Positions 1 to 64,000 of a DNA stretch of 64,000 nucleotides are shown piece after piece. A program made the translations under genes and the position numbers. The notes beneath the pieces are model-generated. The model saw only the letters and a program-made list of their open reading frames with translations. It had not been told where the DNA came from and ran no database searches. The stretch is from a virus. Numbering within the stretch: the stretch's first letter is position 1; each line of letters begins with the position of its first letter. The stretch is from positions 1-64,000 of the IMG/VR virus record IMGVR_UViG_3300047323_000694. The stretch is one strand, 5' to 3'.

Positions 1-375
1 ATGTCACTTACACAATTTGGTTCTGCGGTAAGGGAAAATCGCCGCCAAAGGAATATCACGCTTACGACAATGGCTGCGGCGCTAGGAACGTCCCCTGCCT
101 TTCTCAGCGCGATGGAAACCGGCCGAAGCAAGGTCCCGATGGAATGGGCCTCAAAAATCGCGACCTACTTCTCTTCTCAAGGTGAACCAGTTCAGGAAAG
201 TTTTCTGAAACGGCTTGCCTGTGAAGCGAATGACAGCGTGTCACTAGAAGGCCTCCCTCCGCATCACAAAATGCTTATTGCAGGCTTTGCCAACTCTCAC
301 CTAAACCAGGAACAGCTTGCCAAGCTCGGCAAATTGCTTACTGAGATCTATGCCGAGGAAAGTAAAAATGATTGA
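1..375 (+). CDS. XRE-family HTH transcriptional regulator
   Basis: FGSAVRENR..ITLTTMAAALGTSPAFLSAMETGR HTH_XRE pattern. Confidence 0.85.
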   Translation: MSLTQFGSAVRENRRQRNITLTTMAAALGTSPAFLSAMETGRSKVPMEWASKIATYFSSQGEPVQESFLKRLACEANDSVSLEGLPPHHKMLIAGFANSHLNQEQLAKLGKLLTEIYAEESKND

Positions 376-862
376 AGAAATTAACGAGCCTTACCGAATG
401 CGGGGGCATCGCGTCCCCTCTTTCACTCGCACAGAAATCGAATTTATCTCTGAGCGGGTTTGCCAAGTCCTGAAGCTGAGCAAAAAATCCTTTAGTCGAC
501 AAACAATCGGGAAGACGATTAATAGACTCGAAGAAAAAGGCGGCGTGGATATCGATGTAATCGACAACGATGAATGGCTTGACTGCACAAAAGCAACCGT
601 TGACCCGCAAGCTGCAATGATTTACATGCCAGAAAAGCTCTACGACGAACTCATGAGAGCGAGGCCAGAAGCCGTTCGTATTTTCCTACATGAGCTGGGT
701 CATGTTTTTTTGTGCCACAAACCACTGCTCCACTTCAGTGACGCTATGCCAAAAGAAATTGAAGACTCAGAATGGCAGGCGGATACATTTGCCGACTCAG
801 TGATTCAGCTACTTAGAATCCAGACACTGGAAGATCCACAGCTCGAAATAAAATTTTCTTAA
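368..862 (+). CDS. ImmA/IrrE-family (M78) zinc metallopeptidase
   Basis: HELGH motif followed by EWQADTFA; start overlaps the XRE stop. Confidence 0.88.
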   Translation: MIEEINEPYRMRGHRVPSFTRTEIEFISERVCQVLKLSKKSFSRQTIGKTINRLEEKGGVDIDVIDNDEWLDCTKATVDPQAAMIYMPEKLYDELMRARPEAVRIFLHELGHVFLCHKPLLHFSDAMPKEIEDSEWQADTFADSVIQLLRIQTLEDPQLEIKFS

Positions 863-1050
863 ACGCATGCCGAAATCATGCGTCAAGAAGATGGTAGTAG
901 TTACTCACTACTAAAGAAGCAATCCACTCGCTTCTTGCGGCGGAACAGAACGAGACGGTGGAATCCTCAAAATCGTGGCGGATTCTACAGCTTTTCTACC
1001 CCCTTGTCCATACCGGAAAGTAGTGGCCACAGCCAAAATTGGAGCTCGTT

Positions 1051-1170
1051 ATGAGTACCTATACTGACGACAAAGGCACATTTATCCTGCGATGGACACG
1101 CCACCTGAAAAGTGGAGTCATCATCAGGGCAAAAGGCAAGCCTTTTAAAATCTACATCAGCAAAGCCTAG
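1051..1170 (+). CDS. 39-aa basic micropeptide MSTYTDDKGTFILRWTRHLKSGVIIRAKGKPFKIYISKA
   Basis: GGAG Shine-Dalgarno at 1041-1044, open frame, hairpin directly after the stop; below the ORF-track cutoff. Confidence 0.65.
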   Translation: MSTYTDDKGTFILRWTRHLKSGVIIRAKGKPFKIYISKA

Positions 1171-1341
1171 ACCTAAAGATTCGCCCCTTTAGGTCTAAGG
1201 CCCAACAAACGTATGCACGTGAAGGTCTGCGACGTGCGTACCTTGCTTGAATCGCTGCTTTTTTGATCACTACGGGTCTGAAGATAGCAGAGGTGTGATA
1301 GCGAGTCCATAACTGCCGATCTATTTTTGGAGATAGGTGCC

Positions 1342-1455
1342 ATGTCTTTCACATGCCCAATTGTCCGACCTGTGCACGTCTGCGCGTACACCCGCATGCG
1401 TCGTGGCCAGCTCGAGTACGTATGCCAACATTGCCGTTCTTGGCCTAACCGCTAG
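1342..1455 (+). CDS. 37-aa basic Cys/His micropeptide MSFTCPIVRPVHVCAYTRMRRGQLEYVCQHCRSWPNR
   Basis: GGAG Shine-Dalgarno at 1329-1332; followed immediately by an intrinsic terminator. Confidence 0.65.
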   Translation: MSFTCPIVRPVHVCAYTRMRRGQLEYVCQHCRSWPNR

Positions 1456-1460
1456 TGGCA

Positions 1461-1493
1461 AACCGCCCTCCCGATAGAGGAGGGCGGCTTTTT
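1461..1493 (+). terminator. Rho-independent terminator
   Basis: CCGCCCTCC-loop-GGAGGGCGG stem followed by CTTTTT. Confidence 0.75.
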
Positions 1494-1579
1494 CGACCAC
1501 GGCTCCGTCCAGCTAGGCCGATCATTCGTGCAGCGTATGTCCGTCGTAGATAGTGAGTTGATCTACAGAGTAACCAGCG

Positions 1580-1595
1580 CTGTATATTTAAACAG
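1580..1595. promoter_or_regulatory. LexA (SOS) box
   Basis: CTGTATATTTAAACAG = CTG-N10-CAG with AT-rich core, 22 bp upstream of ATG 1618. Confidence 0.8.
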
Positions 1596-1617
1596 TTATC
1601 ATTATGAGTACCGGGAT

Positions 1618-2193
1618 ATGGAAATGACCTCCCTGCGAGAACTGCATAAAAGCATGATTGCAATTCGTATCGATATTCAACAATTTCAAGTAGTTACAGG
1701 CGCCGCTAGCTTCGACTGCCTCTTCTCCACTAGAGAGGCTCCTTTCATATTGGCCCTCACATCACGTGGTACGAACCCAAAATTTTTCAGGTTTGAGGTG
1801 TTGCCAGGGTACAAAATCAAAGATTATTTAGGTGAAATGTATGGCCCTTTGCTCGACGCGCTAAAGGTTGATGGCGCCAATGGACAGCCGCTCGTGCCAA
1901 AACAATTTCTTGACCAACTCAATAAGGCCATCCCCACCGAGGCTCACCTTAAGAACCGCCCTTCGCCTACCGAAATCATAAGACTAAGACCCGATATTGT
2001 TGAAGACAGGGATCGCCCGTTCTTTGACAGCTGGATCTACTGGGATCAAACCGTTCTCAATCCAAGAGGCCCACGTTCGGAGAACGTTTACAAAACTCGT
2101 TTGATGCTAGGTCTTGAGGCGGAAAAACATAGCCTCGAAATGAAAGCATCTTCCCGCTGGAGCGCTATTGATCTAGGGCATGACTGGAGATAG
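1618..2193 (+). CDS. DUF6037-like protein
   Basis: LRELHKSM..F..F..PFILAL..G.NP.FF and ENVYKTRLMLG..SSRWS motifs; start placed downstream of the LexA box. Confidence 0.6.
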   Translation: MEMTSLRELHKSMIAIRIDIQQFQVVTGAASFDCLFSTREAPFILALTSRGTNPKFFRFEVLPGYKIKDYLGEMYGPLLDALKVDGANGQPLVPKQFLDQLNKAIPTEAHLKNRPSPTEIIRLRPDIVEDRDRPFFDSWIYWDQTVLNPRGPRSENVYKTRLMLGLEAEKHSLEMKASSRWSAIDLGHDWR

Positions 2194-2659
2194 AAATGCT
2201 TTCACAAGCTGCTCCCGCTACCCTGGCCCGATCATAAGCCTCCGCCAACTCTCCCGCTCTCTGATCAGCCCTTTCGAGCAGGTCGGAGAGCACCAGGGCG
2301 GCGCGGGTGGTTGCCTGGCTTCGTTCGGTAGCGGCGGTATCGCCGGGGCAGTGGTTGGGCATGGCTGCCAGCTGTCGGGCTTGGTCGTGCAGCCGCTGGC
2401 CAGCACGATCAGCGTCAGCAGCATCCAGCGCGGCGGTTTCGAGTTGTTGTCTTGCATGTTCGCCCATCTCGTTCGCCGCTTTTTGTCGGCGTTGTTCTTC
2501 TGCGCGGGCGGTGCGTTCTGCCTCTGCCCTGCTCTCTGCCGCTGCGGTGCTCTGTTCTGCCCATTGGGCCTGCCATTTGTGGTCGGTGACGGTTACGCCG
2601 TGGCGGTAGGCGCCGATCAGAGCCAGGCCTGCCAGCGCTGTGATCAGCCATGGGCTCAC
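2165..2659 (-). CDS. Rz: i-spanin (Rz-like, DUF2514)
   Basis: N-terminal TM, Ala-rich coiled coil, AGAACE C-terminus; GTG start overlaps the upstream TGA. Confidence 0.85.
   Translation of the reverse strand: MSPWLITALAGLALIGAYRHGVTVTDHKWQAQWAEQSTAAAESRAEAERTARAEEQRRQKAANEMGEHARQQLETAALDAADADRAGQRLHDQARQLAAMPNHCPGDTAATERSQATTRAALVLSDLLERADQRAGELAEAYDRARVAGAACESISISSHALDQ
2218..2457 (-). CDS. Rz1: o-spanin lipoprotein embedded in Rz
   Basis: Lipobox LASGC, Pro-rich, CSPTC, in an alternative frame inside Rz. Confidence 0.8.
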   Translation of the reverse strand: MQDNNSKPPRWMLLTLIVLASGCTTKPDSWQPCPTTAPAIPPLPNEARQPPAPPWCSPTCSKGLIRERESWRRLMIGPG

Positions 2660-3114
2660 GCCAGCGCCTCCACCACAGCGCCTTGATGGGGCTTGGGCTG
2701 TTTGACCGGCGCCATCGGCCAACTGATCTCATGGGGAAAGCCAGGCTGTTGTTCAACGCGGTTCAAGGCGATCCGGTAGCGCTTCCAGGCGTTGAGCGCT
2801 GTCTCTTCTTCCATCGTGGCCTCGTCAAGGTCGACGGCGTCCTGCAAGGGCGCGATGCGCAGGGTTGCGTCACGTAGTTTCTGGTCGCGTTTGGCAAGGA
2901 GGATGGTGATCAGGTCGCGCTCGGTTCGCGGTGGGAACGGTTGTTTGCTGATGAGGCCTTGGCCATTGATGGTCCACAGGCCGTCGACCTCCTGAATAGA
3001 GCGACTCCATAGTTCATCATCTACCAGCACCGCCGTCGCGGGGATGTTGTGCAGGTTTTCCAGCAGGCGAGTTTTCAGGATGCCGAAGGCATCGAACACC
3101 ATGTATTTCTTCAT
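2656..3114 (-). CDS. Tail fiber assembly protein
   Basis: IAPLQDAVDL..AT.EE..L.AWKRYR..LNRV..GFP..I.WP motif. Confidence 0.85.
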   Translation of the reverse strand: MKKYMVFDAFGILKTRLLENLHNIPATAVLVDDELWSRSIQEVDGLWTINGQGLISKQPFPPRTERDLITILLAKRDQKLRDATLRIAPLQDAVDLDEATMEEETALNAWKRYRIALNRVEQQPGFPHEISWPMAPVKQPKPHQGAVVEALA

Positions 3115-3116
3115 GC

Positions 3117-3917
3117 TTAGTATCCAACAGAAAGCCAGAGTGCAGAGACGCCTTGGTCCGCACGACTATTTTCAAATGCGATGAGTATTTCGGTGGTGGA
3201 GAACGCGGCTACGGAAACGCCGGATGTCATCGCCCGCGCGGTGCCTTGGTGGTTCGCCAGAGCAATCAAGGCTCGGTTGGGATATTGCACCGGAAGTGGA
3301 TGAGTCTCTTCGAGGGTGCCTACTGTGTTCACGAGACGCGGCGGTGTCAGCCCCCACTGCAATATCAATCCACCCAGCCAACTGGGGAATATGACGTAGC
3401 CATTGGTCTCCCTCAAAAACTGGAATCCCAGGCGTAGTTTTTTCGGCGTGATGATGGTTGCATCGTCTGCGCCATCATTGACTTCAACCTGTGTCGCAAG
3501 CCTGGCAATACCTGGCGCCGCCTCTGTCGCCAGGGCGATGGCCGCAGTCTCGTCTGCCCAGCTGGCATCGGTCGAGGGTTCAGCCGTGTTGTCTGCGACC
3601 AAGGAGCGCCAAACCTTATCCTTGTGCCGCACCAGCGCGTTGATGCGATACGGCAAGGCCACCCCGCCGTTCTGTGCAGCCGACACCCAGTCGTGCACAC
3701 CCTGAGTCTGCAGGACAGCGATGGCCTCGGTGATGTCGTACAGCACGCCGTTCATGCCCTCGCGGGGCACCGGTTTGTAGTTGGGGTCGTTGTTGGCGCG
3801 CTCGTAATCGAATGGGAAACCCTGGTTGTAGCTCAGGCTTCCATCGGCCTGCACGCCGTCGGGTGGCGGCTCGCGGTCGCCTTGCACGGACCACGGAAAG
3901 CGAAAGTATTTGGCCAT
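3117..3917 (-). CDS. Short tail fiber protein
   Basis: ATEAAPGIARLAT repeat; NGY..FP..GLILQWG C-terminal domain. Confidence 0.8.
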   Translation of the reverse strand: MAKYFRFPWSVQGDREPPPDGVQADGSLSYNQGFPFDYERANNDPNYKPVPREGMNGVLYDITEAIAVLQTQGVHDWVSAAQNGGVALPYRINALVRHKDKVWRSLVADNTAEPSTDASWADETAAIALATEAAPGIARLATQVEVNDGADDATIITPKKLRLGFQFLRETNGYVIFPSWLGGLILQWGLTPPRLVNTVGTLEETHPLPVQYPNRALIALANHQGTARAMTSGVSVAAFSTTEILIAFENSRADQGVSALWLSVGY

Positions 3918-3920
3918 GGT

Positions 3921-4583
3921 TCAATCTCCAAAACTGCCATTGTTAAAGTTCAGGTGTTCGGCGCCGAAACCGAATCCGACGCGACGTTGTACGGCGAAGC
4001 GCACGCCGACGGCGGCGGGTCTGGGGAACAGGTCGTAGTAGTCGGTGATGAAGCTCAAGTCGCTGTCGGGCTGAAAGCCGAAGAAGTAAGTCACGTAGCT
4101 CATGTCCAGCGAATCGACGACCCAGGCGTTGCCCTGGTCGCCGAACAGTTCCTTGAGAAAGGCGTTGATCTCTGGAACCGTGCCCCGGCTGGTCAGCTGG
4201 AAATAGCGCAGGCGGATGACAAGTCGCTTTTGCTCGGTAGTCAGCGGCTGGGTACCGGCGTAGGCGCGGGCAAAGTTGCCGTTGCCGAAGTTCTGGTGAT
4301 GGGCTCCGAAACCGAACGCCGCCTTGTCGCGGCTGCTGGGCACGTCGACGCCCAGGGAGATATCGAGAATCCGTGCCCACACGCCCAGGCCAAAGTCATT
4401 CGCGGTGCGCGGGTCGAAGACGTCGCGTATCCAGTCGGACCAGAAGCGGCAATGGTTCTGTTCGTACCAGCGCTGCTTGAGGGTGATCAGCGCCTTGAGC
4501 TTTTCGGCGTTATCGCGCTGCCAGAGCAAGGCTTTGAGGGTGTCGAGGCTACAGGCGACGGCCTGGATGCGGTCGCCATTCAT
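3921..4583 (-). CDS. Baseplate wedge protein (DUF2612-like)
   Basis: ALLWQ..TANDFGL.VW.RIL and PRPAAV motifs; follows baseplate J. Confidence 0.75.
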   Translation of the reverse strand: MNGDRIQAVACSLDTLKALLWQRDNAEKLKALITLKQRWYEQNHCRFWSDWIRDVFDPRTANDFGLGVWARILDISLGVDVPSSRDKAAFGFGAHHQNFGNGNFARAYAGTQPLTTEQKRLVIRLRYFQLTSRGTVPEINAFLKELFGDQGNAWVVDSLDMSYVTYFFGFQPDSDLSFITDYYDLFPRPAAVGVRFAVQRRVGFGFGAEHLNFNNGSFGD

Positions 4584-5770
4584 ATCGGTACCACCAAAAT
4601 CGCGCCGACGCTGGTCTGGGCCTTCTGTTGAATGCTGATGGCCAGTTCATCGCGTTGCCAGTCGATGCCATCGAGCGAGATCTCCACCAGCCTGACGAAG
4701 ATGCGCGGCTCCACCTGGTTGACCGCGCCGGACAGTTCGAACGGCGAGACGTCATTGCCAACGACAAAGCCTGCGTCGCCCTCCAGTTTGCCGCCGACGT
4801 AATCCATGATTGCCTTGGGGATTACGGTCTGCCCGTCCAGATTGTTGAACCGCGCGGTGATCCGGATAAACACCGGGATCACCTGCGGGCGGTCGAACTG
4901 CACCATATACGGCTGACCGCTGGCCTGATCGATCACAGTAACGCTGACGGCGCCGTTCCAGCCGGCACCCAGACTCTTGCTGTCGAGCAGCGCTTGGGCC
5001 ACATCAAGATCGCTGCCGCCGTCGACACAGACGTAGATGCTGTGGGGCTTGAGCAGCACGCCATCGATGGTGGTCGGGGCATCGCTGATGTTTTCCCGGA
5101 AGGACAACGAGGCAACGCCTTCGGTGTCGTAGAGCCGGGAGATGATCGCCTCGGGCAAGGCGACGGATTGCAGGGCCAAGGTGTTACGGCGGCGACGGCG
5201 AGCGGCGACATCGGATTCCTTGAGACGCCCCTCGACGGCGTTGGCCGGGTTGCTGATGGTTTCCCAGCCCTGCACACCGGAGACGATGTTTTTCAGCTGG
5301 CCGGAGGCAGCTTTGACCGGCCCGAAGGCCACCGAACGAAAGGTGCCGAGCGCTTGCAGGTCGGCGCAGATCACCACGGTGGCTACCAGTTCGAACAGGT
5401 CGCCACTGCCCTCCACCGCCGCCCGCGATCCGGCCTCGATCACGGTACCGGGCTGACCGGTCATGACCACCCCGGTGACCACAGAACGAGTCGCCGCCAG
5501 CCGCCCGCCCCGGGTCAGCGACCAGATGGCGTCGAGGAAGACGCCCCCGGCCTGGTCGGGGTTGATCTGGTTGGCCAGGTCGGCGTTGTTGCGGGCTACG
5601 CTGTCGCGGGCTTCTATCTCGGCCGTGATCATCACGCCCTGGGGCGTTTCCGGGCGGGTATCCAGATCCTGGCCGAACGCGGCTTGCCACTCGGCAATGA
5701 CTTGGGACTGGATCTCGGCGGTGTCGGGGACAATCACGCCCTGGCCGTTGATGTAGTTAAAACTAGCCAC
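4580..5770 (-). CDS. Baseplate J/gp47-family protein
   Basis: TPQG..I and GR..ESD..RRR motifs; size and position. Confidence 0.85.
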   Translation of the reverse strand: MASFNYINGQGVIVPDTAEIQSQVIAEWQAAFGQDLDTRPETPQGVMITAEIEARDSVARNNADLANQINPDQAGGVFLDAIWSLTRGGRLAATRSVVTGVVMTGQPGTVIEAGSRAAVEGSGDLFELVATVVICADLQALGTFRSVAFGPVKAASGQLKNIVSGVQGWETISNPANAVEGRLKESDVAARRRRRNTLALQSVALPEAIISRLYDTEGVASLSFRENISDAPTTIDGVLLKPHSIYVCVDGGSDLDVAQALLDSKSLGAGWNGAVSVTVIDQASGQPYMVQFDRPQVIPVFIRITARFNNLDGQTVIPKAIMDYVGGKLEGDAGFVVGNDVSPFELSGAVNQVEPRIFVRLVEISLDGIDWQRDELAISIQQKAQTSVGAILVVPI

Positions 5771-6107
5771 TGAGCTTTCCCTCTCCCCAAGGCGTCTTGA
5801 TCGTGGCGACGTAGCCCAGTACGTCGCCGTGCAGGCGTGCGGTAAAAGCGACCACCTGCAGAACGTTGGGCACCTGCATCAGCCGGGCGCGGCCGGAGGC
5901 TTCGAACTGGGCGATGTTGGGCGTGCTGCCCCACAACACCGAATCGAACGGAATGCCCTGGTCGGCGTTATGGATCATCTCGCCCAGGCGGGCGCGCATG
6001 CTTTCTTCGGCCGATTGGGCCACGGCTTCAAGGTCACTGAGCAGCACCAATGAACGGTTGCTGCCCAATACCAGATCGTGGGTGCCGTCAGCCTGGAAGG
6101 TTTTCAT
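5763..6107 (-). CDS. Baseplate sheath initiator (gp25/GP46-like)
   Basis: LGE..N..QGIP motif; between spike and baseplate J. Confidence 0.7.
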   Translation of the reverse strand: MKTFQADGTHDLVLGSNRSLVLLSDLEAVAQSAEESMRARLGEMIHNADQGIPFDSVLWGSTPNIAQFEASGRARLMQVPNVLQVVAFTARLHGDVLGYVATIKTPWGEGKLSG

Positions 6108-6826
6108 AGGGGGAATCCTGTTGGCACCACAGGGCCAGGCGGCGCACTGGGTGGACCGGCATGGCTGTGGGTGTCGCCGATATTTATGCCGTTATGGGTC
6201 AGGGTGGCGCTGTTGATCGCCACCGCCCCCGCGTCAATGGCTACGCTGCCCGCCTGAATAGCCAGGTCCCCGGCCTCAATGCTCAAGGCGCCGCTGGTGA
6301 CTATCTCGCCCATTGGCCCTTCGATACGGAATTTCCCTGCGTGCAGGGACAGACACACCGAGCCGTCGAGGCTCTGGATCACCAGGGCGTCGGCATTGGC
6401 GCCATCGATGGCCCACTGTTTGAAGGTGTCGGGAAAGAACATCGCATCGCTGAAGGAATGCAGGCGCCGGGTATGGGGCCATTCCTCGCCGCCACCGCCC
6501 TGCATGATCAGGCTGATGTCGCGGTCGTTGGCCTTGAGCCAACCCAGGTCCCCGGCCTTGAGCGGAAAGCGGATGAAGAACCCGCCGCCGCCGAAGCGGA
6601 ACACCGGGACATTGGCCACCTGAGCGCGGGACAGCTTGCTGCCGTCGGTACCACCAATCATGACAACGGGATGGATCACGGCGCGGTTGCGGGCGTCGTC
6701 GTAGCTGATCACACGGGCGGGCAGCATGTCGTCGACGCCCATCAGCCATTTGTGCAGGGCGTCCTTGAGCACTCCGGCCAGGCTGCCCTCGCTGGCCTGG
6801 TCAGAGTTGGGTTTTTGCAGGGTCAT
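6104..6826 (-). CDS. Baseplate spike (Gp138-like)
   Basis: PV..GGGF.I.FPL..GD.G..DRDI..R.HS.SD motif; C-terminal HxH. Confidence 0.85.
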   Translation of the reverse strand: MTLQKPNSDQASEGSLAGVLKDALHKWLMGVDDMLPARVISYDDARNRAVIHPVVMIGGTDGSKLSRAQVANVPVFRFGGGGFFIRFPLKAGDLGWLKANDRDISLIMQGGGGEEWPHTRRLHSFSDAMFFPDTFKQWAIDGANADALVIQSLDGSVCLSLHAGKFRIEGPMGEIVTSGALSIEAGDLAIQAGSVAIDAGAVAINSATLTHNGINIGDTHSHAGPPSAPPGPVVPTGFPL

Positions 6827-7638
6827 AAACGGGTGGCCAGGGCGGTATAGAAAAAAGGGTCATCGTGGCTTTGCGCGTCGAAAGCCAATTGGTTGATCAC
6901 GTAGTCGCCATTGATGGCGGGATTGAGTTTTGAATCGATGCGCAGCGCCCCGCCGATGACGGTTTCGGGATCGATCAGAAAGGTGACTTTCACGCCCTTT
7001 TCGGTGGGCTTGGGAATGCCGACCATGCCTGAGTGCATGTTCAGAACGCGCAGGCGGCCATTCAGCGGCGCCGCCACGTCCTTGACCACCAAGGTGTCGT
7101 CGTCGATGTAAGCCGAGACGCCGCCGGCGGCCTGGAGCTTTTCCACCTGCTTGAGGGCGGCGCCAGTGTGGTTGTAGTTGGCGACGTTGCGCTCTTTGGC
7201 CTGAAAGTCCAGGGTCAGGTCCAGGTCCTTGGCCACCGCTTGCGCCAGGGAGGACAGCGAGCTGGAAGCGCCACCCGAGTTGGCCACCAGCTTGCCCGCC
7301 GCCGCCAGTTGGGTCTTGGCCTTGATGGTCAGGTCGATGTCCGGCGGGCTGCTGGGTTCGGCGCTTTCGATATCACCGAGAAATAGCCGGAACAGGCCGG
7401 TGGATTGACGCCCGACTTCGACGATCAGGCGCTTGGGTGTGCGGTTGGCATTGAAAGCGCTGGTTTCGGTCAGCAGGTAGTCGCGGGTTTCCTGTTTGAG
7501 ACCGGTGATGGTGAGGGTGCAGTCGTTTTGCAGGGGGGTGGCGTACTTGGTGCCGCTGGCTTTGACCCGTAGGCCTTCGTAGTAGTTGATCCGGCCATTG
7601 ACCTCGATGCCGATCCGGATACGGCGCAGATCAAGCAT
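6823..7638 (-). CDS. Baseplate hub protein
   Basis: GMVGIP..T..G motif; synteny. Confidence 0.75.
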   Translation of the reverse strand: MLDLRRIRIGIEVNGRINYYEGLRVKASGTKYATPLQNDCTLTITGLKQETRDYLLTETSAFNANRTPKRLIVEVGRQSTGLFRLFLGDIESAEPSSPPDIDLTIKAKTQLAAAGKLVANSGGASSSLSSLAQAVAKDLDLTLDFQAKERNVANYNHTGAALKQVEKLQAAGGVSAYIDDDTLVVKDVAAPLNGRLRVLNMHSGMVGIPKPTEKGVKVTFLIDPETVIGGALRIDSKLNPAINGDYVINQLAFDAQSHDDPFFYTALATRL

Positions 7639-7933
7639 CGAACTCTCCCGGCGCGGCATAGACCAGCAACTGGTCGAGGCCGAAGCGCTGCCACCACGGC
7701 AGCTCATCATTTTCAGTGAGGAACCAGAAATTACCCTCGCCCGCCAGGTAGCCGAACGGCAGCAGCGGCGTACCCGCCACCAACCGTTGGCCGAGCAGGA
7801 TCACATCGTCATTGCGGTGAACGTCGGCGAACATGACGTGCTGGCCAACCTTGAGGGTCAAGCTCCAGCGCTGGCCGCTCAGGGTCACATTCAGCTGTTG
7901 GTTGGGTACGCGGCTCAGGGGAATGTCTCTCAT
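7631..7933 (-). CDS. Baseplate plug/hub-associated protein
   Basis: IPL..PNQ and FG..QLLVY pattern; synteny. Confidence 0.65.
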   Translation of the reverse strand: MRDIPLSRVPNQQLNVTLSGQRWSLTLKVGQHVMFADVHRNDDVILLGQRLVAGTPLLPFGYLAGEGNFWFLTENDELPWWQRFGLDQLLVYAAPGEFDA

Positions 7934-8478
7934 CAGTTGTAAGCTCTGTGTAGAAGGCTGGCCTTTTTCTGGTTGGCCGCGGTGGTCTCGGTAGTTTGCT
8001 GATTGCCCTTTTTCACGGTGCTGGCCTGGGCTGGGTTGGCGACCTTGCGCGGCGGAAGGTCACCGTATTCAGGGGTGATACTGGTGACTTCCAACAGCTT
8101 GACCGCTACCGCGATCGACTCGCCCTGATCCGGCGTTTCGTCGTGGGGCAGCTCGCTGATCAGCATGTTCGGATAGCTGCGAACCTTGGTCTGCACGATC
8201 AGTTCTGTACCGTCCAGCCAGGCTTGGCGCAAGGCTTCGAAGAGATTGCGCGAGTCACTGACCAGCAATAGCGGCAAGCTGATTTCCACCGGGTTGATGA
8301 CGCGATGATCCGTGCGCTGGCTGCCGTCTTCGACGGCGAAGGTGGTCAGCTTGGCGGTTTCCCGGACACTGACCTGCATCGGGTTGGCGTTCTGGAACAG
8401 CGGCTGAAAGCTTTGTGCATCGAGAATTGCCACCAGATCCTGGGCCGACTCATGCACGGACAGATCGGTCTGGGCCAT
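7933..8478 (-). CDS. Distal tail/tube initiator (Dit-like)
   Basis: VEDG..TDH..P and YPNMLI motifs; follows tape measure. Confidence 0.7.
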   Translation of the reverse strand: MAQTDLSVHESAQDLVAILDAQSFQPLFQNANPMQVSVRETAKLTTFAVEDGSQRTDHRVINPVEISLPLLLVSDSRNLFEALRQAWLDGTELIVQTKVRSYPNMLISELPHDETPDQGESIAVAVKLLEVTSITPEYGDLPPRKVANPAQASTVKKGNQQTTETTAANQKKASLLHRAYN

Positions 8479-10022
8479 TAGCGATCCACCCCGCTGGAGT
8501 ACTCGGCATCAAGCTGCTTGAGTTGTGCGCCCAGCTCGCCATTGATATCGCCTGCGATGCCCTTGGCGTCGGTGGCCTGAGTGTTTACTACCACCTCGCC
8601 CACCTGCACGTTGGTTTCCTTGCTGGCCGAGACCGCGTTGCTGATGGCGTGGCTGGTGGTGCTGTTGAACGGTGAGGCGTTGGCCGCCGCGACGGCCTGT
8701 TGGCCTTGGGACACGCCTTGCAGGGCTGGGATCGTGGTTGCACCGCTCGCTGGTTGCCCGTCATCGGGCAGCATCGCGTTGCTCTCTGGAATATCCGAGG
8801 CTGCACCGCCGATGCCAAAGAAGCTGGCCACGCTGCTGATGCCGTTGGCAATCTGCCGGACACCCTTGCCGATAAAGTCGATGACCTGCTGGAAGCCGAG
8901 GATGATCATGTCCCAGATCCCGGTCACGGCCGTACCCAGCATTTTGAAGGCGTCGATGATGGTAAAGACCACCTCTTTGACCATCGGGTATTTCTCGAAC
9001 ACCTGGCCAATCAGCGAATCGTTGCCATCGATGAAGTTCATCACGTCGTCGTAGGCCAGCGCGAACAACGCGGCGACTGCGGCGATGGCAGCACCTGCAG
9101 CAATGATCGGCCAGGTAGCGGCCAGAGTCGCGGCAGCGGCCGAGATCATCGCCGGCAGGTAAAAGGCGGTAACTGCCACGGCTATTGCCCCGAAGAAGCC
9201 GACAATCAGGTTCTGATGCTCGTTCGCCCAGGATACGATCTTGCCCAGCCACTCGATGCCTTTGATGATGGCGGGCAGTAAAGCGTCAGTGAGTCCCAGC
9301 CCGGCCCGGTCCAGACCGCCGCGCAGCTTGTTCATGGCGTCGTCCAACCGGCCGGCCTGAATCGCGACCTCCTTGCTGACTACGCCCTGCTCCTTGTGCG
9401 CCTTGGTCATGTTCTCGATTTCCTTGCGGCCCTTGAGGATCAGCTCAATGGTCTTGCTGTCGCGAATGCCCAGGCTCTGGATGGTGAAGCGGGCTTGATT
9501 CTTGTCCATGCCTTCAATGGCGCCTGCCACTTCCAGAATCCCCTGCATGGCGTCCTTGCTCTGGCCATCGACGCCTTGAAGGCTGATCCCCAGCCCGGCA
9601 AACGCCTGGGCCTGGCTGGAGTTGACGTCATCCAGCGCGGCGCCCATGGCCTTGGCCATCTTGGCTACTGTGTCCTGCGCGCCCTGGGACGTGCCGCCTG
9701 TGTCTTCAACGGAACGGCGGAACGCGTCCATTTCCTCCACGGCCACGCCGATGGATTCCGAGGTCTGGTTCATCAGGTGAATGTCGGAGGCGCGGCCGAT
9801 GGTGCTACTGATGACCTGGCCAACCCCCAGCGCTGCGGTCAGCGCGCCTAGTGCTTTGCTGGCGAAGCCGACAAAGGACTGCCCTGCACCTTCAGCAACT
9901 TTGTCGGTTTCCTTGAGTTTGTTGAGCAGCTTGTCGGCGGCGTTTTCTGATCTTGCGGCGCCCTGCTCGACGCTGCGGGTGTCGCCTTCGAACAGCACGG
10001 TGAAGGTGTCGAGTAGGGACAT
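8478..10022 (-). CDS. Tail tape measure protein
   Basis: Ala/Gly-rich helical sequence with hydrophobic segments; follows tail chaperone. Confidence 0.85.
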   Translation of the reverse strand: MSLLDTFTVLFEGDTRSVEQGAARSENAADKLLNKLKETDKVAEGAGQSFVGFASKALGALTAALGVGQVISSTIGRASDIHLMNQTSESIGVAVEEMDAFRRSVEDTGGTSQGAQDTVAKMAKAMGAALDDVNSSQAQAFAGLGISLQGVDGQSKDAMQGILEVAGAIEGMDKNQARFTIQSLGIRDSKTIELILKGRKEIENMTKAHKEQGVVSKEVAIQAGRLDDAMNKLRGGLDRAGLGLTDALLPAIIKGIEWLGKIVSWANEHQNLIVGFFGAIAVAVTAFYLPAMISAAAATLAATWPIIAAGAAIAAVAALFALAYDDVMNFIDGNDSLIGQVFEKYPMVKEVVFTIIDAFKMLGTAVTGIWDMIILGFQQVIDFIGKGVRQIANGISSVASFFGIGGAASDIPESNAMLPDDGQPASGATTIPALQGVSQGQQAVAAANASPFNSTTSHAISNAVSASKETNVQVGEVVVNTQATDAKGIAGDINGELGAQLKQLDAEYSSGVDR

Positions 10023-10573
10023 TTAGCGCCTCTGTTTCTTGCTGTGCTCGATGGCCAGCCATTCGTTGTAGCGGTTGACCTGCACGATCTCCCAGAGGTC
10101 GAAGGCCTCTTCCAGATCTAGGGTTGTCTTGAGTTCGGTTCGGGTTGCAAATCCCGCCGTAAGGATGGCGGCAAAGAATCCATCAGCGTTTGGATAATCA
10201 ACGGCAGGTGCTTCCTGATGAGCCCGTCGAAGAAACCCGAGGGACCGCCTTTGCCGAAAAAACTGGTGTTGTACTCCAGCATGGCGAACTCCAGGCGCAG
10301 CAGCGCTTCGCCGTCAGGCACGTGGTTATCGATCAGGGCTTGGGTGCTCAGGCGCATTTGGCCACTGTCCAGCTCCACCGCCACGAAGGACAGCAACAGT
10401 CGCATGGCTTCGACGCTGGCCTGGTACTCGCCCAGCTTGGGGATATTGCTCACCGGGTACTTGGCGAGGATTTCGCGCCCAGCCACGGCAGGGAGCCGGG
10501 AAATGATGAAGGTATGTTCCTGGCCGTCGACGTCCTTGACCTGCACGGTCTTGGGCTTGTTCAGCTCGGTCAT
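10023..10573 (-). CDS. Tail assembly chaperone G (10118-10573) and GT via -1 frameshift (to 10023)
   Basis: T TTT TTC slippery heptamer at 10256-10262; -1 frame stays open to TAA at 10023-10025, adjacent to the tape measure ATG. Confidence 0.8.
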
Positions 10574-10582
10574 GGTGACTCC

Positions 10583-11038
10583 TTATTGCGTGGCACGGGT
10601 GCCGCTGATGTCCTGGAAAGCGAACACATAGGCCTTGGATTTTTGCCGGCCGGCGCTAGCCACCGACTTACCGGGAAAGCCGCTGGTCAACTTGCCGTTG
10701 GACGCGGTCAGGGTCGAGCCGTCCGGGTAGGTGGCCACGATGGTGATCACGTCACCGGCTACCCGTTTGCCCTTGGCCGCCCGGTTGGCCTCGAAGAGGA
10801 TTTGCAGGTTGTTATCGCCTTCGCTGCCAGGGATGGCGTTGATGGTCGGCAGAATGGGTTGCGGCGAGCTGAACACCACCAGATCGCCGTTGACGTTCAT
10901 CGCGGCGGTGGCGATGGCCACGGCAGGCAGGTCGAAAGGATCGGCGTCGTCGGCAAACTCGGTGAAACTGAAACCATTGGGGAAGGTTTTACTGGCGATG
11001 ATATTCAGCGCCAGACCGGTGGCGGAGATGTCGTACAT
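10583..11038 (-). CDS. Tail tube protein
   Basis: FADDADPFD..NGDLV motif; position after sheath. Confidence 0.8.
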   Translation of the reverse strand: MYDISATGLALNIIASKTFPNGFSFTEFADDADPFDLPAVAIATAAMNVNGDLVVFSSPQPILPTINAIPGSEGDNNLQILFEANRAAKGKRVAGDVITIVATYPDGSTLTASNGKLTSGFPGKSVASAGRQKSKAYVFAFQDISGTRATQ

Positions 11039-11050
11039 AAATTGGCCTCA

Positions 11051-11075
11051 ATAAAAAGCCCGGACAGGCCGGGCT
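11051..11075 (-). terminator. Terminator of the moron upstream of the tube gene
   Basis: AGCCCGG-CCTGT-CCGGGCT followed by a T tract on the minus strand. Confidence 0.7.
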
Positions 11076-11129
11076 GAAAATAAGCGATTGAGTGCGATGG
11101 GAACGTCTAGAACAACACCCCTCCCGTAA

Positions 11130-12056
11130 TCAAACTCGTCTAATAGCTGTAATAGACAATGTAAAATCAGGATTCGTGAACCTTATTTCGCTACCCGCAG
11201 CATGAATAAATCCAGGACGCAATACTGTCGCGGCCTCCACACGTAATGTATTGCCGCTTTCCCATGCCCAATGTGTGCCAGGGACGGTAACACCCGCGTT
11301 TATAATTTTGATAGCCTGAGGGCTACGATTGAGGGAGGAGTTAATTATTTGCCTTGCAGAGACATCAGTGGGGAAAGTAACCGTCAGCCAATATGTTGTC
11401 ATGCTCACAGATTCAAAGCCGGTGCCTTCCGGCATCAAAAACTGACGAGTGTTTTGCAGAAGACTTTTATAAACCGGGGTACCTAACCGTTGGATTTCGC
11501 TAGCGATATTGGAGATAGACTCTGATGACGAATAAACGTTTACATTATTCGCCAACCCTGTCAATTTATAAATTAAAGTGGCTTGCTCATCAAAAACATT
11601 GCCTTCCGCAGCGGCATAAGTATCTGTAACAGCCGGATCAACTACTCGATCGACCTCCCAGCCAGAGATTGCCAAGCCCACGGCACCGGCAATACCAATT
11701 TGCCCATACCCCAGCAAGTTTAGATGATTAGTCACACGAGCAATTAAGGAACCGTTGTCCACCTCACGGGCGACTTGGCATGAGGATGGCAAAACAATAC
11801 AGCGGTGGTTTTGTGGTAAGTGTCGTTCTTGCAGCACTAGCGCCAGTTGTTCAGCAGAATAATCACCTACTTGATGAGGGTTCGCATGGCCTATAAGAAA
11901 TATAGTGTCGTTAGGGCCCAATCCGACCGTACGCAAATCCAGAGCAGCATTCCCCATCATGTATACCCTGCTGGTAGAATGGCGGGCCATGATTCTGATT
12001 GCGTTAGTAAGCATAATCCAATCAGGCGCAGCTTCCAGCATAATCACAATATTCAT
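11130..12056 (-). CDS. AT-rich moron, putative caspase-fold/C80-like cysteine peptidase
   Basis: TIFLIGH57A and CIVLPSSC93 His/Cys motifs after beta-strands; low GC; inserted between sheath and tube. Confidence 0.55.
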   Translation of the reverse strand: MNIVIMLEAAPDWIMLTNAIRIMARHSTSRVYMMGNAALDLRTVGLGPNDTIFLIGHANPHQVGDYSAEQLALVLQERHLPQNHRCIVLPSSCQVAREVDNGSLIARVTNHLNLLGYGQIGIAGAVGLAISGWEVDRVVDPAVTDTYAAAEGNVFDEQATLIYKLTGLANNVNVYSSSESISNIASEIQRLGTPVYKSLLQNTRQFLMPEGTGFESVSMTTYWLTVTFPTDVSARQIINSSLNRSPQAIKIINAGVTVPGTHWAWESGNTLRVEAATVLRPGFIHAAGSEIRFTNPDFTLSITAIRRV

Positions 12057-12230
12057 AGTATCTCTGAAAAATTAATTGAAAAACTGAATCGTAGACCAGT
12101 CCCTAGGTGCGCACTGTAAATATTTCTGCTACCACTGATTGCTCGACGCTGCCTTGGATTATGTTCGGAAACCGAGTGCTTTAAGTGCGACCACTATAAA
12201 ACCCAGCTCGATCCAGGCCATTTTTGCTTT

Positions 12231-13727
12231 TTAAATCAGATTGTGCGAGCCCTCAATCTTGCGTACCACATCATTCTTGCTATAGGCCAACGTGTACTGC
12301 GCCACATACTCGGTCGCCCCGCTCTCCCCGGTACGCGGCACGATGGCCACGTCAGCCCAGAAGCCATTGATCTGCACGTCGCGCCAGGCATCCGGGTCGC
12401 CGGAGAGCTGAGTGACGGCAATCTGCTGGGCCGTGGTCAGTTCCTTGCCGATGCTGATCGTGCCGTTGAATTTCGCCAGGTTGGCGCCCTCCACCACCTG
12501 CCCCAGGACCATGCCGCGCCCGTCATTGTTCACCGGGATCTTGCCCAGTGACAGCTGCAGGCTAAGCAGCCGTGCGGTGAGGTAGGCCTTGAGCCATTGC
12601 TCGTTGGCGTGGACGTTCATGTCCAAGGGCGCGGTGGCGCCGCCCTGCAGGTAGCCTCGCTGAAAGAAGGCGATCTTTTGCCCGGCGCTGGCGGTCTCGC
12701 CGTAGTAGCTGATACGCATGGCGTCGTAGGTGTTGGCGTCGGCGTTGGAACTGACATCCGCTGCCATGCCGGGCACCTGGCGGTACATGTAGTTCACGGT
12801 AGCGTTGCGGCGCTGGTAGTTGGTCGCGGCCATGATCGCGGCAGGGATCGACTCCTTGTATTGGCCGCTCGCGCCATTGAGCATCAGCCCGGTGGAGGCA
12901 AAACTTTGCAGGGCGGCATAGAAGCTTTGCGCCGTGGCGGCCGAGACGCCGATCAGGAACATGTATTTCACGTTTAGCGCGGCGTTGTACTGGGCCACCG
13001 GTACCGCTTCGTCGACGGTGATGGTCGGATAGCTGAACGAGCCGAACGAATCGGTAATGTCCTCGGCAGCTTGCAGGGCCTGCAGTGGTGTCTGCACAAC
13101 ACTACCCGGTGACAGAACAGCGGAGGCTTGGGTCCAGCCCAGCAGGTCGGCCAGTTCGGTGGCCGCCACTTTGACTGGCGCGTTGACGGCGGTACCGCCG
13201 CTCAAGGTGAAAATCGCGGCAATAGGGTCATAGCTGACGGTGGCGTCGGTCCATTGCGCGCCGCCCGCTGTATAGCTCTGAATGGCTTCTTCGATAGCGG
13301 TGGCCACGTCGGCGAAAGTACTGGCGGTGGACAGGTCGATGCCTTGCAGGGTCTGTTCGCCGTCCCCCAGGGTCAGGATCAGTGAACCAGCGGATACAGC
13401 CTTGAGCTGGCTGAGAGTGTTACCCGTCTTGATCCCGAAGATCTGCGGCTTGCGCGGCTCGGTGACCAGCGCGGCAAAGCGGATTTTCTTTGCCTGGCTG
13501 GCAGGTGCCGGGCTGATGTAGCTGAAATACTGGTTGGCAAACGCGGCCTCCGGGCTGGCGGCGCCGAAATATCGGTCGGCATCGCCTTTTTCCATGGTGA
13601 CCATGGCATCCACCGGCACACGGGGGTCGCTGCTGAAGCGCAGGCCCACCAGCTCGCGCTCGGCGACGGCTTGGGCGCCCGCGACGCCGGAGGTGATGTG
13701 TACATAGCGGTCAATCGAGATCGACAT
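12231..13727 (-). CDS. Tail sheath protein (DUF3383)
   Basis: YV.ITSGV N-terminus; YSK.D.VRKIEG C-terminus; 498 aa. Confidence 0.85.
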   Translation of the reverse strand: MSISIDRYVHITSGVAGAQAVAERELVGLRFSSDPRVPVDAMVTMEKGDADRYFGAASPEAAFANQYFSYISPAPASQAKKIRFAALVTEPRKPQIFGIKTGNTLSQLKAVSAGSLILTLGDGEQTLQGIDLSTASTFADVATAIEEAIQSYTAGGAQWTDATVSYDPIAAIFTLSGGTAVNAPVKVAATELADLLGWTQASAVLSPGSVVQTPLQALQAAEDITDSFGSFSYPTITVDEAVPVAQYNAALNVKYMFLIGVSAATAQSFYAALQSFASTGLMLNGASGQYKESIPAAIMAATNYQRRNATVNYMYRQVPGMAADVSSNADANTYDAMRISYYGETASAGQKIAFFQRGYLQGGATAPLDMNVHANEQWLKAYLTARLLSLQLSLGKIPVNNDGRGMVLGQVVEGANLAKFNGTISIGKELTTAQQIAVTQLSGDPDAWRDVQINGFWADVAIVPRTGESGATEYVAQYTLAYSKNDVVRKIEGSHNLI

Positions 13728-13737
13728 GGGTCGGGCC

Positions 13738-14274
13738 TCATACTCGGGTTATTGCATGCTCGATGGCGTCCACGGACGGCGTGATGAGCGTGATGCTACG
13801 CAGATGCGAAACGGTGAAGTCGAAGGATGGCGCCGCCTCCTGCTGGCCCTGATCGTTCTCGAAGAACGGGCAACGGATGGCGGTGATGCGCTGCAGCCCG
13901 GCGCCGTGGCGGCTCAAGGTGTCGATAAAGGGCTGCGAGCTGATCAGCATCGCGGCCAGGCTGGTCAGGTCTTCGGCGGTCGCGGCTGTGGTGTCGTGTG
14001 GATCGCTGCGGGCGTAACCACCGAGCTGGAAATGCGCCAGCATGCGTTGGGTTTCGCTGTGGCGCTGCTGGCCGCTGGCTGGGTCGTAACGGTCCTTGCG
14101 GTGCTGCCAGCCGTAGCGGCTGCTATCCACCGGGAAGAAGTACAGGCCTCGGGTGGCTCTGCCCTGCCCCGTGGGTTGATGCCCGGCCAGCACCGGCAGG
14201 TCGGTGATGCCCTGGCGCGCGAGCAGACCCAGCAGCGTGGCGCGAATCAATGCCTTGAGCTGGTTATCGGTCAC
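13738..14274 (-). CDS. Tail terminator/neck protein
   Basis: QPTGQG and F.ND..Q.E..PSFD motifs; synteny. Confidence 0.65.
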   Translation of the reverse strand: MTDNQLKALIRATLLGLLARQGITDLPVLAGHQPTGQGRATRGLYFFPVDSSRYGWQHRKDRYDPASGQQRHSETQRMLAHFQLGGYARSDPHDTTAATAEDLTSLAAMLISSQPFIDTLSRHGAGLQRITAIRCPFFENDQGQQEAAPSFDFTVSHLRSITLITPSVDAIEHAITRV

Positions 14275-14645
14275 GGCACCGGCCCCACATCCACCACCAG
14301 CACGCCGCGCCAGCCATCCTGGGCCGACCAGTCCAGCAGGTTGGCCACTTCATGGCGGCGGCCATTGAAGTCGAGCAGATCTGGCGAGGCTTCGCGCTGG
14401 ATGCCCTCAATGGCTACCGAGGCGTAGAAGGTCGCGTAGGTCTTGGCCAGATCCAGACCCATGGCGGTGTAACGGGTACGATCAACCGCCTGCCAACTGC
14501 CGATCACGTCCACCGGCGCATCGTAGGCGGTGACCCACTGGCCAAGCTCGTTTTCGCTGCGGCCATTGGCGTGGTGCCAGCGCACCAACTGGCCGCCGAT
14601 CACGCCCAGTGCCAGGCCCAGCAGGTTGACGCCGGGAATCATCAT
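14271..14645 (-). CDS. Head closure/stopper protein
   Basis: IPG.NLL..A, GSWQAV and W..QDGW motifs; synteny. Confidence 0.6.
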   Translation of the reverse strand: MMIPGVNLLGLALGVIGGQLVRWHHANGRSENELGQWVTAYDAPVDVIGSWQAVDRTRYTAMGLDLAKTYATFYASVAIEGIQREASPDLLDFNGRRHEVANLLDWSAQDGWRGVLVVDVGPVP

Positions 14646-15109
14646 AGGTCCACCACATCGTTGTTGACTGAGCCGATCAGCAGGCCGGTGTCCACCAAGG
14701 GCTTGACCGAGACGCCCGGGGTTTTACGTCGCGAACGACGTGCTGCCACGGTGGCATCGGCCAAGGGTGGCGCGGTGATCTGGCTGATGGTTTTTTTGAT
14801 ATCGGCGGCTGCTCGAGCACCGAACTGATAGAGCATGGCCGGGGCTTCGATCTGACCGTTGAGCACGGCCTTGCAGCCGCTGCGCAGGGATTCGCGCCAG
14901 GCGTTACGCTGTTGCTCGATAGTCGGGCGCATAAAGGGCCGCGCATGCTCAGGGTGGAACTCCTGAATACTCGCCACATAGGCCACGGGCGTGCCGTCGG
15001 GGTATTTGGCCGACTCAAAGAAGCCGACCCGGGCCTGCTTGTGAGCGATGGCCTGCATGGCCCGGCGCAACGCCTCGCTACCCGTGCGATTCTGGCTTAC
15101 CTTCGCCAC
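14642..15109 (-). CDS. Neck/tail completion protein (HK97 gp10-like)
   Basis: VG..YPDG, RPFMRPT and KPLVDTG motifs. Confidence 0.7.
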   Translation of the reverse strand: MAKVSQNRTGSEALRRAMQAIAHKQARVGFFESAKYPDGTPVAYVASIQEFHPEHARPFMRPTIEQQRNAWRESLRSGCKAVLNGQIEAPAMLYQFGARAAADIKKTISQITAPPLADATVAARRSRRKTPGVSVKPLVDTGLLIGSVNNDVVDL

Positions 15110-15525
15110 AAACGGCCCCCCTTTGGAAACAGCCCGCCCACCGCACGAAAGGCCGCTCGCTCAGGCAACCCGCCGACATAGAAGCCGCCGGCGGTGCAGC
15201 GCTTGAGCAGGGCCAGCAGTTGCAAACCGTAGGGGGTCAATCCCAGCCAATACGCCCAGGCATCATCACCACCCGGTGGCGGCGCGACAGAGACGCTGAC
15301 CTTATCGATGGTCGCGCTAGTAACCTGGCCGCTGACTCCGCCCGTGCGTGCCTGGGCGGCCAGGGTCAGCAGGTGCGCCACCATCAGCATGAGCATCTGG
15401 CTTGAGCAGTTGCAGCCCGTGTCGGCGAGGAAGCATTGGGCTTCGGTCGCCATGGCCAGAAGCTGTTCATCGGTCTGCGCGGCAAACTGCGGATACAGCA
15501 GGCGGAAAGTGTCCGGAACGAACAT
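15097..15525 (-). CDS. Head-tail adaptor (DUF4054)
   Basis: FR..YPQF, AHLL and T.YG motifs. Confidence 0.75.
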   Translation of the reverse strand: MFVPDTFRLLYPQFAAQTDEQLLAMATEAQCFLADTGCNCSSQMLMLMVAHLLTLAAQARTGGVSGQVTSATIDKVSVSVAPPPGGDDAWAYWLGLTPYGLQLLALLKRCTAGGFYVGGLPERAAFRAVGGLFPKGGRLWRR

Positions 15526-15527
15526 GT

Positions 15528-15908
15528 TCAGCCCCTGCTCTTTTTTACCGGCTTGCCAGTGACTGGAGCCTCGCCCTCGGCAAAGTCCTGCTCCACCAGC
15601 GGCGCCGAGGCATCGCGGCCGGTCATGCTGGCGGCGACCTTGTCCGGCTCGGCCTTGGCTTGGGACACGCTGATATAGGCGTTGCTCTCGTGCAGGCGGA
15701 ACACCTCATTACGGCGCAGCTCGGCCAGTTGCTCAGCGGTCACTTCGGTGACCACGCCCAGGGGGGTAATCAGGTGTTTGTTGGCCACGTTGGCCTTACC
15801 GGCGATAAATACCGAGGTTTCCAGTTGGGGCGCGCCACCAGGCACATCGGTGTAGGTGCTGTAGCTCTGGTCATTGCTCAGGGTGGAATAGACGTAGATC
15901 GTCATCAC
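15528..15908 (-). CDS. Conserved phage head-region protein
   Basis: IYVYSTL, G.ANVA and TP.GVVT.V motifs; synteny. Confidence 0.6.
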   Translation of the reverse strand: MMTIYVYSTLSNDQSYSTYTDVPGGAPQLETSVFIAGKANVANKHLITPLGVVTEVTAEQLAELRRNEVFRLHESNAYISVSQAKAEPDKVAASMTGRDASAPLVEQDFAEGEAPVTGKPVKKSRG

Positions 15909-15971
15909 GGCATCCTCATCAGAAAAAGAAAGCCCGGCGCAGAGGCCGGGCTGGTCGAAGAATGGTATGGG

Positions 15972-17057
15972 TCACAGCCCGGTGTAGCGGCGCACCGCCC
16001 AGGGCCGTTTGAACAACACTCCCGCCGTGGCGTTGGTGAAGTCTTCCAGGTATCCCTTGGCGCGCTGTTCGCTGCCAATGACCTGGAAGCGGGTCGGCAC
16101 AATCTGTGTCAGCACCCGGCCATCATCGGTGCTGCCACCTTTCACCGAGTCGGCATACAGGTACGCGCCGTTGGCCCCACCATTGGCGCCGACCAGTTCC
16201 GGTACCTCGATAACCCGAATGCCGGGATAGGTCTTGGTCAACCAGTCCTGCACCGAATTGCCCTGCTCCGACGTCACGCCCAGAAACTCGCCATGGCCCA
16301 GCGGCAATGCCAGGGTCATCGGGGTTTTGTTGCTGATATGGCCACCCCCGGACACCACCAGATCCGCGACCATGCGGCGAATGTCGGCCGTGAGCTGCAG
16401 GAAGCTTTTCTGGGCCCAGGATGAAGTGGCAGGCGATGATCCGTTGGTGGGCAGCGTGACATAACCCGGCAATTGCGGGTCGTTGAGAAAGCCATAGGTA
16501 CGGGTTTCCGGCGAGCTGAAACCATAGAAGCCCACGCGGTTGCGCGAGATATCCAGGGATTCGGAGGCCGCGCTGCGCTTCTCTGCCGCATCGTTGATAC
16601 CAGCCTTGGCGGCGCGTAGCTCCTCCAGGCGCGAAACGAACAAGCCCTGCTCGAAGCGCACGATGGTGCGGCGCTCGTAGCCGTTCTTGTAGTTGGCGAA
16701 CGGAATGTTGGTGGTATCGCCGTAAAGCTCGGCTTTACCCGTGGCCTCCATGGTGCCTTGGATGATTTCCTCGTCCTCCCAGCTGCCCATGGTCTGCACG
16801 CCGCACAGTTCATCGATCAGCCGCACGGTGGTGAGTTGGTGCACCAGCCCGGGCAGCCAGGTTTGCAGATTTTGCGCCAGAGTACCGGCGGCGCCGATCA
16901 CCGGGCCGGTCAGGGCCGAATCCATGGCCAGGGCGTCGACGTTGATGCCGATCCGGGCCAACTGGGCATAGTGTTGGGCGTGCTCGGGCTTGAGCACCAG
17001 CGGGCCGCGTCGGGACAGATCGCGGCCGCTGATGTAATTGCGTTCAGGGGTGCGCAT
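15972..17057 (-). CDS. Major capsid protein (DUF2184-like)
   Basis: YG.LNDP.L and TAGVL.KRP.AV motifs. Confidence 0.85.
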   Translation of the reverse strand: MRTPERNYISGRDLSRRGPLVLKPEHAQHYAQLARIGINVDALAMDSALTGPVIGAAGTLAQNLQTWLPGLVHQLTTVRLIDELCGVQTMGSWEDEEIIQGTMEATGKAELYGDTTNIPFANYKNGYERRTIVRFEQGLFVSRLEELRAAKAGINDAAEKRSAASESLDISRNRVGFYGFSSPETRTYGFLNDPQLPGYVTLPTNGSSPATSSWAQKSFLQLTADIRRMVADLVVSGGGHISNKTPMTLALPLGHGEFLGVTSEQGNSVQDWLTKTYPGIRVIEVPELVGANGGANGAYLYADSVKGGSTDDGRVLTQIVPTRFQVIGSEQRAKGYLEDFTNATAGVLFKRPWAVRRYTGL

Positions 17058-17070
17058 CGGTGGCGGCTCC

Positions 17071-17577
17071 TCAGTTGGTCAGTTTGATGAACGCCAGCGA
17101 GGGCGTATCAACAGATGCGTGGTGACGGTCCACCACGCAGTTCGGCACCAGCGCACGGCCAGCGCCAGGGGTTTCAGGATCGGCGACCCAATCCAGCTCG
17201 CCGGTGGTGAGGTCGTAAACCACGGCGGCGCCGATGGGCGCGCTGGGAGTGGCCAGGGAGACGGCAACGAAGCCCATCTCCATGAATTCGCAGGCGGTGC
17301 CATTGGGCAGGGTCAGGGTATCGGCCAGGGTGTCGCCGGGCAGGCCGTAGAGCACGTGGGTCTTGGGCAGGATCAAAATGCCCGCGAACACCCCGCTGCC
17401 GCCCGCCTCCATGGTCTGCGCCTGGGTGTCGGCATAGGTAAACGCACGACCGATCACGTTGTGCTCCGGCGTCACGCTGTCGAGCAGGCCGGGGCGTACG
17501 CGCATCGGACCGTCGTGGGAGATCTCGCCGACCACGCCGGATATCAGCTCGGATTTAATACTTGCTGGAAAGGCCAT
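17071..17577 (-). CDS. Capsid decoration/cement protein
   Basis: GVVGE..GP.R and FAGIL..PK motifs; precedes capsid. Confidence 0.7.
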   Translation of the reverse strand: MAFPASIKSELISGVVGEISHDGPMRVRPGLLDSVTPEHNVIGRAFTYADTQAQTMEAGGSGVFAGILILPKTHVLYGLPGDTLADTLTLPNGTACEFMEMGFVAVSLATPSAPIGAAVVYDLTTGELDWVADPETPGAGRALVPNCVVDRHHASVDTPSLAFIKLTN

Positions 17578-17580
17578 GGC

Positions 17581-18714
17581 TTACTTCTCCCAGGTGTCGA
17601 ACAGGTTCACATCCGCACCATCCAGGGCGACGGTGGGAATTTTGTGCGGTGGCGTACGGCCGTGCAGATAAGCCCTCAGCGCGGCCAGCTCCTGGCCTTT
17701 CTGGGTAGGCACACCGAGCTTCTGCACGCCGTATTCGGCCACGCCCTGCACGCTCATGCGCGCATGGTCGAAGGTGCCGACAAAGCCGGACAGGTTTGCG
17801 GCCAGGGCATCACGGTCGGCCAGCCCCGTCACCAGGGCAGCGTCCATGCCGCGCTGTTGCTGCTCCAGGTTCCCCAGGCGTTTGCCGAGGCCATCCAGCG
17901 CCCGGAGAATCGCTTGGTCAGCCGTCGGTTGTTCGCTTGGCGGCTCGGTACCGACCGGATTTGTATCGATCACCGGTTCAGTACCTTCCGTGTCGCCAGT
18001 TGGCTCCGGCTCTGCGCTGGCCGTGATCAGGCCTACCTCGGCCAGCAACGCGTTGGCTTCGGCCTGGCTTTCCAGCAGGGGTTTCAATTGTTCAAGCAGG
18101 GCTTTGATTCGGGCGAGGTTGTCCCCGCCTTCTGGCCCGGTAATGTCGTCAGCCATGGGTAGTAACTCCGCTGAATCGAGGGTGAATGTCAGGTGGTCCT
18201 GTACTGCGACATCGGGGCCGGAACGGCCCTCGCTGACCAGTGCAAGGTGGTTGCCCCGGATATGGCGTTGCACGGCGTCATAGGGGACGCCTTCGAACTC
18301 GCCGGGGGTAAAGTCGTATTGGCAGAAGTACCCTGCCGACAGTTCGATCTTGCCGTTGTCGATCAGGGTCTTGGCGGCCTCGGAAACGATCTTGAGATTG
18401 CCGCGCAGGTAGGGCGTGTCGAAGTAGATCTGTTCGCCGAGCATGCCCTGAATGCCCTTGCGCTCGGCCGGGGTGCCGCCGCCCTCCTCGCTGCCAAGAA
18501 AGGCGTGCTCGTCCACGAACGGCAGCAGACGGAATGACTCGATGCATTCAGGGCTGGCCAGTTCCTCGGCGGGCCGGTAGACCCGGTAGATCTGCTCGGC
18601 GATGGGCGCGCCAATCTCGCTGCCGCGATAGGGAAATACCCCCACTTTGCTCAGCGGGTTGTCCCGCACCTCCAGCCAGCCATTACGGTCGGTGATGCGC
18701 TTGGTCTGTTGCAT
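17581..18714 (-). CDS. Prohead protease/scaffold (DUF2213)
   Basis: ELSAGY and NHLALV..GR.G motifs. Confidence 0.85.
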   Translation of the reverse strand: MQQTKRITDRNGWLEVRDNPLSKVGVFPYRGSEIGAPIAEQIYRVYRPAEELASPECIESFRLLPFVDEHAFLGSEEGGGTPAERKGIQGMLGEQIYFDTPYLRGNLKIVSEAAKTLIDNGKIELSAGYFCQYDFTPGEFEGVPYDAVQRHIRGNHLALVSEGRSGPDVAVQDHLTFTLDSAELLPMADDITGPEGGDNLARIKALLEQLKPLLESQAEANALLAEVGLITASAEPEPTGDTEGTEPVIDTNPVGTEPPSEQPTADQAILRALDGLGKRLGNLEQQQRGMDAALVTGLADRDALAANLSGFVGTFDHARMSVQGVAEYGVQKLGVPTQKGQELAALRAYLHGRTPPHKIPTVALDGADVNLFDTWEK

Positions 18715-18770
18715 GGATTGCGCTCAATGAAAAAACCCGCCGTGGCGGGTTGGGGAAACGGGTAAGCCGG

Positions 18771-19616
18771 TCAATCGGCGCCGAAACGCAGGACCGGGCG
18801 CATCTGGCAGTTGCAGTTGGGGAGTTGCCCCGGCAAGCCGCGCTCGCCGGTACGGTCATCGATCACCGGCAGGTCATCGAATCGGAAGGTCTGGCCATTC
18901 AGGTCCAGGTGCAGTTGCCGAGGTTCGGCGCCGCCACCGGAGTGCAGCCACTCAAATTCCTCGACACCGGATGCCTTCATCCGGGTGGAGTTCATAGCGC
19001 TGGTGACTTTGCGGGTCTGGTCGCGGGCAATGAACCGGGCGCGGTGCTGGGTGATGCCTGCCTGCTTATCTAGGGCCTTGGCCACATCCTCCAGGCCATT
19101 GCCGCCCGGTTGGATCGAGCGCAATACCGTGCTCTCAATGCGGGCGTGAAACTCGGCCGGGATCGACTTGATCAGCGCCACATTGCTGGCTGTGGCGGCA
19201 CGCATGGATTCGCGCAACGCAGCCGGCATGTCGGGCGTGTTCAAGGTGATACCGCCTGAAAGTGCCTTGAGCGAGTTTTTCAGGTTGTCGTAACTGGCCT
19301 TGTCGATCTGGCTGAACAGTTTGTCGATCATGCCCTTGGCCTGTTGCGCGAAGAGCCGGTTGAAGCGTTGCCGAAGGTTGGCCAGTGCGCGACGGGCTTG
19401 GGTGGCGGTACTGGCATCAAGGGTTATGGGGCCTACGCTCAAGGCCGCTTTCAGCTCGGCGCGATAGGCCTTGAGCATCTGCTCGATCAGCCGTTGCAGG
19501 GCCGCATCAAACCGCGCTGCCGGGGCTGCTGGATAAGCCAGGCGCTCGCCCTTGATCGTCGCCGCCTGGCGGTTGGACACCCACCTCTGGCGGGTCTTCA
19601 TCAGTTTTACCGGCAT
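18771..19616 (-). CDS. Head morphogenesis protein (SPP1 gp7/Mu F)
   Basis: [10 protein letters not shown] and PGQLPNC.C motifs. Confidence 0.85.
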
Positions 19617-21012
19617 CGATCAATTCCTCTTCCAGGCCGTAATAGTCTGAATCCTTGTCTGCCGCGACCCGCCGACGAATATCCGCACCGTCGATGGCGC
19701 CGGTGTCGAACAGCACCTTGTCGGTTTCGGCCTTGGTCTTGTTGAGGCTGGTCCACTGTTCTGCGGTCGGGCTGTCCAGCGGCCGCCAGTCCACGGAGGT
19801 CTGGATGGGCGCGATGTTTAGCCTGGGCGCAACGTCCGAGCGCATCACCAGGGCGTGATGCCGTTCGAGCAACGGCGTCAGGTCGTTGGTCTGGATGCTT
19901 TCCAGCTCCTCGCGGTAGCTCGCCTCTTCGTAATTACCCGTGGGATTGAAGCCTTTGGGCGTGGTGCCCAGCAGCTTGGTCGCGGGCACGTTGGCAATCG
20001 CTGCCACCAGCTGGTATTGGCTCATGATCACTGCGTCGAGGTCGGCCAGACTGGTATCGATCTGCGAAACCGTATCATCCGGGCCAATGGTCCAGACGCC
20101 GAAGTTATCGCGGTTCTCGATCACGCCCTGCAGAACTTCGGCGACCTTCTCCGGGTTGCCCAGGGCGGCGTCGGGCACCTTGAAAGTGGTCAGGCGCTTG
20201 GTCATGGCCAGTTGCGGCGCCTCATTGGCAGTACGTTCAGCCGCATAGACCCGCTCGTAGATCCGTTGCGGCACGCTGACACCGCCGTACTGGTAGCCTG
20301 GCTTCAATACATCGGCTACCGGATGCGGGATGTAGATGGCCATGTGTGACCGGTGATAACGCTGACCACCGATGCGGTAAAAGCTCGGCTCGTAGAAATG
20401 CAGGCTGGCGGGGTCTTGCAAGGCACTTGCGTCCAGCTCCGGGGTGATCCAGTACGGATCAACCTGGGTAATGCCCAGATAGCTACCCGGTGTCACACCG
20501 TCCAGATTGAACGGTTTCTCGTAGTATTCAGGGTCGGTGCTCTGCACCTTGAACAGCGCAATGCGAATGCCGAACACGCGGCCCATATGGATGAACTCGC
20601 GCATGGTCGCGTTGATGCCCCGGCGCTTGTCGGCCTTCTTGATCAGCTCGATGGCCTCGGGGTTGTCACCGTTGATCTCGTAGCCTTGGCGGATGGCATC
20701 ACGGCCAGTCATGGAACAGGCCTTATCCGCCAGCCAATGCTGGGCGATCAGCGCGCACGCGGCATAACCGATGAAACCCTGGGAAGCGTACCAGCCCAGT
20801 TGCGCATCGGGGATCTGCGTACCGGCCATGCCCGGTTTCAAGACTGGTGCGTTGTCCATGGCAGATCCGCAGGCCGTCGGCAGCTTGAATGCCACCTGCA
20901 TCACCTGGGCGGCGGATGGCCGGGTGACCAGCGGCCCCAGGTCCGTGGAGAACACACTGGCCGCACCGGCAGGCGGCGACGGCGCCTTGTCCTTTCGATC
21001 AAATGGCCACAT
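19507..21012 (-). CDS. Portal protein (DUF1073)
   Basis: VP.TKLLG..PKGFN.TG motif; follows terminase. Confidence 0.85.
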
Positions 21013-21022
21013 GCCCTAACCC

Positions 21023-22252
21023 TTAACTGAAAATACTGCGCTTGCGCTTCATCAGCGGCTCCAGCGCGTAACGGATGGCGTCGATGTAATGGTTGAAGGC
21101 ATCGACGATGATCGGCAGCACATCGCCGGTCAGGCGATCGACCTTGTAGGTGTACTCGAGGAATTCCTGCTGCACCTCGACACAGCGGGTGTGAATGACG
21201 ACCTCGGCGTAACTCTTGATGTGCTCGATGCCGTCCTCGACACTGCCCTTGCCCTTCTCACAGGGCACAATCAGCGGCAGGTGCTTGCGCTTGCCATGCT
21301 TGTCGGGACGCTTCAGATAGCTGATGGACTCGGGCCGGGCGTTGTCGGCGCGCAAGACGTAGCGCTCAATGCCAGGAATCCCCTGGGCCAGGTAATCCGC
21401 CGTCTCGTCCAGTTCCAGGCCGACCTTCCCAGCTTCGCGCTCGATATACAGGGTGTCGTTGTTCACCCAGCAGCGCACACCAGCGGTGGGGTCGTTGGCG
21501 AATCCAAAGTCCAGCCCGTGATAAGGGCCGTCCCAGTCCGCCGCCGGTGTGAAGTCGGCTACCCGCCACTTGCCGAGGAAGATCGCTGCCTTGCTCTGCT
21601 TGAGATAAGCGCCCTTCCAGATATGCCGGTAGGTTTCCGGGTCAAGGGTGCGCTGCTGATGCTGGCGCTGCTCCTCGAGCACTTGGGTAAACCACGGGTT
21701 GTCGGTGTAGTTCAGCTCGACAATCGCCGAGCGCGGCGGCGGATTCTTGATGAAACGCTGATCCACCGGGCTGCCGTCCAACCGGGGATTCCAGATCACC
21801 CAGATTTCAGACTTGTCGGCACGGATGGTCGGCTCCAACGCTTGCCACGACGCCTCGGGAACGTCCTCGGCTTCCTCGACAATGCACAGATCAATCTGCG
21901 CCGTGGACTTCACCGAGCCGATATTGTGGCGCAGGCCCTTGAAGATGAATTCCGTGCCGTTGTGCCCGCGCAGGTAATCGATACCGACGTCATAGGCGGC
22001 AGCCAGCCAGGGCTCAGAGGCAATGGCGTTTTTCAACTCGGCGTGGAATGACTCCTTGATCGAGTCCTGCAGTTCCCGTGTACAGAGAATCCGCAGCGGC
22101 TCGACCACACCCCAGATCGCCGCCATCTTGGCGAAGTTGAACGACTTGCCCGACCCCCTGCCGCCATGGGCACCGCGATAGCGCAATGAACCTCGGGGTT
22201 TGGCAAAGACGGGGATCAGCTTGGGTGGCAGCTCAATCCTGGCCGTCGACAT
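21023..22252 (-). CDS. PBSX-family terminase large subunit
   Basis: GGRGSGKS Walker A, VEEAE, WNP, GLDFGF and NHYIDAIRY motifs. Confidence 0.95.
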
Positions 22253-22709
22253 TCGGCGCCACCAATTCAATGCGGGTCGGCATCGGCGTCATCGACCGGT
22301 CGGAGCTGGTGTGGTCCTGCTTGTCGGCCAGGCCCAGGTCGCGGGCGATGATGTTCGGGTTCAGCAAGTCAGCGGCGGCACCGGTGAACTTCTGCTCGTA
22401 CATCACGCTTTCTGCCCGCGTAGTGATAGGAATTAAATCTTCCCGCTCACGGAACGTGCGCCAGGTTCGCTCCTCGATTTCAAGGAACAGACATAGGCCA
22501 CCGATAGTCATGGCGCGCATCTTGGCGACCTTTTCCTGGGTGACCACACCCTGATAGGCGAATGGCTTCACCTCCCACAGCGGGTTGTCCTCCACCCACT
22601 GAAAATACTCGCAGCAGGCTTCCCACAATGCCTTGGGCGTCTCGAACATCGGGGGCCTGCCGTGTCGGGTTCTGGCCTTCCAGAATTGATTGCCTTTCGG
22701 GGCGGCCAT
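22233..22709 (-). CDS. Terminase small subunit (P22 gp3/Sf6-like)
   Basis: [10 protein letters not shown] and [11 protein letters not shown] motifs. Confidence 0.9.
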
Positions 22710-22784
22710 TGTCGTTACTCCACAAACAAAAAAACCGCACTCGGCGGCTTCAACTCAATGTGTATGGCTACCCCGACCTGCGCA

Positions 22785-23267
22785 TCACGCAGGAGGAATG
22801 GCAGCAATCTGTCGCTTGATTTCGTCACTGATGACCTTGGCCGACCACAGGCTGGCCACGGTATCGGTACCGGCCTGAAGCTTGACCGCATCACCGGCAG
22901 GCGCCGCCGTGGGAATGGTCGGCTTCTCGGTCAGGTCGTTATAACTGCCGGTGAAACTGGACGTTCCGGCGCCGATTGCGGTACGTGCTGCAGCAGCATC
23001 AGCGCCGGTCAGCACGGCCTTACCAGTTGCCGTCGCATCGGTGATGTCATCCGCCGTGATCTCATCAGGACCACCGCCGCCCCCACCGCCATCCGGGCTG
23101 CCCTTCACCACCGCCTGCATCAGACGAAAGCTTTTGCTCACCTGCTGCAAGGTGATACAGACCGGCGCGCCGTAGGGCTGCCAGCCATCGGCAATACCCT
23201 CATTCAAGCGTGTGGCGAGTTCTTCAGGGCTGTCAGCTGTGATCGTGGAATAGTCGGTGTAAGCCAT
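22785..23267 (-). CDS. DUF1737-domain protein with Gly linker and fiber-like motif
   Basis: I.DGWQPYGAP, GGGGGG and DATATGKAVL..DAAAARTAIGAGTS segments. Confidence 0.6.
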   Translation of the reverse strand: MAYTDYSTITADSPEELATRLNEGIADGWQPYGAPVCITLQQVSKSFRLMQAVVKGSPDGGGGGGGPDEITADDITDATATGKAVLTGADAAAARTAIGAGTSSFTGSYNDLTEKPTIPTAAPAGDAVKLQAGTDTVASLWSAKVISDEIKRQIAAIPPA

Positions 23268-23293
23268 GGTCTGGGCCTCCGCAGGGTATGGAA

Positions 23294-23629
23294 TCAAGGG
23301 TTGGAATCGCGTTTGGGCAACTTCAGGTCAGCGAAGCGATCCGCCAGGGTGGCGATCTTCTTCATACCCAGGGCACCCACAAACGCCCCGAGCGCCGCTG
23401 CCATGTTCTGTGGCAAATCGAAGTACTCGAGCAGTGGAAATGCCCCGGCGGTGATCAGCGCGCACAGGCAGGCCTCAAGGACCACCTGCCGACGGGCACC
23501 GCCGCCGTAGATGATGCGCAAGGCACCCACAGCACCGGAAAGCGCGGCGGCATACAGGACGTGGGAATGTTGGTTCAACCATGCGAGCAGGGCTGACCAG
23601 GTGTCTGGTTTTTCGGGCATATCAGCCAT
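23294..23629 (-). CDS. Lambda-family holin
   Basis: MPEKPDTW..LRIIYGG; three TM segments; downstream of Q. Confidence 0.85.
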   Translation of the reverse strand: MADMPEKPDTWSALLAWLNQHSHVLYAAALSGAVGALRIIYGGGARRQVVLEACLCALITAGAFPLLEYFDLPQNMAAALGAFVGALGMKKIATLADRFADLKLPKRDSNP

Positions 23630-23720
23630 CTCAAATCCCCAACGGGACAACAACAGGGTGGTAGGACAGCTTTTCGTAGAAACATCAGGAAAAAATGGCT
23701 TGGTTGTAACGTCAAAAAAA

Positions 23721-23749
23721 TATAAGTAAAAATACGTGCATTACTTATA
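23721..23749. promoter_or_regulatory. Inverted-repeat operator of the TA operon
   Basis: TATAAGTAA-N11-TTACTTATA upstream of the toxin. Confidence 0.6.
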
Positions 23750-23768
23750 AAAGACCTATATTTTCCAC

Positions 23769-24023
23769 ATGAACACGATCAACTGGACCAGGAAAGCCGT
23801 TAAGCAACTCCTGAAGCTGCATACCCAGCATCAAGTGCAGGTTCGTGATGCGGTGACCCAGCTCGGCGCTATGCCAGACGTCGGTAACATCAAAGCCCTG
23901 ACTGGGCATGCATACGGGTACCGGCTGCGAGTGGGCAATTACCGCGTTCTGTTCGACTGGGACGGCGCCGTCAAAATCATCAGCATTCAAGAGGTGAGGA
24001 AACGCGATGAGCGCACCTACTGA
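23769..24023 (+). CDS. higB: RelE/HigB-family toxin
   Basis: IKALTG..YRLRVGNYRVLF motif; toxin-first gene order. Confidence 0.85.
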   Translation: MNTINWTRKAVKQLLKLHTQHQVQVRDAVTQLGAMPDVGNIKALTGHAYGYRLRVGNYRVLFDWDGAVKIISIQEVRKRDERTY

Positions 24024-24333
24024 CATTCAAATCATCAACGGGACAGACGGAAAACCGGCCTTCGTGGTCATCCCCTACGCGCAATACATCGCGCAGAACA
24101 ACAACCATGCCGACCTGATCCCACACGAAGTGGTCAGCCGCATCGTTGACGGCGCATCCCCTATTCGCGCATGGCGCGAACACCTGGGCTTGACGCAGGA
24201 GGATGTGGCCAAACGCATGGGCATCAGCCAACCGGCTTACGCCCAACAGGAAACCGTCGCCAAACCACGTAGGGCCACGCGGGAGAAAATCGCGGCGGCG
24301 TTTGGGATAGGCCCGGATCAGTTAGAACTGTGA
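24007..24333 (+). CDS. higA: HigA-like HTH antitoxin
   Basis: GKPAFVVIPY plus XRE HTH (LGLTQEDVAKRMGISQPAYAQQE). Confidence 0.85.
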   Translation: MSAPTDIQIINGTDGKPAFVVIPYAQYIAQNNNHADLIPHEVVSRIVDGASPIRAWREHLGLTQEDVAKRMGISQPAYAQQETVAKPRRATREKIAAAFGIGPDQLEL

Positions 24334-24368
24334 GTGGTCAATCACTTGGATCAGAGATGAGGTGACGC

Positions 24369-24397
24369 TTGACAAATAGGCCCATTGGGCCTAATAT
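24369..24397 (+). promoter_or_regulatory. Sigma70 promoter containing a palindromic operator
   Basis: TTGACA-17 bp-TAATAT with TAGGCCCATTGGGCCTA at 24377-24393. Confidence 0.75.
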
Positions 24398-24452
24398 TAC
24401 ACATATGGGAAGCGCATAACGCCCGGCCCGACAGCCCCTAAGGGAAGAACAT

Positions 24453-24671
24453 ATGAGCAACGAAATGACCACCGCCGAACTCGAAAAGATTCACTCCGAG
24501 ATTGCAAAGCTGATGGCCGAAACCAGCAAGCTGAACGCGGAAACCAGCAAGCTTCGCTCCGAAGAACGCAAGCTCAGCCGCGAAGCACTTTGGTATCCGC
24601 TGGCGATGGGATCAGGCCTTGTTGGCGCTACAGCCGCCGCCACACTCGCCCTTAGTAGATACCTCTCCTAA
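24453..24671 (+). CDS. Small coiled-coil protein with C-terminal TM helix
   Basis: AETSKL heptad repeat, then WYP and a hydrophobic tail. Confidence 0.75.
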   Translation: MSNEMTTAELEKIHSEIAKLMAETSKLNAETSKLRSEERKLSREALWYPLAMGSGLVGATAAATLALSRYLS

Positions 24672-24711
24672 TCCAAAGGCCCCGCGAAAGCGGGGCTTCT
24701 CATAGGTCAAT

Positions 24712-24990
24712 ATGAAAATCATCAAACACTACGCGCCGCCCAGCACCATCGACCTTGAAGCCCTGAAAACCCGGCTGAACAAAACCGGCAACGACATGGC
24801 CAATATCGCGGGGCTGTCCGATGGTCGCCAGTGGCGCAAGTACACAGGCGGCGCAAGCCCTCGGGAGGTCAGCGTACAGATGCTGTTTTTCATTGCTGCC
24901 CGGCTGACGCTGCCGGAGGAGCAGCTTGAGGCGCTGTACGGGGAGATGCGGGCAATGGGGGCTGAGCTGGACGTTGAAGATCAAGCCTGA
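24712..24990 (+). CDS. KorC-like HTH repressor
   Basis: PP..L..L..TG..MA.IAGL..RQWRKYTG resembles the KorC/XRE HTH. Confidence 0.6.
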   Translation: MKIIKHYAPPSTIDLEALKTRLNKTGNDMANIAGLSDGRQWRKYTGGASPREVSVQMLFFIAARLTLPEEQLEALYGEMRAMGAELDVEDQA

Positions 24991-25142
24991 CGGGATGCAA
25001 AGGTGCGTACCACGCCCCTCCAGCAAAAATTTAATGCATGCGTAAGCAAGTGAGTCGAGATGTGGAGACTATCCATAGATGTGGCGCGATGCCATTATAG
25101 ACAATAGACACTCCCACTCGCATAGGTTGTTAGCAGGTACGC

Positions 25143-25817
25143 ATGAAGAGCATCAACTCCCTGGTATTAGACGGCTTTGGAATATGGGCTCTACCAGTCT
25201 CAGTAGTTCTTATAAGCTATGCAAAACACCTCAAACAAGGCTTGCTCAGAATTATTCTGATCATAGCTTTGATGTTCTTTACGGAATACTCCTGCGGCAG
25301 AGCAATTACCTTTTACCGAGGGTACGGAACCGGAGAAGAATTCAATACAATTTTATTAATAACATCCAGCTACAACACTTTATTTGGTTTAGCCATGTTC
25401 CTGTGGTTGACGATGTCATTAGTAATTGACATCTACCATGACCTAAAAATTTGGCTTAGCAGCGCAAAAAAAATTAAAACCACACTTGCTGACATTAAGA
25501 TGATATTTGATGGCGGCAAGCAAATAGGTATGGGCCTAGCCATCGCGCTCTCCCTGCCCTTGATACAGGCGCCGATGAAGGAGGAGCTGGAATGGGAGGA
25601 TGGTACTATTGGATCCGTTAACTGTCTTTACGTACTAGTCACTGTTTATCTAATAATCTTAGGCTACATATGGATAGGATTCAGCTTTAAGTCGAAGCCA
25701 TCCTCCAAAACCCTTCACGGAGCAAGCTTATTAACATTTGGCGTCATAACAGCTACTATCCTGTACTACATCATAAAAACACATTATAAAGATATAAACT
25801 TCAATCCTTGGAATTAA
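25143..25817 (+). CDS. AT-rich polytopic membrane protein (moron)
   Basis: About six hydrophobic segments; low GC; opposite strand to the late genes. Confidence 0.7.
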   Translation: MKSINSLVLDGFGIWALPVSVVLISYAKHLKQGLLRIILIIALMFFTEYSCGRAITFYRGYGTGEEFNTILLITSSYNTLFGLAMFLWLTMSLVIDIYHDLKIWLSSAKKIKTTLADIKMIFDGGKQIGMGLAIALSLPLIQAPMKEELEWEDGTIGSVNCLYVLVTVYLIILGYIWIGFSFKSKPSSKTLHGASLLTFGVITATILYYIIKTHYKDINFNPWN

Positions 25818-26002
25818 AATTAAAGTTTTTACAAAAGAACCTAATCGCTATTAGCTCTACGGCGACTCAGCCTTGTAACCCAATTGGCAAATTCGTTCCT
25901 CAACAAAAAACCCAGCTTTTAGGGCTGGGTTTCAGCTTCTTCCTATAACAAGCGCAGGAATGACAGGATGGATAGAATTCTGGCTCACTGGCTCACCACC
26001 CG

Positions 26003-26545
26003 TCAAGCCACTTCCGAAACCAGAAGCCCTTCCGCCTCAAGCATATGCTGCGCCTCGATCAACGCCTCATTGACGCCGCTCTCCAGATCCTTGCGAATAT
26101 CGCGACGCCACCGCTCCTGCGTTTTCACCGGGTGCGGCTCGTCGCTCCAGTTGTCCATGTGATACCAGCCGGCAGGCAGCACTTGAGTAGAACGCTTGCC
26201 CTCGGTACCAGCCAATTTAGGCAACGCCCAAGTCACTACCGCGCAATGCCGGAAGCGCTCCGGCGCCGGTGAGCGTACCTGCTTGGCCAGCTCGGCAATG
26301 GCTGCGTGCTTGCGCTCAGTATGCGTTGAATACTTCGCCACCAATGCCCGCCAGTGCGCCGGGGCGAGCCCCTTATGCAGCCGCCCGAACACCCAGCAGT
26401 CGGCCAGGAAGGCCGCCTGTTTGCCACCCACTCCGGGCTGGCTGGTGCATTGCACTCTGGGCTGAAAATCACACCCGCCTGCGCTGTTGATTGTCTCGGC
26501 AGCCAGAGCACGAACCACCGCCGCCACCACGTTTCGATAGGTCAT
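26003..26545 (-). CDS. Late antiterminator Q-like protein
   Basis: Last gene of the nin-like region, followed by a hairpin and the lysis/late operon; C-terminal HTH-like segment. Confidence 0.55.
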   Translation of the reverse strand: MTYRNVVAAVVRALAAETINSAGGCDFQPRVQCTSQPGVGGKQAAFLADCWVFGRLHKGLAPAHWRALVAKYSTHTERKHAAIAELAKQVRSPAPERFRHCAVVTWALPKLAGTEGKRSTQVLPAGWYHMDNWSDEPHPVKTQERWRRDIRKDLESGVNEALIEAQHMLEAEGLLVSEVA

Positions 26546-26588
26546 CAAACGCCCCTCCTGCATTCAAAATTTTTATCATCCAGCCTGC

Positions 26589-26888
26589 TCATGCGGCGCC
26601 CTGCCCTTCACGGATCAAAATGGCCTGGGTCCGCATAACTGCCTCGGCGTGGTAGTACCGGGCAAGGTCTGTATCGATTGTGCGGGTTCGCCGATCGACC
26701 TCGTCATGGCAGGCGCTGCACGCCCATGCGCCCTGAAAATCGTTGGGTTTGAATCCAGTACCGCAGGTACCGGCCATTCGGTAGTGGGCGAGCACAGTGG
26801 TCTCCGGGTTGCCGTTGCAGATGCCTGGAATACGCACCTGACACTCCCTGCCCCTGGCGGCCCTGGTCAATCGGGTTTGCCTGACCAT
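26589..26888 (-). CDS. DUF1364 (YbcO-like) nuclease
   Basis: ARGRECQVRIPGICNGNPETTVLAH and ACSACHD motifs. Confidence 0.85.
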   Translation of the reverse strand: MVRQTRLTRAARGRECQVRIPGICNGNPETTVLAHYRMAGTCGTGFKPNDFQGAWACSACHDEVDRRTRTIDTDLARYYHAEAVMRTQAILIREGQGAA

Positions 26889-27475
26889 CACGCAAAGCCC
26901 CCCATCTGCTCCGCCGCGTTCAGGGCGTCGTGCTCGGTCTCGAAGTGCGCCGACAGCACCAGTCGCCAGCAGGCGTTGAAGACGTCGCGATACAGCGGCT
27001 CGAACGCCGACTCGTCCATGTGCGCCCAACTGATCGACTTGGCTTCCTTGCGGATCCCCTCGGGCGTTTGGACCAGGTGGAAATGCCCGGCCTCGATGGT
27101 CACCCACTCCCGAAACGCCTCGCGGCTCTTCTCGACAACGGGATAGCGCTGGGCCCGGGCCTGTTCCAAGCCTTCGATGTACGCCGCCACCGCCTGGGAC
27201 AGTTGCCCCGGCTTGCCGCTTTGCGCCTCGAAGTACCGCGCCAGCCCACGGATGCCACGCAGTTCCTGACGCGGTACCAGGCCGCCGACCGGCTCCCAGT
27301 AATCCCAAGCCAGATCGAGCATGGCGAAGAACTTGCCGTGAAAACGCGGGTTACGCATCCGGGCGAATTTGCCGTGAATCACCTGGCCCAACTTCCATTT
27401 CTGGCACTGCTCGCGGTCTGCCTCGGTGGCCGGCACCAGACCTTGCGGCGTGCGAATCAACGCGACCTCAGCCAT
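26888..27475 (-). CDS. DUF1367-family protein
   Basis: RNPRFH.KFFA.L, AFREWV..EAG and KSISWA.MD motifs. Confidence 0.8.
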   Translation of the reverse strand: MAEVALIRTPQGLVPATEADREQCQKWKLGQVIHGKFARMRNPRFHGKFFAMLDLAWDYWEPVGGLVPRQELRGIRGLARYFEAQSGKPGQLSQAVAAYIEGLEQARAQRYPVVEKSREAFREWVTIEAGHFHLVQTPEGIRKEAKSISWAHMDESAFEPLYRDVFNACWRLVLSAHFETEHDALNAAEQMGGFA

Positions 27476-28208
27476 GGTTCACCCCCCTTCCACGATCCCG
27501 CCGGATGTTGAGCGTTGCCAGCAACATGGCGCGGGCCGACGTCGGATTCGCGGGAATGCCCTGCGCATGCACCAGTGCCTCGGCCTGCTTGTGGGAGTGT
27601 TCGAGCTGAATCTGCTCTCGCGGGCGAGCGCTGTCGTGACCAATGCCATGGGCAATGCGACCATCCAACGGCTGCCCGTTCTGCGCACGACGGATGACAA
27701 TGGCGTAATTGCGCTCGAAGCGCTGGCGCAACGCCTTGTCACCGTCATGGGCGGTTTTCAGGTCGAACAGGCTGGTGGCTTCGGCGGCAATGCGTACGCC
27801 GTGATGGGTGTAACTGCCCATCAGCGCCTCCAGCCAAGCGTCAGCCTCGTCGGGCAGCCCCATGTCGGCGGGCGTTGGTGCACACCACGCGACGAACGTG
27901 CCGACACTGGGGATGAAATCCTTGGCCGACTTGCGCGCAGCCCGAAAACCGAAGGCCAGTTGGGTGTCCGAATCAATTCCGCCCTGGATAAACCCGGCGA
28001 TCCATTCGCGCTTGGCGGCCTGCAGCGCCAGGTCATCCGGCCATGCCACGCGCCATGCCGGGAAAATCCCCATGAGCTTGGTGAATACGGTGTTGACCAG
28101 CCGTGCGGTTTGTTCGTCGACCTTGATCGGTGCCATCTCGAAGGGCGTCGGTACCGGCATGGCCGATTCCCGGGTAAGGGTGCGGGTAATTGCGCTGATT
28201 TTTCTCAC
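27468..28208 (-). CDS. Replication protein P-like helicase loader
   Basis: IFPAWR..AKREW and F.PSVG.FVAWC motifs. Confidence 0.8.
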   Translation of the reverse strand: MRKISAITRTLTRESAMPVPTPFEMAPIKVDEQTARLVNTVFTKLMGIFPAWRVAWPDDLALQAAKREWIAGFIQGGIDSDTQLAFGFRAARKSAKDFIPSVGTFVAWCAPTPADMGLPDEADAWLEALMGSYTHHGVRIAAEATSLFDLKTAHDGDKALRQRFERNYAIVIRRAQNGQPLDGRIAHGIGHDSARPREQIQLEHSHKQAEALVHAQGIPANPTSARAMLLATLNIRRDRGRGVNHG

Positions 28209-29002
28209 AGGATTTGCTCCTCAGCCCAGGAAATGTCGTTGAAGTCAGGTGCGCGAGTTCCCGTCCTTGGCGGGCCCGTCAGCCTGCGGTTGGCGTCCTC
28301 CTGGGCCTTGAGCATCCAGGTTCGCCACGTGGCCTCCCAGTCGGCCTTGGTGCCGCCGCTACCGCGCCAGTAGTTCACGAATTTCTCGGATTCCAGCGTC
28401 AGGTTCACGGCTGGCGCCCGGTCCGACGCCCACAGGCGCATGTCGCCGGTGACGTTGAACGGATCAGGCAAACGGGATTTTGATTTGCGCTTGGGCACCG
28501 GCTTGCCCGGTGTGTCGGGGGGATCTTCGCTTGGCGATTCGTCAAGCGCTGGGGGACTAAGGGGGTATATATCTTCTTCTGTATCTGTATCTTTATTCGT
28601 TGAATTTCGTTGCAACGGAATTTCAACGGTCGTTGAACGGTCGTTGGTTTCCCGTTGGCCTTGCGCTAGCTTTCTGTTCTTTTTCGCCTCGGCAGAGGCC
28701 TTCCCGGCATCACTTTTCTGTTTCTTCGAGGAGTGCACCAGCTCAAGGTCACGCTCGATACGTTCGTGCGTCCACATCTCGCCGTCATCGTTGAAAAACT
28801 CTTTCAACGAAGCTTCAACGGAAATCCAACGGTCGTTGGAAAGCCGCGCAATCCGGGCCAATCGCGAAGTGGGAATCGGCTTGCCGGTCTGCCAATAATT
28901 GAAAATCAGCAGGAGATAGGCGCCATGCTCCTCGGTGGTCAGGTGCATGGTGTCGGCCAGGTAATCGGCGACATACAGTTGAATGTACGGGAGAGCGGCC
29001 AT
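28205..29002 (-). CDS. Replication initiator (YdaU/DUF1376 family)
   Basis: YVADYLADTMHL..EHGAYLLL; C-terminal KADW.ATWR.W. Confidence 0.85.
   Translation of the reverse strand: MAALPYIQLYVADYLADTMHLTTEEHGAYLLLIFNYWQTGKPIPTSRLARIARLSNDRWISVEASLKEFFNDDGEMWTHERIERDLELVHSSKKQKSDAGKASAEAKKNRKLAQGQRETNDRSTTVEIPLQRNSTNKDTDTEEDIYPLSPPALDESPSEDPPDTPGKPVPKRKSKSRLPDPFNVTGDMRLWASDRAPAVNLTLESEKFVNYWRGSGGTKADWEATWRTWMLKAQEDANRRLTGPPRTGTRAPDFNDISWAEEQIL
28598..28840. repeat. Putative replication-origin iterons (CAACGG/CGTTG clusters)
   Basis: Clusters at about 28598-28647 and 28802-28840 inside the initiator gene, next to an AT-rich tract. Confidence 0.6.
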
Positions 29003-29005
29003 GGC

Positions 29006-29314
29006 TCAGTCCCACTCCAACTGGTGAACGCCCTCGATCTGCTCCATATGCAGCTTGGCCATGTGCAGATACGCGGCGATATCCCGTTCCCTGAAACACC
29101 GGGCATCCGTGGGCACCACCTTCAAATCGAGCACAGCAATCAGGTCGCAGAGATACACCAGCTTTTCCGGTTTTAAACGGCTGATCGTCGCTTCATCGCA
29201 GTCCATTGCACGCGCCACCGGTGCGCCACCAATGGATGCAAGACGCTGCAATAGAACCGAATAGTTCTTGCGAGACCTTTCGGCCTGCTCATGGCTTAAT
29301 TTAGGTGTTGGCAT
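29006..29314 (-). CDS. cII: CII-like activator
   Basis: VARAM.CDE.TISRLK and LDLKVVP motifs; follows cro. Confidence 0.75.
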   Translation of the reverse strand: MPTPKLSHEQAERSRKNYSVLLQRLASIGGAPVARAMDCDEATISRLKPEKLVYLCDLIAVLDLKVVPTDARCFRERDIAAYLHMAKLHMEQIEGVHQLEWD

Positions 29315-29316
29315 AG

Positions 29317-29553
29317 TCAGGCCGCACCCTTCAGGACTTTTTTCGCCAAAGACACAAGGTCGGGCCTAAGTCCTGCAATGGTGATGCTTCCCTCTGAAGC
29401 ATCTTGCAGACGCTCACCAAGCTCCGCTGACGCTTTGCGATGACCGCCAGCGAGTTGCCATAAATGGCCGACGGTGGTGCCGGCCTCCAGTGCTACACGC
29501 TCGCGCTCAGCGGTCGGTGTTTTCGCCAACCAATCGCGTAAGTGGTCATTCAT
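29317..29553 (-). CDS. cro: Cro-like repressor
   Basis: Short HTH, GTTVGHLWQLAGG and LRPD motifs; divergent from cI. Confidence 0.75.
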   Translation of the reverse strand: MNDHLRDWLAKTPTAERERVALEAGTTVGHLWQLAGGHRKASAELGERLQDASEGSITIAGLRPDLVSLAKKVLKGAA

Positions 29554-29583
29554 AAAAATGTTCTCCTCGATACCTCAGGAGAA

Positions 29584-29649
29584 TTTAGCTTAGCGCTAAT
29601 TTATCAGCAAGGAAAATTTAGCTATGAGGACATTTAGCAGGAAGCTAAA
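29584..29649. promoter_or_regulatory. OR-like operators, TTTAGC-N5-GCTAAA
   Basis: Sites at 29584-29600 and 29633-29649 (perfect), half-site at 29617. Confidence 0.75.
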
Positions 29650-29668
29650 CAATGGCATTCTGAAATCC

Positions 29669-30379
29669 ATGGACATATATGAAATCAGAAAACTGAATTT
29701 GCTCAAGCTCATCGGCAGCCAGAAAAAGGCGTCATGCGCGGAACGCTGGGGCATGAGCCCCGCGCATTTGAGTCAAATTCTTTCAGCCAAAACCTCAAAG
29801 AACCTTGGGGACGATGTTGCCCGCAGAATTGAAACCCTTCAGGGGCTTCCTCATGGCTGGCTTGATACGTTGCAGGAAACACTCGATGAGAAACAATCCA
29901 TCGACGTTGAAGGTTTGCCCGCCCCACTGGCACAGAAAATAAAAAGTTACAGGCCTGTCATAGACGTTGAACGGTATGCCGTTGCAGGATCTATGGGTCC
30001 AGGTGCAGAACCGCCTGAAATGAACATGGTGGTTGAGCATATGAGGTTGGATGCAGGCTGGGTTCGACAGAACCTTGTCTTTACGTCCATCAATAATCTG
30101 AAGCTCATTTCCGGGCGCGGCGACAGTATGGCCCCTACCATCAGGCACGGCGATGCCCTGTTGGTTGACGTCGGTGTCACAAGTGTCGAATCGGATGCTA
30201 TCTACTTTTTCCAGATGCGTGGGCAGCTTCATGTGAAGCGTATTCAACGCAATCTGGATGGCCTGACCATTATTTCGGACAATAAACAGTACGAAAAGAT
30301 TGAGGTTCCGGGCGATCGAGAGGGCGACATTACTGTACTGGCGCAGATCATTTATTGGTGGACCGGGCGAAGCTTCTAA
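29669..30379 (+). CDS. cI: CI-like repressor (HTH plus S24 peptidase)
   Basis: GDSMAPTI..GD, VKR and ISDN..Y S24 motifs; AG cleavage site. Confidence 0.92.
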   Translation: MDIYEIRKLNLLKLIGSQKKASCAERWGMSPAHLSQILSAKTSKNLGDDVARRIETLQGLPHGWLDTLQETLDEKQSIDVEGLPAPLAQKIKSYRPVIDVERYAVAGSMGPGAEPPEMNMVVEHMRLDAGWVRQNLVFTSINNLKLISGRGDSMAPTIRHGDALLVDVGVTSVESDAIYFFQMRGQLHVKRIQRNLDGLTIISDNKQYEKIEVPGDREGDITVLAQIIYWWTGRSF

Positions 30380-30512
30380 GCGTCGCGGGTAAGACCTGAC
30401 ACGTCAGGAAGGGTGAGGGACGACAGCCCTCAAGGTAAAAATGAAGGAGTCATGCATGGCCCAGCGGCCCGTCTCAATACGTTGAACACTTGAGTTGAAG
30501 TATTCACATCCA

Positions 30513-30541
30513 AAGCCCGGCCCAGCGCCGGGCTTTTTTTT
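30513..30541 (+). terminator. Terminator after cI
   Basis: AGCCCGGC-loop-GCCGGGCT followed by a long T tract. Confidence 0.75.
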
Positions 30542-30617
30542 GCCAGCACATCCCCTCCTCCAAATCCCTGCAGCTATTTCATGGAGCCCACGACTCCACA
30601 ATCCGCGCGACCAAGAA

Positions 30618-30683
30618 TTTACTCATCAGCTAAATTTAATTTAGCTTTAGGCTATTGACTGAAAATTAGCTTGAAGCTAAATT
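30618..30683 (+). promoter_or_regulatory. pL-like promoter with three OL operators
   Basis: TTGACT (30655)-17 bp-TAAATT; operator copies at 30618, 30640 and 30665. Confidence 0.75.
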
Positions 30684-30896
30684 TATTCCATCGAAGCGCA
30701 ACACACTGCGCAACGATGGGCCACTGGCCCACCACACGACTGGTGAAGCCGCCAGATAGCACGGGGTCAGCGAAGTGGCCTCCCAGCCCCGAAAGGGACC
30801 GACTGGAGCCAAGTTCTTTAAGCAGGACGGAATGACCGCTTTCACTGGCAGACCTTCGCGAGAGGGTCTGACGGGAAATCAACCCAGGAGGAAACC

Positions 30897-31085
30897 ATGT
30901 TGATACTCACCCGCAACGTCGGCGAAACCATCCGCATCAATGACGACATCGTCGTGACCATCCTCGACGTACAAGGCAAACAGGTACGCATCGGCATCAC
31001 CGCCCCCGAGGATGTGCCGGTCCATCGTGAAGAAATCTACCGCCGCATCCAGGCCCAGCTCAACACACCTGGTAATGCGGCATAG
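30897..31085 (+). CDS. csrA: Phage-encoded CsrA/RsmA homolog
   Basis: MLILTR.VGE.I.I.DDI and [17 protein letters not shown] motifs. Confidence 0.95.
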
Positions 31086-31151
31086 CCGTCAGCCTTCGAC
31101 ACAAACCCGCACACGCGCCATTCACCCACCCGGCTCCCGCAGGAGGCGACC

Positions 31152-31580
31152 ATGAACCCAACATCGGCAGCACAACTGAATTACGACCACGCACTGCCTC
31201 TGCAGGCAGATGACTATCTGGAAACCACAGACGGCCAACAATGGCTGACCGAGGCCATCGACGACCTGATGCACCGACGCAATATCACCGCGCCGAACGC
31301 AGTCGGTAAGGATCGGCTACTGGTCAGCTACAACCGACTGACCGACATACTGTTTGACCACCTGGCCTCTCGGGTCGACCCCGCCCATTGCATCGAACAG
31401 ATCCTGATCGAACTGATGCGCCGCGGTGAAACCGAAAACCTGCATCACCTGGCCGTCAGAGCCATCGGAGGCGAAACCGTCATCAGCGACCTGGCCACCG
31501 TCCTGCTATCTCGCTGCGCCAATAACTACCGGGACGCCAGACGCGAAAGCGACCGCATCGAAGCGCAATGCGGCTTTTGA
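31152..31580 (+). CDS. Hypothetical early phage protein
   Basis: AGGAGG Shine-Dalgarno; in early operon. Confidence 0.7.
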   Translation: MNPTSAAQLNYDHALPLQADDYLETTDGQQWLTEAIDDLMHRRNITAPNAVGKDRLLVSYNRLTDILFDHLASRVDPAHCIEQILIELMRRGETENLHHLAVRAIGGETVISDLATVLLSRCANNYRDARRESDRIEAQCGF

Positions 31581-31636
31581 TCACGATCACCTTACCTTCG
31601 TCGATATCGGGAAATGCGGCGACACGGGAGGCTGTA

Positions 31637-31846
31637 ATGCTTCACTCCAAGACCACGGCCCATTTGGCTGAACTCCCTGATCACCTGGCCCTGCCCAATG
31701 ATCGGGTAATGATGCTGTTCAAAGGCCGGACCATGGCCGAAGCCCTGCGCCAGGCCGAGTTGGCGAGCATCGAGAACGTCGACGCCTGGAGCGGCCGCGC
31801 CTGCCTGTGCGGGGAATGGACGCTGATGTATGAGGTACGGGCATGA
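31637..31846 (+). CDS. Hypothetical early phage protein
   Basis: GGGAGG Shine-Dalgarno; ATGA overlap with next gene. Confidence 0.6.
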   Translation: MLHSKTTAHLAELPDHLALPNDRVMMLFKGRTMAEALRQAELASIENVDAWSGRACLCGEWTLMYEVRA

Positions 31847-31962
31847 CATCGACTCAGCGCCGACGCCGGCTGATCTTCTGGCGCGGGTCATTCCCCGTGC
31901 TCGCCACCTACACCCTGCTGATCTTCGCCTTGGCCCTGGCCGAGCAGATCGCCCCTCGTTAA
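31843..31962 (+). CDS. 39-aa single-TM protein MTSTQRRRRLIFWRGSFPVL
   Basis: ATGA coupling; basic N-terminus plus hydrophobic helix. Confidence 0.55.
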   Translation: MTSTQRRRRLIFWRGSFPVLATYTLLIFALALAEQIAPR

Positions 31963-32009
31963 TTCATACCTTTTCAACGCTGCGCGCCCTGCGCGGTATA
32001 GGAGAAGCC

Positions 32010-32735
32010 ATGTCTGAGAACATGCGAATCTGGGCCCAGGTCGAGAAGACCGACACCCGCTTCACCAAAAAAGCCGATGTGAACGGCCAGAAGATCACCA
32101 GCCTCAACGGCACCGCCATGATCATGAAGGCCACTGAAGTGTTCGGCCCGGTAGGCCTGGGCTTTGGTTGGAACATCATCGAAGAACGATTCGACCCGGG
32201 CGCCGAAATGTACAGCGGCGAAGGCGACAAACGCATCAGCCTGGGCCATGAGCTGAACCACACGGTCAAAATCAAATTCTGGTACACCCGGGACGGCCAG
32301 CGCGGCGAGCTGGAGCAGTACGGCTGCACCCGCTACCTCTACAAATCGAAGTACGGCACCACTACCGACGGCGAAGCCCCGAAAAAGTCCCTGACCGACG
32401 CCATCAAGAAAGCCCTGTCCATGCTCGGCTTCAGCGCCGACGTGTTCCTCGGGTTGTTTGACGACGCCGACTACCTCGAGCAACGCCTAGCCGAAGAGAT
32501 GCTCGAGCAAGCCGAGGACCGGGAGGCCGAGCAAGAGCGCCAGCGCTTGGAAGTACGGGAGTTCGTCAACTCAACAATCGAAACCATGAAAGGCGCCCAG
32601 TCGAAACGCGAACTGAAACAGATCCACGACCACGCTGTTCGCCACCTCTTACGCCGTAAGGAAGAAAAGGCGGCAGCCAGAATCAGCCGCGAGCTGGATC
32701 GCATGTCCGCCGGTAGCCAGGAGATCGCAGCATGA
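32010..32735 (+). CDS. Rad52/Sak-like ssDNA annealing protein
   Basis: ATEVFGP.G.G.G and EAPKKS.TDA.KKALS.LG..AD motifs. Confidence 0.7.
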   Translation: MSENMRIWAQVEKTDTRFTKKADVNGQKITSLNGTAMIMKATEVFGPVGLGFGWNIIEERFDPGAEMYSGEGDKRISLGHELNHTVKIKFWYTRDGQRGELEQYGCTRYLYKSKYGTTTDGEAPKKSLTDAIKKALSMLGFSADVFLGLFDDADYLEQRLAEEMLEQAEDREAEQERQRLEVREFVNSTIETMKGAQSKRELKQIHDHAVRHLLRRKEEKAAARISRELDRMSAGSQEIAA

Positions 32736-33295
32736 CTCAGCTCTACGCGTTAACGGGCCAAATGGCCGAACTCGTCGCGATGCTTGATACCGACGACGAA
32801 AGCCTTAAACACGCACTGCAAGACACCATGGACGCCATCCAGGGCGAGTTTGAAACCAAGGCCGACAACATCGTCATGCTGCGCCGGAACATAGAAGGCG
32901 ATATCGGCGCCATCGAAAAAGAGGTCGAGCGCCTGAACGAGCTGAAACGCATCAAGAAGAACAGCGTCAGCCAGATCAGCGATTACCTGCGCCGGAATAT
33001 GGAGGCGGCGAACATCAAGAGCATCAAGCGACCGCTGTTCACCATCACCCTGGCAATGGCGCCGGAAAAGGTGGTCGTCGATAACACGGATGAGATACCC
33101 GATGAGCTGGTGACGGTGGTGACTTCGGTTGAGCCGGATAAGAAAGCCATTGCGGTTCAATTAAAGAGAATTCGCGAGCATAACGCCGAGGTGCGCAAGC
33201 AGATGGACGCTGGCGAGGATGTAGAAGCTGAGCTGCTACCGGAGCCCGCTTGGGCACATCTCGAGCGAGGCGACAGCTCAATCCGAATCAAGTAA
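32732..33295 (+). CDS. Siphovirus Gp157-family protein
   Basis: LY.LT N-terminal coiled coil, IPDE..PDKKAI, SIRIK C-terminus. Confidence 0.85.
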   Translation: MTQLYALTGQMAELVAMLDTDDESLKHALQDTMDAIQGEFETKADNIVMLRRNIEGDIGAIEKEVERLNELKRIKKNSVSQISDYLRRNMEAANIKSIKRPLFTITLAMAPEKVVVDNTDEIPDELVTVVTSVEPDKKAIAVQLKRIREHNAEVRKQMDAGEDVEAELLPEPAWAHLERGDSSIRIK

Positions 33296-33643
33296 AGGGC
33301 TACCAGCCCTGCCCCAGCCGCCTGCCAATTTTCGCAAGAGCAAACCATGAAACCTGTAAACATCAACGATCTGTGCGACCGTCGCACGGCTCACAGAGAT
33401 AACCTGCGCCTCCTGTTTAAGCATAGCTCTAATTGGGTAAACGACGACATCGCCAGAGGAGCTTTCACGATCGAGAACCTCACAAAGCAAGTCAAGGAAA
33501 AAATAGGCACTTCATTATCCGTTTCGGACACTGCTCGGGACCTAATTAGTAATGCACCTAAAAACAAAAATCACCCATTATAAAATGGGTGACCTGCTGC
33601 TGGCGGCAAGATTTTACAACAGTAGCCGCAAATCAAACTCTTT

Positions 33644-33877
33644 TTATTTTTTTTGAACAGAATGCACTAAAAGTTTCCAAAGAATGGGTGCACTACCCGC
33701 ATGCTGATGATGGTTTTGCGGAGGAAGGGTATGTCCGCCAGCAATGGATATTTCATCCCCACAATTTTTGCAGCGATAAATTCCTGCCCATGTCGCTGCA
33801 TGCCCCGGACTTAACTCTGTATCGAATGCTGCATCTTGGCTTGCTGTAAGCAACGAACCATCTTTGTAAAGTGCCAT
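33644..33877 (-). CDS. YjzC-like zinc-ribbon protein
   Basis: PG..GIYRC..CG.E..LPPQNHHQH..W.L motif. Confidence 0.7.
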   Translation of the reverse strand: MALYKDGSLLTASQDAAFDTELSPGHAATWAGIYRCKNCGDEISIAGGHTLPPQNHHQHAGSAPILWKLLVHSVQKK

Positions 33878-34009
33878 TAATAACTCCTTAAATTAATTTT
33901 TTCGTTTCCTTCCCGGGAAGCGTAAATAAAACCACTGATATCAAATTGCCGCAATACTGGGTTTTTAACCATGCGAGCAGCCTGGGTCCCTCTACGCAGG
34001 ACGAGCCCA

Positions 34010-34471
34010 TAGACATAATGATCGGCACTCGCTCCGATGAGCCCCGCTGGGTTGCGAAGATCCGTAACCTAGGCAGCACCACCGAGAGCAAGCACGCCAC
34101 AATGATCACGCTCTTAGCTGACGCCCGGGTCGGTTTTCAGGACGTCACGGACTTCTGGAAAGGCAACCCTTCGACTTGATGTTGCCGATGATCAACGGCA
34201 AGACGCTCAAAGGGAATTGTGATTTGTGCTTTCTCAAGGGCGCTAAACAGATCTATTCAATCATCTCAAGCGAGCTTGGCTAATCGGCACCCAAGGGCGA
34301 CTGGCAGGCGCAGCAAGAAAAAACGTCAAGTTAGGCAACGGGACAACAGGCTAAGGCGCTCTGTTCCGCTTCGACCGCCCCGGCTATCAGCAGATGCTCG
34401 CCTACTCAAACACTCAAATCGATATTTTCTCCGGGCATGATCGATCCGTTGGGTGTTTCTGCGGAGATTAG
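34010..34471 (+). pseudogene. Decayed PAPS-reductase-like phage gene (3' part)
   Basis: Fragments in shifting frames: IG.RSDEP, DV.DFW, FDL, GNCDLCFLKG, FRFDRPGY, GCFCGD-stop. Confidence 0.6.
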
Positions 34472-34887
34472 GTATGTTTGAGAGCCGAGATAATCCCAGT
34501 GATCATGCCTGCACAACCAAAGAATATGGGTATCCAGAATGCAACGGCTTCCCTCTTTGCTTTTTGCTCTTCGCGTATCAACTTTCTTATTTCAAGAACT
34601 CCTATTTGAGTCAAATACTTGGGTTGCGATGGATCATTGTCGAAATCCACTGAATCCCAGAGCGATTTGTCGCTTCGATCCGGAAGTGGAAGATTTAAAT
34701 CATCAGCTTTCCTGGAAAAATACTTGGTCATGACTAGCTGGCGCCATTCGTAAATATTAGAAGCCTCTTGAATATAGGAGTGCCAGTCATCAGCGGGCTC
34801 GTGGGGCCTCTTTTTTTCATTTTCGGCTTCTGCCCGCCGTATTTTCTTTAGATCATTCCTGTGTTCAAACCAATTCATAAACGACAT
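34468..34887 (-). CDS. AT-rich moron with C-terminal TM helix
   Basis: GGGAGGGAG upstream; YLTQIG..IRKLIREE followed by a TM segment. Confidence 0.7.
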   Translation of the reverse strand: MSFMNWFEHRNDLKKIRRAEAENEKKRPHEPADDWHSYIQEASNIYEWRQLVMTKYFSRKADDLNLPLPDRSDKSLWDSVDFDNDPSQPKYLTQIGVLEIRKLIREEQKAKREAVAFWIPIFFGCAGMITGIISALKHT

Positions 34888-34936
34888 CCGACTCCCTCCC
34901 TAGAATTTTTCTAGACTATACCGTCGAGGCTTAGCT

Positions 34937-36106
34937 ATGCCCATCATTTACGGTAGCGTGTGCAGCGGAATTGAAGCCGCGACAGCAGCCTGGCATCAAC
35001 TAGGCATGCGTGCAGCTTGGTACGCCGAAATCGAACCCTTTCCCTGCGCGGTGCTGGCCCACCATTACCCCAACACACCAAACCTCGGCGACATGACCCG
35101 GCTCGCCGCTATGGTGTTATCCGGAATAATCGTCGCGCCCGACATTCTGGTCGGAGGGACACCCTGCCAAGCCTTTTCTGTGGCCGGTATGCGCGAGGGT
35201 CTTTCCGATCCGCGCGGCGCCCTCACCATCAAATACGTGGAGCTTGCAGATGCAGTTGACCATGTTCGAATCCTGCGAAACGAACCCGAATCCATCATCG
35301 TCTGGGAGAACGTCCCGGGTGTCCTGTCCGACAAAGGCAACGCCTTCGGATGCTTTCTTGGCGCGCTTGCTGGGGAAAACTGCGAGTTGCAGCCTTCAGG
35401 GAAGCGCTGGCAGGACGTTGGTTGTGTGTATGGACCCAAAAGAACAATCGCATGGAGGATTCTTGACGCCCAATATTTCGGCCTGGCCCAACGACGCCGC
35501 CGTGTGTTCGTTGTCGCAAGTGCTCGACCGGGGTTCGATCCCGCGTCGGTACTTCTTGAGCGAGAAGGCCTGCGCCGGGATTCTGCGCCGGGCCGAAGCC
35601 CGCTCAAGGCGGTTGCCGCCCTCACTTCAAGCGGCGTTGGAACATGCGGCGCGGACGACAACCAAGCCCAGGCCGGCCACATCATCGCCACCTATGGCGG
35701 AGGACGGCGCGGCGGCCCCATCGATGTAGCAGCCTGCCTCGTGGCCAAAGGGCAAAAGCTGGATTTTGAAGTGGAAAGTTTTGTGGTGCATGGCACACAA
35801 GATCCATGTGTCAGCAGAGACATGGCCTTTGCGCTGGGGAGGAACAGTGGACAGGAAAATGCCGTGTACGCCATGCAAGCGGCCGTACCGACTCATACAT
35901 GGCAAAGGGTAAGGCGGCTGACACCCATCGAGTGTGAACGACTTCAGGGCTTTCCTGACAACTACACGCTGATTCCCTGGAGAAACAAGGCAGCGCAGGA
36001 CTGCCCTGATGGGCCTCGATATCGAGCCATTGGAAACAGCAAGGCAGTGCCCGTCATACGCTGGATTGGCCTACGTATAAGTCGAGCACTGCATTCAAGC
36101 ACCTGA
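34937..36106 (+). CDS. C5 DNA cytosine methyltransferase
   Basis: SVCSGI, GGTPCQ, WENVPG, QRRRRVF and IGNS motifs. Confidence 0.93.
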   Translation: MPIIYGSVCSGIEAATAAWHQLGMRAAWYAEIEPFPCAVLAHHYPNTPNLGDMTRLAAMVLSGIIVAPDILVGGTPCQAFSVAGMREGLSDPRGALTIKYVELADAVDHVRILRNEPESIIVWENVPGVLSDKGNAFGCFLGALAGENCELQPSGKRWQDVGCVYGPKRTIAWRILDAQYFGLAQRRRRVFVVASARPGFDPASVLLEREGLRRDSAPGRSPLKAVAALTSSGVGTCGADDNQAQAGHIIATYGGGRRGGPIDVAACLVAKGQKLDFEVESFVVHGTQDPCVSRDMAFALGRNSGQENAVYAMQAAVPTHTWQRVRRLTPIECERLQGFPDNYTLIPWRNKAAQDCPDGPRYRAIGNSKAVPVIRWIGLRISRALHSST

Positions 36107-36264
36107 CTACTTCTTCTTTTCCTTGTCGCCTTTTTTTGCGCAGGAGTCCGATCATCACCTTTATTCGTTCGATGATCGTGCCCACCCGTCTCTTTTTGAC
36201 GACCAGTAGAAATGACCCCTTTGCTGGTGCTGTCGTTCGAGTTTAGAAAATCGAAAATACCCAT
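36107..36264 (-). CDS. Small basic protein (GGHDHR motif) with a frameshift at an A7 run
   Basis: Shine-Dalgarno GGGAG; -1 shift at A AAA AAG gives QKKGDKEKKK-stop abutting the methyltransferase stop. Confidence 0.5.
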
Positions 36265-36446
36265 TTTTGCTCCCTGCTGTACCTGGCTGAACAACCATTT
36301 GTCTCATCCATGATAGCTCCAAATTGCCATCACGCCTCAACCTCAAATCGTTAATCCCCCATCCGCATGCCAATTGCCAGACGCAATCGGTACAGCATTC
36401 AACATGACAACAAACACCCCTCCTACGCATCACAGGAAGCTTCGCC

Positions 36447-36848
36447 ATGGCCAACACCAGCGCAAAGAGTGTAGAGGCGCCGCAATCCAGATTTATCCGC
36501 TTCAAGCATGCATGGGGATACCTGGGCATGTGCCGCGATGAATTTAACAAAACCGTCAGGCCCCACGTCCGGGAATTCCCCATTGGGAAACAGGGTGTGG
36601 GATTTGACAGGCATGAGCTGGACGAGTGGGCAGATGCCTACGTCGAGTCCATGTCGATTGAAAAAGAGAACAACCGAGTCAACAATCAGCCCCGCAGTGG
36701 GCGCCAAGGAGTCAATCAATGGCGCGCAAAACCATGTCCGGCCTCTACGAGAGGAACGGCATTTGGCACATCGACAAGATCGTCAGAGGTAGCCGAATTC
36801 AAGAAAGTACTGGAACGAGTGAAAGGCAAGAAGCAGAGCAATACTTGA
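36447..36848 (+). CDS. Excisionase-like protein
   Basis: A..YLGM.R..FN..VRP and FDR.ELD.W winged-helix motif; overlaps int. Confidence 0.7.
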   Translation: MANTSAKSVEAPQSRFIRFKHAWGYLGMCRDEFNKTVRPHVREFPIGKQGVGFDRHELDEWADAYVESMSIEKENNRVNNQPRSGRQGVNQWRAKPCPASTRGTAFGTSTRSSEVAEFKKVLERVKGKKQSNT

Positions 36849-37897
36849 TCCATCGGCTCGAAAAGCTCAGGGAGCAAAGAGTGTACGGCGTGCGCCAGGT
36901 GCGAACCTGGCGGGAGGCAGCAACCCGATACCTGGTGGAGTTCAGCCACCAGACATCCATCGAGCTTACAGCGTCCCACCTCGAGCAGTTGGACCCGTAC
37001 ATTGGCGATCTGCCGATCACCCACATCGACGATGGGACGCTTGCACAATTCATCAAGGATCGAAAAAGCCCGGGCAAAACGTCAAAGGGCAAGGTCAAGC
37101 CGGGAGTTGCCAACAGGACCGTTAACATCGCCTTACAGCGCGTCGTCAGGATCTTGAACCTGTGCGCGCGAAAATGGCGGGATGCGGAAAAACGTCCGTG
37201 GCTGGATTCGGTGCCGATGATCAGCATGCTGGAAGAAAAGAACAGCAGCCGTAAGCCCTACCCACTGTCGTGGGACGAGCAATCGGTGTTCTTTGCTGAG
37301 TTACCGGCGCACCTTCAGCGGATGGCGCTTTTCAAGGTCAACACCGGGTGCCGCGAACAGGAAGTATGCAAACTGCGTTGGGATTGGGAGATTTACGTGC
37401 CGGAGCTGGAGACCAGCGTATTTCTGATCCCATATTCCTTCGGCGGGCGAAAGGAGAAGTCCGGCGTGAAGAATGGCGAGGACCGCCTTGTGATCCTGAA
37501 TGGGGTCGCAAAGTCGGTAATTGATAGGCAACGAGGCCAAAGCGAGGAGTGGGTGTTTCCCTATGAAGGCAGGGCAATGCACAGGATGAACGACACGGCA
37601 TGGCAAAACGCGCGGGAGCGTTCAGGCAAGATCTGGCAGGAAAAATATTTAAAGCCGGCGCTGCCAGGTTTTGTATCACTCAGGGTTCACGATTTGAAAC
37701 ACACCTTTGGCAGAAGGCTGCGGGCGGCGGGCGTTACAGAGGAGGACAGAAAGGCATTGCTTGGGCATAAGAACGGCAGCATCACCAGCCACTACTCCAC
37801 CGCAGAGCTGGGGCATTTGATTGACGCTGCGAATAAGGCGTCGTCCACCGACTCGCGTGGCCCGGCGTTGACAATACTAAGGAGGAAAACGGGATGA
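36719..37897 (+). CDS. int: Tyrosine integrase
   Basis: TGCREQE, HDLKHTFG, LLGH and HY motifs. Confidence 0.95.
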   Translation: MARKTMSGLYERNGIWHIDKIVRGSRIQESTGTSERQEAEQYLIHRLEKLREQRVYGVRQVRTWREAATRYLVEFSHQTSIELTASHLEQLDPYIGDLPITHIDDGTLAQFIKDRKSPGKTSKGKVKPGVANRTVNIALQRVVRILNLCARKWRDAEKRPWLDSVPMISMLEEKNSSRKPYPLSWDEQSVFFAELPAHLQRMALFKVNTGCREQEVCKLRWDWEIYVPELETSVFLIPYSFGGRKEKSGVKNGEDRLVILNGVAKSVIDRQRGQSEEWVFPYEGRAMHRMNDTAWQNARERSGKIWQEKYLKPALPGFVSLRVHDLKHTFGRRLRAAGVTEEDRKALLGHKNGSITSHYSTAELGHLIDAANKASSTDSRGPALTILRRKTG

Positions 37898-37966
37898 ACC
37901 CCCGCAAAAGTCCCTGCGCGTAAAAAAGCCGAACTGGCTAGAGTTCGGCTAAGTCACTGAAAAATA

Positions 37967-38015
37967 TGGTCGGGACGGAGTGATTCGAACACTCGACCCC
38001 TAGCACCCCATGCTA
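37967..38015 (-). repeat. att core: 3' fragment of tRNA-Pro(GGG)
   Basis: Reverse complement TAGCATGGGGTGCTAGGGGTCGAGTGTTCGAATCACTCCGTCCCGACCA has anticodon arm, T arm and CCA; the 5' half is absent. Confidence 0.9.
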
Positions 38016-38229
38016 CGGTCAATACTCACATAACTCTATGATTTAATTGAAATACATAGGTATTCGAGCAAGCCAAATAATACGTTTTATTGTGGTTACG
38101 CAAACGAAAACACGCGGTCTCCAGCGCAGGTTTTGCGCAAGCTTGCGCCCCGCCCCCGGCGTCCTGCCGACATTCAAAACCATACCCTTTCATCACCTGA
38201 CACTAGTCATCCATTCATCATCTCGATTA

Positions 38230-38245
38230 CTGTATATCCAAACAG
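38230..38245. promoter_or_regulatory. LexA (SOS) box
   Basis: CTGTATATCCAAACAG within TACTG...CAGTA, 15 bp upstream of ATG 38261. Confidence 0.85.
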
Positions 38246-38260
38246 TATCGGATAATCCAC

Positions 38261-38617
38261 ATGTGCATCGACTACGACGCCGAGAACTGGCTCGGCAATC
38301 CGACCCGGGAAGAAATGCTCGAGCACCATAACAAGCTGATCGAGGCAGAGAACGAACTCCTGCGCCAGGAGGTTGACCGGTACCGGAAGAACCAGGCCAA
38401 GCTGATCGACATGGTTTCGGCATTGACGATCGAACGTGATCGGTTGGGCAAGGATCTGGAAACCACAAAAACACGCTTGTCTGAAACCAGCAGCCAGAGC
38501 TATGAAAGGATGCGGGAGATCAGCGAGCTACAGCGCGTCGTATCACAGCGGGATGCGATCATGCGTCATTACGGAGTGCCTGAGGTCCTTTTCGGGTCGC
38601 CGCGCACTGAATCATAA
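38261..38617 (+). CDS. SOS-regulated coiled-coil protein
   Basis: Heptad-rich; downstream of the LexA box. Confidence 0.7.
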   Translation: MCIDYDAENWLGNPTREEMLEHHNKLIEAENELLRQEVDRYRKNQAKLIDMVSALTIERDRLGKDLETTKTRLSETSSQSYERMREISELQRVVSQRDAIMRHYGVPEVLFGSPRTES

Positions 38618-39102
38618 GCCGCCTCACACGCCAGCCCAGCTATTCGGGAAGAATCAGCGATTGCTGCCAGTTCCCGATTTCTTTGGACAGATTTGTCGAG
38701 CAGTCCGGCGAGCAGATCTGCGGAAGTGTCCCTTGGCGCGCAGCTGGTGCCAGAGCTGGAATTGCTGCGGGCGCGACCGGTGGCGAGTAGTTGCTCGACT
38801 TGCTTGCGCAGCCCGTCAGCAGCAGTAGAGGCAGTAGCAGCAGTAGCGCGGGCCTGATCGAGTCGTTTCGTTGCATCGGTCTGTACCTCTTCCATCTGGG
38901 ATTGGCGGGATTGTTCGAGGGCGCGGGCGACTTCGGTGGCCTTGAGCGTTGCCGCGGTATCGGCCTTGTCGCGGTCTGACCACTTCGCCTGCCACCGGGC
39001 ATCAGTGACGGTCACGCCGTGGTGATAGGCGCCGTAGAGAATCCCGGCGATGGACAGCAGGATCAGTAGCGCCGCCCCGGCTTTGGCATAGAGGGTGCTC
39101 AT
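38569..39102 (-). CDS. Rz: i-spanin (DUF2514)
   Basis: TM plus coiled coil, AGLACEAAY motif. Confidence 0.85.
   Translation of the reverse strand: MSTLYAKAGAALLILLSIAGILYGAYHHGVTVTDARWQAKWSDRDKADTAATLKATEVARALEQSRQSQMEEVQTDATKRLDQARATAATASTAADGLRKQVEQLLATGRARSNSSSGTSCAPRDTSADLLAGLLDKSVQRNRELAAIADSSRIAGLACEAAYDSVRGDPKRTSGTP
38640..38876 (-). CDS. Rz1: Embedded o-spanin lipoprotein
   Basis: Lipobox LLTGC, Pro/Ala-rich, CSPDC. Confidence 0.8.
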   Translation of the reverse strand: MQRNDSIRPALLLLLPLLLLTGCASKSSNYSPPVAPAAIPALAPAARQGTLPQICSPDCSTNLSKEIGNWQQSLILPE

Positions 39103-39704
39103 GCCAGCACCTTGAGCGCCTGCGAATACAGCGCCTGCCGGTCAGCGAGACCATTTGTGCCGCCGTTGATTCGCTTGGTGATGCCGATCAGATCCCCGGC
39201 GTCGGCCAGCTTGTTCAGCCCATTGATCGACGAGAACCATGCTGCTGACATCGCGGCATTCGCCGGCTGCTCGATCAATTCAGGGTGCGCGACCAGATCC
39301 AGGCCTAGGGCATCGCCGCATTCCTTGTAGTTCGACTTCCCGGTGATCTGGATCAGGCCGCGACCGCGATAGGTCCAGCCGTCACCCAGCGCCGTGTTGC
39401 CCATGCGGGCGGCGTAGACCACGTTCGCGATGCGCTCAGGCTGCCGGGCGAACTGCGCAGCCAACCCAGCATCAAACCGGGCGGGCCACGTCGCCACCAA
39501 CGCATCGGCGCTGTAGTTCAGGTTTTCGACCAGTCGGGTCAGCTGGGCCGACTCATGGCCGACCTGCGCGATGAATGCCGCGATACGCAGTCGTGTGATG
39601 ATCTGGTACTTGCCCATGGCCGTATTCAGCACAGGCGTGAAAGCTGCCGCCACCTTCGCCGAGTTCGGCAGGATCGCGACAAGCTGGGACTGGGTGATTG
39701 GCAT
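39099..39704 (-). CDS. GH19 endolysin
   Basis: FIAQVGHES, YRGRGLIQITG and INGG.NGL.DR motifs. Confidence 0.93.
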   Translation of the reverse strand: MPITQSQLVAILPNSAKVAAAFTPVLNTAMGKYQIITRLRIAAFIAQVGHESAQLTRLVENLNYSADALVATWPARFDAGLAAQFARQPERIANVVYAARMGNTALGDGWTYRGRGLIQITGKSNYKECGDALGLDLVAHPELIEQPANAAMSAAWFSSINGLNKLADAGDLIGITKRINGGTNGLADRQALYSQALKVLA

Positions 39705-39771
39705 TCCACTTTCCTCAAGACGAAAAAAAGCCCGCTCAAGGCAGGCTCTGTGGCTGTATCGGTTTGGCAAG

Positions 39772-40335
39772 CTATGTCGCTGGCTGAACCACTGCCGAGG
39801 TTTCGTTGGTGTAGGGCTCAGGCTGTACCGGCCACGCCGGGGCGCTTGGCCATGTCGCTTGAGTCGATACACGGCCCAGCTTCACGTTGTAGCTGTTCCA
39901 CGACTTGAGCTGGGCTTTGCGCACCGGCAATTCTGCGATTTCAGCCGCAGACGGTTCGATGTAGTCCTCGTCGTCAGGGTCTTGCTGGTTGATCAGGTAG
40001 TCGAGGGTGTTGACTCGGCCTTGTAGGGCGGTGACTTGGGCGTTTGCTTGGCGGCTCAAGGCGTTCAGCTTGTCGGTATTGACCTCAAGCCATTGAGCGC
40101 TAGTGGCAGGAATAATGACCCAAGCCTGGTAAGCATGACCATCCACAATACGAACTGCCCCAGCAGCGTAGGTGTCTGGTGCGACTACAGTCGGTCGCGG
40201 ATCCTCTTCTAGCACTGCGAAACCATACTCAAGCAAGGCCTCATTTCCGACATCAGGAGGAAATCCGGTTAAAGGGAATAACTCCTGAAGCTGAATAGCA
40301 TTGATAACTTCTAAGGTAGCCAAATTTACGTACAT
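39772..40335 (-). CDS. Tail fiber assembly-like protein
   Basis: C-terminal W..Y.V.LGRV..WP..P.WP motif. Confidence 0.7.
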   Translation of the reverse strand: MYVNLATLEVINAIQLQELFPLTGFPPDVGNEALLEYGFAVLEEDPRPTVVAPDTYAAGAVRIVDGHAYQAWVIIPATSAQWLEVNTDKLNALSRQANAQVTALQGRVNTLDYLINQQDPDDEDYIEPSAAEIAELPVRKAQLKSWNSYNVKLGRVSTQATWPSAPAWPVQPEPYTNETSAVVQPAT

Positions 40336-40343
40336 GTTTTCAC

Positions 40344-41390
40344 CTAAGTCTTAGCTATTCTGGATGAAACGTTACCAGCAGAATATGAAGCGTCTGTAGA
40401 TAAGTTTAAATAGAACGGCCCGCACTGCGCGCCGCCACCGTAAGAGCCACCGAAATAAAGAACTGCCGAAGCTCCGGCTGAATAACGATCGCCGGTAGCC
40501 CCGTCTGTTTGAGTGGCACTAGTTGAAGAGGGAACAAATGACGTCCTCAGGTCGTATCCAGTACCGGTAGCCGCCGAAAATGCGGTTGGGTAGCCGCTTA
40601 CGGGAAGCGTAAGCGACGTACCAACATAGCTGGAATTCCCTGAGTTATCCCAAATCATGCAGCCCATACTTGAGCTAGAGCTTAAACCGTCTGCCATCTG
40701 CCAAACATTCGCCCAAAGTCCGACTATCCCCCTCCAAGTTGCTTGGGCGACGGTAGCGTTATTTACTTGTAGCGGCCCAAAATCAGCTGTCGAGTTTCCT
40801 TGCCCTAATACATTTTGCGCGTCAGGCGTCCCCAACTCTACAATAAGAAGCAGTTGTATGGCTGAAATCTGATGATAGCTCCATATGGTAAACCCAGTGA
40901 CAGACCCGGTGTTTCTAGCGCTAGCTCTGCTGCGCATTGTTGCGAAATCTAGATCAGCTATAGGGTATAGCCCGGGAAGCGAGCCAAGTTTTGACCCGTC
41001 TGCCACTGCCTGATATTTGCCAACCCATATCTGCGCTATAGGTGATCCTCCGCTCCAGAATGCGGGATGCCTGACAAATCCGGGAGATGCGGTATCAGAT
41101 ATCCACCAAACCCTCTTTCCTGTGTATGGGCCTGACGTCAAAGTATCGCCCTTAACAAAGAAGGCAGGAATTTTAATCATCGCCTGGCTATCTATCGTCT
41201 CCCCAATAATGGCGCTATATATAGGATGGCTAGCGAAATACCCTGCGCTCGGCGAAACGGCGTTCCCTAGCAAGTCGACTCTCTGCCAGACACCAGCGCC
41301 GCCGCTGCCTGCCGATATGAAAGCTATGCCGATTATCGGGGATGTAGTCGCCGCCGACGAAATCCTTCGCAACGCCGCAGCCAGCCTCAT
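40344..41390 (-). CDS. Receptor-binding protein with FGE/C-type-lectin-like fold
   Basis: M.KIP.F, VGKYQA, GLWANVWQ..DG and GGSY..G..CGPF.LN..S..V.SR motifs; lower GC. Confidence 0.6.
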   Translation of the reverse strand: MRLAAALRRISSAATTSPIIGIAFISAGSGGAGVWQRVDLLGNAVSPSAGYFASHPIYSAIIGETIDSQAMIKIPAFFVKGDTLTSGPYTGKRVWWISDTASPGFVRHPAFWSGGSPIAQIWVGKYQAVADGSKLGSLPGLYPIADLDFATMRSRASARNTGSVTGFTIWSYHQISAIQLLLIVELGTPDAQNVLGQGNSTADFGPLQVNNATVAQATWRGIVGLWANVWQMADGLSSSSSMGCMIWDNSGNSSYVGTSLTLPVSGYPTAFSAATGTGYDLRTSFVPSSTSATQTDGATGDRYSAGASAVLYFGGSYGGGAQCGPFYLNLSTDASYSAGNVSSRIAKT

Positions 41391-41764
41391 GTCGAAGGCC
41401 CCGCATACAGATTCCACGCCGTCCCGTTGACCGTGGAGTAAATGTACTCGGCCAGCTTGCTCGCAGCAGGCGTGGCTGGAGTCGTGCCGCCTGACGTGAT
41501 TGGGGTCGTGCCTGTCGGCTGCGTCAGCGTGTACGCTGTCGAGCCTTGGCGAACCCGGACAAGCACGGTGTACGTTTCCCCGGACGGCGTTGGCACATTG
41601 GAGAATGCCAGGGTGGCATTCCCCGTCAGCGTGATATCGAAGATCGACCCCAGCGAGCAATCCAGCGTTACGGTTCCGGTAGCGGTCGCGTTCGTGACGG
41701 TCTTGTCAAAGTAGCCGACGGCGCTGAGCAGCCGTACAACTAGTTTTGCTCCGACGAAGTTCAT
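41387..41764 (-). CDS. Tail fiber adaptor-like protein
   Basis: LD.S.GS.F.ITLTGN.TL.FSN.P beta-rich motif. Confidence 0.6.
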   Translation of the reverse strand: MNFVGAKLVVRLLSAVGYFDKTVTNATATGTVTLDCSLGSIFDITLTGNATLAFSNVPTPSGETYTVLVRVRQGSTAYTLTQPTGTTPITSGGTTPATPAASKLAEYIYSTVNGTAWNLYAGPST

Positions 41765-42487
41765 TTACGCCACCACGGTGACGCGGTACTGGCCGGTCGT
41801 AGGCGCAGTGCCGAACGTGAGCTGCACCGTGTTCACGCCGTTAGCCACGTTGTCGACGATGACCTGCTCGTTCGAGCTGACCAGGCGGACCATGACCAGC
41901 ACGTCCTGAGTGTTCAGGTTGTGCGTGAAGGTGATAGTGGTTGCCGTGCCGTCGCCAATGGTGGCTGAGGCTTTACGAGCGACGACAGTAGGGTCGACAG
42001 CGATAACGCCGCTGGTGATGGTGACGCCATTGCCTGCGGTGTACGTTGCCCCGCCGCCAATCTGGGCGAATACCAGCGCTGTGGTGCCTATGGTGATTGG
42101 CGCGTCGGTAGTTTGCAGCCAGATGGTGTTGCCCAGTGTTGTGCCTTCGCTGATGAAGGTCGCGGCAGCCAAAGCCTCGGCGCCGGTGTCGAAGTCAGTC
42201 GCGCGGGTCCATGCGCCAGTGGCGGCAAGGTAGATACCATTTCCGGAACCTGCGGTTTGGCTCTTAACCAGCACACGGTCACCGGCAACAACGGAAACAC
42301 CATCGATGGTCTGGGCGCCGGACAGGGTGATGTTGGCTGTGGTAGCCGCACGCACTGGCTGCTTCCACGAAAAGCCCTGGATGGCTGCCTGAAGCTGGGC
42401 GTATGTCACTGCGTCTTGCGGGTTAACGGCGTCCTTCAAGTTGATGAAAGCAAAGCCACTACCATCCAGCGTGTTCGTGATTTTCAT
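41765..42487 (-). CDS. Virion/tail fiber protein
   Basis: QDAVT..W K.PVRAATT.NITLSG.QTIDGV..GDRVLVK.QT..NGIY motif. Confidence 0.75.
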   Translation of the reverse strand: MKITNTLDGSGFAFINLKDAVNPQDAVTYAQLQAAIQGFSWKQPVRAATTANITLSGAQTIDGVSVVAGDRVLVKSQTAGSGNGIYLAATGAWTRATDFDTGAEALAAATFISEGTTLGNTIWLQTTDAPITIGTTALVFAQIGGGATYTAGNGVTITSGVIAVDPTVVARKASATIGDGTATTITFTHNLNTQDVLVMVRLVSSNEQVIVDNVANGVNTVQLTFGTAPTTGQYRVTVVA

Positions 42488-42498
42488 GCGGGTCTACC

Positions 42499-43497
42499 TC
42501 AGTTTAAGTACGCCTTGCCTGCGTAGGCCGCGCCATGGGTTACTTGGACGGTGTTCGAGTCGACGTAGGAAACGTCGGGCACAATGACGTTACCGAGGGT
42601 GTCGACGACGGTCACTGATGGGTATCGGTTCAGGTTATGCGGGATGGTCCAGGTCGCGAGCGCGCTGGCCTGGGTGAACGTGTAGGTGCTGGCGCCGCCG
42701 GAGCCGGACGAAGCCAGTGCAGTGCCGTCCGCTCGCTGATAGCTGATGCAGCGCCAAGCTGTTGCGCCATCAGCCTGCACGATCATGGCGTCACCGTTCT
42801 GCACGGTGATGTTTGCGTGGGTAGGCAGTGTCAGATTGTTGCTGTGGACCAGCACCATGCCCGGCGCTACAAAGACGATTCGGCGGACGGCGCCATTAGT
42901 GGTGACAGAGGGATCTGCGATGCCGTAGATCATGTCCCCAACGGAGCCGCCCACGAAAGCCGAGTTGCCGTTAGCGCCGAATGTGACGATCCCAGAGATT
43001 ATGCCGGCCGAGCCGTATGCCTCGTTTAGCGGGCCGGTCATCTGGCCGCCAGCCAATGGAAGCTTGGTTGGGTCTGGGGCGCCAATCAATGGCGTGCCGT
43101 CATACCGGCTATAGGCCAACATCTTGGCTTCATTGCCGGTCCCGGTCTTTTGGAAGATTGCTACATCTCCCGCGTGCGTGAGGATGTCGGCCTGGGAGAG
43201 ATTCAGCAGGTGATAGCCATTCGCTGCGTTGTGAGTAAGCGTTAGCGAGCCGCCAAACGTTACACGCCAAGTGGTGCCAGATGGCGTAGCGCCTGCCCCC
43301 ATATCAAAACCGGTCACGGTGCTGGTGCCGGTGAGCAATATGTTATTGCTATTTGCGGCCTCCAAGCTCGGGAAGCTACCGCTAGCCACGGAAACCATTT
43401 CCGGCCCATAAAGAGCCCCGCGCAGCAGTAGCGCGTCGCCGACCGGGATCTGAACGGGCTGCCCGTCCTTGCGAACCAGCGTCAGACGGGAGGCCAT
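42499..43497 (-). CDS. Virion/tail fiber protein
   Basis: Two internal repeats, KLPLAGG.MTG, C-terminal W.I.HNL.RYPSV. Confidence 0.7.
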   Translation of the reverse strand: MASRLTLVRKDGQPVQIPVGDALLLRGALYGPEMVSVASGSFPSLEAANSNNILLTGTSTVTGFDMGAGATPSGTTWRVTFGGSLTLTHNAANGYHLLNLSQADILTHAGDVAIFQKTGTGNEAKMLAYSRYDGTPLIGAPDPTKLPLAGGQMTGPLNEAYGSAGIISGIVTFGANGNSAFVGGSVGDMIYGIADPSVTTNGAVRRIVFVAPGMVLVHSNNLTLPTHANITVQNGDAMIVQADGATAWRCISYQRADGTALASSGSGGASTYTFTQASALATWTIPHNLNRYPSVTVVDTLGNVIVPDVSYVDSNTVQVTHGAAYAGKAYLN

Positions 43498-44012
43498 TAC
43501 AGCACCACGTAGTCGTAGTCGTCGGTGTCCAGCTCAGTCGCCGACAGCGCTACGCCGATCTTCTGGTCAATAGTGCCTGAGGTTGCCGTGGTCGCGTCCA
43601 GTGCGGGAGTGATGACGCCGCCAGCAGTGCCGAGGTAGTAAGTGGCGCCCAGGGTCAGGCCGGTCAGTTGCGAGTTCACGCCATCGAGGTCGTAAACCGA
43701 GGCGTTACCGCCGGACGCCACGGCGGCAAGCACATAGCCATGAGCCGGGCGACCGTTCGAGTTGTCAGCCAAACGCACATTCACCACACCGGCATTGGAG
43801 AAGATGTTGACCAACTTCCCGGCCGCAATGGCCTCGCTCGCCGGAATGGATCGGCTGGATGGGCCGCTGCCTGCGTTGTACAGGGTCGGGTCCAGCTTGC
43901 CGTCAGCACCCAAGGCTGGAATCTTCCCGGCATCAGCAGAGCCTGCCGACGTGGTGATGGGGGTGTACTGCTGATTCTGGCCATTTACCCGGCGAAGAAC
44001 TTTGTCTACCAC
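43497..44012 (-). CDS. Virion structural protein
   Basis: GLT.GATYYL..G..QKIGVA motif; coupled to neighbours. Confidence 0.65.
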   Translation of the reverse strand: MVDKVLRRVNGQNQQYTPITTSAGSADAGKIPALGADGKLDPTLYNAGSGPSSRSIPASEAIAAGKLVNIFSNAGVVNVRLADNSNGRPAHGYVLAAVASGGNASVYDLDGVNSQLTGLTLGATYYLGTAGGVITPALDATTATSGTIDQKIGVALSATELDTDDYDYVVL

Positions 44013-44021
44013 GATATGCTC

Positions 44022-44489
44022 CTACGCCAGTAAAACCGGCTCATTGAGGTCGATATAAAGGCGTGTCGCGCTGGTGGCGAAGCCAATGATGAAGTCCCAG
44101 CCGGAGGTCGGCGGGGTTTGAGTGAGTGCGCCAGTTGGGCTGCACCAGACGACGCCCTCAGTCCACGACCACGATTGATCGTCGATGAAGCCTTGCGTCT
44201 GGATGCTGATGTCGGTGCCGGTGGTGGCGGATGTGATAGCCAGGCCGAGCGCTTGGAATACAGAAAGGGTCTGCGGATCGACCGCGAAGACCTTAGCCTG
44301 TGATTCGTAGACGACGCGCAAGGCGCTGATGGTTGCGCCAGCGGTGCGGACGATGGTCTGGATGCCGCCGCCCGTGTCGGTGCCGGGCCTGCCCTGTGCG
44401 CCGCGCTGGCCCACCATGATGGTGAATGCGCCGCCATCCTGACGAACGCTGCAGCACGTCGAGCCCCGAACCACGAAGGCCGAGTTCAT
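44022..44489 (-). CDS. Virion structural protein
   Basis: WSWT.G..G.LTQTPP..G..IG.A motif. Confidence 0.6.
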   Translation of the reverse strand: MNSAFVVRGSTCCSVRQDGGAFTIMVGQRGAQGRPGTDTGGGIQTIVRTAGATISALRVVYESQAKVFAVDPQTLSVFQALGLAITSATTGTDISIQTQGFIDDQSWSWTEGVVWCSPTGALTQTPPTSGWDFIIGFATSATRLYIDLNEPVLLA

Positions 44490-45091
44490 TTGGTCACCTC
44501 GGCGCCGACACTGACCTTGCTGATGGCTGTAATCGGATAGACGTTGCCCCCAGGGGTGATCAGTTCGAGGTCGTAGACGCCGCGCGTCCAGTCAATGGCT
44601 GCGGTTACGATCGGGCTCAGACGGACGACCAGCGCAGCCAGGGCCTCGTCGATATCGATCTCGCCATCCGGATCAGTCGAGGAATCCGAACTCAGGGTCA
44701 GTAGGATCTTGCCGTCTACCTTGTCGCGGATCTGCATCCGAGCAGAGCAGCCCGTCAGGTCGAAAGGGCGATTGAAGATGACCAGGCCGCCAGCGGTGTA
44801 AGTGCGCCAGGAGTCGGCCCGGACGGCGTTCAACTCGATGACGCTGGGACTGAAGGTGGACGCGAAGTAGAAGCTGTCGTCTTCGCTGTTCAACTCTTCA
44901 GGCTGACGAACGCCCTCGATGCGGACCGGCCAGCCATCAGGGATTTCATGATTGGCGACAGTCAGGCGTACAGGCGCTGTGTTCGGCATGCCAGTAATAG
45001 GCAGATAGACCAGCTCCTTGTCCGCATAGCGGTACATGAACTCGAATGTCTTGCCTCTGACGATGTTGATGTCGACGACGGGGGCGCCCAT
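44486..45091 (-). CDS. Virion structural protein (BppU-like)
   Basis: DLTG..ARMQIR and GVYDLEL motifs. Confidence 0.65.
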   Translation of the reverse strand: MGAPVVDINIVRGKTFEFMYRYADKELVYLPITGMPNTAPVRLTVANHEIPDGWPVRIEGVRQPEELNSEDDSFYFASTFSPSVIELNAVRADSWRTYTAGGLVIFNRPFDLTGCSARMQIRDKVDGKILLTLSSDSSTDPDGEIDIDEALAALVVRLSPIVTAAIDWTRGVYDLELITPGGNVYPITAISKVSVGAEVTK

Positions 45092-45204
45092 GGAAATCTC
45101 CTGCGATTTCCGTGGACGTTATGTGGCTGGACTCTTTACGCAACAGCGACTCACAAGGAATCGCGGGCAACAAAAAGCCCGCACTTGGCGGGCTTGCAAT
45201 AAAG

Positions 45205-45717
45205 CTACGATTCCTCTTCGGTTCCCGTAGGCTCTACCTGAACATCGTATGGGGAGCATTGTGCCAGCAAGGCCGAAAAATCACCTGGAACCTTTCCGGC
45301 ATTCAGCATCGAGGCGAAGACGGCATATACATCATGCTTGTCACCATCTTTGCGTATCGAATCTAGATCATTCAGCCATACGTAAATGATGGTTTTAGGA
45401 GCATCGGTGCGGAACTGGAAAAACAGTCTGTAGCGAGGTGCCATTCCTTGCTTCTTGACCCTAAACCAATGCTTGTTGGATTTTCCTAGCTTATTCCCCT
45501 GTCGATAATTCGGATGCGCAGGGTCATTGGGCACATTCACCCGCACATTCTCATCGATTGCTTCAAGAAGCTTGAAAGATGGGTGGCGATGAAACCCATC
45601 TGGATTGCTTTGAGCGGCGCGCTCAACCTCTTGGGTTAATTGCTCTAGGCGCTCAAGAAAAAAAGGGTGAGCATAAAGAGCCCACCCGTTTACGATATGC
45701 AATGAGCTTTCAGGCAT
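45205..45717 (-). CDS. yhaV: YhaV-family (RelE-like) toxin
   Basis: NGW..YAHP.F, P.DP..YRQG..LG..W.R.K..RYRLFF and W.ND..RK motifs. Confidence 0.88.
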   Translation of the reverse strand: MPESSLHIVNGWALYAHPFFLERLEQLTQEVERAAQSNPDGFHRHPSFKLLEAIDENVRVNVPNDPAHPNYRQGNKLGKSNKHWFRVKKQGMAPRYRLFFQFRTDAPKTIIYVWLNDLDSIRKDGDKHDVYAVFASMLNAGKVPGDFSALLAQCSPYDVQVEPTGTEEES

Positions 45718-45723
45718 AAATTG

Positions 45724-45924
45724 TTAGCCTTCTTGTAGCTCGCTTCGACGATTTTGGTCAGCTTTTGCGCGAAGAGCCTGGATGCGATTCAGCAGCCCGC
45801 TCGGGATGGGCTTTACGCTGTCGGGATTGCTCGCAATATCATCATGAAGCAAATCAAGAAATCCGGCATCAGCTTCGCGTTCTGCTTTCTTTTTCGCGAA
45901 AGAAGCAACATTACTATGAGACAC
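45724..45924 (-). CDS. prlF: PrlF-like antitoxin, C-terminal part only
   Basis: FL.LL..DI..NP..V..I..L.RI..L; 66 aa; upstream of yhaV. Confidence 0.7.
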   Translation of the reverse strand: MSHSNVASFAKKKAEREADAGFLDLLHDDIASNPDSVKPIPSGLLNRIQALRAKADQNRRSELQEG

Positions 45925-46035
45925 GGCGTCTCTCCCTATGGGGGTGTAAGCAATCTCTTTTCGAGATGATGGCCTCGTTAGCAGGCCCGCACGATCAATG
46001 CACGGCTTGTCTTGGGTGACACTGACGGCACCTGA

Positions 46036-46064
46036 ATTATGGGTACTAGTGCCACTTCATTCAA
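46036..46064 (-). promoter_or_regulatory. Sigma70 promoter for prlF-yhaV
   Basis: TTGAAT-17 bp-CATAAT on the minus strand. Confidence 0.55.
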
Positions 46065-46326
46065 GAGACAGCTTGGTTCAGAATGCCACACCTGCCGGGC
46101 TTCAGACCGTACGGCTCAATGAAACCAACGGCTTAGCCGTCCCGCGCCACGAAAAATATATTTTCGAAATGTGGCGCGAACGAACCGCTGGACGATTCAT
46201 CGTAGGAATCGGCGTAATTTTCATGGTTTTTTGCACGATTTAGCGCTGTATTGACCGTTTTGCAATTAATCTCAAAATCGAATTCGGCACCGGATTTACA
46301 AAATCCGATCGTTTCGGCGCCGGAAT

Positions 46327-46722
46327 TTAATACGCGTAACCGTTGCGACGGGCGTCCGCCTCAGCTTTGCGACGCTCGAAAGCTTCTTTGCGCTCCCTCT
46401 TAATCTCGCGCTTACCAACGGCAGTCGTGGTATCTGGAATCACCACGACTCCGCTGGTCCGTTGACCGCCCGACTCCATCCTGTTCTGGTGCGTCATCTG
46501 AGCTGCGCGCAATTGGCTTCGGACGATCTCTGCGCTGACGGCTTCAGGATTATCGAGGTGCGTATCGGCGGTCGGAGAGTAAAGTGTCGACTCTCCCTCC
46601 CATGCCGGGCATGGCGTGAAGGCAAAGCTGGTCTTACCTTCCCTGTCGACGCATTTGTAGGAGTCGGCCACTGCGGCCTGGCTGGCGAGTATTGAGACTA
46701 AAACGATTATCTTCCTGACCAT
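46327..46722 (-). CDS. DUF4124-domain exported protein
   Basis: Signal peptide plus YKCVD..G..F..PC. Confidence 0.75.
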   Translation of the reverse strand: MVRKIIVLVSILASQAAVADSYKCVDREGKTSFAFTPCPAWEGESTLYSPTADTHLDNPEAVSAEIVRSQLRAAQMTHQNRMESGGQRTSGVVVIPDTTTAVGKREIKRERKEAFERRKAEADARRNGYAY

Positions 46723-46764
46723 GGGTTTCTTCCTTGTGTTCGCCGCTTACTCTACCGAGCGGAT

Positions 46765-47187
46765 TCAGAAATGCACGCAATGCCCGAAATAGACGACATC
46801 ATCATCCGCGAACACAAATGGTTTCGCAGACTCATCTACATATTCAGCAATATTCAAGGCCTGCAATACCGTACCGGGCCCACCGCTCTGCTGGGACGTT
46901 ACCGCAGTTACCACCTTAAGCGCGTTTTCAGAGGAGCCGTAGTCGATGACTATTGGCTTTGTGATGTAGGCGTTCTTTAGGGCTCCGGACATCACTCCAT
47001 CAGCTCTGTTGACGGTGAAAACCTTGCCGATATAGCTATCCTGAAAAGTTTTCGCGACAGCGTCGTTGTCATGCATCGAGGATGTGACGCGCTTGATCGT
47101 GCACTGGTAATCAGGCATGCCTGTCATGGCGGCGGGCGCGGCCTGGCTGACAAGCAGCCCAGCAGCGAGGGCAATCATCCTGATCAT
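46765..47187 (-). CDS. Exported hypothetical protein
   Basis: Signal peptide; Cys pair (Y.C..I and G.C..F). Confidence 0.7.
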   Translation of the reverse strand: MIRMIALAAGLLVSQAAPAAMTGMPDYQCTIKRVTSSMHDNDAVAKTFQDSYIGKVFTVNRADGVMSGALKNAYITKPIVIDYGSSENALKVVTAVTSQQSGGPGTVLQALNIAEYVDESAKPFVFADDDVVYFGHCVHF

Positions 47188-47209
47188 TGAGTTGTCCTTG
47201 AGGTGTTAG

Positions 47210-47428
47210 CTATCTATTCGAGCGAAATCCTTCGATCACCCAGTTGATACCGGCGATCAGGGCGTATAGACAAACCACGGGCATGAGGACATACCAGAAG
47301 CAGTCATGAATCCATCTGGTGTTCTCAATGTTGACAGCGCCAGCGCCCAAGATCCAGATTACAGAAATCACCAGCCATAGACGGCGTAATCCAATTCTGT
47401 ACGACGGCTTCGAGTTGATATCGCGCAT
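47210..47428 (-). CDS. Small two-TM membrane protein (paralog A)
   Basis: MRDINSKPS..GLRRLWLV...WVIEGFR. Confidence 0.75.
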   Translation of the reverse strand: MRDINSKPSYRIGLRRLWLVISVIWILGAGAVNIENTRWIHDCFWYVLMPVVCLYALIAGINWVIEGFRSNR

Positions 47429-47466
47429 GGCGTCCTGATCCGGGGAGCAAGACGCCATCATAGTGG

Positions 47467-49866
47467 TTATGGCGTGACAGTGGTAGGCGGCAGCTCGACA
47501 GGCTTCGGCTTTGCTGGCTGCGGCGTCTGATCTGTCGTCAGGTAAGCGACTGGGCCGACCGTGCGGATTTGGTTCTGCGCATCTTCGCCCAAGGCAGCGA
47601 ACCACTTCCGGTAGGCCAGGGTGCGCATGAGCTGCGCCTCCCGCGCTTTCATCCGGCCGATCTGGGCACCATCGGTGCTGGTTGCCGTGTAGATGGCGTC
47701 ACGGAATTTTGGGCTGGCGATCAGTTTCTCTGCAGCTTCTTTTATAGGCGTCTTCTCTTTCGAGAACGCAGTAGACAGCACGCCGATGGTCCCGGCGCCA
47801 GGGAAGCCCAGTGTACTGGTGACGCCCTCGGCCGCCCCAGCCTTCTTGCTGACATCCCAAACCCTCGACAGCAGCCCGCCCTCGTCGGCGTATTGCTCGA
47901 GCAGATTTATCGAGTTGAGGCGCCCCGTGGTGATTCGCTCTTTCGAGGCCTCTCGCATACCGCGCGCCACCGTAGCAATGTCGTCCAGTGTCTTTGCCGC
48001 GTCGGCGGGCAGGTATTGGGTCAGTCGATTCTTCGCTGCGCCGTTTCGGCTGAGGCTGTCGTACCAGTCCACAAAGCCTGGTGCGCTGAGTTGCTGCTGC
48101 GCACCGCTCCGCTTCGTAAAAGCATTGTTCAGGGCAGTCAATACTGCTTCCTGACGCAGATTGGCCGGAATCAGCGTAACCAGCTTGTCGAAATCCTTGA
48201 AGTTTCCGCTACCCAGTTTCTCCACGGCAGATCCGAAGGTCGAACTGATAGACCCAGACATGTCCTTGCCGATAGCCTGGATCAATCCGTCTTCCAGGCC
48301 CTTGCGCTGGGCGACGACCGATTTTGCCGCGGTAAAGATGTTCCCGACACCGGCGGCGTCCGCGACCGCCTGCTGGTCCTTGCTGAGATTGGCGTATAGA
48401 GCATCCAGGGTGCGGGAACTGGAGTTGGCGAACGGCCCGCGACCCTTGTACCCATCGCCGACGGACTTGCGAACCGAGTCCAGCGCTGCGTAGGTCGGGT
48501 GCGTAGTGATTGTCTGGACTGTGCCGGGAATCAGCGGGTTCGGAACAGTCTCGACCTTGGGCGCGAGGATATTGAGGGCCTTTCGCTCGTCGGCCGACAG
48601 CAGCGGAGCCCCGCCGAAGTCTGCCGATCGCCCCCGGATGTAGCTGATCGTTGAGTCGGCCGGCGCCTGGGTCTGCGCCGGGATTGCCTTCGACACATTC
48701 GAATAAAGGTCTTCAGCCTGCTTGTTCAGCCCTTGAATAGTGCTTTGGCTTTGAGTTCTGAACTTGTCGGAGAATGCGCTTTTGTCCAACGACCCGCCGT
48801 ATTGCACAATGAGATCGTCGGCTTTCTGTGCCAGAGCTGCGTAGGACTCCTTCTGCTGGGCGTTCAGTACGCTACCCGGCACCGAAGCCAATGCCTGCTC
48901 AATCTCGCGATAGGACTGGCTGCGTGAATACTGTGACGGGATCAGCTTCTCTTTCAGCCCTAGCCGGTCAGCAGCGCCAAGGATTTCTTGGTTTGGCGCA
49001 ACTTCTTCTGCCAGGTCGGCGACTTTCTGTGCCTGCGTGCGCGGAGTGGCTTGGGCAGCATCCGCTGCCGCCCTGACCGCGCCAGCCTGCTCAGATGCCA
49101 CGTCGGCCGTGCCGCCAGCAGCATTCGCAGCGGCTTGATCGTTGCGGGCCGTTTGGATGGCTGCCTGCTGAGTCGTTAGCTCGGCCTCGGTCTTGTTCGC
49201 CGCGCTCCGAGTGAGCGCCCCGGCGCCGCCGATTACTGCCGGGAGCGCGCCACCCAGGACGCCACCAATCGCTGCGCCCTTTGCAGCCTCAGGTATACGC
49301 TCAAGCGGGTCGCCCTCGGCGGAACCAAAGCCGTAAGCCGCTCCATATCCCGCGCCATACAGCGCGCCCCGGCCGACATTTGCTGCGAGACTCGCCCCGG
49401 CCGTGGTGCCGCCGGTGAGCACGGCTGGCGCAATACCGCCGACCAGGCCGCCCGCAATTGTCGCAACCGGGTGCTGATCCTGCGCTGCCTTCAGTAGGCC
49501 GCGTTGTTCATCGACGTTCTTGTCGTAGCGATCGCCGAATGACTCGCTACTGTCGCCAGTGCCGAAGACTGGCTGCAGTGCCGCCTTGGCGCCACCGACA
49601 AGCTCGTCAGAAAGGCCGAACGTGAGGCCGTCGCCAGCCCCGCGCAGGAATGCTTCGCCGGTGCCGACATCTGGCGGCTTAACGTAATTGTAGGCTTGCG
49701 GCCCGCTTGCCGGAGCAGTGGCGGCGCCCGAAGGCGCTGGCGCTATAACCGGGTCTGCGTCCCATACATTGGCGACTTCGGGGGCGGCGGCCTGCGGCAG
49801 CGGTGCTGGTGGCGCAACTGCTGGTGTTGGCGACTGAACAACCGGATCCTCATCCCACGCGGCCAT
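47467..49866 (-). CDS. Putative DNA ejection/internal virion protein
   Basis: WD.DPV repeats, G..DGLTFG.SDE, Gly/Ala-rich hydrophobic segments. Confidence 0.65.
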   Translation of the reverse strand: MAAWDEDPVVQSPTPAVAPPAPLPQAAAPEVANVWDADPVIAPAPSGAATAPASGPQAYNYVKPPDVGTGEAFLRGAGDGLTFGLSDELVGGAKAALQPVFGTGDSSESFGDRYDKNVDEQRGLLKAAQDQHPVATIAGGLVGGIAPAVLTGGTTAGASLAANVGRGALYGAGYGAAYGFGSAEGDPLERIPEAAKGAAIGGVLGGALPAVIGGAGALTRSAANKTEAELTTQQAAIQTARNDQAAANAAGGTADVASEQAGAVRAAADAAQATPRTQAQKVADLAEEVAPNQEILGAADRLGLKEKLIPSQYSRSQSYREIEQALASVPGSVLNAQQKESYAALAQKADDLIVQYGGSLDKSAFSDKFRTQSQSTIQGLNKQAEDLYSNVSKAIPAQTQAPADSTISYIRGRSADFGGAPLLSADERKALNILAPKVETVPNPLIPGTVQTITTHPTYAALDSVRKSVGDGYKGRGPFANSSSRTLDALYANLSKDQQAVADAAGVGNIFTAAKSVVAQRKGLEDGLIQAIGKDMSGSISSTFGSAVEKLGSGNFKDFDKLVTLIPANLRQEAVLTALNNAFTKRSGAQQQLSAPGFVDWYDSLSRNGAAKNRLTQYLPADAAKTLDDIATVARGMREASKERITTGRLNSINLLEQYADEGGLLSRVWDVSKKAGAAEGVTSTLGFPGAGTIGVLSTAFSKEKTPIKEAAEKLIASPKFRDAIYTATSTDGAQIGRMKAREAQLMRTLAYRKWFAALGEDAQNQIRTVGPVAYLTTDQTPQPAKPKPVELPPTTVTP

Positions 49867-51845
49867 TAGCGTTTACTCCTGTGGACGCCATTCGGGTCGA
49901 TGTACTCGGCGCCAGAGGGGAGTGCCGCATAGCCAGCGGCGTCGACAATCTGTACAGGACCGCTAATAACGGGTGGAGTTTGGGGCTGCGCAGCGGGCGC
50001 CTGGCTCTGGGCTTGCTGGGTCGCCTGTGGTTTTCCTGCGTTCGGATTGGCTTTTTCGTACTCGGTGAGCTTTCCAGAAAGTCTTTCTGCGATATCTGAA
50101 AGCCTCTGTTTCGTAGCGCCTACAGAGCCGTTGATACCTTTATCGCCAATATTTAGACCCGACCCCACCTGCGACAAAAACGTGATGTCTTTATCGGTAA
50201 GGACGCCGCTCATAAGTTTCAAATTGTCGACTGTTAACAGGGTTTGGAGTCTTTGAGCTTTGTTGACTAGATCTTGAGATTCGTCGCGCAATGTCGGAAC
50301 CTTTGACCGAACTGTGCCGGTTACATCGTCCAGGCTTTTAGAGCCCGCGATATCACCAACCAGCTTCAACGCTTCTTTGCTCAGGTCATAAGCACCGGCT
50401 TTTTGTGTAGTCAAAGCCTGAGCCGCGTTCGCCGCATCGGTTTTGCGCTTATCGATCTCAAGCTGGTTGAGTTGCCGTTGCTGCCCGGCGGCGCCCGTGC
50501 CATTGGCCTCACCGGTCAGTTTTGCGGTCTCGGCTTCGTTTTTGCCGATCTGAGACTTGGCAAGGCCAGGGGCTGTATCTGTCTCAGCCCTTGTTTTCCC
50601 TGCCTCAGCATTGGTTTTGCCGATTTGCGCCTGCTGCACTTGTCTGGCGAGCGCCTTCGAGCCGTCTGGGTCGATGACAGAATTGTATGCAGCCTTAGCC
50701 TGTGGCGTAGCATCAGGCGCGGCGGCGGCAACCCGAAGGTCTTCGACGTTCTGAGCCTGTCGCGCCTGAGCTGCTGCGGAACGCTGGGCCTGTCCAGAGG
50801 TGATCCCGTTTTGGGCATTCAGAATTGCTTGCTGGTCGCTCTGACGCCCCTGCTGATCAAGAGCTGCCTGCGCCAGGTCATTCCGTGTAATCGGCTGGCT
50901 GCTGTCCCTGATCGTGTTGACACTTGAATCAATGCTTGCCTGCTGCCGAGCAATGGCGAGTGCGTCCTGCTCTTTGTACCCCTGCCGAAGATCAGCCGCC
51001 TTCTGGAATCGATCCATGGCCAGCTTGGCATCGCCTTGGTTGAATTGCGAAAACGAGCCCACGCCATCACCCATGTTCTTAGCCGACCCCAGCGCCGCGA
51101 ACGACGGGCCGGAACCAGCAGCATTCTCGATGTTCGCCTGATCGGTCGGGGACAGGGTTTTAGGGTCGTTTACAGGCGCCATTCCGTAAGCGCTCCGCAG
51201 GTCGGTTTTGTCATTCGAGAACGACGCCGTGCCATCCGGATTGAGCTTGCCTACGATGCTTGCCCGGCCATTCGACGTATCGGCAGTGCCGACTACCGGC
51301 CGATAAGCATCACCAAGAGAGGTAACGGGTGGCTGGACATTGGCTTGGGCCGTCGTATCGATGCTGCGCAAGTCCGGGGCTGTCGGCGCTGGCGTCGCTA
51401 CCGCTGGCGGTGCTTCAGCAATTGGCGCTGGCTGCTGCTGGGCCGCGAGCTGTGGATTTTGCAGGAGGCTGCGGCCGATATTGGCTCCAGCCTCCGCAAA
51501 ACTGGTAGGCGTCTGAGCAGGTAGGCCAGTGCTTTGCGTGTATGCCTGTGACAGGTCCGGAGGTGATGCTGCCGGAGGTGATGCTGCAATTCCAGCGGGC
51601 AGTGCCGATGAAAGGCTGGGCATGCTTGTTGGCGTGGGTGTTGGCGCTGATACCGGATCTGGCGTAGAAGCTGGCGCAGTCTGCGGCGCGACCTGGCTTA
51701 GACTAGTAAGCTGCTGTGACGCCTTGGCGATCGGGCCAGTGTTCGTGATATCGAACGAATTTGGCCTCAACCCCATTTTGGCCGCGCGCTCGGCGGGCGT
51801 CATATAAGTGCTCGCCATCTCACCAATCAAATCACCGACAGCCAT
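49866..51845 (-). CDS. Putative DNA ejection/internal virion protein
   Basis: Ala/Gln/Pro-rich; G.LTDKD; C-terminal Y.ALPSGA.YIDP.G. Confidence 0.65.
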   Translation of the reverse strand: MAVGDLIGEMASTYMTPAERAAKMGLRPNSFDITNTGPIAKASQQLTSLSQVAPQTAPASTPDPVSAPTPTPTSMPSLSSALPAGIAASPPAASPPDLSQAYTQSTGLPAQTPTSFAEAGANIGRSLLQNPQLAAQQQPAPIAEAPPAVATPAPTAPDLRSIDTTAQANVQPPVTSLGDAYRPVVGTADTSNGRASIVGKLNPDGTASFSNDKTDLRSAYGMAPVNDPKTLSPTDQANIENAAGSGPSFAALGSAKNMGDGVGSFSQFNQGDAKLAMDRFQKAADLRQGYKEQDALAIARQQASIDSSVNTIRDSSQPITRNDLAQAALDQQGRQSDQQAILNAQNGITSGQAQRSAAAQARQAQNVEDLRVAAAAPDATPQAKAAYNSVIDPDGSKALARQVQQAQIGKTNAEAGKTRAETDTAPGLAKSQIGKNEAETAKLTGEANGTGAAGQQRQLNQLEIDKRKTDAANAAQALTTQKAGAYDLSKEALKLVGDIAGSKSLDDVTGTVRSKVPTLRDESQDLVNKAQRLQTLLTVDNLKLMSGVLTDKDITFLSQVGSGLNIGDKGINGSVGATKQRLSDIAERLSGKLTEYEKANPNAGKPQATQQAQSQAPAAQPQTPPVISGPVQIVDAAGYAALPSGAEYIDPNGVHRSKR

Positions 51846-51908
51846 TTATCGTCACTCCACCACAGTTAATGATGGCGACGTTATGTGGCTGATTATGGAT
51901 TGGAAGGG

Positions 51909-52124
51909 CTATTTGCCAGCGCGAAAGCCTTCGACTATCCAGCTTATGCTGAATGCCAGAGCGTAGAGGCCTACTATCGGCAGAAGCCCCGAGAGAATGA
52001 CATTGATCGTCGACGTTCTTCCTGCGATAACGGTCAGATCGAATATCAGCCAGAGCACGGAAACGACCAGCCATAGGCGACGAAGCCCAGCCTTGCGTGA
52101 TGGTCTTGAGTTAATGTCGCGCAT
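51909..52124 (-). CDS. Small two-TM membrane protein (paralog B)
   Basis: MRDINSRPS..GLRRLWLV...WIVEGFR. Confidence 0.75.
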   Translation of the reverse strand: MRDINSRPSRKAGLRRLWLVVSVLWLIFDLTVIAGRTSTINVILSGLLPIVGLYALAFSISWIVEGFRAGK

Positions 52125-52186
52125 GGCGTCTCGGTCCGCAAATCAAGGTGCCATGATAGTGCTTCGGATGATTGGGCGGTAGACCC

Positions 52187-52212
52187 AAAAGAAAAGGCAC
52201 CCGAAGGTGCCT
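52187..52212 (-). terminator. Intrinsic terminator closing the RNA array
   Basis: AGGCACC-TTCG-GGTGCCT followed by TTTCTTTT. Confidence 0.85.
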
Positions 52213-52228
52213 ATTCAATGCCGTTTAC

Positions 52229-52482
52229 GGCCCATACCTAAACATGCCGAAGCAAACCAGACCTTGCCACGTCACGCCGTACCAGAGCGAACCAGGCCAG
52301 ACCAAATGATGCTTTCGCACCGCAATGCCGACTGTCGGCAATCGGCATTACGCTGTTTTCAGCCCATATCCTACCAAGCCCAGCCAAGTCTCAGCTTGCC
52401 GAACCATGCCACTCCAAGCCGTGGCCTGCCACATGGCGCTTTCGCACCGCAATGCCTTCTCGTACGAAAAGGCATGACGCTG
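52229..52482 (-). ncRNA. Two-unit putative guide-RNA array: 52-nt structured leader plus 14-15 GGY-NN pentamers per unit
   Basis: Leaders at 52482-52431 and 52355-52304; pentamer tracts at 52430-52361 and 52303-52229; 29/29 pentamers start with G, 26/29 have Y at position 3. Confidence 0.8.
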
Positions 52483-52483
52483 C

Positions 52484-52948
52484 CTACTCCGCCCTGAGTG
52501 TTTTGGATGCCATACCTTGCAGCTGCGTAAGTTTTGCAACGGCGTCAACGTTTCTCCGGCGCTCACCATCGGACAGCTCGCTCAATCTGAGGTTGCGCAG
52601 CTTCTGTCCTGCTGAGCTGAAAATCTTCTTCGCTCCACGCTGGAAGTCGGCGACCGCGATATCAGTCTGCTCATTAGGAGGAACCCAGCGGTAGCCCTTG
52701 CCCCTGATGGATTGCAGGCAGATCTGATGATCTCGCAGCAACTCGACCTTGAATGCCTCGACGTTGGCCAGCCATTCAAACTGACGCTCTCGAAACTTGT
52801 CGGCGGTGAGCTGCTGGTCTTCGGCTAAGCCTGGCATACCGAATCTCACCTCCAGCCAGTCATGCCCGACGATATCGCCATACTTGAACTCAGCGATAAA
52901 ATCCTGCACGGCCTGGCGCCATAATGGATAACGAGCCACCTCACTCAT
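52484..52948 (-). CDS. Accessory protein of the RAMP/array module, possible winged-helix
   Basis: ATGAGTGA overlap with the RAMP gene; L.SIRGKGYR wing-like motif followed by a helical tail. Confidence 0.7.
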   Translation of the reverse strand: MSEVARYPLWRQAVQDFIAEFKYGDIVGHDWLEVRFGMPGLAEDQQLTADKFRERQFEWLANVEAFKVELLRDHQICLQSIRGKGYRWVPPNEQTDIAVADFQRGAKKIFSSAGQKLRNLRLSELSDGERRRNVDAVAKLTQLQGMASKTLRAE

Positions 52949-53516
52949 AAGCCACCTCGAAGCGCCCGAAGCGCGGGCGATACTCACAGACACCAATCAG
53001 CTTTCCAGAGTCTGAGATAGCCTTCTTTGCCTCTTTCAAGTCCAGCACATCAGGATTGACCACAACCTCAAGCGTCACAGCCCAGTCGAGAAAGATCGGG
53101 CGATAGCGCATGATCTTCGCCTGCCCTACTTTCACGCCCCGGCAGTCAACGAAGCGAGTGTCTTCCCAGAGCTTAGCGGGAGTGTCTGGGCCGTCGAACT
53201 CAAGCTTCGCCTTGTCCGTCATTACCATGGCGCCGCGCTTCCAGTGGACGCCAAGCTTTTGGAGTTTCGCCCCCGCCCAGAATGTCGCATCGAAGTTTTG
53301 GCCCGGCACGAAGAAACCTGTTTTCTCGTCGAAATACGCACCTGAGACGAATTCGGATCGAGCAATTGCCAAATGATCGTCGTCGGTTTTTTTGCGTTTT
53401 CCGGTCAGCTCCTTGTGAGCTTTGGTCTCTGGCAATAGAGGGTTTGCCAGCCGGTCGCTGTGCATCATGAGTGGAGAGGTGCCCGTGATGCGGATGTTCA
53501 ACATTTCCATGCTCAT
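52941..53516 (-). CDS. Stand-alone RAMP/Cas7-like RNA-binding protein
   Basis: N-terminal IRITGTSPLMMH strand, VPG.N, RPIF..W, C-terminal G-rich loop G.LIGVCEYRPRFGRFEV. Confidence 0.7.
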   Translation of the reverse strand: MSMEMLNIRITGTSPLMMHSDRLANPLLPETKAHKELTGKRKKTDDDHLAIARSEFVSGAYFDEKTGFFVPGQNFDATFWAGAKLQKLGVHWKRGAMVMTDKAKLEFDGPDTPAKLWEDTRFVDCRGVKVGQAKIMRYRPIFLDWAVTLEVVVNPDVLDLKEAKKAISDSGKLIGVCEYRPRFGRFEVAYE

Positions 53517-54400
53517 GCTGCACTCCCCATGGCGTAACCGCCATGCATGCCAAAACTGGTGTATTGGGCGTAGATCTCTTCGCGGCGTTTATCGAGATTG
53601 AAGAATGCGGAGTGCCCGCCCTGCAACTGATCGAAAAATGCCATCAGCGGGCGGGAGTCCAGCGCACGCGCTGCGTGCAGCATGTCGCGCTTGTATTTGT
53701 GCATGGCTGAAAAGCAAGACATCAGCAAGTACAGGTGCTGGGTCTCAACGCGGTCTAGATGGATTCCTTCCTTTTTGCCTGGACCCCGGATGTATTCGCC
53801 CTCCTTCACCTCGTACGCTGCGATGAAGTTTCTGGCGGAGTCGAGTTGGTCGGCAGGAATGTCAGCCGCCGAACGCACACCGAACGCTGCATGAGTTTGC
53901 GACCAGAGCTTTGCAGTGGCGCGGCGCTGAATGGCGAGAGGTAGGTTGGTCACCTTGCCCTTGATCACCGCGCCGAGCATATGAAAGCCGTCGGTGCCGA
54001 TGGTCTGACTCATAATGGTGGCGGCTTCCGAAGGAGCAACCTGATGGAGTCGCTTCTCGCACTCAATAAAGTAGCGGCGAGCCTGACGCCCCTTGTCGTT
54101 GTTTTCGACCATGGAAAGCTCTTTTGCCATATCCAGCGTGAGGTGATAGTCAATGCGATTGCTGCCGCCCCGCTTTGCTTCATTTTTTTGTGAAGCAATC
54201 ACATAGTCAGAGCCTTCTTCAAAGCCGAACTTCACAATCTTCATTGTCAGCCAGTCAGAGAACTGGCGGCGGCTTTCAAGAAAAGCATGAAGGGTGCGAG
54301 CATCGACGAGCCCTTCTTCTCGTCCGGAAATTGCGCCCCGGAGGATTGGTACAATTGAGCTAACGTTGTTTTCTGTACCATTTACGTTAATATTACTCAT
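53513..54400 (-). CDS. ant: Phage antirepressor (AntA/AntB N-terminal domain)
   Basis: VDARTLH.FL..F.DW, DY.LTLDMAKELSMVE and ARRYFIECEK motifs. Confidence 0.9.
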   Translation of the reverse strand: MSNINVNGTENNVSSIVPILRGAISGREEGLVDARTLHAFLESRRQFSDWLTMKIVKFGFEEGSDYVIASQKNEAKRGGSNRIDYHLTLDMAKELSMVENNDKGRQARRYFIECEKRLHQVAPSEAATIMSQTIGTDGFHMLGAVIKGKVTNLPLAIQRRATAKLWSQTHAAFGVRSAADIPADQLDSARNFIAAYEVKEGEYIRGPGKKEGIHLDRVETQHLYLLMSCFSAMHKYKRDMLHAARALDSRPLMAFFDQLQGGHSAFFNLDKRREEIYAQYTSFGMHGGYAMGSAA

Positions 54401-54475
54401 GACGATTTCTTCCTCGAAGCTGATCTCGTTTCCTGAAGCCCTGGCGTCTCGTAAACGCTGGGGCTTTTTCGTTTT
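54400..54475 (+). ncRNA. Putative sar-like antisense RNA to the ant RBS
   Basis: Plus-strand TTGTTT...TAATAT inside the ant 5' end; terminator AAGCCCTGGCGT...ACGCTGGGGCTTTTT; spans the ant Shine-Dalgarno. Confidence 0.5.
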
Positions 54476-54648
54476 CAGGCCGTTGCCTGCTTGCTCTGCA
54501 TTTCCCGCCATCTCAGACCCTCCTCAATTAACAGGCCAAGTTCCGCATTCAAGCTGCGGCGGTTTGCTTGGGCCTGCGTGCGCGCCCTCTCTCTGAGCTC
54601 TTGCTCTATACGCAAGCTGTAGGCGTTTGCCTGATGCCTGTCATTCAT
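54475..54648 (-). CDS. arc: Arc-like ribbon-helix-helix repressor (57 aa)
   Basis: YSLRI..ELRE..A.ANRRSLNAEL; not in the ORF track. Confidence 0.8.
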   Translation of the reverse strand: MNDRHQANAYSLRIEQELRERARTQAQANRRSLNAELGLLIEEGLRWREMQSKQATA

Positions 54649-54782
54649 GGCGCTTCCCTTTCGTGTGGATTCATAATGCAGTCAAACGATATCGCCACCC
54701 CATTGTGCCGTCAAGTGGATTCTTGATTCTTTTTGAGGCCACGCCCAAACTCTCATTTCATATCACCGTATCGTGGAAAATC

Positions 54783-55151
54783 ATGTCAGACCGGCACGTC
54801 CTCCCCCCTTATTCCCTGCGCATGTCTGCCGAGCTGAGAGAGCAATTGGAGTCAGCCGCCAAAAACAGCAAGCGCAGCCTTAATGCTGAAATCGTCGCCA
54901 GGATCGAGCGAACATTCGCCGAGGATGAGAGTAATGCCGACATCGAAGCGTACGCAGAGTGGGCTAGGCAGAACCCGCAAGAGTCGAATGAGGACAATAT
55001 GATCAGCGCCTTGGCCTATCTTCGTCACCTCATCTCGTCCGCTGAAACTGGCATACGGAACATAGAGCGAATTCACGACGAAAGGACCGGCGAGCACGCC
55101 ATGGCCGTCGACAATCACGGAAACCTCGTAAAAAGCTACGAGGCCGACTGA
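54783..55151 (+). CDS. mnt: Mnt/Arc-like repressor
   Basis: YSLRM..ELRE.LE..A..SKRSLNAEIVAR; divergent from arc. Confidence 0.75.
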   Translation: MSDRHVLPPYSLRMSAELREQLESAAKNSKRSLNAEIVARIERTFAEDESNADIEAYAEWARQNPQESNEDNMISALAYLRHLISSAETGIRNIERIHDERTGEHAMAVDNHGNLVKSYEAD

Positions 55152-55192
55152 TTGCCCGGCCAAACTATGTGGCTGGATGGCTATGGCAATCC

Positions 55193-64000: not shown

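Follow-up and report, generated by a model that had tools for sequence, protein, structure and literature searches.

A type II VIPR locus behind an arc-ant pair in a Pseudomonas-type provirus from the rhizosphere

The locus analyzed here is a further member of the already published type II VIPR (Viral Interference Programmable Repeat) class, and we consider it very probable that it constitutes such a system of a Pseudomonas-type provirus, with a mechanism assigned by homology. The first descriptions of this class are preprints of 2026 (bioRxiv 10.64898/2026.04.26.720920, 10.64898/2026.04.26.720927, 10.64898/2026.10.15.759431). The window, i.e., the whole stretch of 64,000 nucleotides that was analyzed, belongs to a provirus record of 98,044 b from a rhizosphere metagenome. 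On the minus strand, the locus consists of vipr (52941-53516), vap1 (52484-52948) and a 297-nt non-coding array (52187-52483), in this order. An earlier note on this DNA had described these three parts and had pointed to a likeness to VIPR-type systems. All three parts are present, and the likeness holds for the published class, as Vipr, vap1 and the definition of the guide RNAs (vrRNAs) all fit. Specific to this locus are the P22 immI-like arc-ant pair ahead of it, a covarying three-hairpin scaffold between the guides and AT-rich NN codes of the YNNGG repeats.

Vipr, Vap1 and the provirus setting

The vipr gene (52941..53516, minus strand) encodes a RAMP/Cas7-like protein of 191 aa, which by homology is expected to bind guide RNA. 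The RAMP-like nature claimed for it by the earlier note was confirmed. Residues 3-188 align to residues 1-187 of the "SUSP1 Vipr protein" (PDB 36pp_D) over the full length with E=5.5e-44, and the protein matches phrog_4652, a family labelled "unknown function", with E=1e-76. The Pfam search gave no family for Vipr or Vap. Identity amounts to 40.9% to the protein of phiSUSP1 (tblastn) and 89% to that of Pseudomonas phage Medea1, and other near relatives (79-85%) occur in Pseudomonas genomes. The AF2 model (pLDDT 93.8, pTM 0.86) has the minimal RAMP fold with a single RRM core, a G-rich loop and a thumb. It is matched by 73 PDB structures at E<=0.001 in Foldseek, with type VII Cas7, Csm3 and Cmr4 on top (E about 1e-5, probability 1.00).

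In SUSP1, residues H17, K33, R39, K82, R138, D177, W178 and R179 read G1, G2 and Y of the repeat and clamp DNA (bioRxiv 10.64898/2026.04.26.720920, 10.64898/2026.04.26.720927, 10.64898/2026.10.15.759431). According to the alignment, H19, K35, R41, K84, R139 and R180 of the provirus protein are identical to SUSP1 H17, K33, R39, K82, R138 and R179, and E178 and Y179 conservatively replace D177 and W178. The G-loop G171...G175-x-x-E-Y-R-P-R-F-G-R-F is conserved in the Vipr alignment. Judged by sequence and model, the product of vipr is homologous to Vipr, has a predicted RAMP fold and retains the residues that contact RNA and DNA.

The adjacent gene vap1 (52484..52948, minus strand, 154 aa) shares 8 nt (ATGAGTGA) with vipr, an overlap already seen in the earlier note. 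It is a homologue of the VIPR accessory gene located directly downstream of vipr in SUSP1 (BLASTP, E=2e-14, 28% identity over 136 aa). The product also matches phrog_5926 with E=3.5e-61, a family again labelled "unknown function". The model of Vap1 (pLDDT 83) is predicted to be helical with a small beta-hairpin. A fold search gave nothing at E<=0.001 and only weak winged-helix-type rows with E about 0.2. In 19 of 27 homologous loci, vap1 adjoins vipr (tblastn).

Two further minus-strand genes lie 5' of vipr. An arc-like ribbon-helix-helix gene of 57 aa (54475..54648; Pfam PF03869 Arc, E=1.3e-5, above the curated cut-off) is followed by a gene for an AntA/Ant-like anti-repressor of 332 aa (53513..54511; Pfam AntA, E=3.5e-24; PHROG anti-repressor Ant, E=1.1e-44), whose stop codon overlaps the start of vipr (ATGA). 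Upstream of the arc-like gene, the promoter scan gave a sigma-70-like candidate (54714-54686), a consensus match only. The arc-like gene is putatively the first gene of an arc-ant-vipr-vap1-vrRNA transcription unit. Ant-like genes are also found directly 5' of vipr in Medea1 and in the relative loci L004-L009. Virion genes flank the locus on both sides in the 98-kb record, and it is carried as a moron within the structural-gene block of the provirus. The stretch is contained in three rhizosphere metagenome DNA runs and in none of the RNA runs among the listed sequencing runs. The exact Vipr protein is present in JGI/IMG and Logan only and absent from NCBI; therefore, the locus is not one of the NCBI-derived loci of the published work.

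Guide tracts and RNA scaffold

The RNA scaffold begins at 52483, directly past the TAG stop codon of vap1. Where the earlier note had described a single GGY-NN array, the pentamer tracts were found, but they form two vrRNA units which are split by a structured scaffold. All elements are located on the minus strand. A leader scaffold (52434..52483), predicted from sequence and MFE fold to form a long stem A (GCAGCG...CGGUGC) and a GNRA hairpin B (GGUGC-GAAA-GCGCC), precedes vrRNA1 and is alignable with the inter-tract scaffolds of relatives. The guide tract of vrRNA1 (52364..52433) comprises 14 YNNGG units with the NN code (5'->3') GT AG AC TT GT AT TC AA GA TT TG TT AG AT. It is followed by the inter-guide scaffold (52307..52363) with a T1 hairpin (GCUG-AAAA-CAGC), a stem A of 13-16 bp and a GNRA hairpin B (GGUGC-GAAA-GCAUC), which probably serves as the 3' tail of vrRNA1, as a processing element, or as both. 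The guide tract of vrRNA2 (52232..52306) comprises 15 YNNGG units with the NN code (5'->3') TT CT CT TC CT AC GT GT AA CT TT TC AT TA AT. Both codes are AT-rich. The array ends with a terminal T1 hairpin (GCCG-UAAA-CGGC) and an intrinsic terminator (52187..52231); the UUCG terminator expected from the earlier note was located at 52212-52187 as AGGCACC-UUCG-GGUGCCU plus a U-run.

To identify such tracts, a 12-unit frame was slid along the complete 98,044-b record on either strand. The in-phase GG count reaches 7-9 at the two tracts only and is <=6 everywhere else. Across both tracts, the first G is intact in 29/29 units, the pyrimidine in 28/29 and the second G in 21/29. A vrRNA is defined by 9-16 YNNGG repeats, and working vrRNAs are often internally degenerate (bioRxiv 10.64898/2026.04.26.720920, 10.64898/2026.04.26.720927, 10.64898/2026.10.15.759431); both tracts fall within this range and lie next to vipr. 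TRF did not report the pentamer tracts because they are too degenerate for its score, and no Rfam family was found for positions 51500-54000 at E<=1.

The MFE fold of the whole array has a z-score of -4.6. An RNAalifold analysis of 20 scaffold copies from 11 loci revealed compensatory changes in 13 of the 16 predicted scaffold pairs, and stem A, which follows T1, counts 13 covarying pairs. Every tract ends in a (U/C)AUGGGCYG-N4-CRGC T1 hairpin, with the U-A pair changed to C-G in terminal units. Internal units have T1 as GCUG/CAGC, and the terminal GCCG/CGGC form is seen again in the final units of the relative loci L004, L008, L009 and L013. The repeat tract is capped by a structured 3' tail, though the structure differs from the pseudoknot of SUSP1. 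The scaffold of this Pseudomonas/Betaproteobacteria clade (T1 hairpin, long covarying stem, GNRA hairpin) could mark processing sites.

The earlier note had proposed to look for pentamer periodicity in homologues. Such tracts are present in 26 of the 27 homologous vipr loci, across phyla and always on the vipr strand. In the logo of the clade (30 tracts from 13 loci), Y is a pyrimidine in 93%, G1 is conserved in 92% and G2 in 69%, and the NN positions carry 0.03-0.04 bits. GGY is conserved in the related vrRNAs while NN is near-random, i.e., hypervariable. The same arrangement of vipr, vap1 and vrRNAs recurs in relatives; the Vipr and Vap1 ORFs are 60-89% identical to those of relatives and the contact residues are invariant.

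Comparison with known systems and proposed mode of action

The closest described system for comparison is the type II VIPR of SUSP1, with which the locus shares the full-length Vipr homology (41% identity, with the residues for G1, G2, Y and the DNA clamp kept), the vap1 homologue directly 3' of vipr, the same-strand YNNGG vrRNA array behind it, the phage setting and the lack of a CRISPR array and cas genes, here according to the Cas1 search and the neighbouring genes. SUSP1, a Felix O1-like coliphage, is lytic, carries a single vrRNA upstream and three more downstream and has a pseudoknot tail, whereas the present element is a temperate Pseudomonas-type provirus with two downstream vrRNAs of 14-15 units and with the T1 hairpin, the long covarying stem and the GNRA hairpin between units. 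Unlike in SUSP1, the operon is fused behind arc-ant, and D177 and W178 are changed to E and Y. The type II VIPR of a Pseudomonas fulva prophage, likened here by its published description, also combines a Pseudomonas prophage with vipr, vap1 and several vrRNAs; the construct in the paper is given as "vrRNA1-3, vipr, vap1", whereas two vrRNAs are present here. Its published targets are regulators of resident prophages, and the same role would be expected for the present system.

With the Cas7 backbone of Class 1 systems (Csm3, Cmr4, type VII Cas7), Vipr shares the RRM/RAMP fold, the G-rich loop and the thumb (TM about 0.5) and, by homology, the fixed-step polymerisation on guide RNA with base flipping by the thumb. 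The sequence identity is only 8-16%, and VIPR advances in steps of 5 nt, of which three bases are held and two exposed, in contrast to 6 nt with one flipped base in Cas7. Unlike in Class 1 CRISPR-Cas, no repeat-spacer array, adaptation genes, Cas5, Cas6, Cas8, Cas10, Cas11 or nuclease were found, Cas1 being the only cas family that was searched individually. In gene content and order, the upstream region resembles the immI region of P22 (mnt-arc-ant): a divergent gene for an Arc-fold regulator comes first, then an arc-like gene and then the anti-repressor gene; unlike in P22, ant is translationally coupled to vipr-vap1-vrRNAs.

By homology to the VIPR systems of SUSP1 and P. fulva, the array would be transcribed, probably together with arc-ant-vipr-vap1, and the transcript would be processed to two vrRNAs, each about 100 nt long. 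Each pentamer would be bound by one Vipr protomer, which would hold G1, G2 and Y and leave NN exposed; the earlier note had anticipated this mode, which equals the one in the cryo-EM work on SUSP1 and which we infer here from homology. The filament would then read double-stranded DNA by the "1-nt skip" rule (NNxNNx...), and an R-loop triplex would form and block transcription of the target, with neither a PAM nor a nuclease involved. Vap1 would be required in natural infections. Two further points are more speculative. The guides would most likely be aimed at AT-rich stretches of a rival element, be it a prophage, a phage or a satellite. Since vipr and vap1 lie behind an anti-repressor gene whose regulation would be of the Arc/Mnt type, synthesis of the RNP probably coincides with that of Ant, shortly after infection or induction.

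Potential targets, alternative readings and significance

Targets were searched by the 1-nt-skip rule with the published threshold of >=80% NN match; the predicted sites for the two guides are GTnAGnACnTTnGTnATnTCnAAnGAnTTnTGnTTnAGnAT and TTnCTnCTnTCnCTnACnGTnGTnAAnCTnTTnTCnATnTAnAT. Within the own 98-kb record, no self-target exceeded the shuffled-guide null (best 19/28 for vrRNA1 and 20/30 for vrRNA2). The absence of a self-target in the provirus fits the published report for VIPR systems and was counted as support. Full-length patterns with <=3 mismatches gave 0 matches for either guide in 401 Pseudomonas-genus genomes, and exact 10-unit seeds gave 0 matches in IMG/VR. Seeds of 8 units gave 35, 60, 26 and at least 119 matches in IMG/VR, all at chance level once rescored; the best among the matches listed was 24/30 with 16 bases forced. 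A 9-unit seed gave 28 matches in JGI metagenomes, the best of which was 26/30 with 18 bases forced. This match is located in a gene for a multi-TM membrane protein (peptide LLLSLTVVNLFVFY) on environmental contigs and was put down to chance or to a widespread hydrophobic motif rather than to a phage regulator. Among the 27 VIPR loci, vrRNA1 stayed at null level (18/28). The top match of vrRNA2 lay in the arc-ant-vipr promoter region of a P. laurentiana locus (L008) and reached 22/30, which is more than in all 200 unit-order shuffles of vrRNA2. It remains below the published 80% cut-off, with mismatches scattered over 8 units. A search of 151 genomes for better-matching relatives of this promoter matched only the genome of L008 itself. 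No convincing natural target was found in the collections searched. Because of this, the aim at competing phages proposed in the earlier note is still something that we infer.

The missing targets would also be expected from a decaying or idle VIPR copy with inherited genes and tracts, whose guides match nothing at present and which is under no selection in the provirus, and the loss of the second G in 8 of the 29 units points in the same direction. We regard this as very unlikely, as both ORFs are intact, translationally coupled and as similar to their relatives, contact residues included, as described above, G1 is kept in every unit and the scaffold hairpins keep their pairing through compensatory changes. 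Degeneracy within the tracts is frequent in working vrRNAs according to the VIPR papers, and the collections are samples which were searched by exact seeds or <=3 mismatches only. The RNAs might instead act mainly on a rival VIPR, either as decoy or hijacking guides for the Vipr of another phage or by targeting a rival VIPR/immI cassette. vrRNAs which target vipr, other vrRNAs or decoy sites are described in the October 2026 preprint (bioRxiv 10.64898/2026.10.15.759431), and the match of vrRNA2 to the L008 promoter region would fit. This possibility appears unlikely, if somewhat less so than decay: that match is below the cut-off and has no better relative, vrRNA1 shows nothing above null, and the locus has an intact vipr of its own.

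The Cas7/Csm3 fold could further suggest a remnant or minimal CRISPR-Cas system (e.g., type IV or type III-like) with a missed array. TRF gave no CRISPR-like repeat-spacer array in the 64-kb window, and Cas1 (PF01867) had no match in the 98-kb record, with positive controls. The statement of the earlier note that cas genes and CRISPR repeats are missing thus stands for the array and for Cas1, the sole cas family searched individually. The neighbours of vipr are arc, ant, vap1 and virion genes, with no adaptation or other effector cas gene among them. As the nearest protein relative is Vipr and not any Cas7, and the neighbouring RNA is pentamer-coded, a CRISPR remnant is extremely unlikely. Equally improbable is that the period-5 G-rich tracts are bound by a ring-shaped RNA-binding regulator (TRAP-like, or as a CsrA-like titration RNA) and have nothing to do with the genes ahead of them. 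Proteins of this kind can use periodically spaced triplets, and TRAP binds 11 (G/U)AG triplets with roughly 5-nt spacing. Here, the tracts accompany vipr across phyla and always on the same strand, no Rfam family was matched, and the cryo-EM work has Vipr itself reading GGY.

Returning to the type II VIPR assignment, a bolder idea, which we rate as rather doubtful, is that VIPR does not stand alone in the Pseudomonas clade but forms the far end of an arc-ant operon of the immI type. An anti-repressor and an RNA-guided silencer would be fired from one Arc/Mnt-gated promoter on entering a prophage-holding cell, and the AT-rich vrRNA2 may aim at the promoter-operator of a rival arc-ant-vipr cassette. 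If true, one VIPR would act against another through the switch and not through the coding sequence.

The understanding of the VIPR mechanism is unchanged by this locus, and the points it adds are modest. As VIPR, a programmable system for DNA recognition, was described only recently and has been proposed as an ancestor of CRISPR RAMPs, its natural history gains from each locus that is identified correctly. The present one adds an environmental provirus instance from the rhizosphere that is absent from NCBI and a clear view of the array scaffold of its clade. Its conserved coupling to an anti-repressor switch hints at the time of VIPR deployment.

Guide array, scaffold and homologous loci

By its sequence features, the locus is a type II VIPR (Viral Interference Programmable Repeat) system; the defining sequence and fold features of its protein, accessory gene and guide RNAs were found. 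It lies on the minus strand and consists of a 191-aa ORF, vipr (52941-53516), a 154-aa ORF, vap1 (52484-52948), which overlaps vipr by 8 nt, and a non-coding array of 297 nt (52187-52483). The array directly follows the TAG stop of vap1 and ends in the intrinsic terminator AGGCACC-UUCG-GGUGCCU with a U-run (52212-52187). The overlapping gene, the array and the UUCG terminator were all located where the earlier note had placed them. In the discovery VIPR preprint, the guide RNA (vrRNA) is described as 9-16 YNNGG repeats with conserved GGY and hypervariable NN, followed by a structured tail. Written out in fives to show these units, the array contains two tracts, vrRNA1 (52433-52364) with 14 units and vrRNA2 (52306-52232) with 15 units. 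Of the 29 units in the two tracts, all keep the first G of the GG pair, 21 keep the second, and 28 have the pyrimidine. A sliding frame of 12 units was scored for in-phase GG on both strands, in the window and then in the whole 98,044-b record. Counts of 7-9 were reached at the two tracts only, with ≤6 everywhere else. Since the GG count peaks solely at these tracts, the pentamer array is real and far from chance, but it is built from two modules and not from a single array. The NN codes are GT AG AC TT GT AT TC AA GA TT TG TT AG AT for vrRNA1 and TT CT CT TC CT AC GT GT AA CT TT TC AT TA AT for vrRNA2, with about 30% G+C vs about 57% for the provirus. Just past the terminator lies an ORF of 71 aa (51909-52124, minus strand) that is predicted to contain a membrane segment and for which no family match was found. 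It may represent a second moron. In the Pseudomonas phage Medea1, the same spot holds a small ORF of secreted or lipoprotein-like type, unrelated to this one.

Each tract in this clade ends with (U/C)AUGGGCYG-N4-CRGC, forming a 4-bp hairpin (T1). In internal units T1 reads GCUG-N4-CAGC (52352-52363 in the window), and in the final unit, next to the terminator, GCCG-N4-CGGC, as seen in the window (52220-52231) and in the relatives L004, L008, L009 and L013. This is a position-specific compensatory change from U-A to C-G. Between the tracts come a long stem (A) and then hairpin B, which is short and of GNRA type, with the window sequence GGUGC-GAAA-GCAUC. For 20 copies of the scaffold, RNAalifold predicted a stem of 16 pairs, 13 of which show double compensatory changes, and folding of the whole array as a single sequence recovered T1, A, B and the terminator (z=-4.6 vs shuffles). 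A copy of A and B is also present 5' of tract 1 in the window. In L004, L007, L010 and L011 the first tract has neither element in front of it, so A and B more likely belong to the unit before them, as its tail or a processing element, than act as a 5' handle. The scaffold differs from the pseudoknot tail published for the Escherichia phage SUSP1.

The comparison covered three phage loci and 24 genomic loci that encode relatives of 32-85% identity, in taxa ranging from Pseudomonas to members of the Actinobacteria, Bacteroidota and Acidobacteriota. In-phase GG runs were detected in 26 of these 27 loci; all of them share the strand of vipr and adjoin vipr or vap. The objection that homologues might lack pentamer tracts therefore fails. 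A logo was built from 30 distinct tracts of the 13 closest loci, anchored at the conserved 3' end. It shows 93% pyrimidine at Y (0.62 bits), two near-uniform N positions (0.03 and 0.04 bits), 92% G at G1 (1.46 bits) and 69% G at G2 (0.64 bits).

Some of the relatives show particular features. LESphi2 (Pseudomonas phage vB_Pae_LESphi2), a prophage of the P. aeruginosa Liverpool epidemic strain (L003:2077-2416), carries vipr (45.5% identity) and vap. Its three pentamer tracts adjoin the cI/cro region on the upstream side of vipr, in contrast to the array position in the window. Downstream of a distant vipr relative (35% identity) in a Zixiibacteriota MAG (L024:3495-3990), there are five or more tracts with A in place of the pyrimidine after GG (GGANN), parted by the identical 20-nt spacer CTTTCCTTCTAGGCGTACAG. 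The VIPR paper mentions alternative repeat consensus types, of which these may be an example. The closest genomic relative of the window Vipr (L004, 85% identity) contains arc, ant, vap and two vrRNAs. Its contig is binned to an alphaproteobacterial MAG (Pelagibacterium sp.), whereas all other close relatives are Pseudomonas, which points to misbinning or to spread across classes.

The Vipr and Vap1 proteins

The 191-aa protein has no match in Pfam and belongs to the unannotated PHROGs family phrog_4652 (E=1e-76). A sequence search of the PDB gave a single match, chain D of 36pp, "SUSP1 Vipr protein" (E=5.5e-44, residues 3-188 vs 1-187). By tblastn against phage records, Vipr is 89% identical to its counterpart in Medea1, 45.5% to that of LESphi2 and 40.9% to that of phiSUSP1 and of the many Felix O1-like phages that have this gene. 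The cryo-EM VIPR preprint lists the SUSP1 residues responsible for GGY reading and DNA clamping. In the alignment, H17, K33, R39, K82, R138 and R179 of SUSP1 are identical in the window protein (H19, K35, R41, K84, R139 and R180), while D177 and W178 are conservatively replaced by E178 and Y179. H19, R41, R139 and R180 are invariant in 24 of 24 aligned homologues. An AlphaFold2 model on the homologue alignment (mean pLDDT 93.8) gave 73 PDB matches at E≤0.001 in Foldseek. The best were type VII Cas7, Csm3 and Cmr4 (E~1e-5, probability 1.00; TM ~0.5, identity 8-16%), which supports the RAMP-type protein proposed in the earlier note. As the Foldseek copy of the PDB does not list 36pp, this fold is supported independently of the Vipr sequence match.

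The 154-aa protein matches the SUSP1 gene directly 3' of vipr (E=2e-14, 28% identity over 136 residues), which is named vap1 in the VIPR paper. The reading of the earlier note was right, and the likeness to VIPR systems that it drew is borne out by SUSP1 Vipr, the vap1 homologue and the vrRNA definition. With tblastn, a vap1 homologue was found adjoining vipr in 19 of 27 loci (L001, L003-L019, weaker in L022 and L023), although SUSP1's own vap1 is too distant for this search. In its model (pLDDT 83), Vap1 is a helical protein that also has a beta-hairpin; the fold matches are weak (E~0.2) and chiefly to winged-helix DNA-binding domains. This is consistent with the term "WH-like" used for type II Vap proteins in the VIPR paper, without establishing that fold.

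Genomic setting and the anti-repressor

The IMG/VR provirus record comprises 98,044 b and is 100% complete according to CheckV. Among public runs, the full stretch occurs in a single one, a rhizosphere metagenome. Identical Vipr and Vap sequences are present in JGI/IMG and Logan only, where the contigs reach 241 kb, and were not found in NCBI. The locus therefore cannot be among the 664 loci of the VIPR paper, which were derived from NCBI. It is flanked on both sides by virion genes, all on the minus strand, for lytic tail-fibre-like, virion structural and head-closure proteins, and in Medea1 the same cassette lies between tail genes.

Directly upstream of vipr, a P22 immI-like set was identified (53513-55151), consisting of a divergent Arc-fold regulator, a 57-aa Arc-fold gene with a sigma-70-like match upstream of it, and an AntA-type anti-repressor gene (ant), whose stop overlaps the vipr start (ATGA). 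Since the genes overlap and share a single downstream terminator, we infer that arc and ant are co-transcribed with the vipr operon. The Pseudomonas loci L004-L009 and Medea1 likewise have an Ant-like gene immediately 5' of vipr, and in L010-L014 Arc/Mnt-like regulators lie 1-2 kb upstream of vipr.

Targets, proposed mechanism and classification

Within the provirus record, the best self-matches (19/28 for vrRNA1 and 20/30 for vrRNA2) equal the maxima of shuffled guides; the VIPR paper likewise reports an absence of self-targets. Full guide patterns with ≤3 mismatches gave no match in 401 Pseudomonas-genus genomes. Exact seeds searched in IMG/VR and JGI metagenomes gave, after full-length rescoring, none above chance among the matches listed. 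The best of these (vrRNA2, 26/30, 18 bases being forced by the seed) falls, at the peptide LLLSLTVVNLFVFY, in a conserved gene for a multi-TM membrane protein from environmental bacteria (L269, L270, L281 and L292; L270:388-1491) and is probably due to chance or a common hydrophobic motif. Among the 27 VIPR loci, the best lead is a 22/30 match of vrRNA2 in the Pseudomonas laurentiana locus (L008:1850-1893), in the AT-rich promoter region between an HTH repressor and the arc-ant-vipr operon. It exceeds 200 of 200 unit-order shuffles (max 21); at 73%, with scattered mismatches, it lies under the 80% NN-match cut-off of the VIPR preprints. A closer relative of this promoter was sought and none was found.

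By homology to the VIPR systems known from SUSP1 and P. fulva, each pentamer would be bound by one Vipr protomer. Recognition of G1 would fall to a histidine of the beta-sheet together with the acidic residue of the G-loop; G2 would have the arginine of the thumb on one side and the aromatic residue of the G-loop on the other, and the next protomer would provide a pocket for Y. The presented NN pairs would read double-stranded DNA, one base being skipped per unit, and the resulting R-loop triplex would block transcription on either strand, without a PAM. Vap1 is needed in natural infection by SUSP1 (VIPR preprints). For the present locus this mechanism is proposed by homology, the sequence determinants alone being seen directly.

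An identity as a CRISPR-Cas system was rejected. As the earlier note had observed for CRISPR repeats, no repeat-spacer array was found in the window, and no Cas1 was found in the record; the RAMP fold is the only feature shared with Class 1 CRISPR-Cas. The VIPR class, its code and its structure are already published (bioRxiv 10.64898/2026.04.26.720920, 10.64898/2026.04.26.720927 and 10.64898/2026.10.15.759431), and nothing at this locus is categorically new. The main texts of the three preprints do not mention an anti-repressor. The coupling to the anti-repressor and the clade-specific scaffold are the sole points which the locus adds to these texts.
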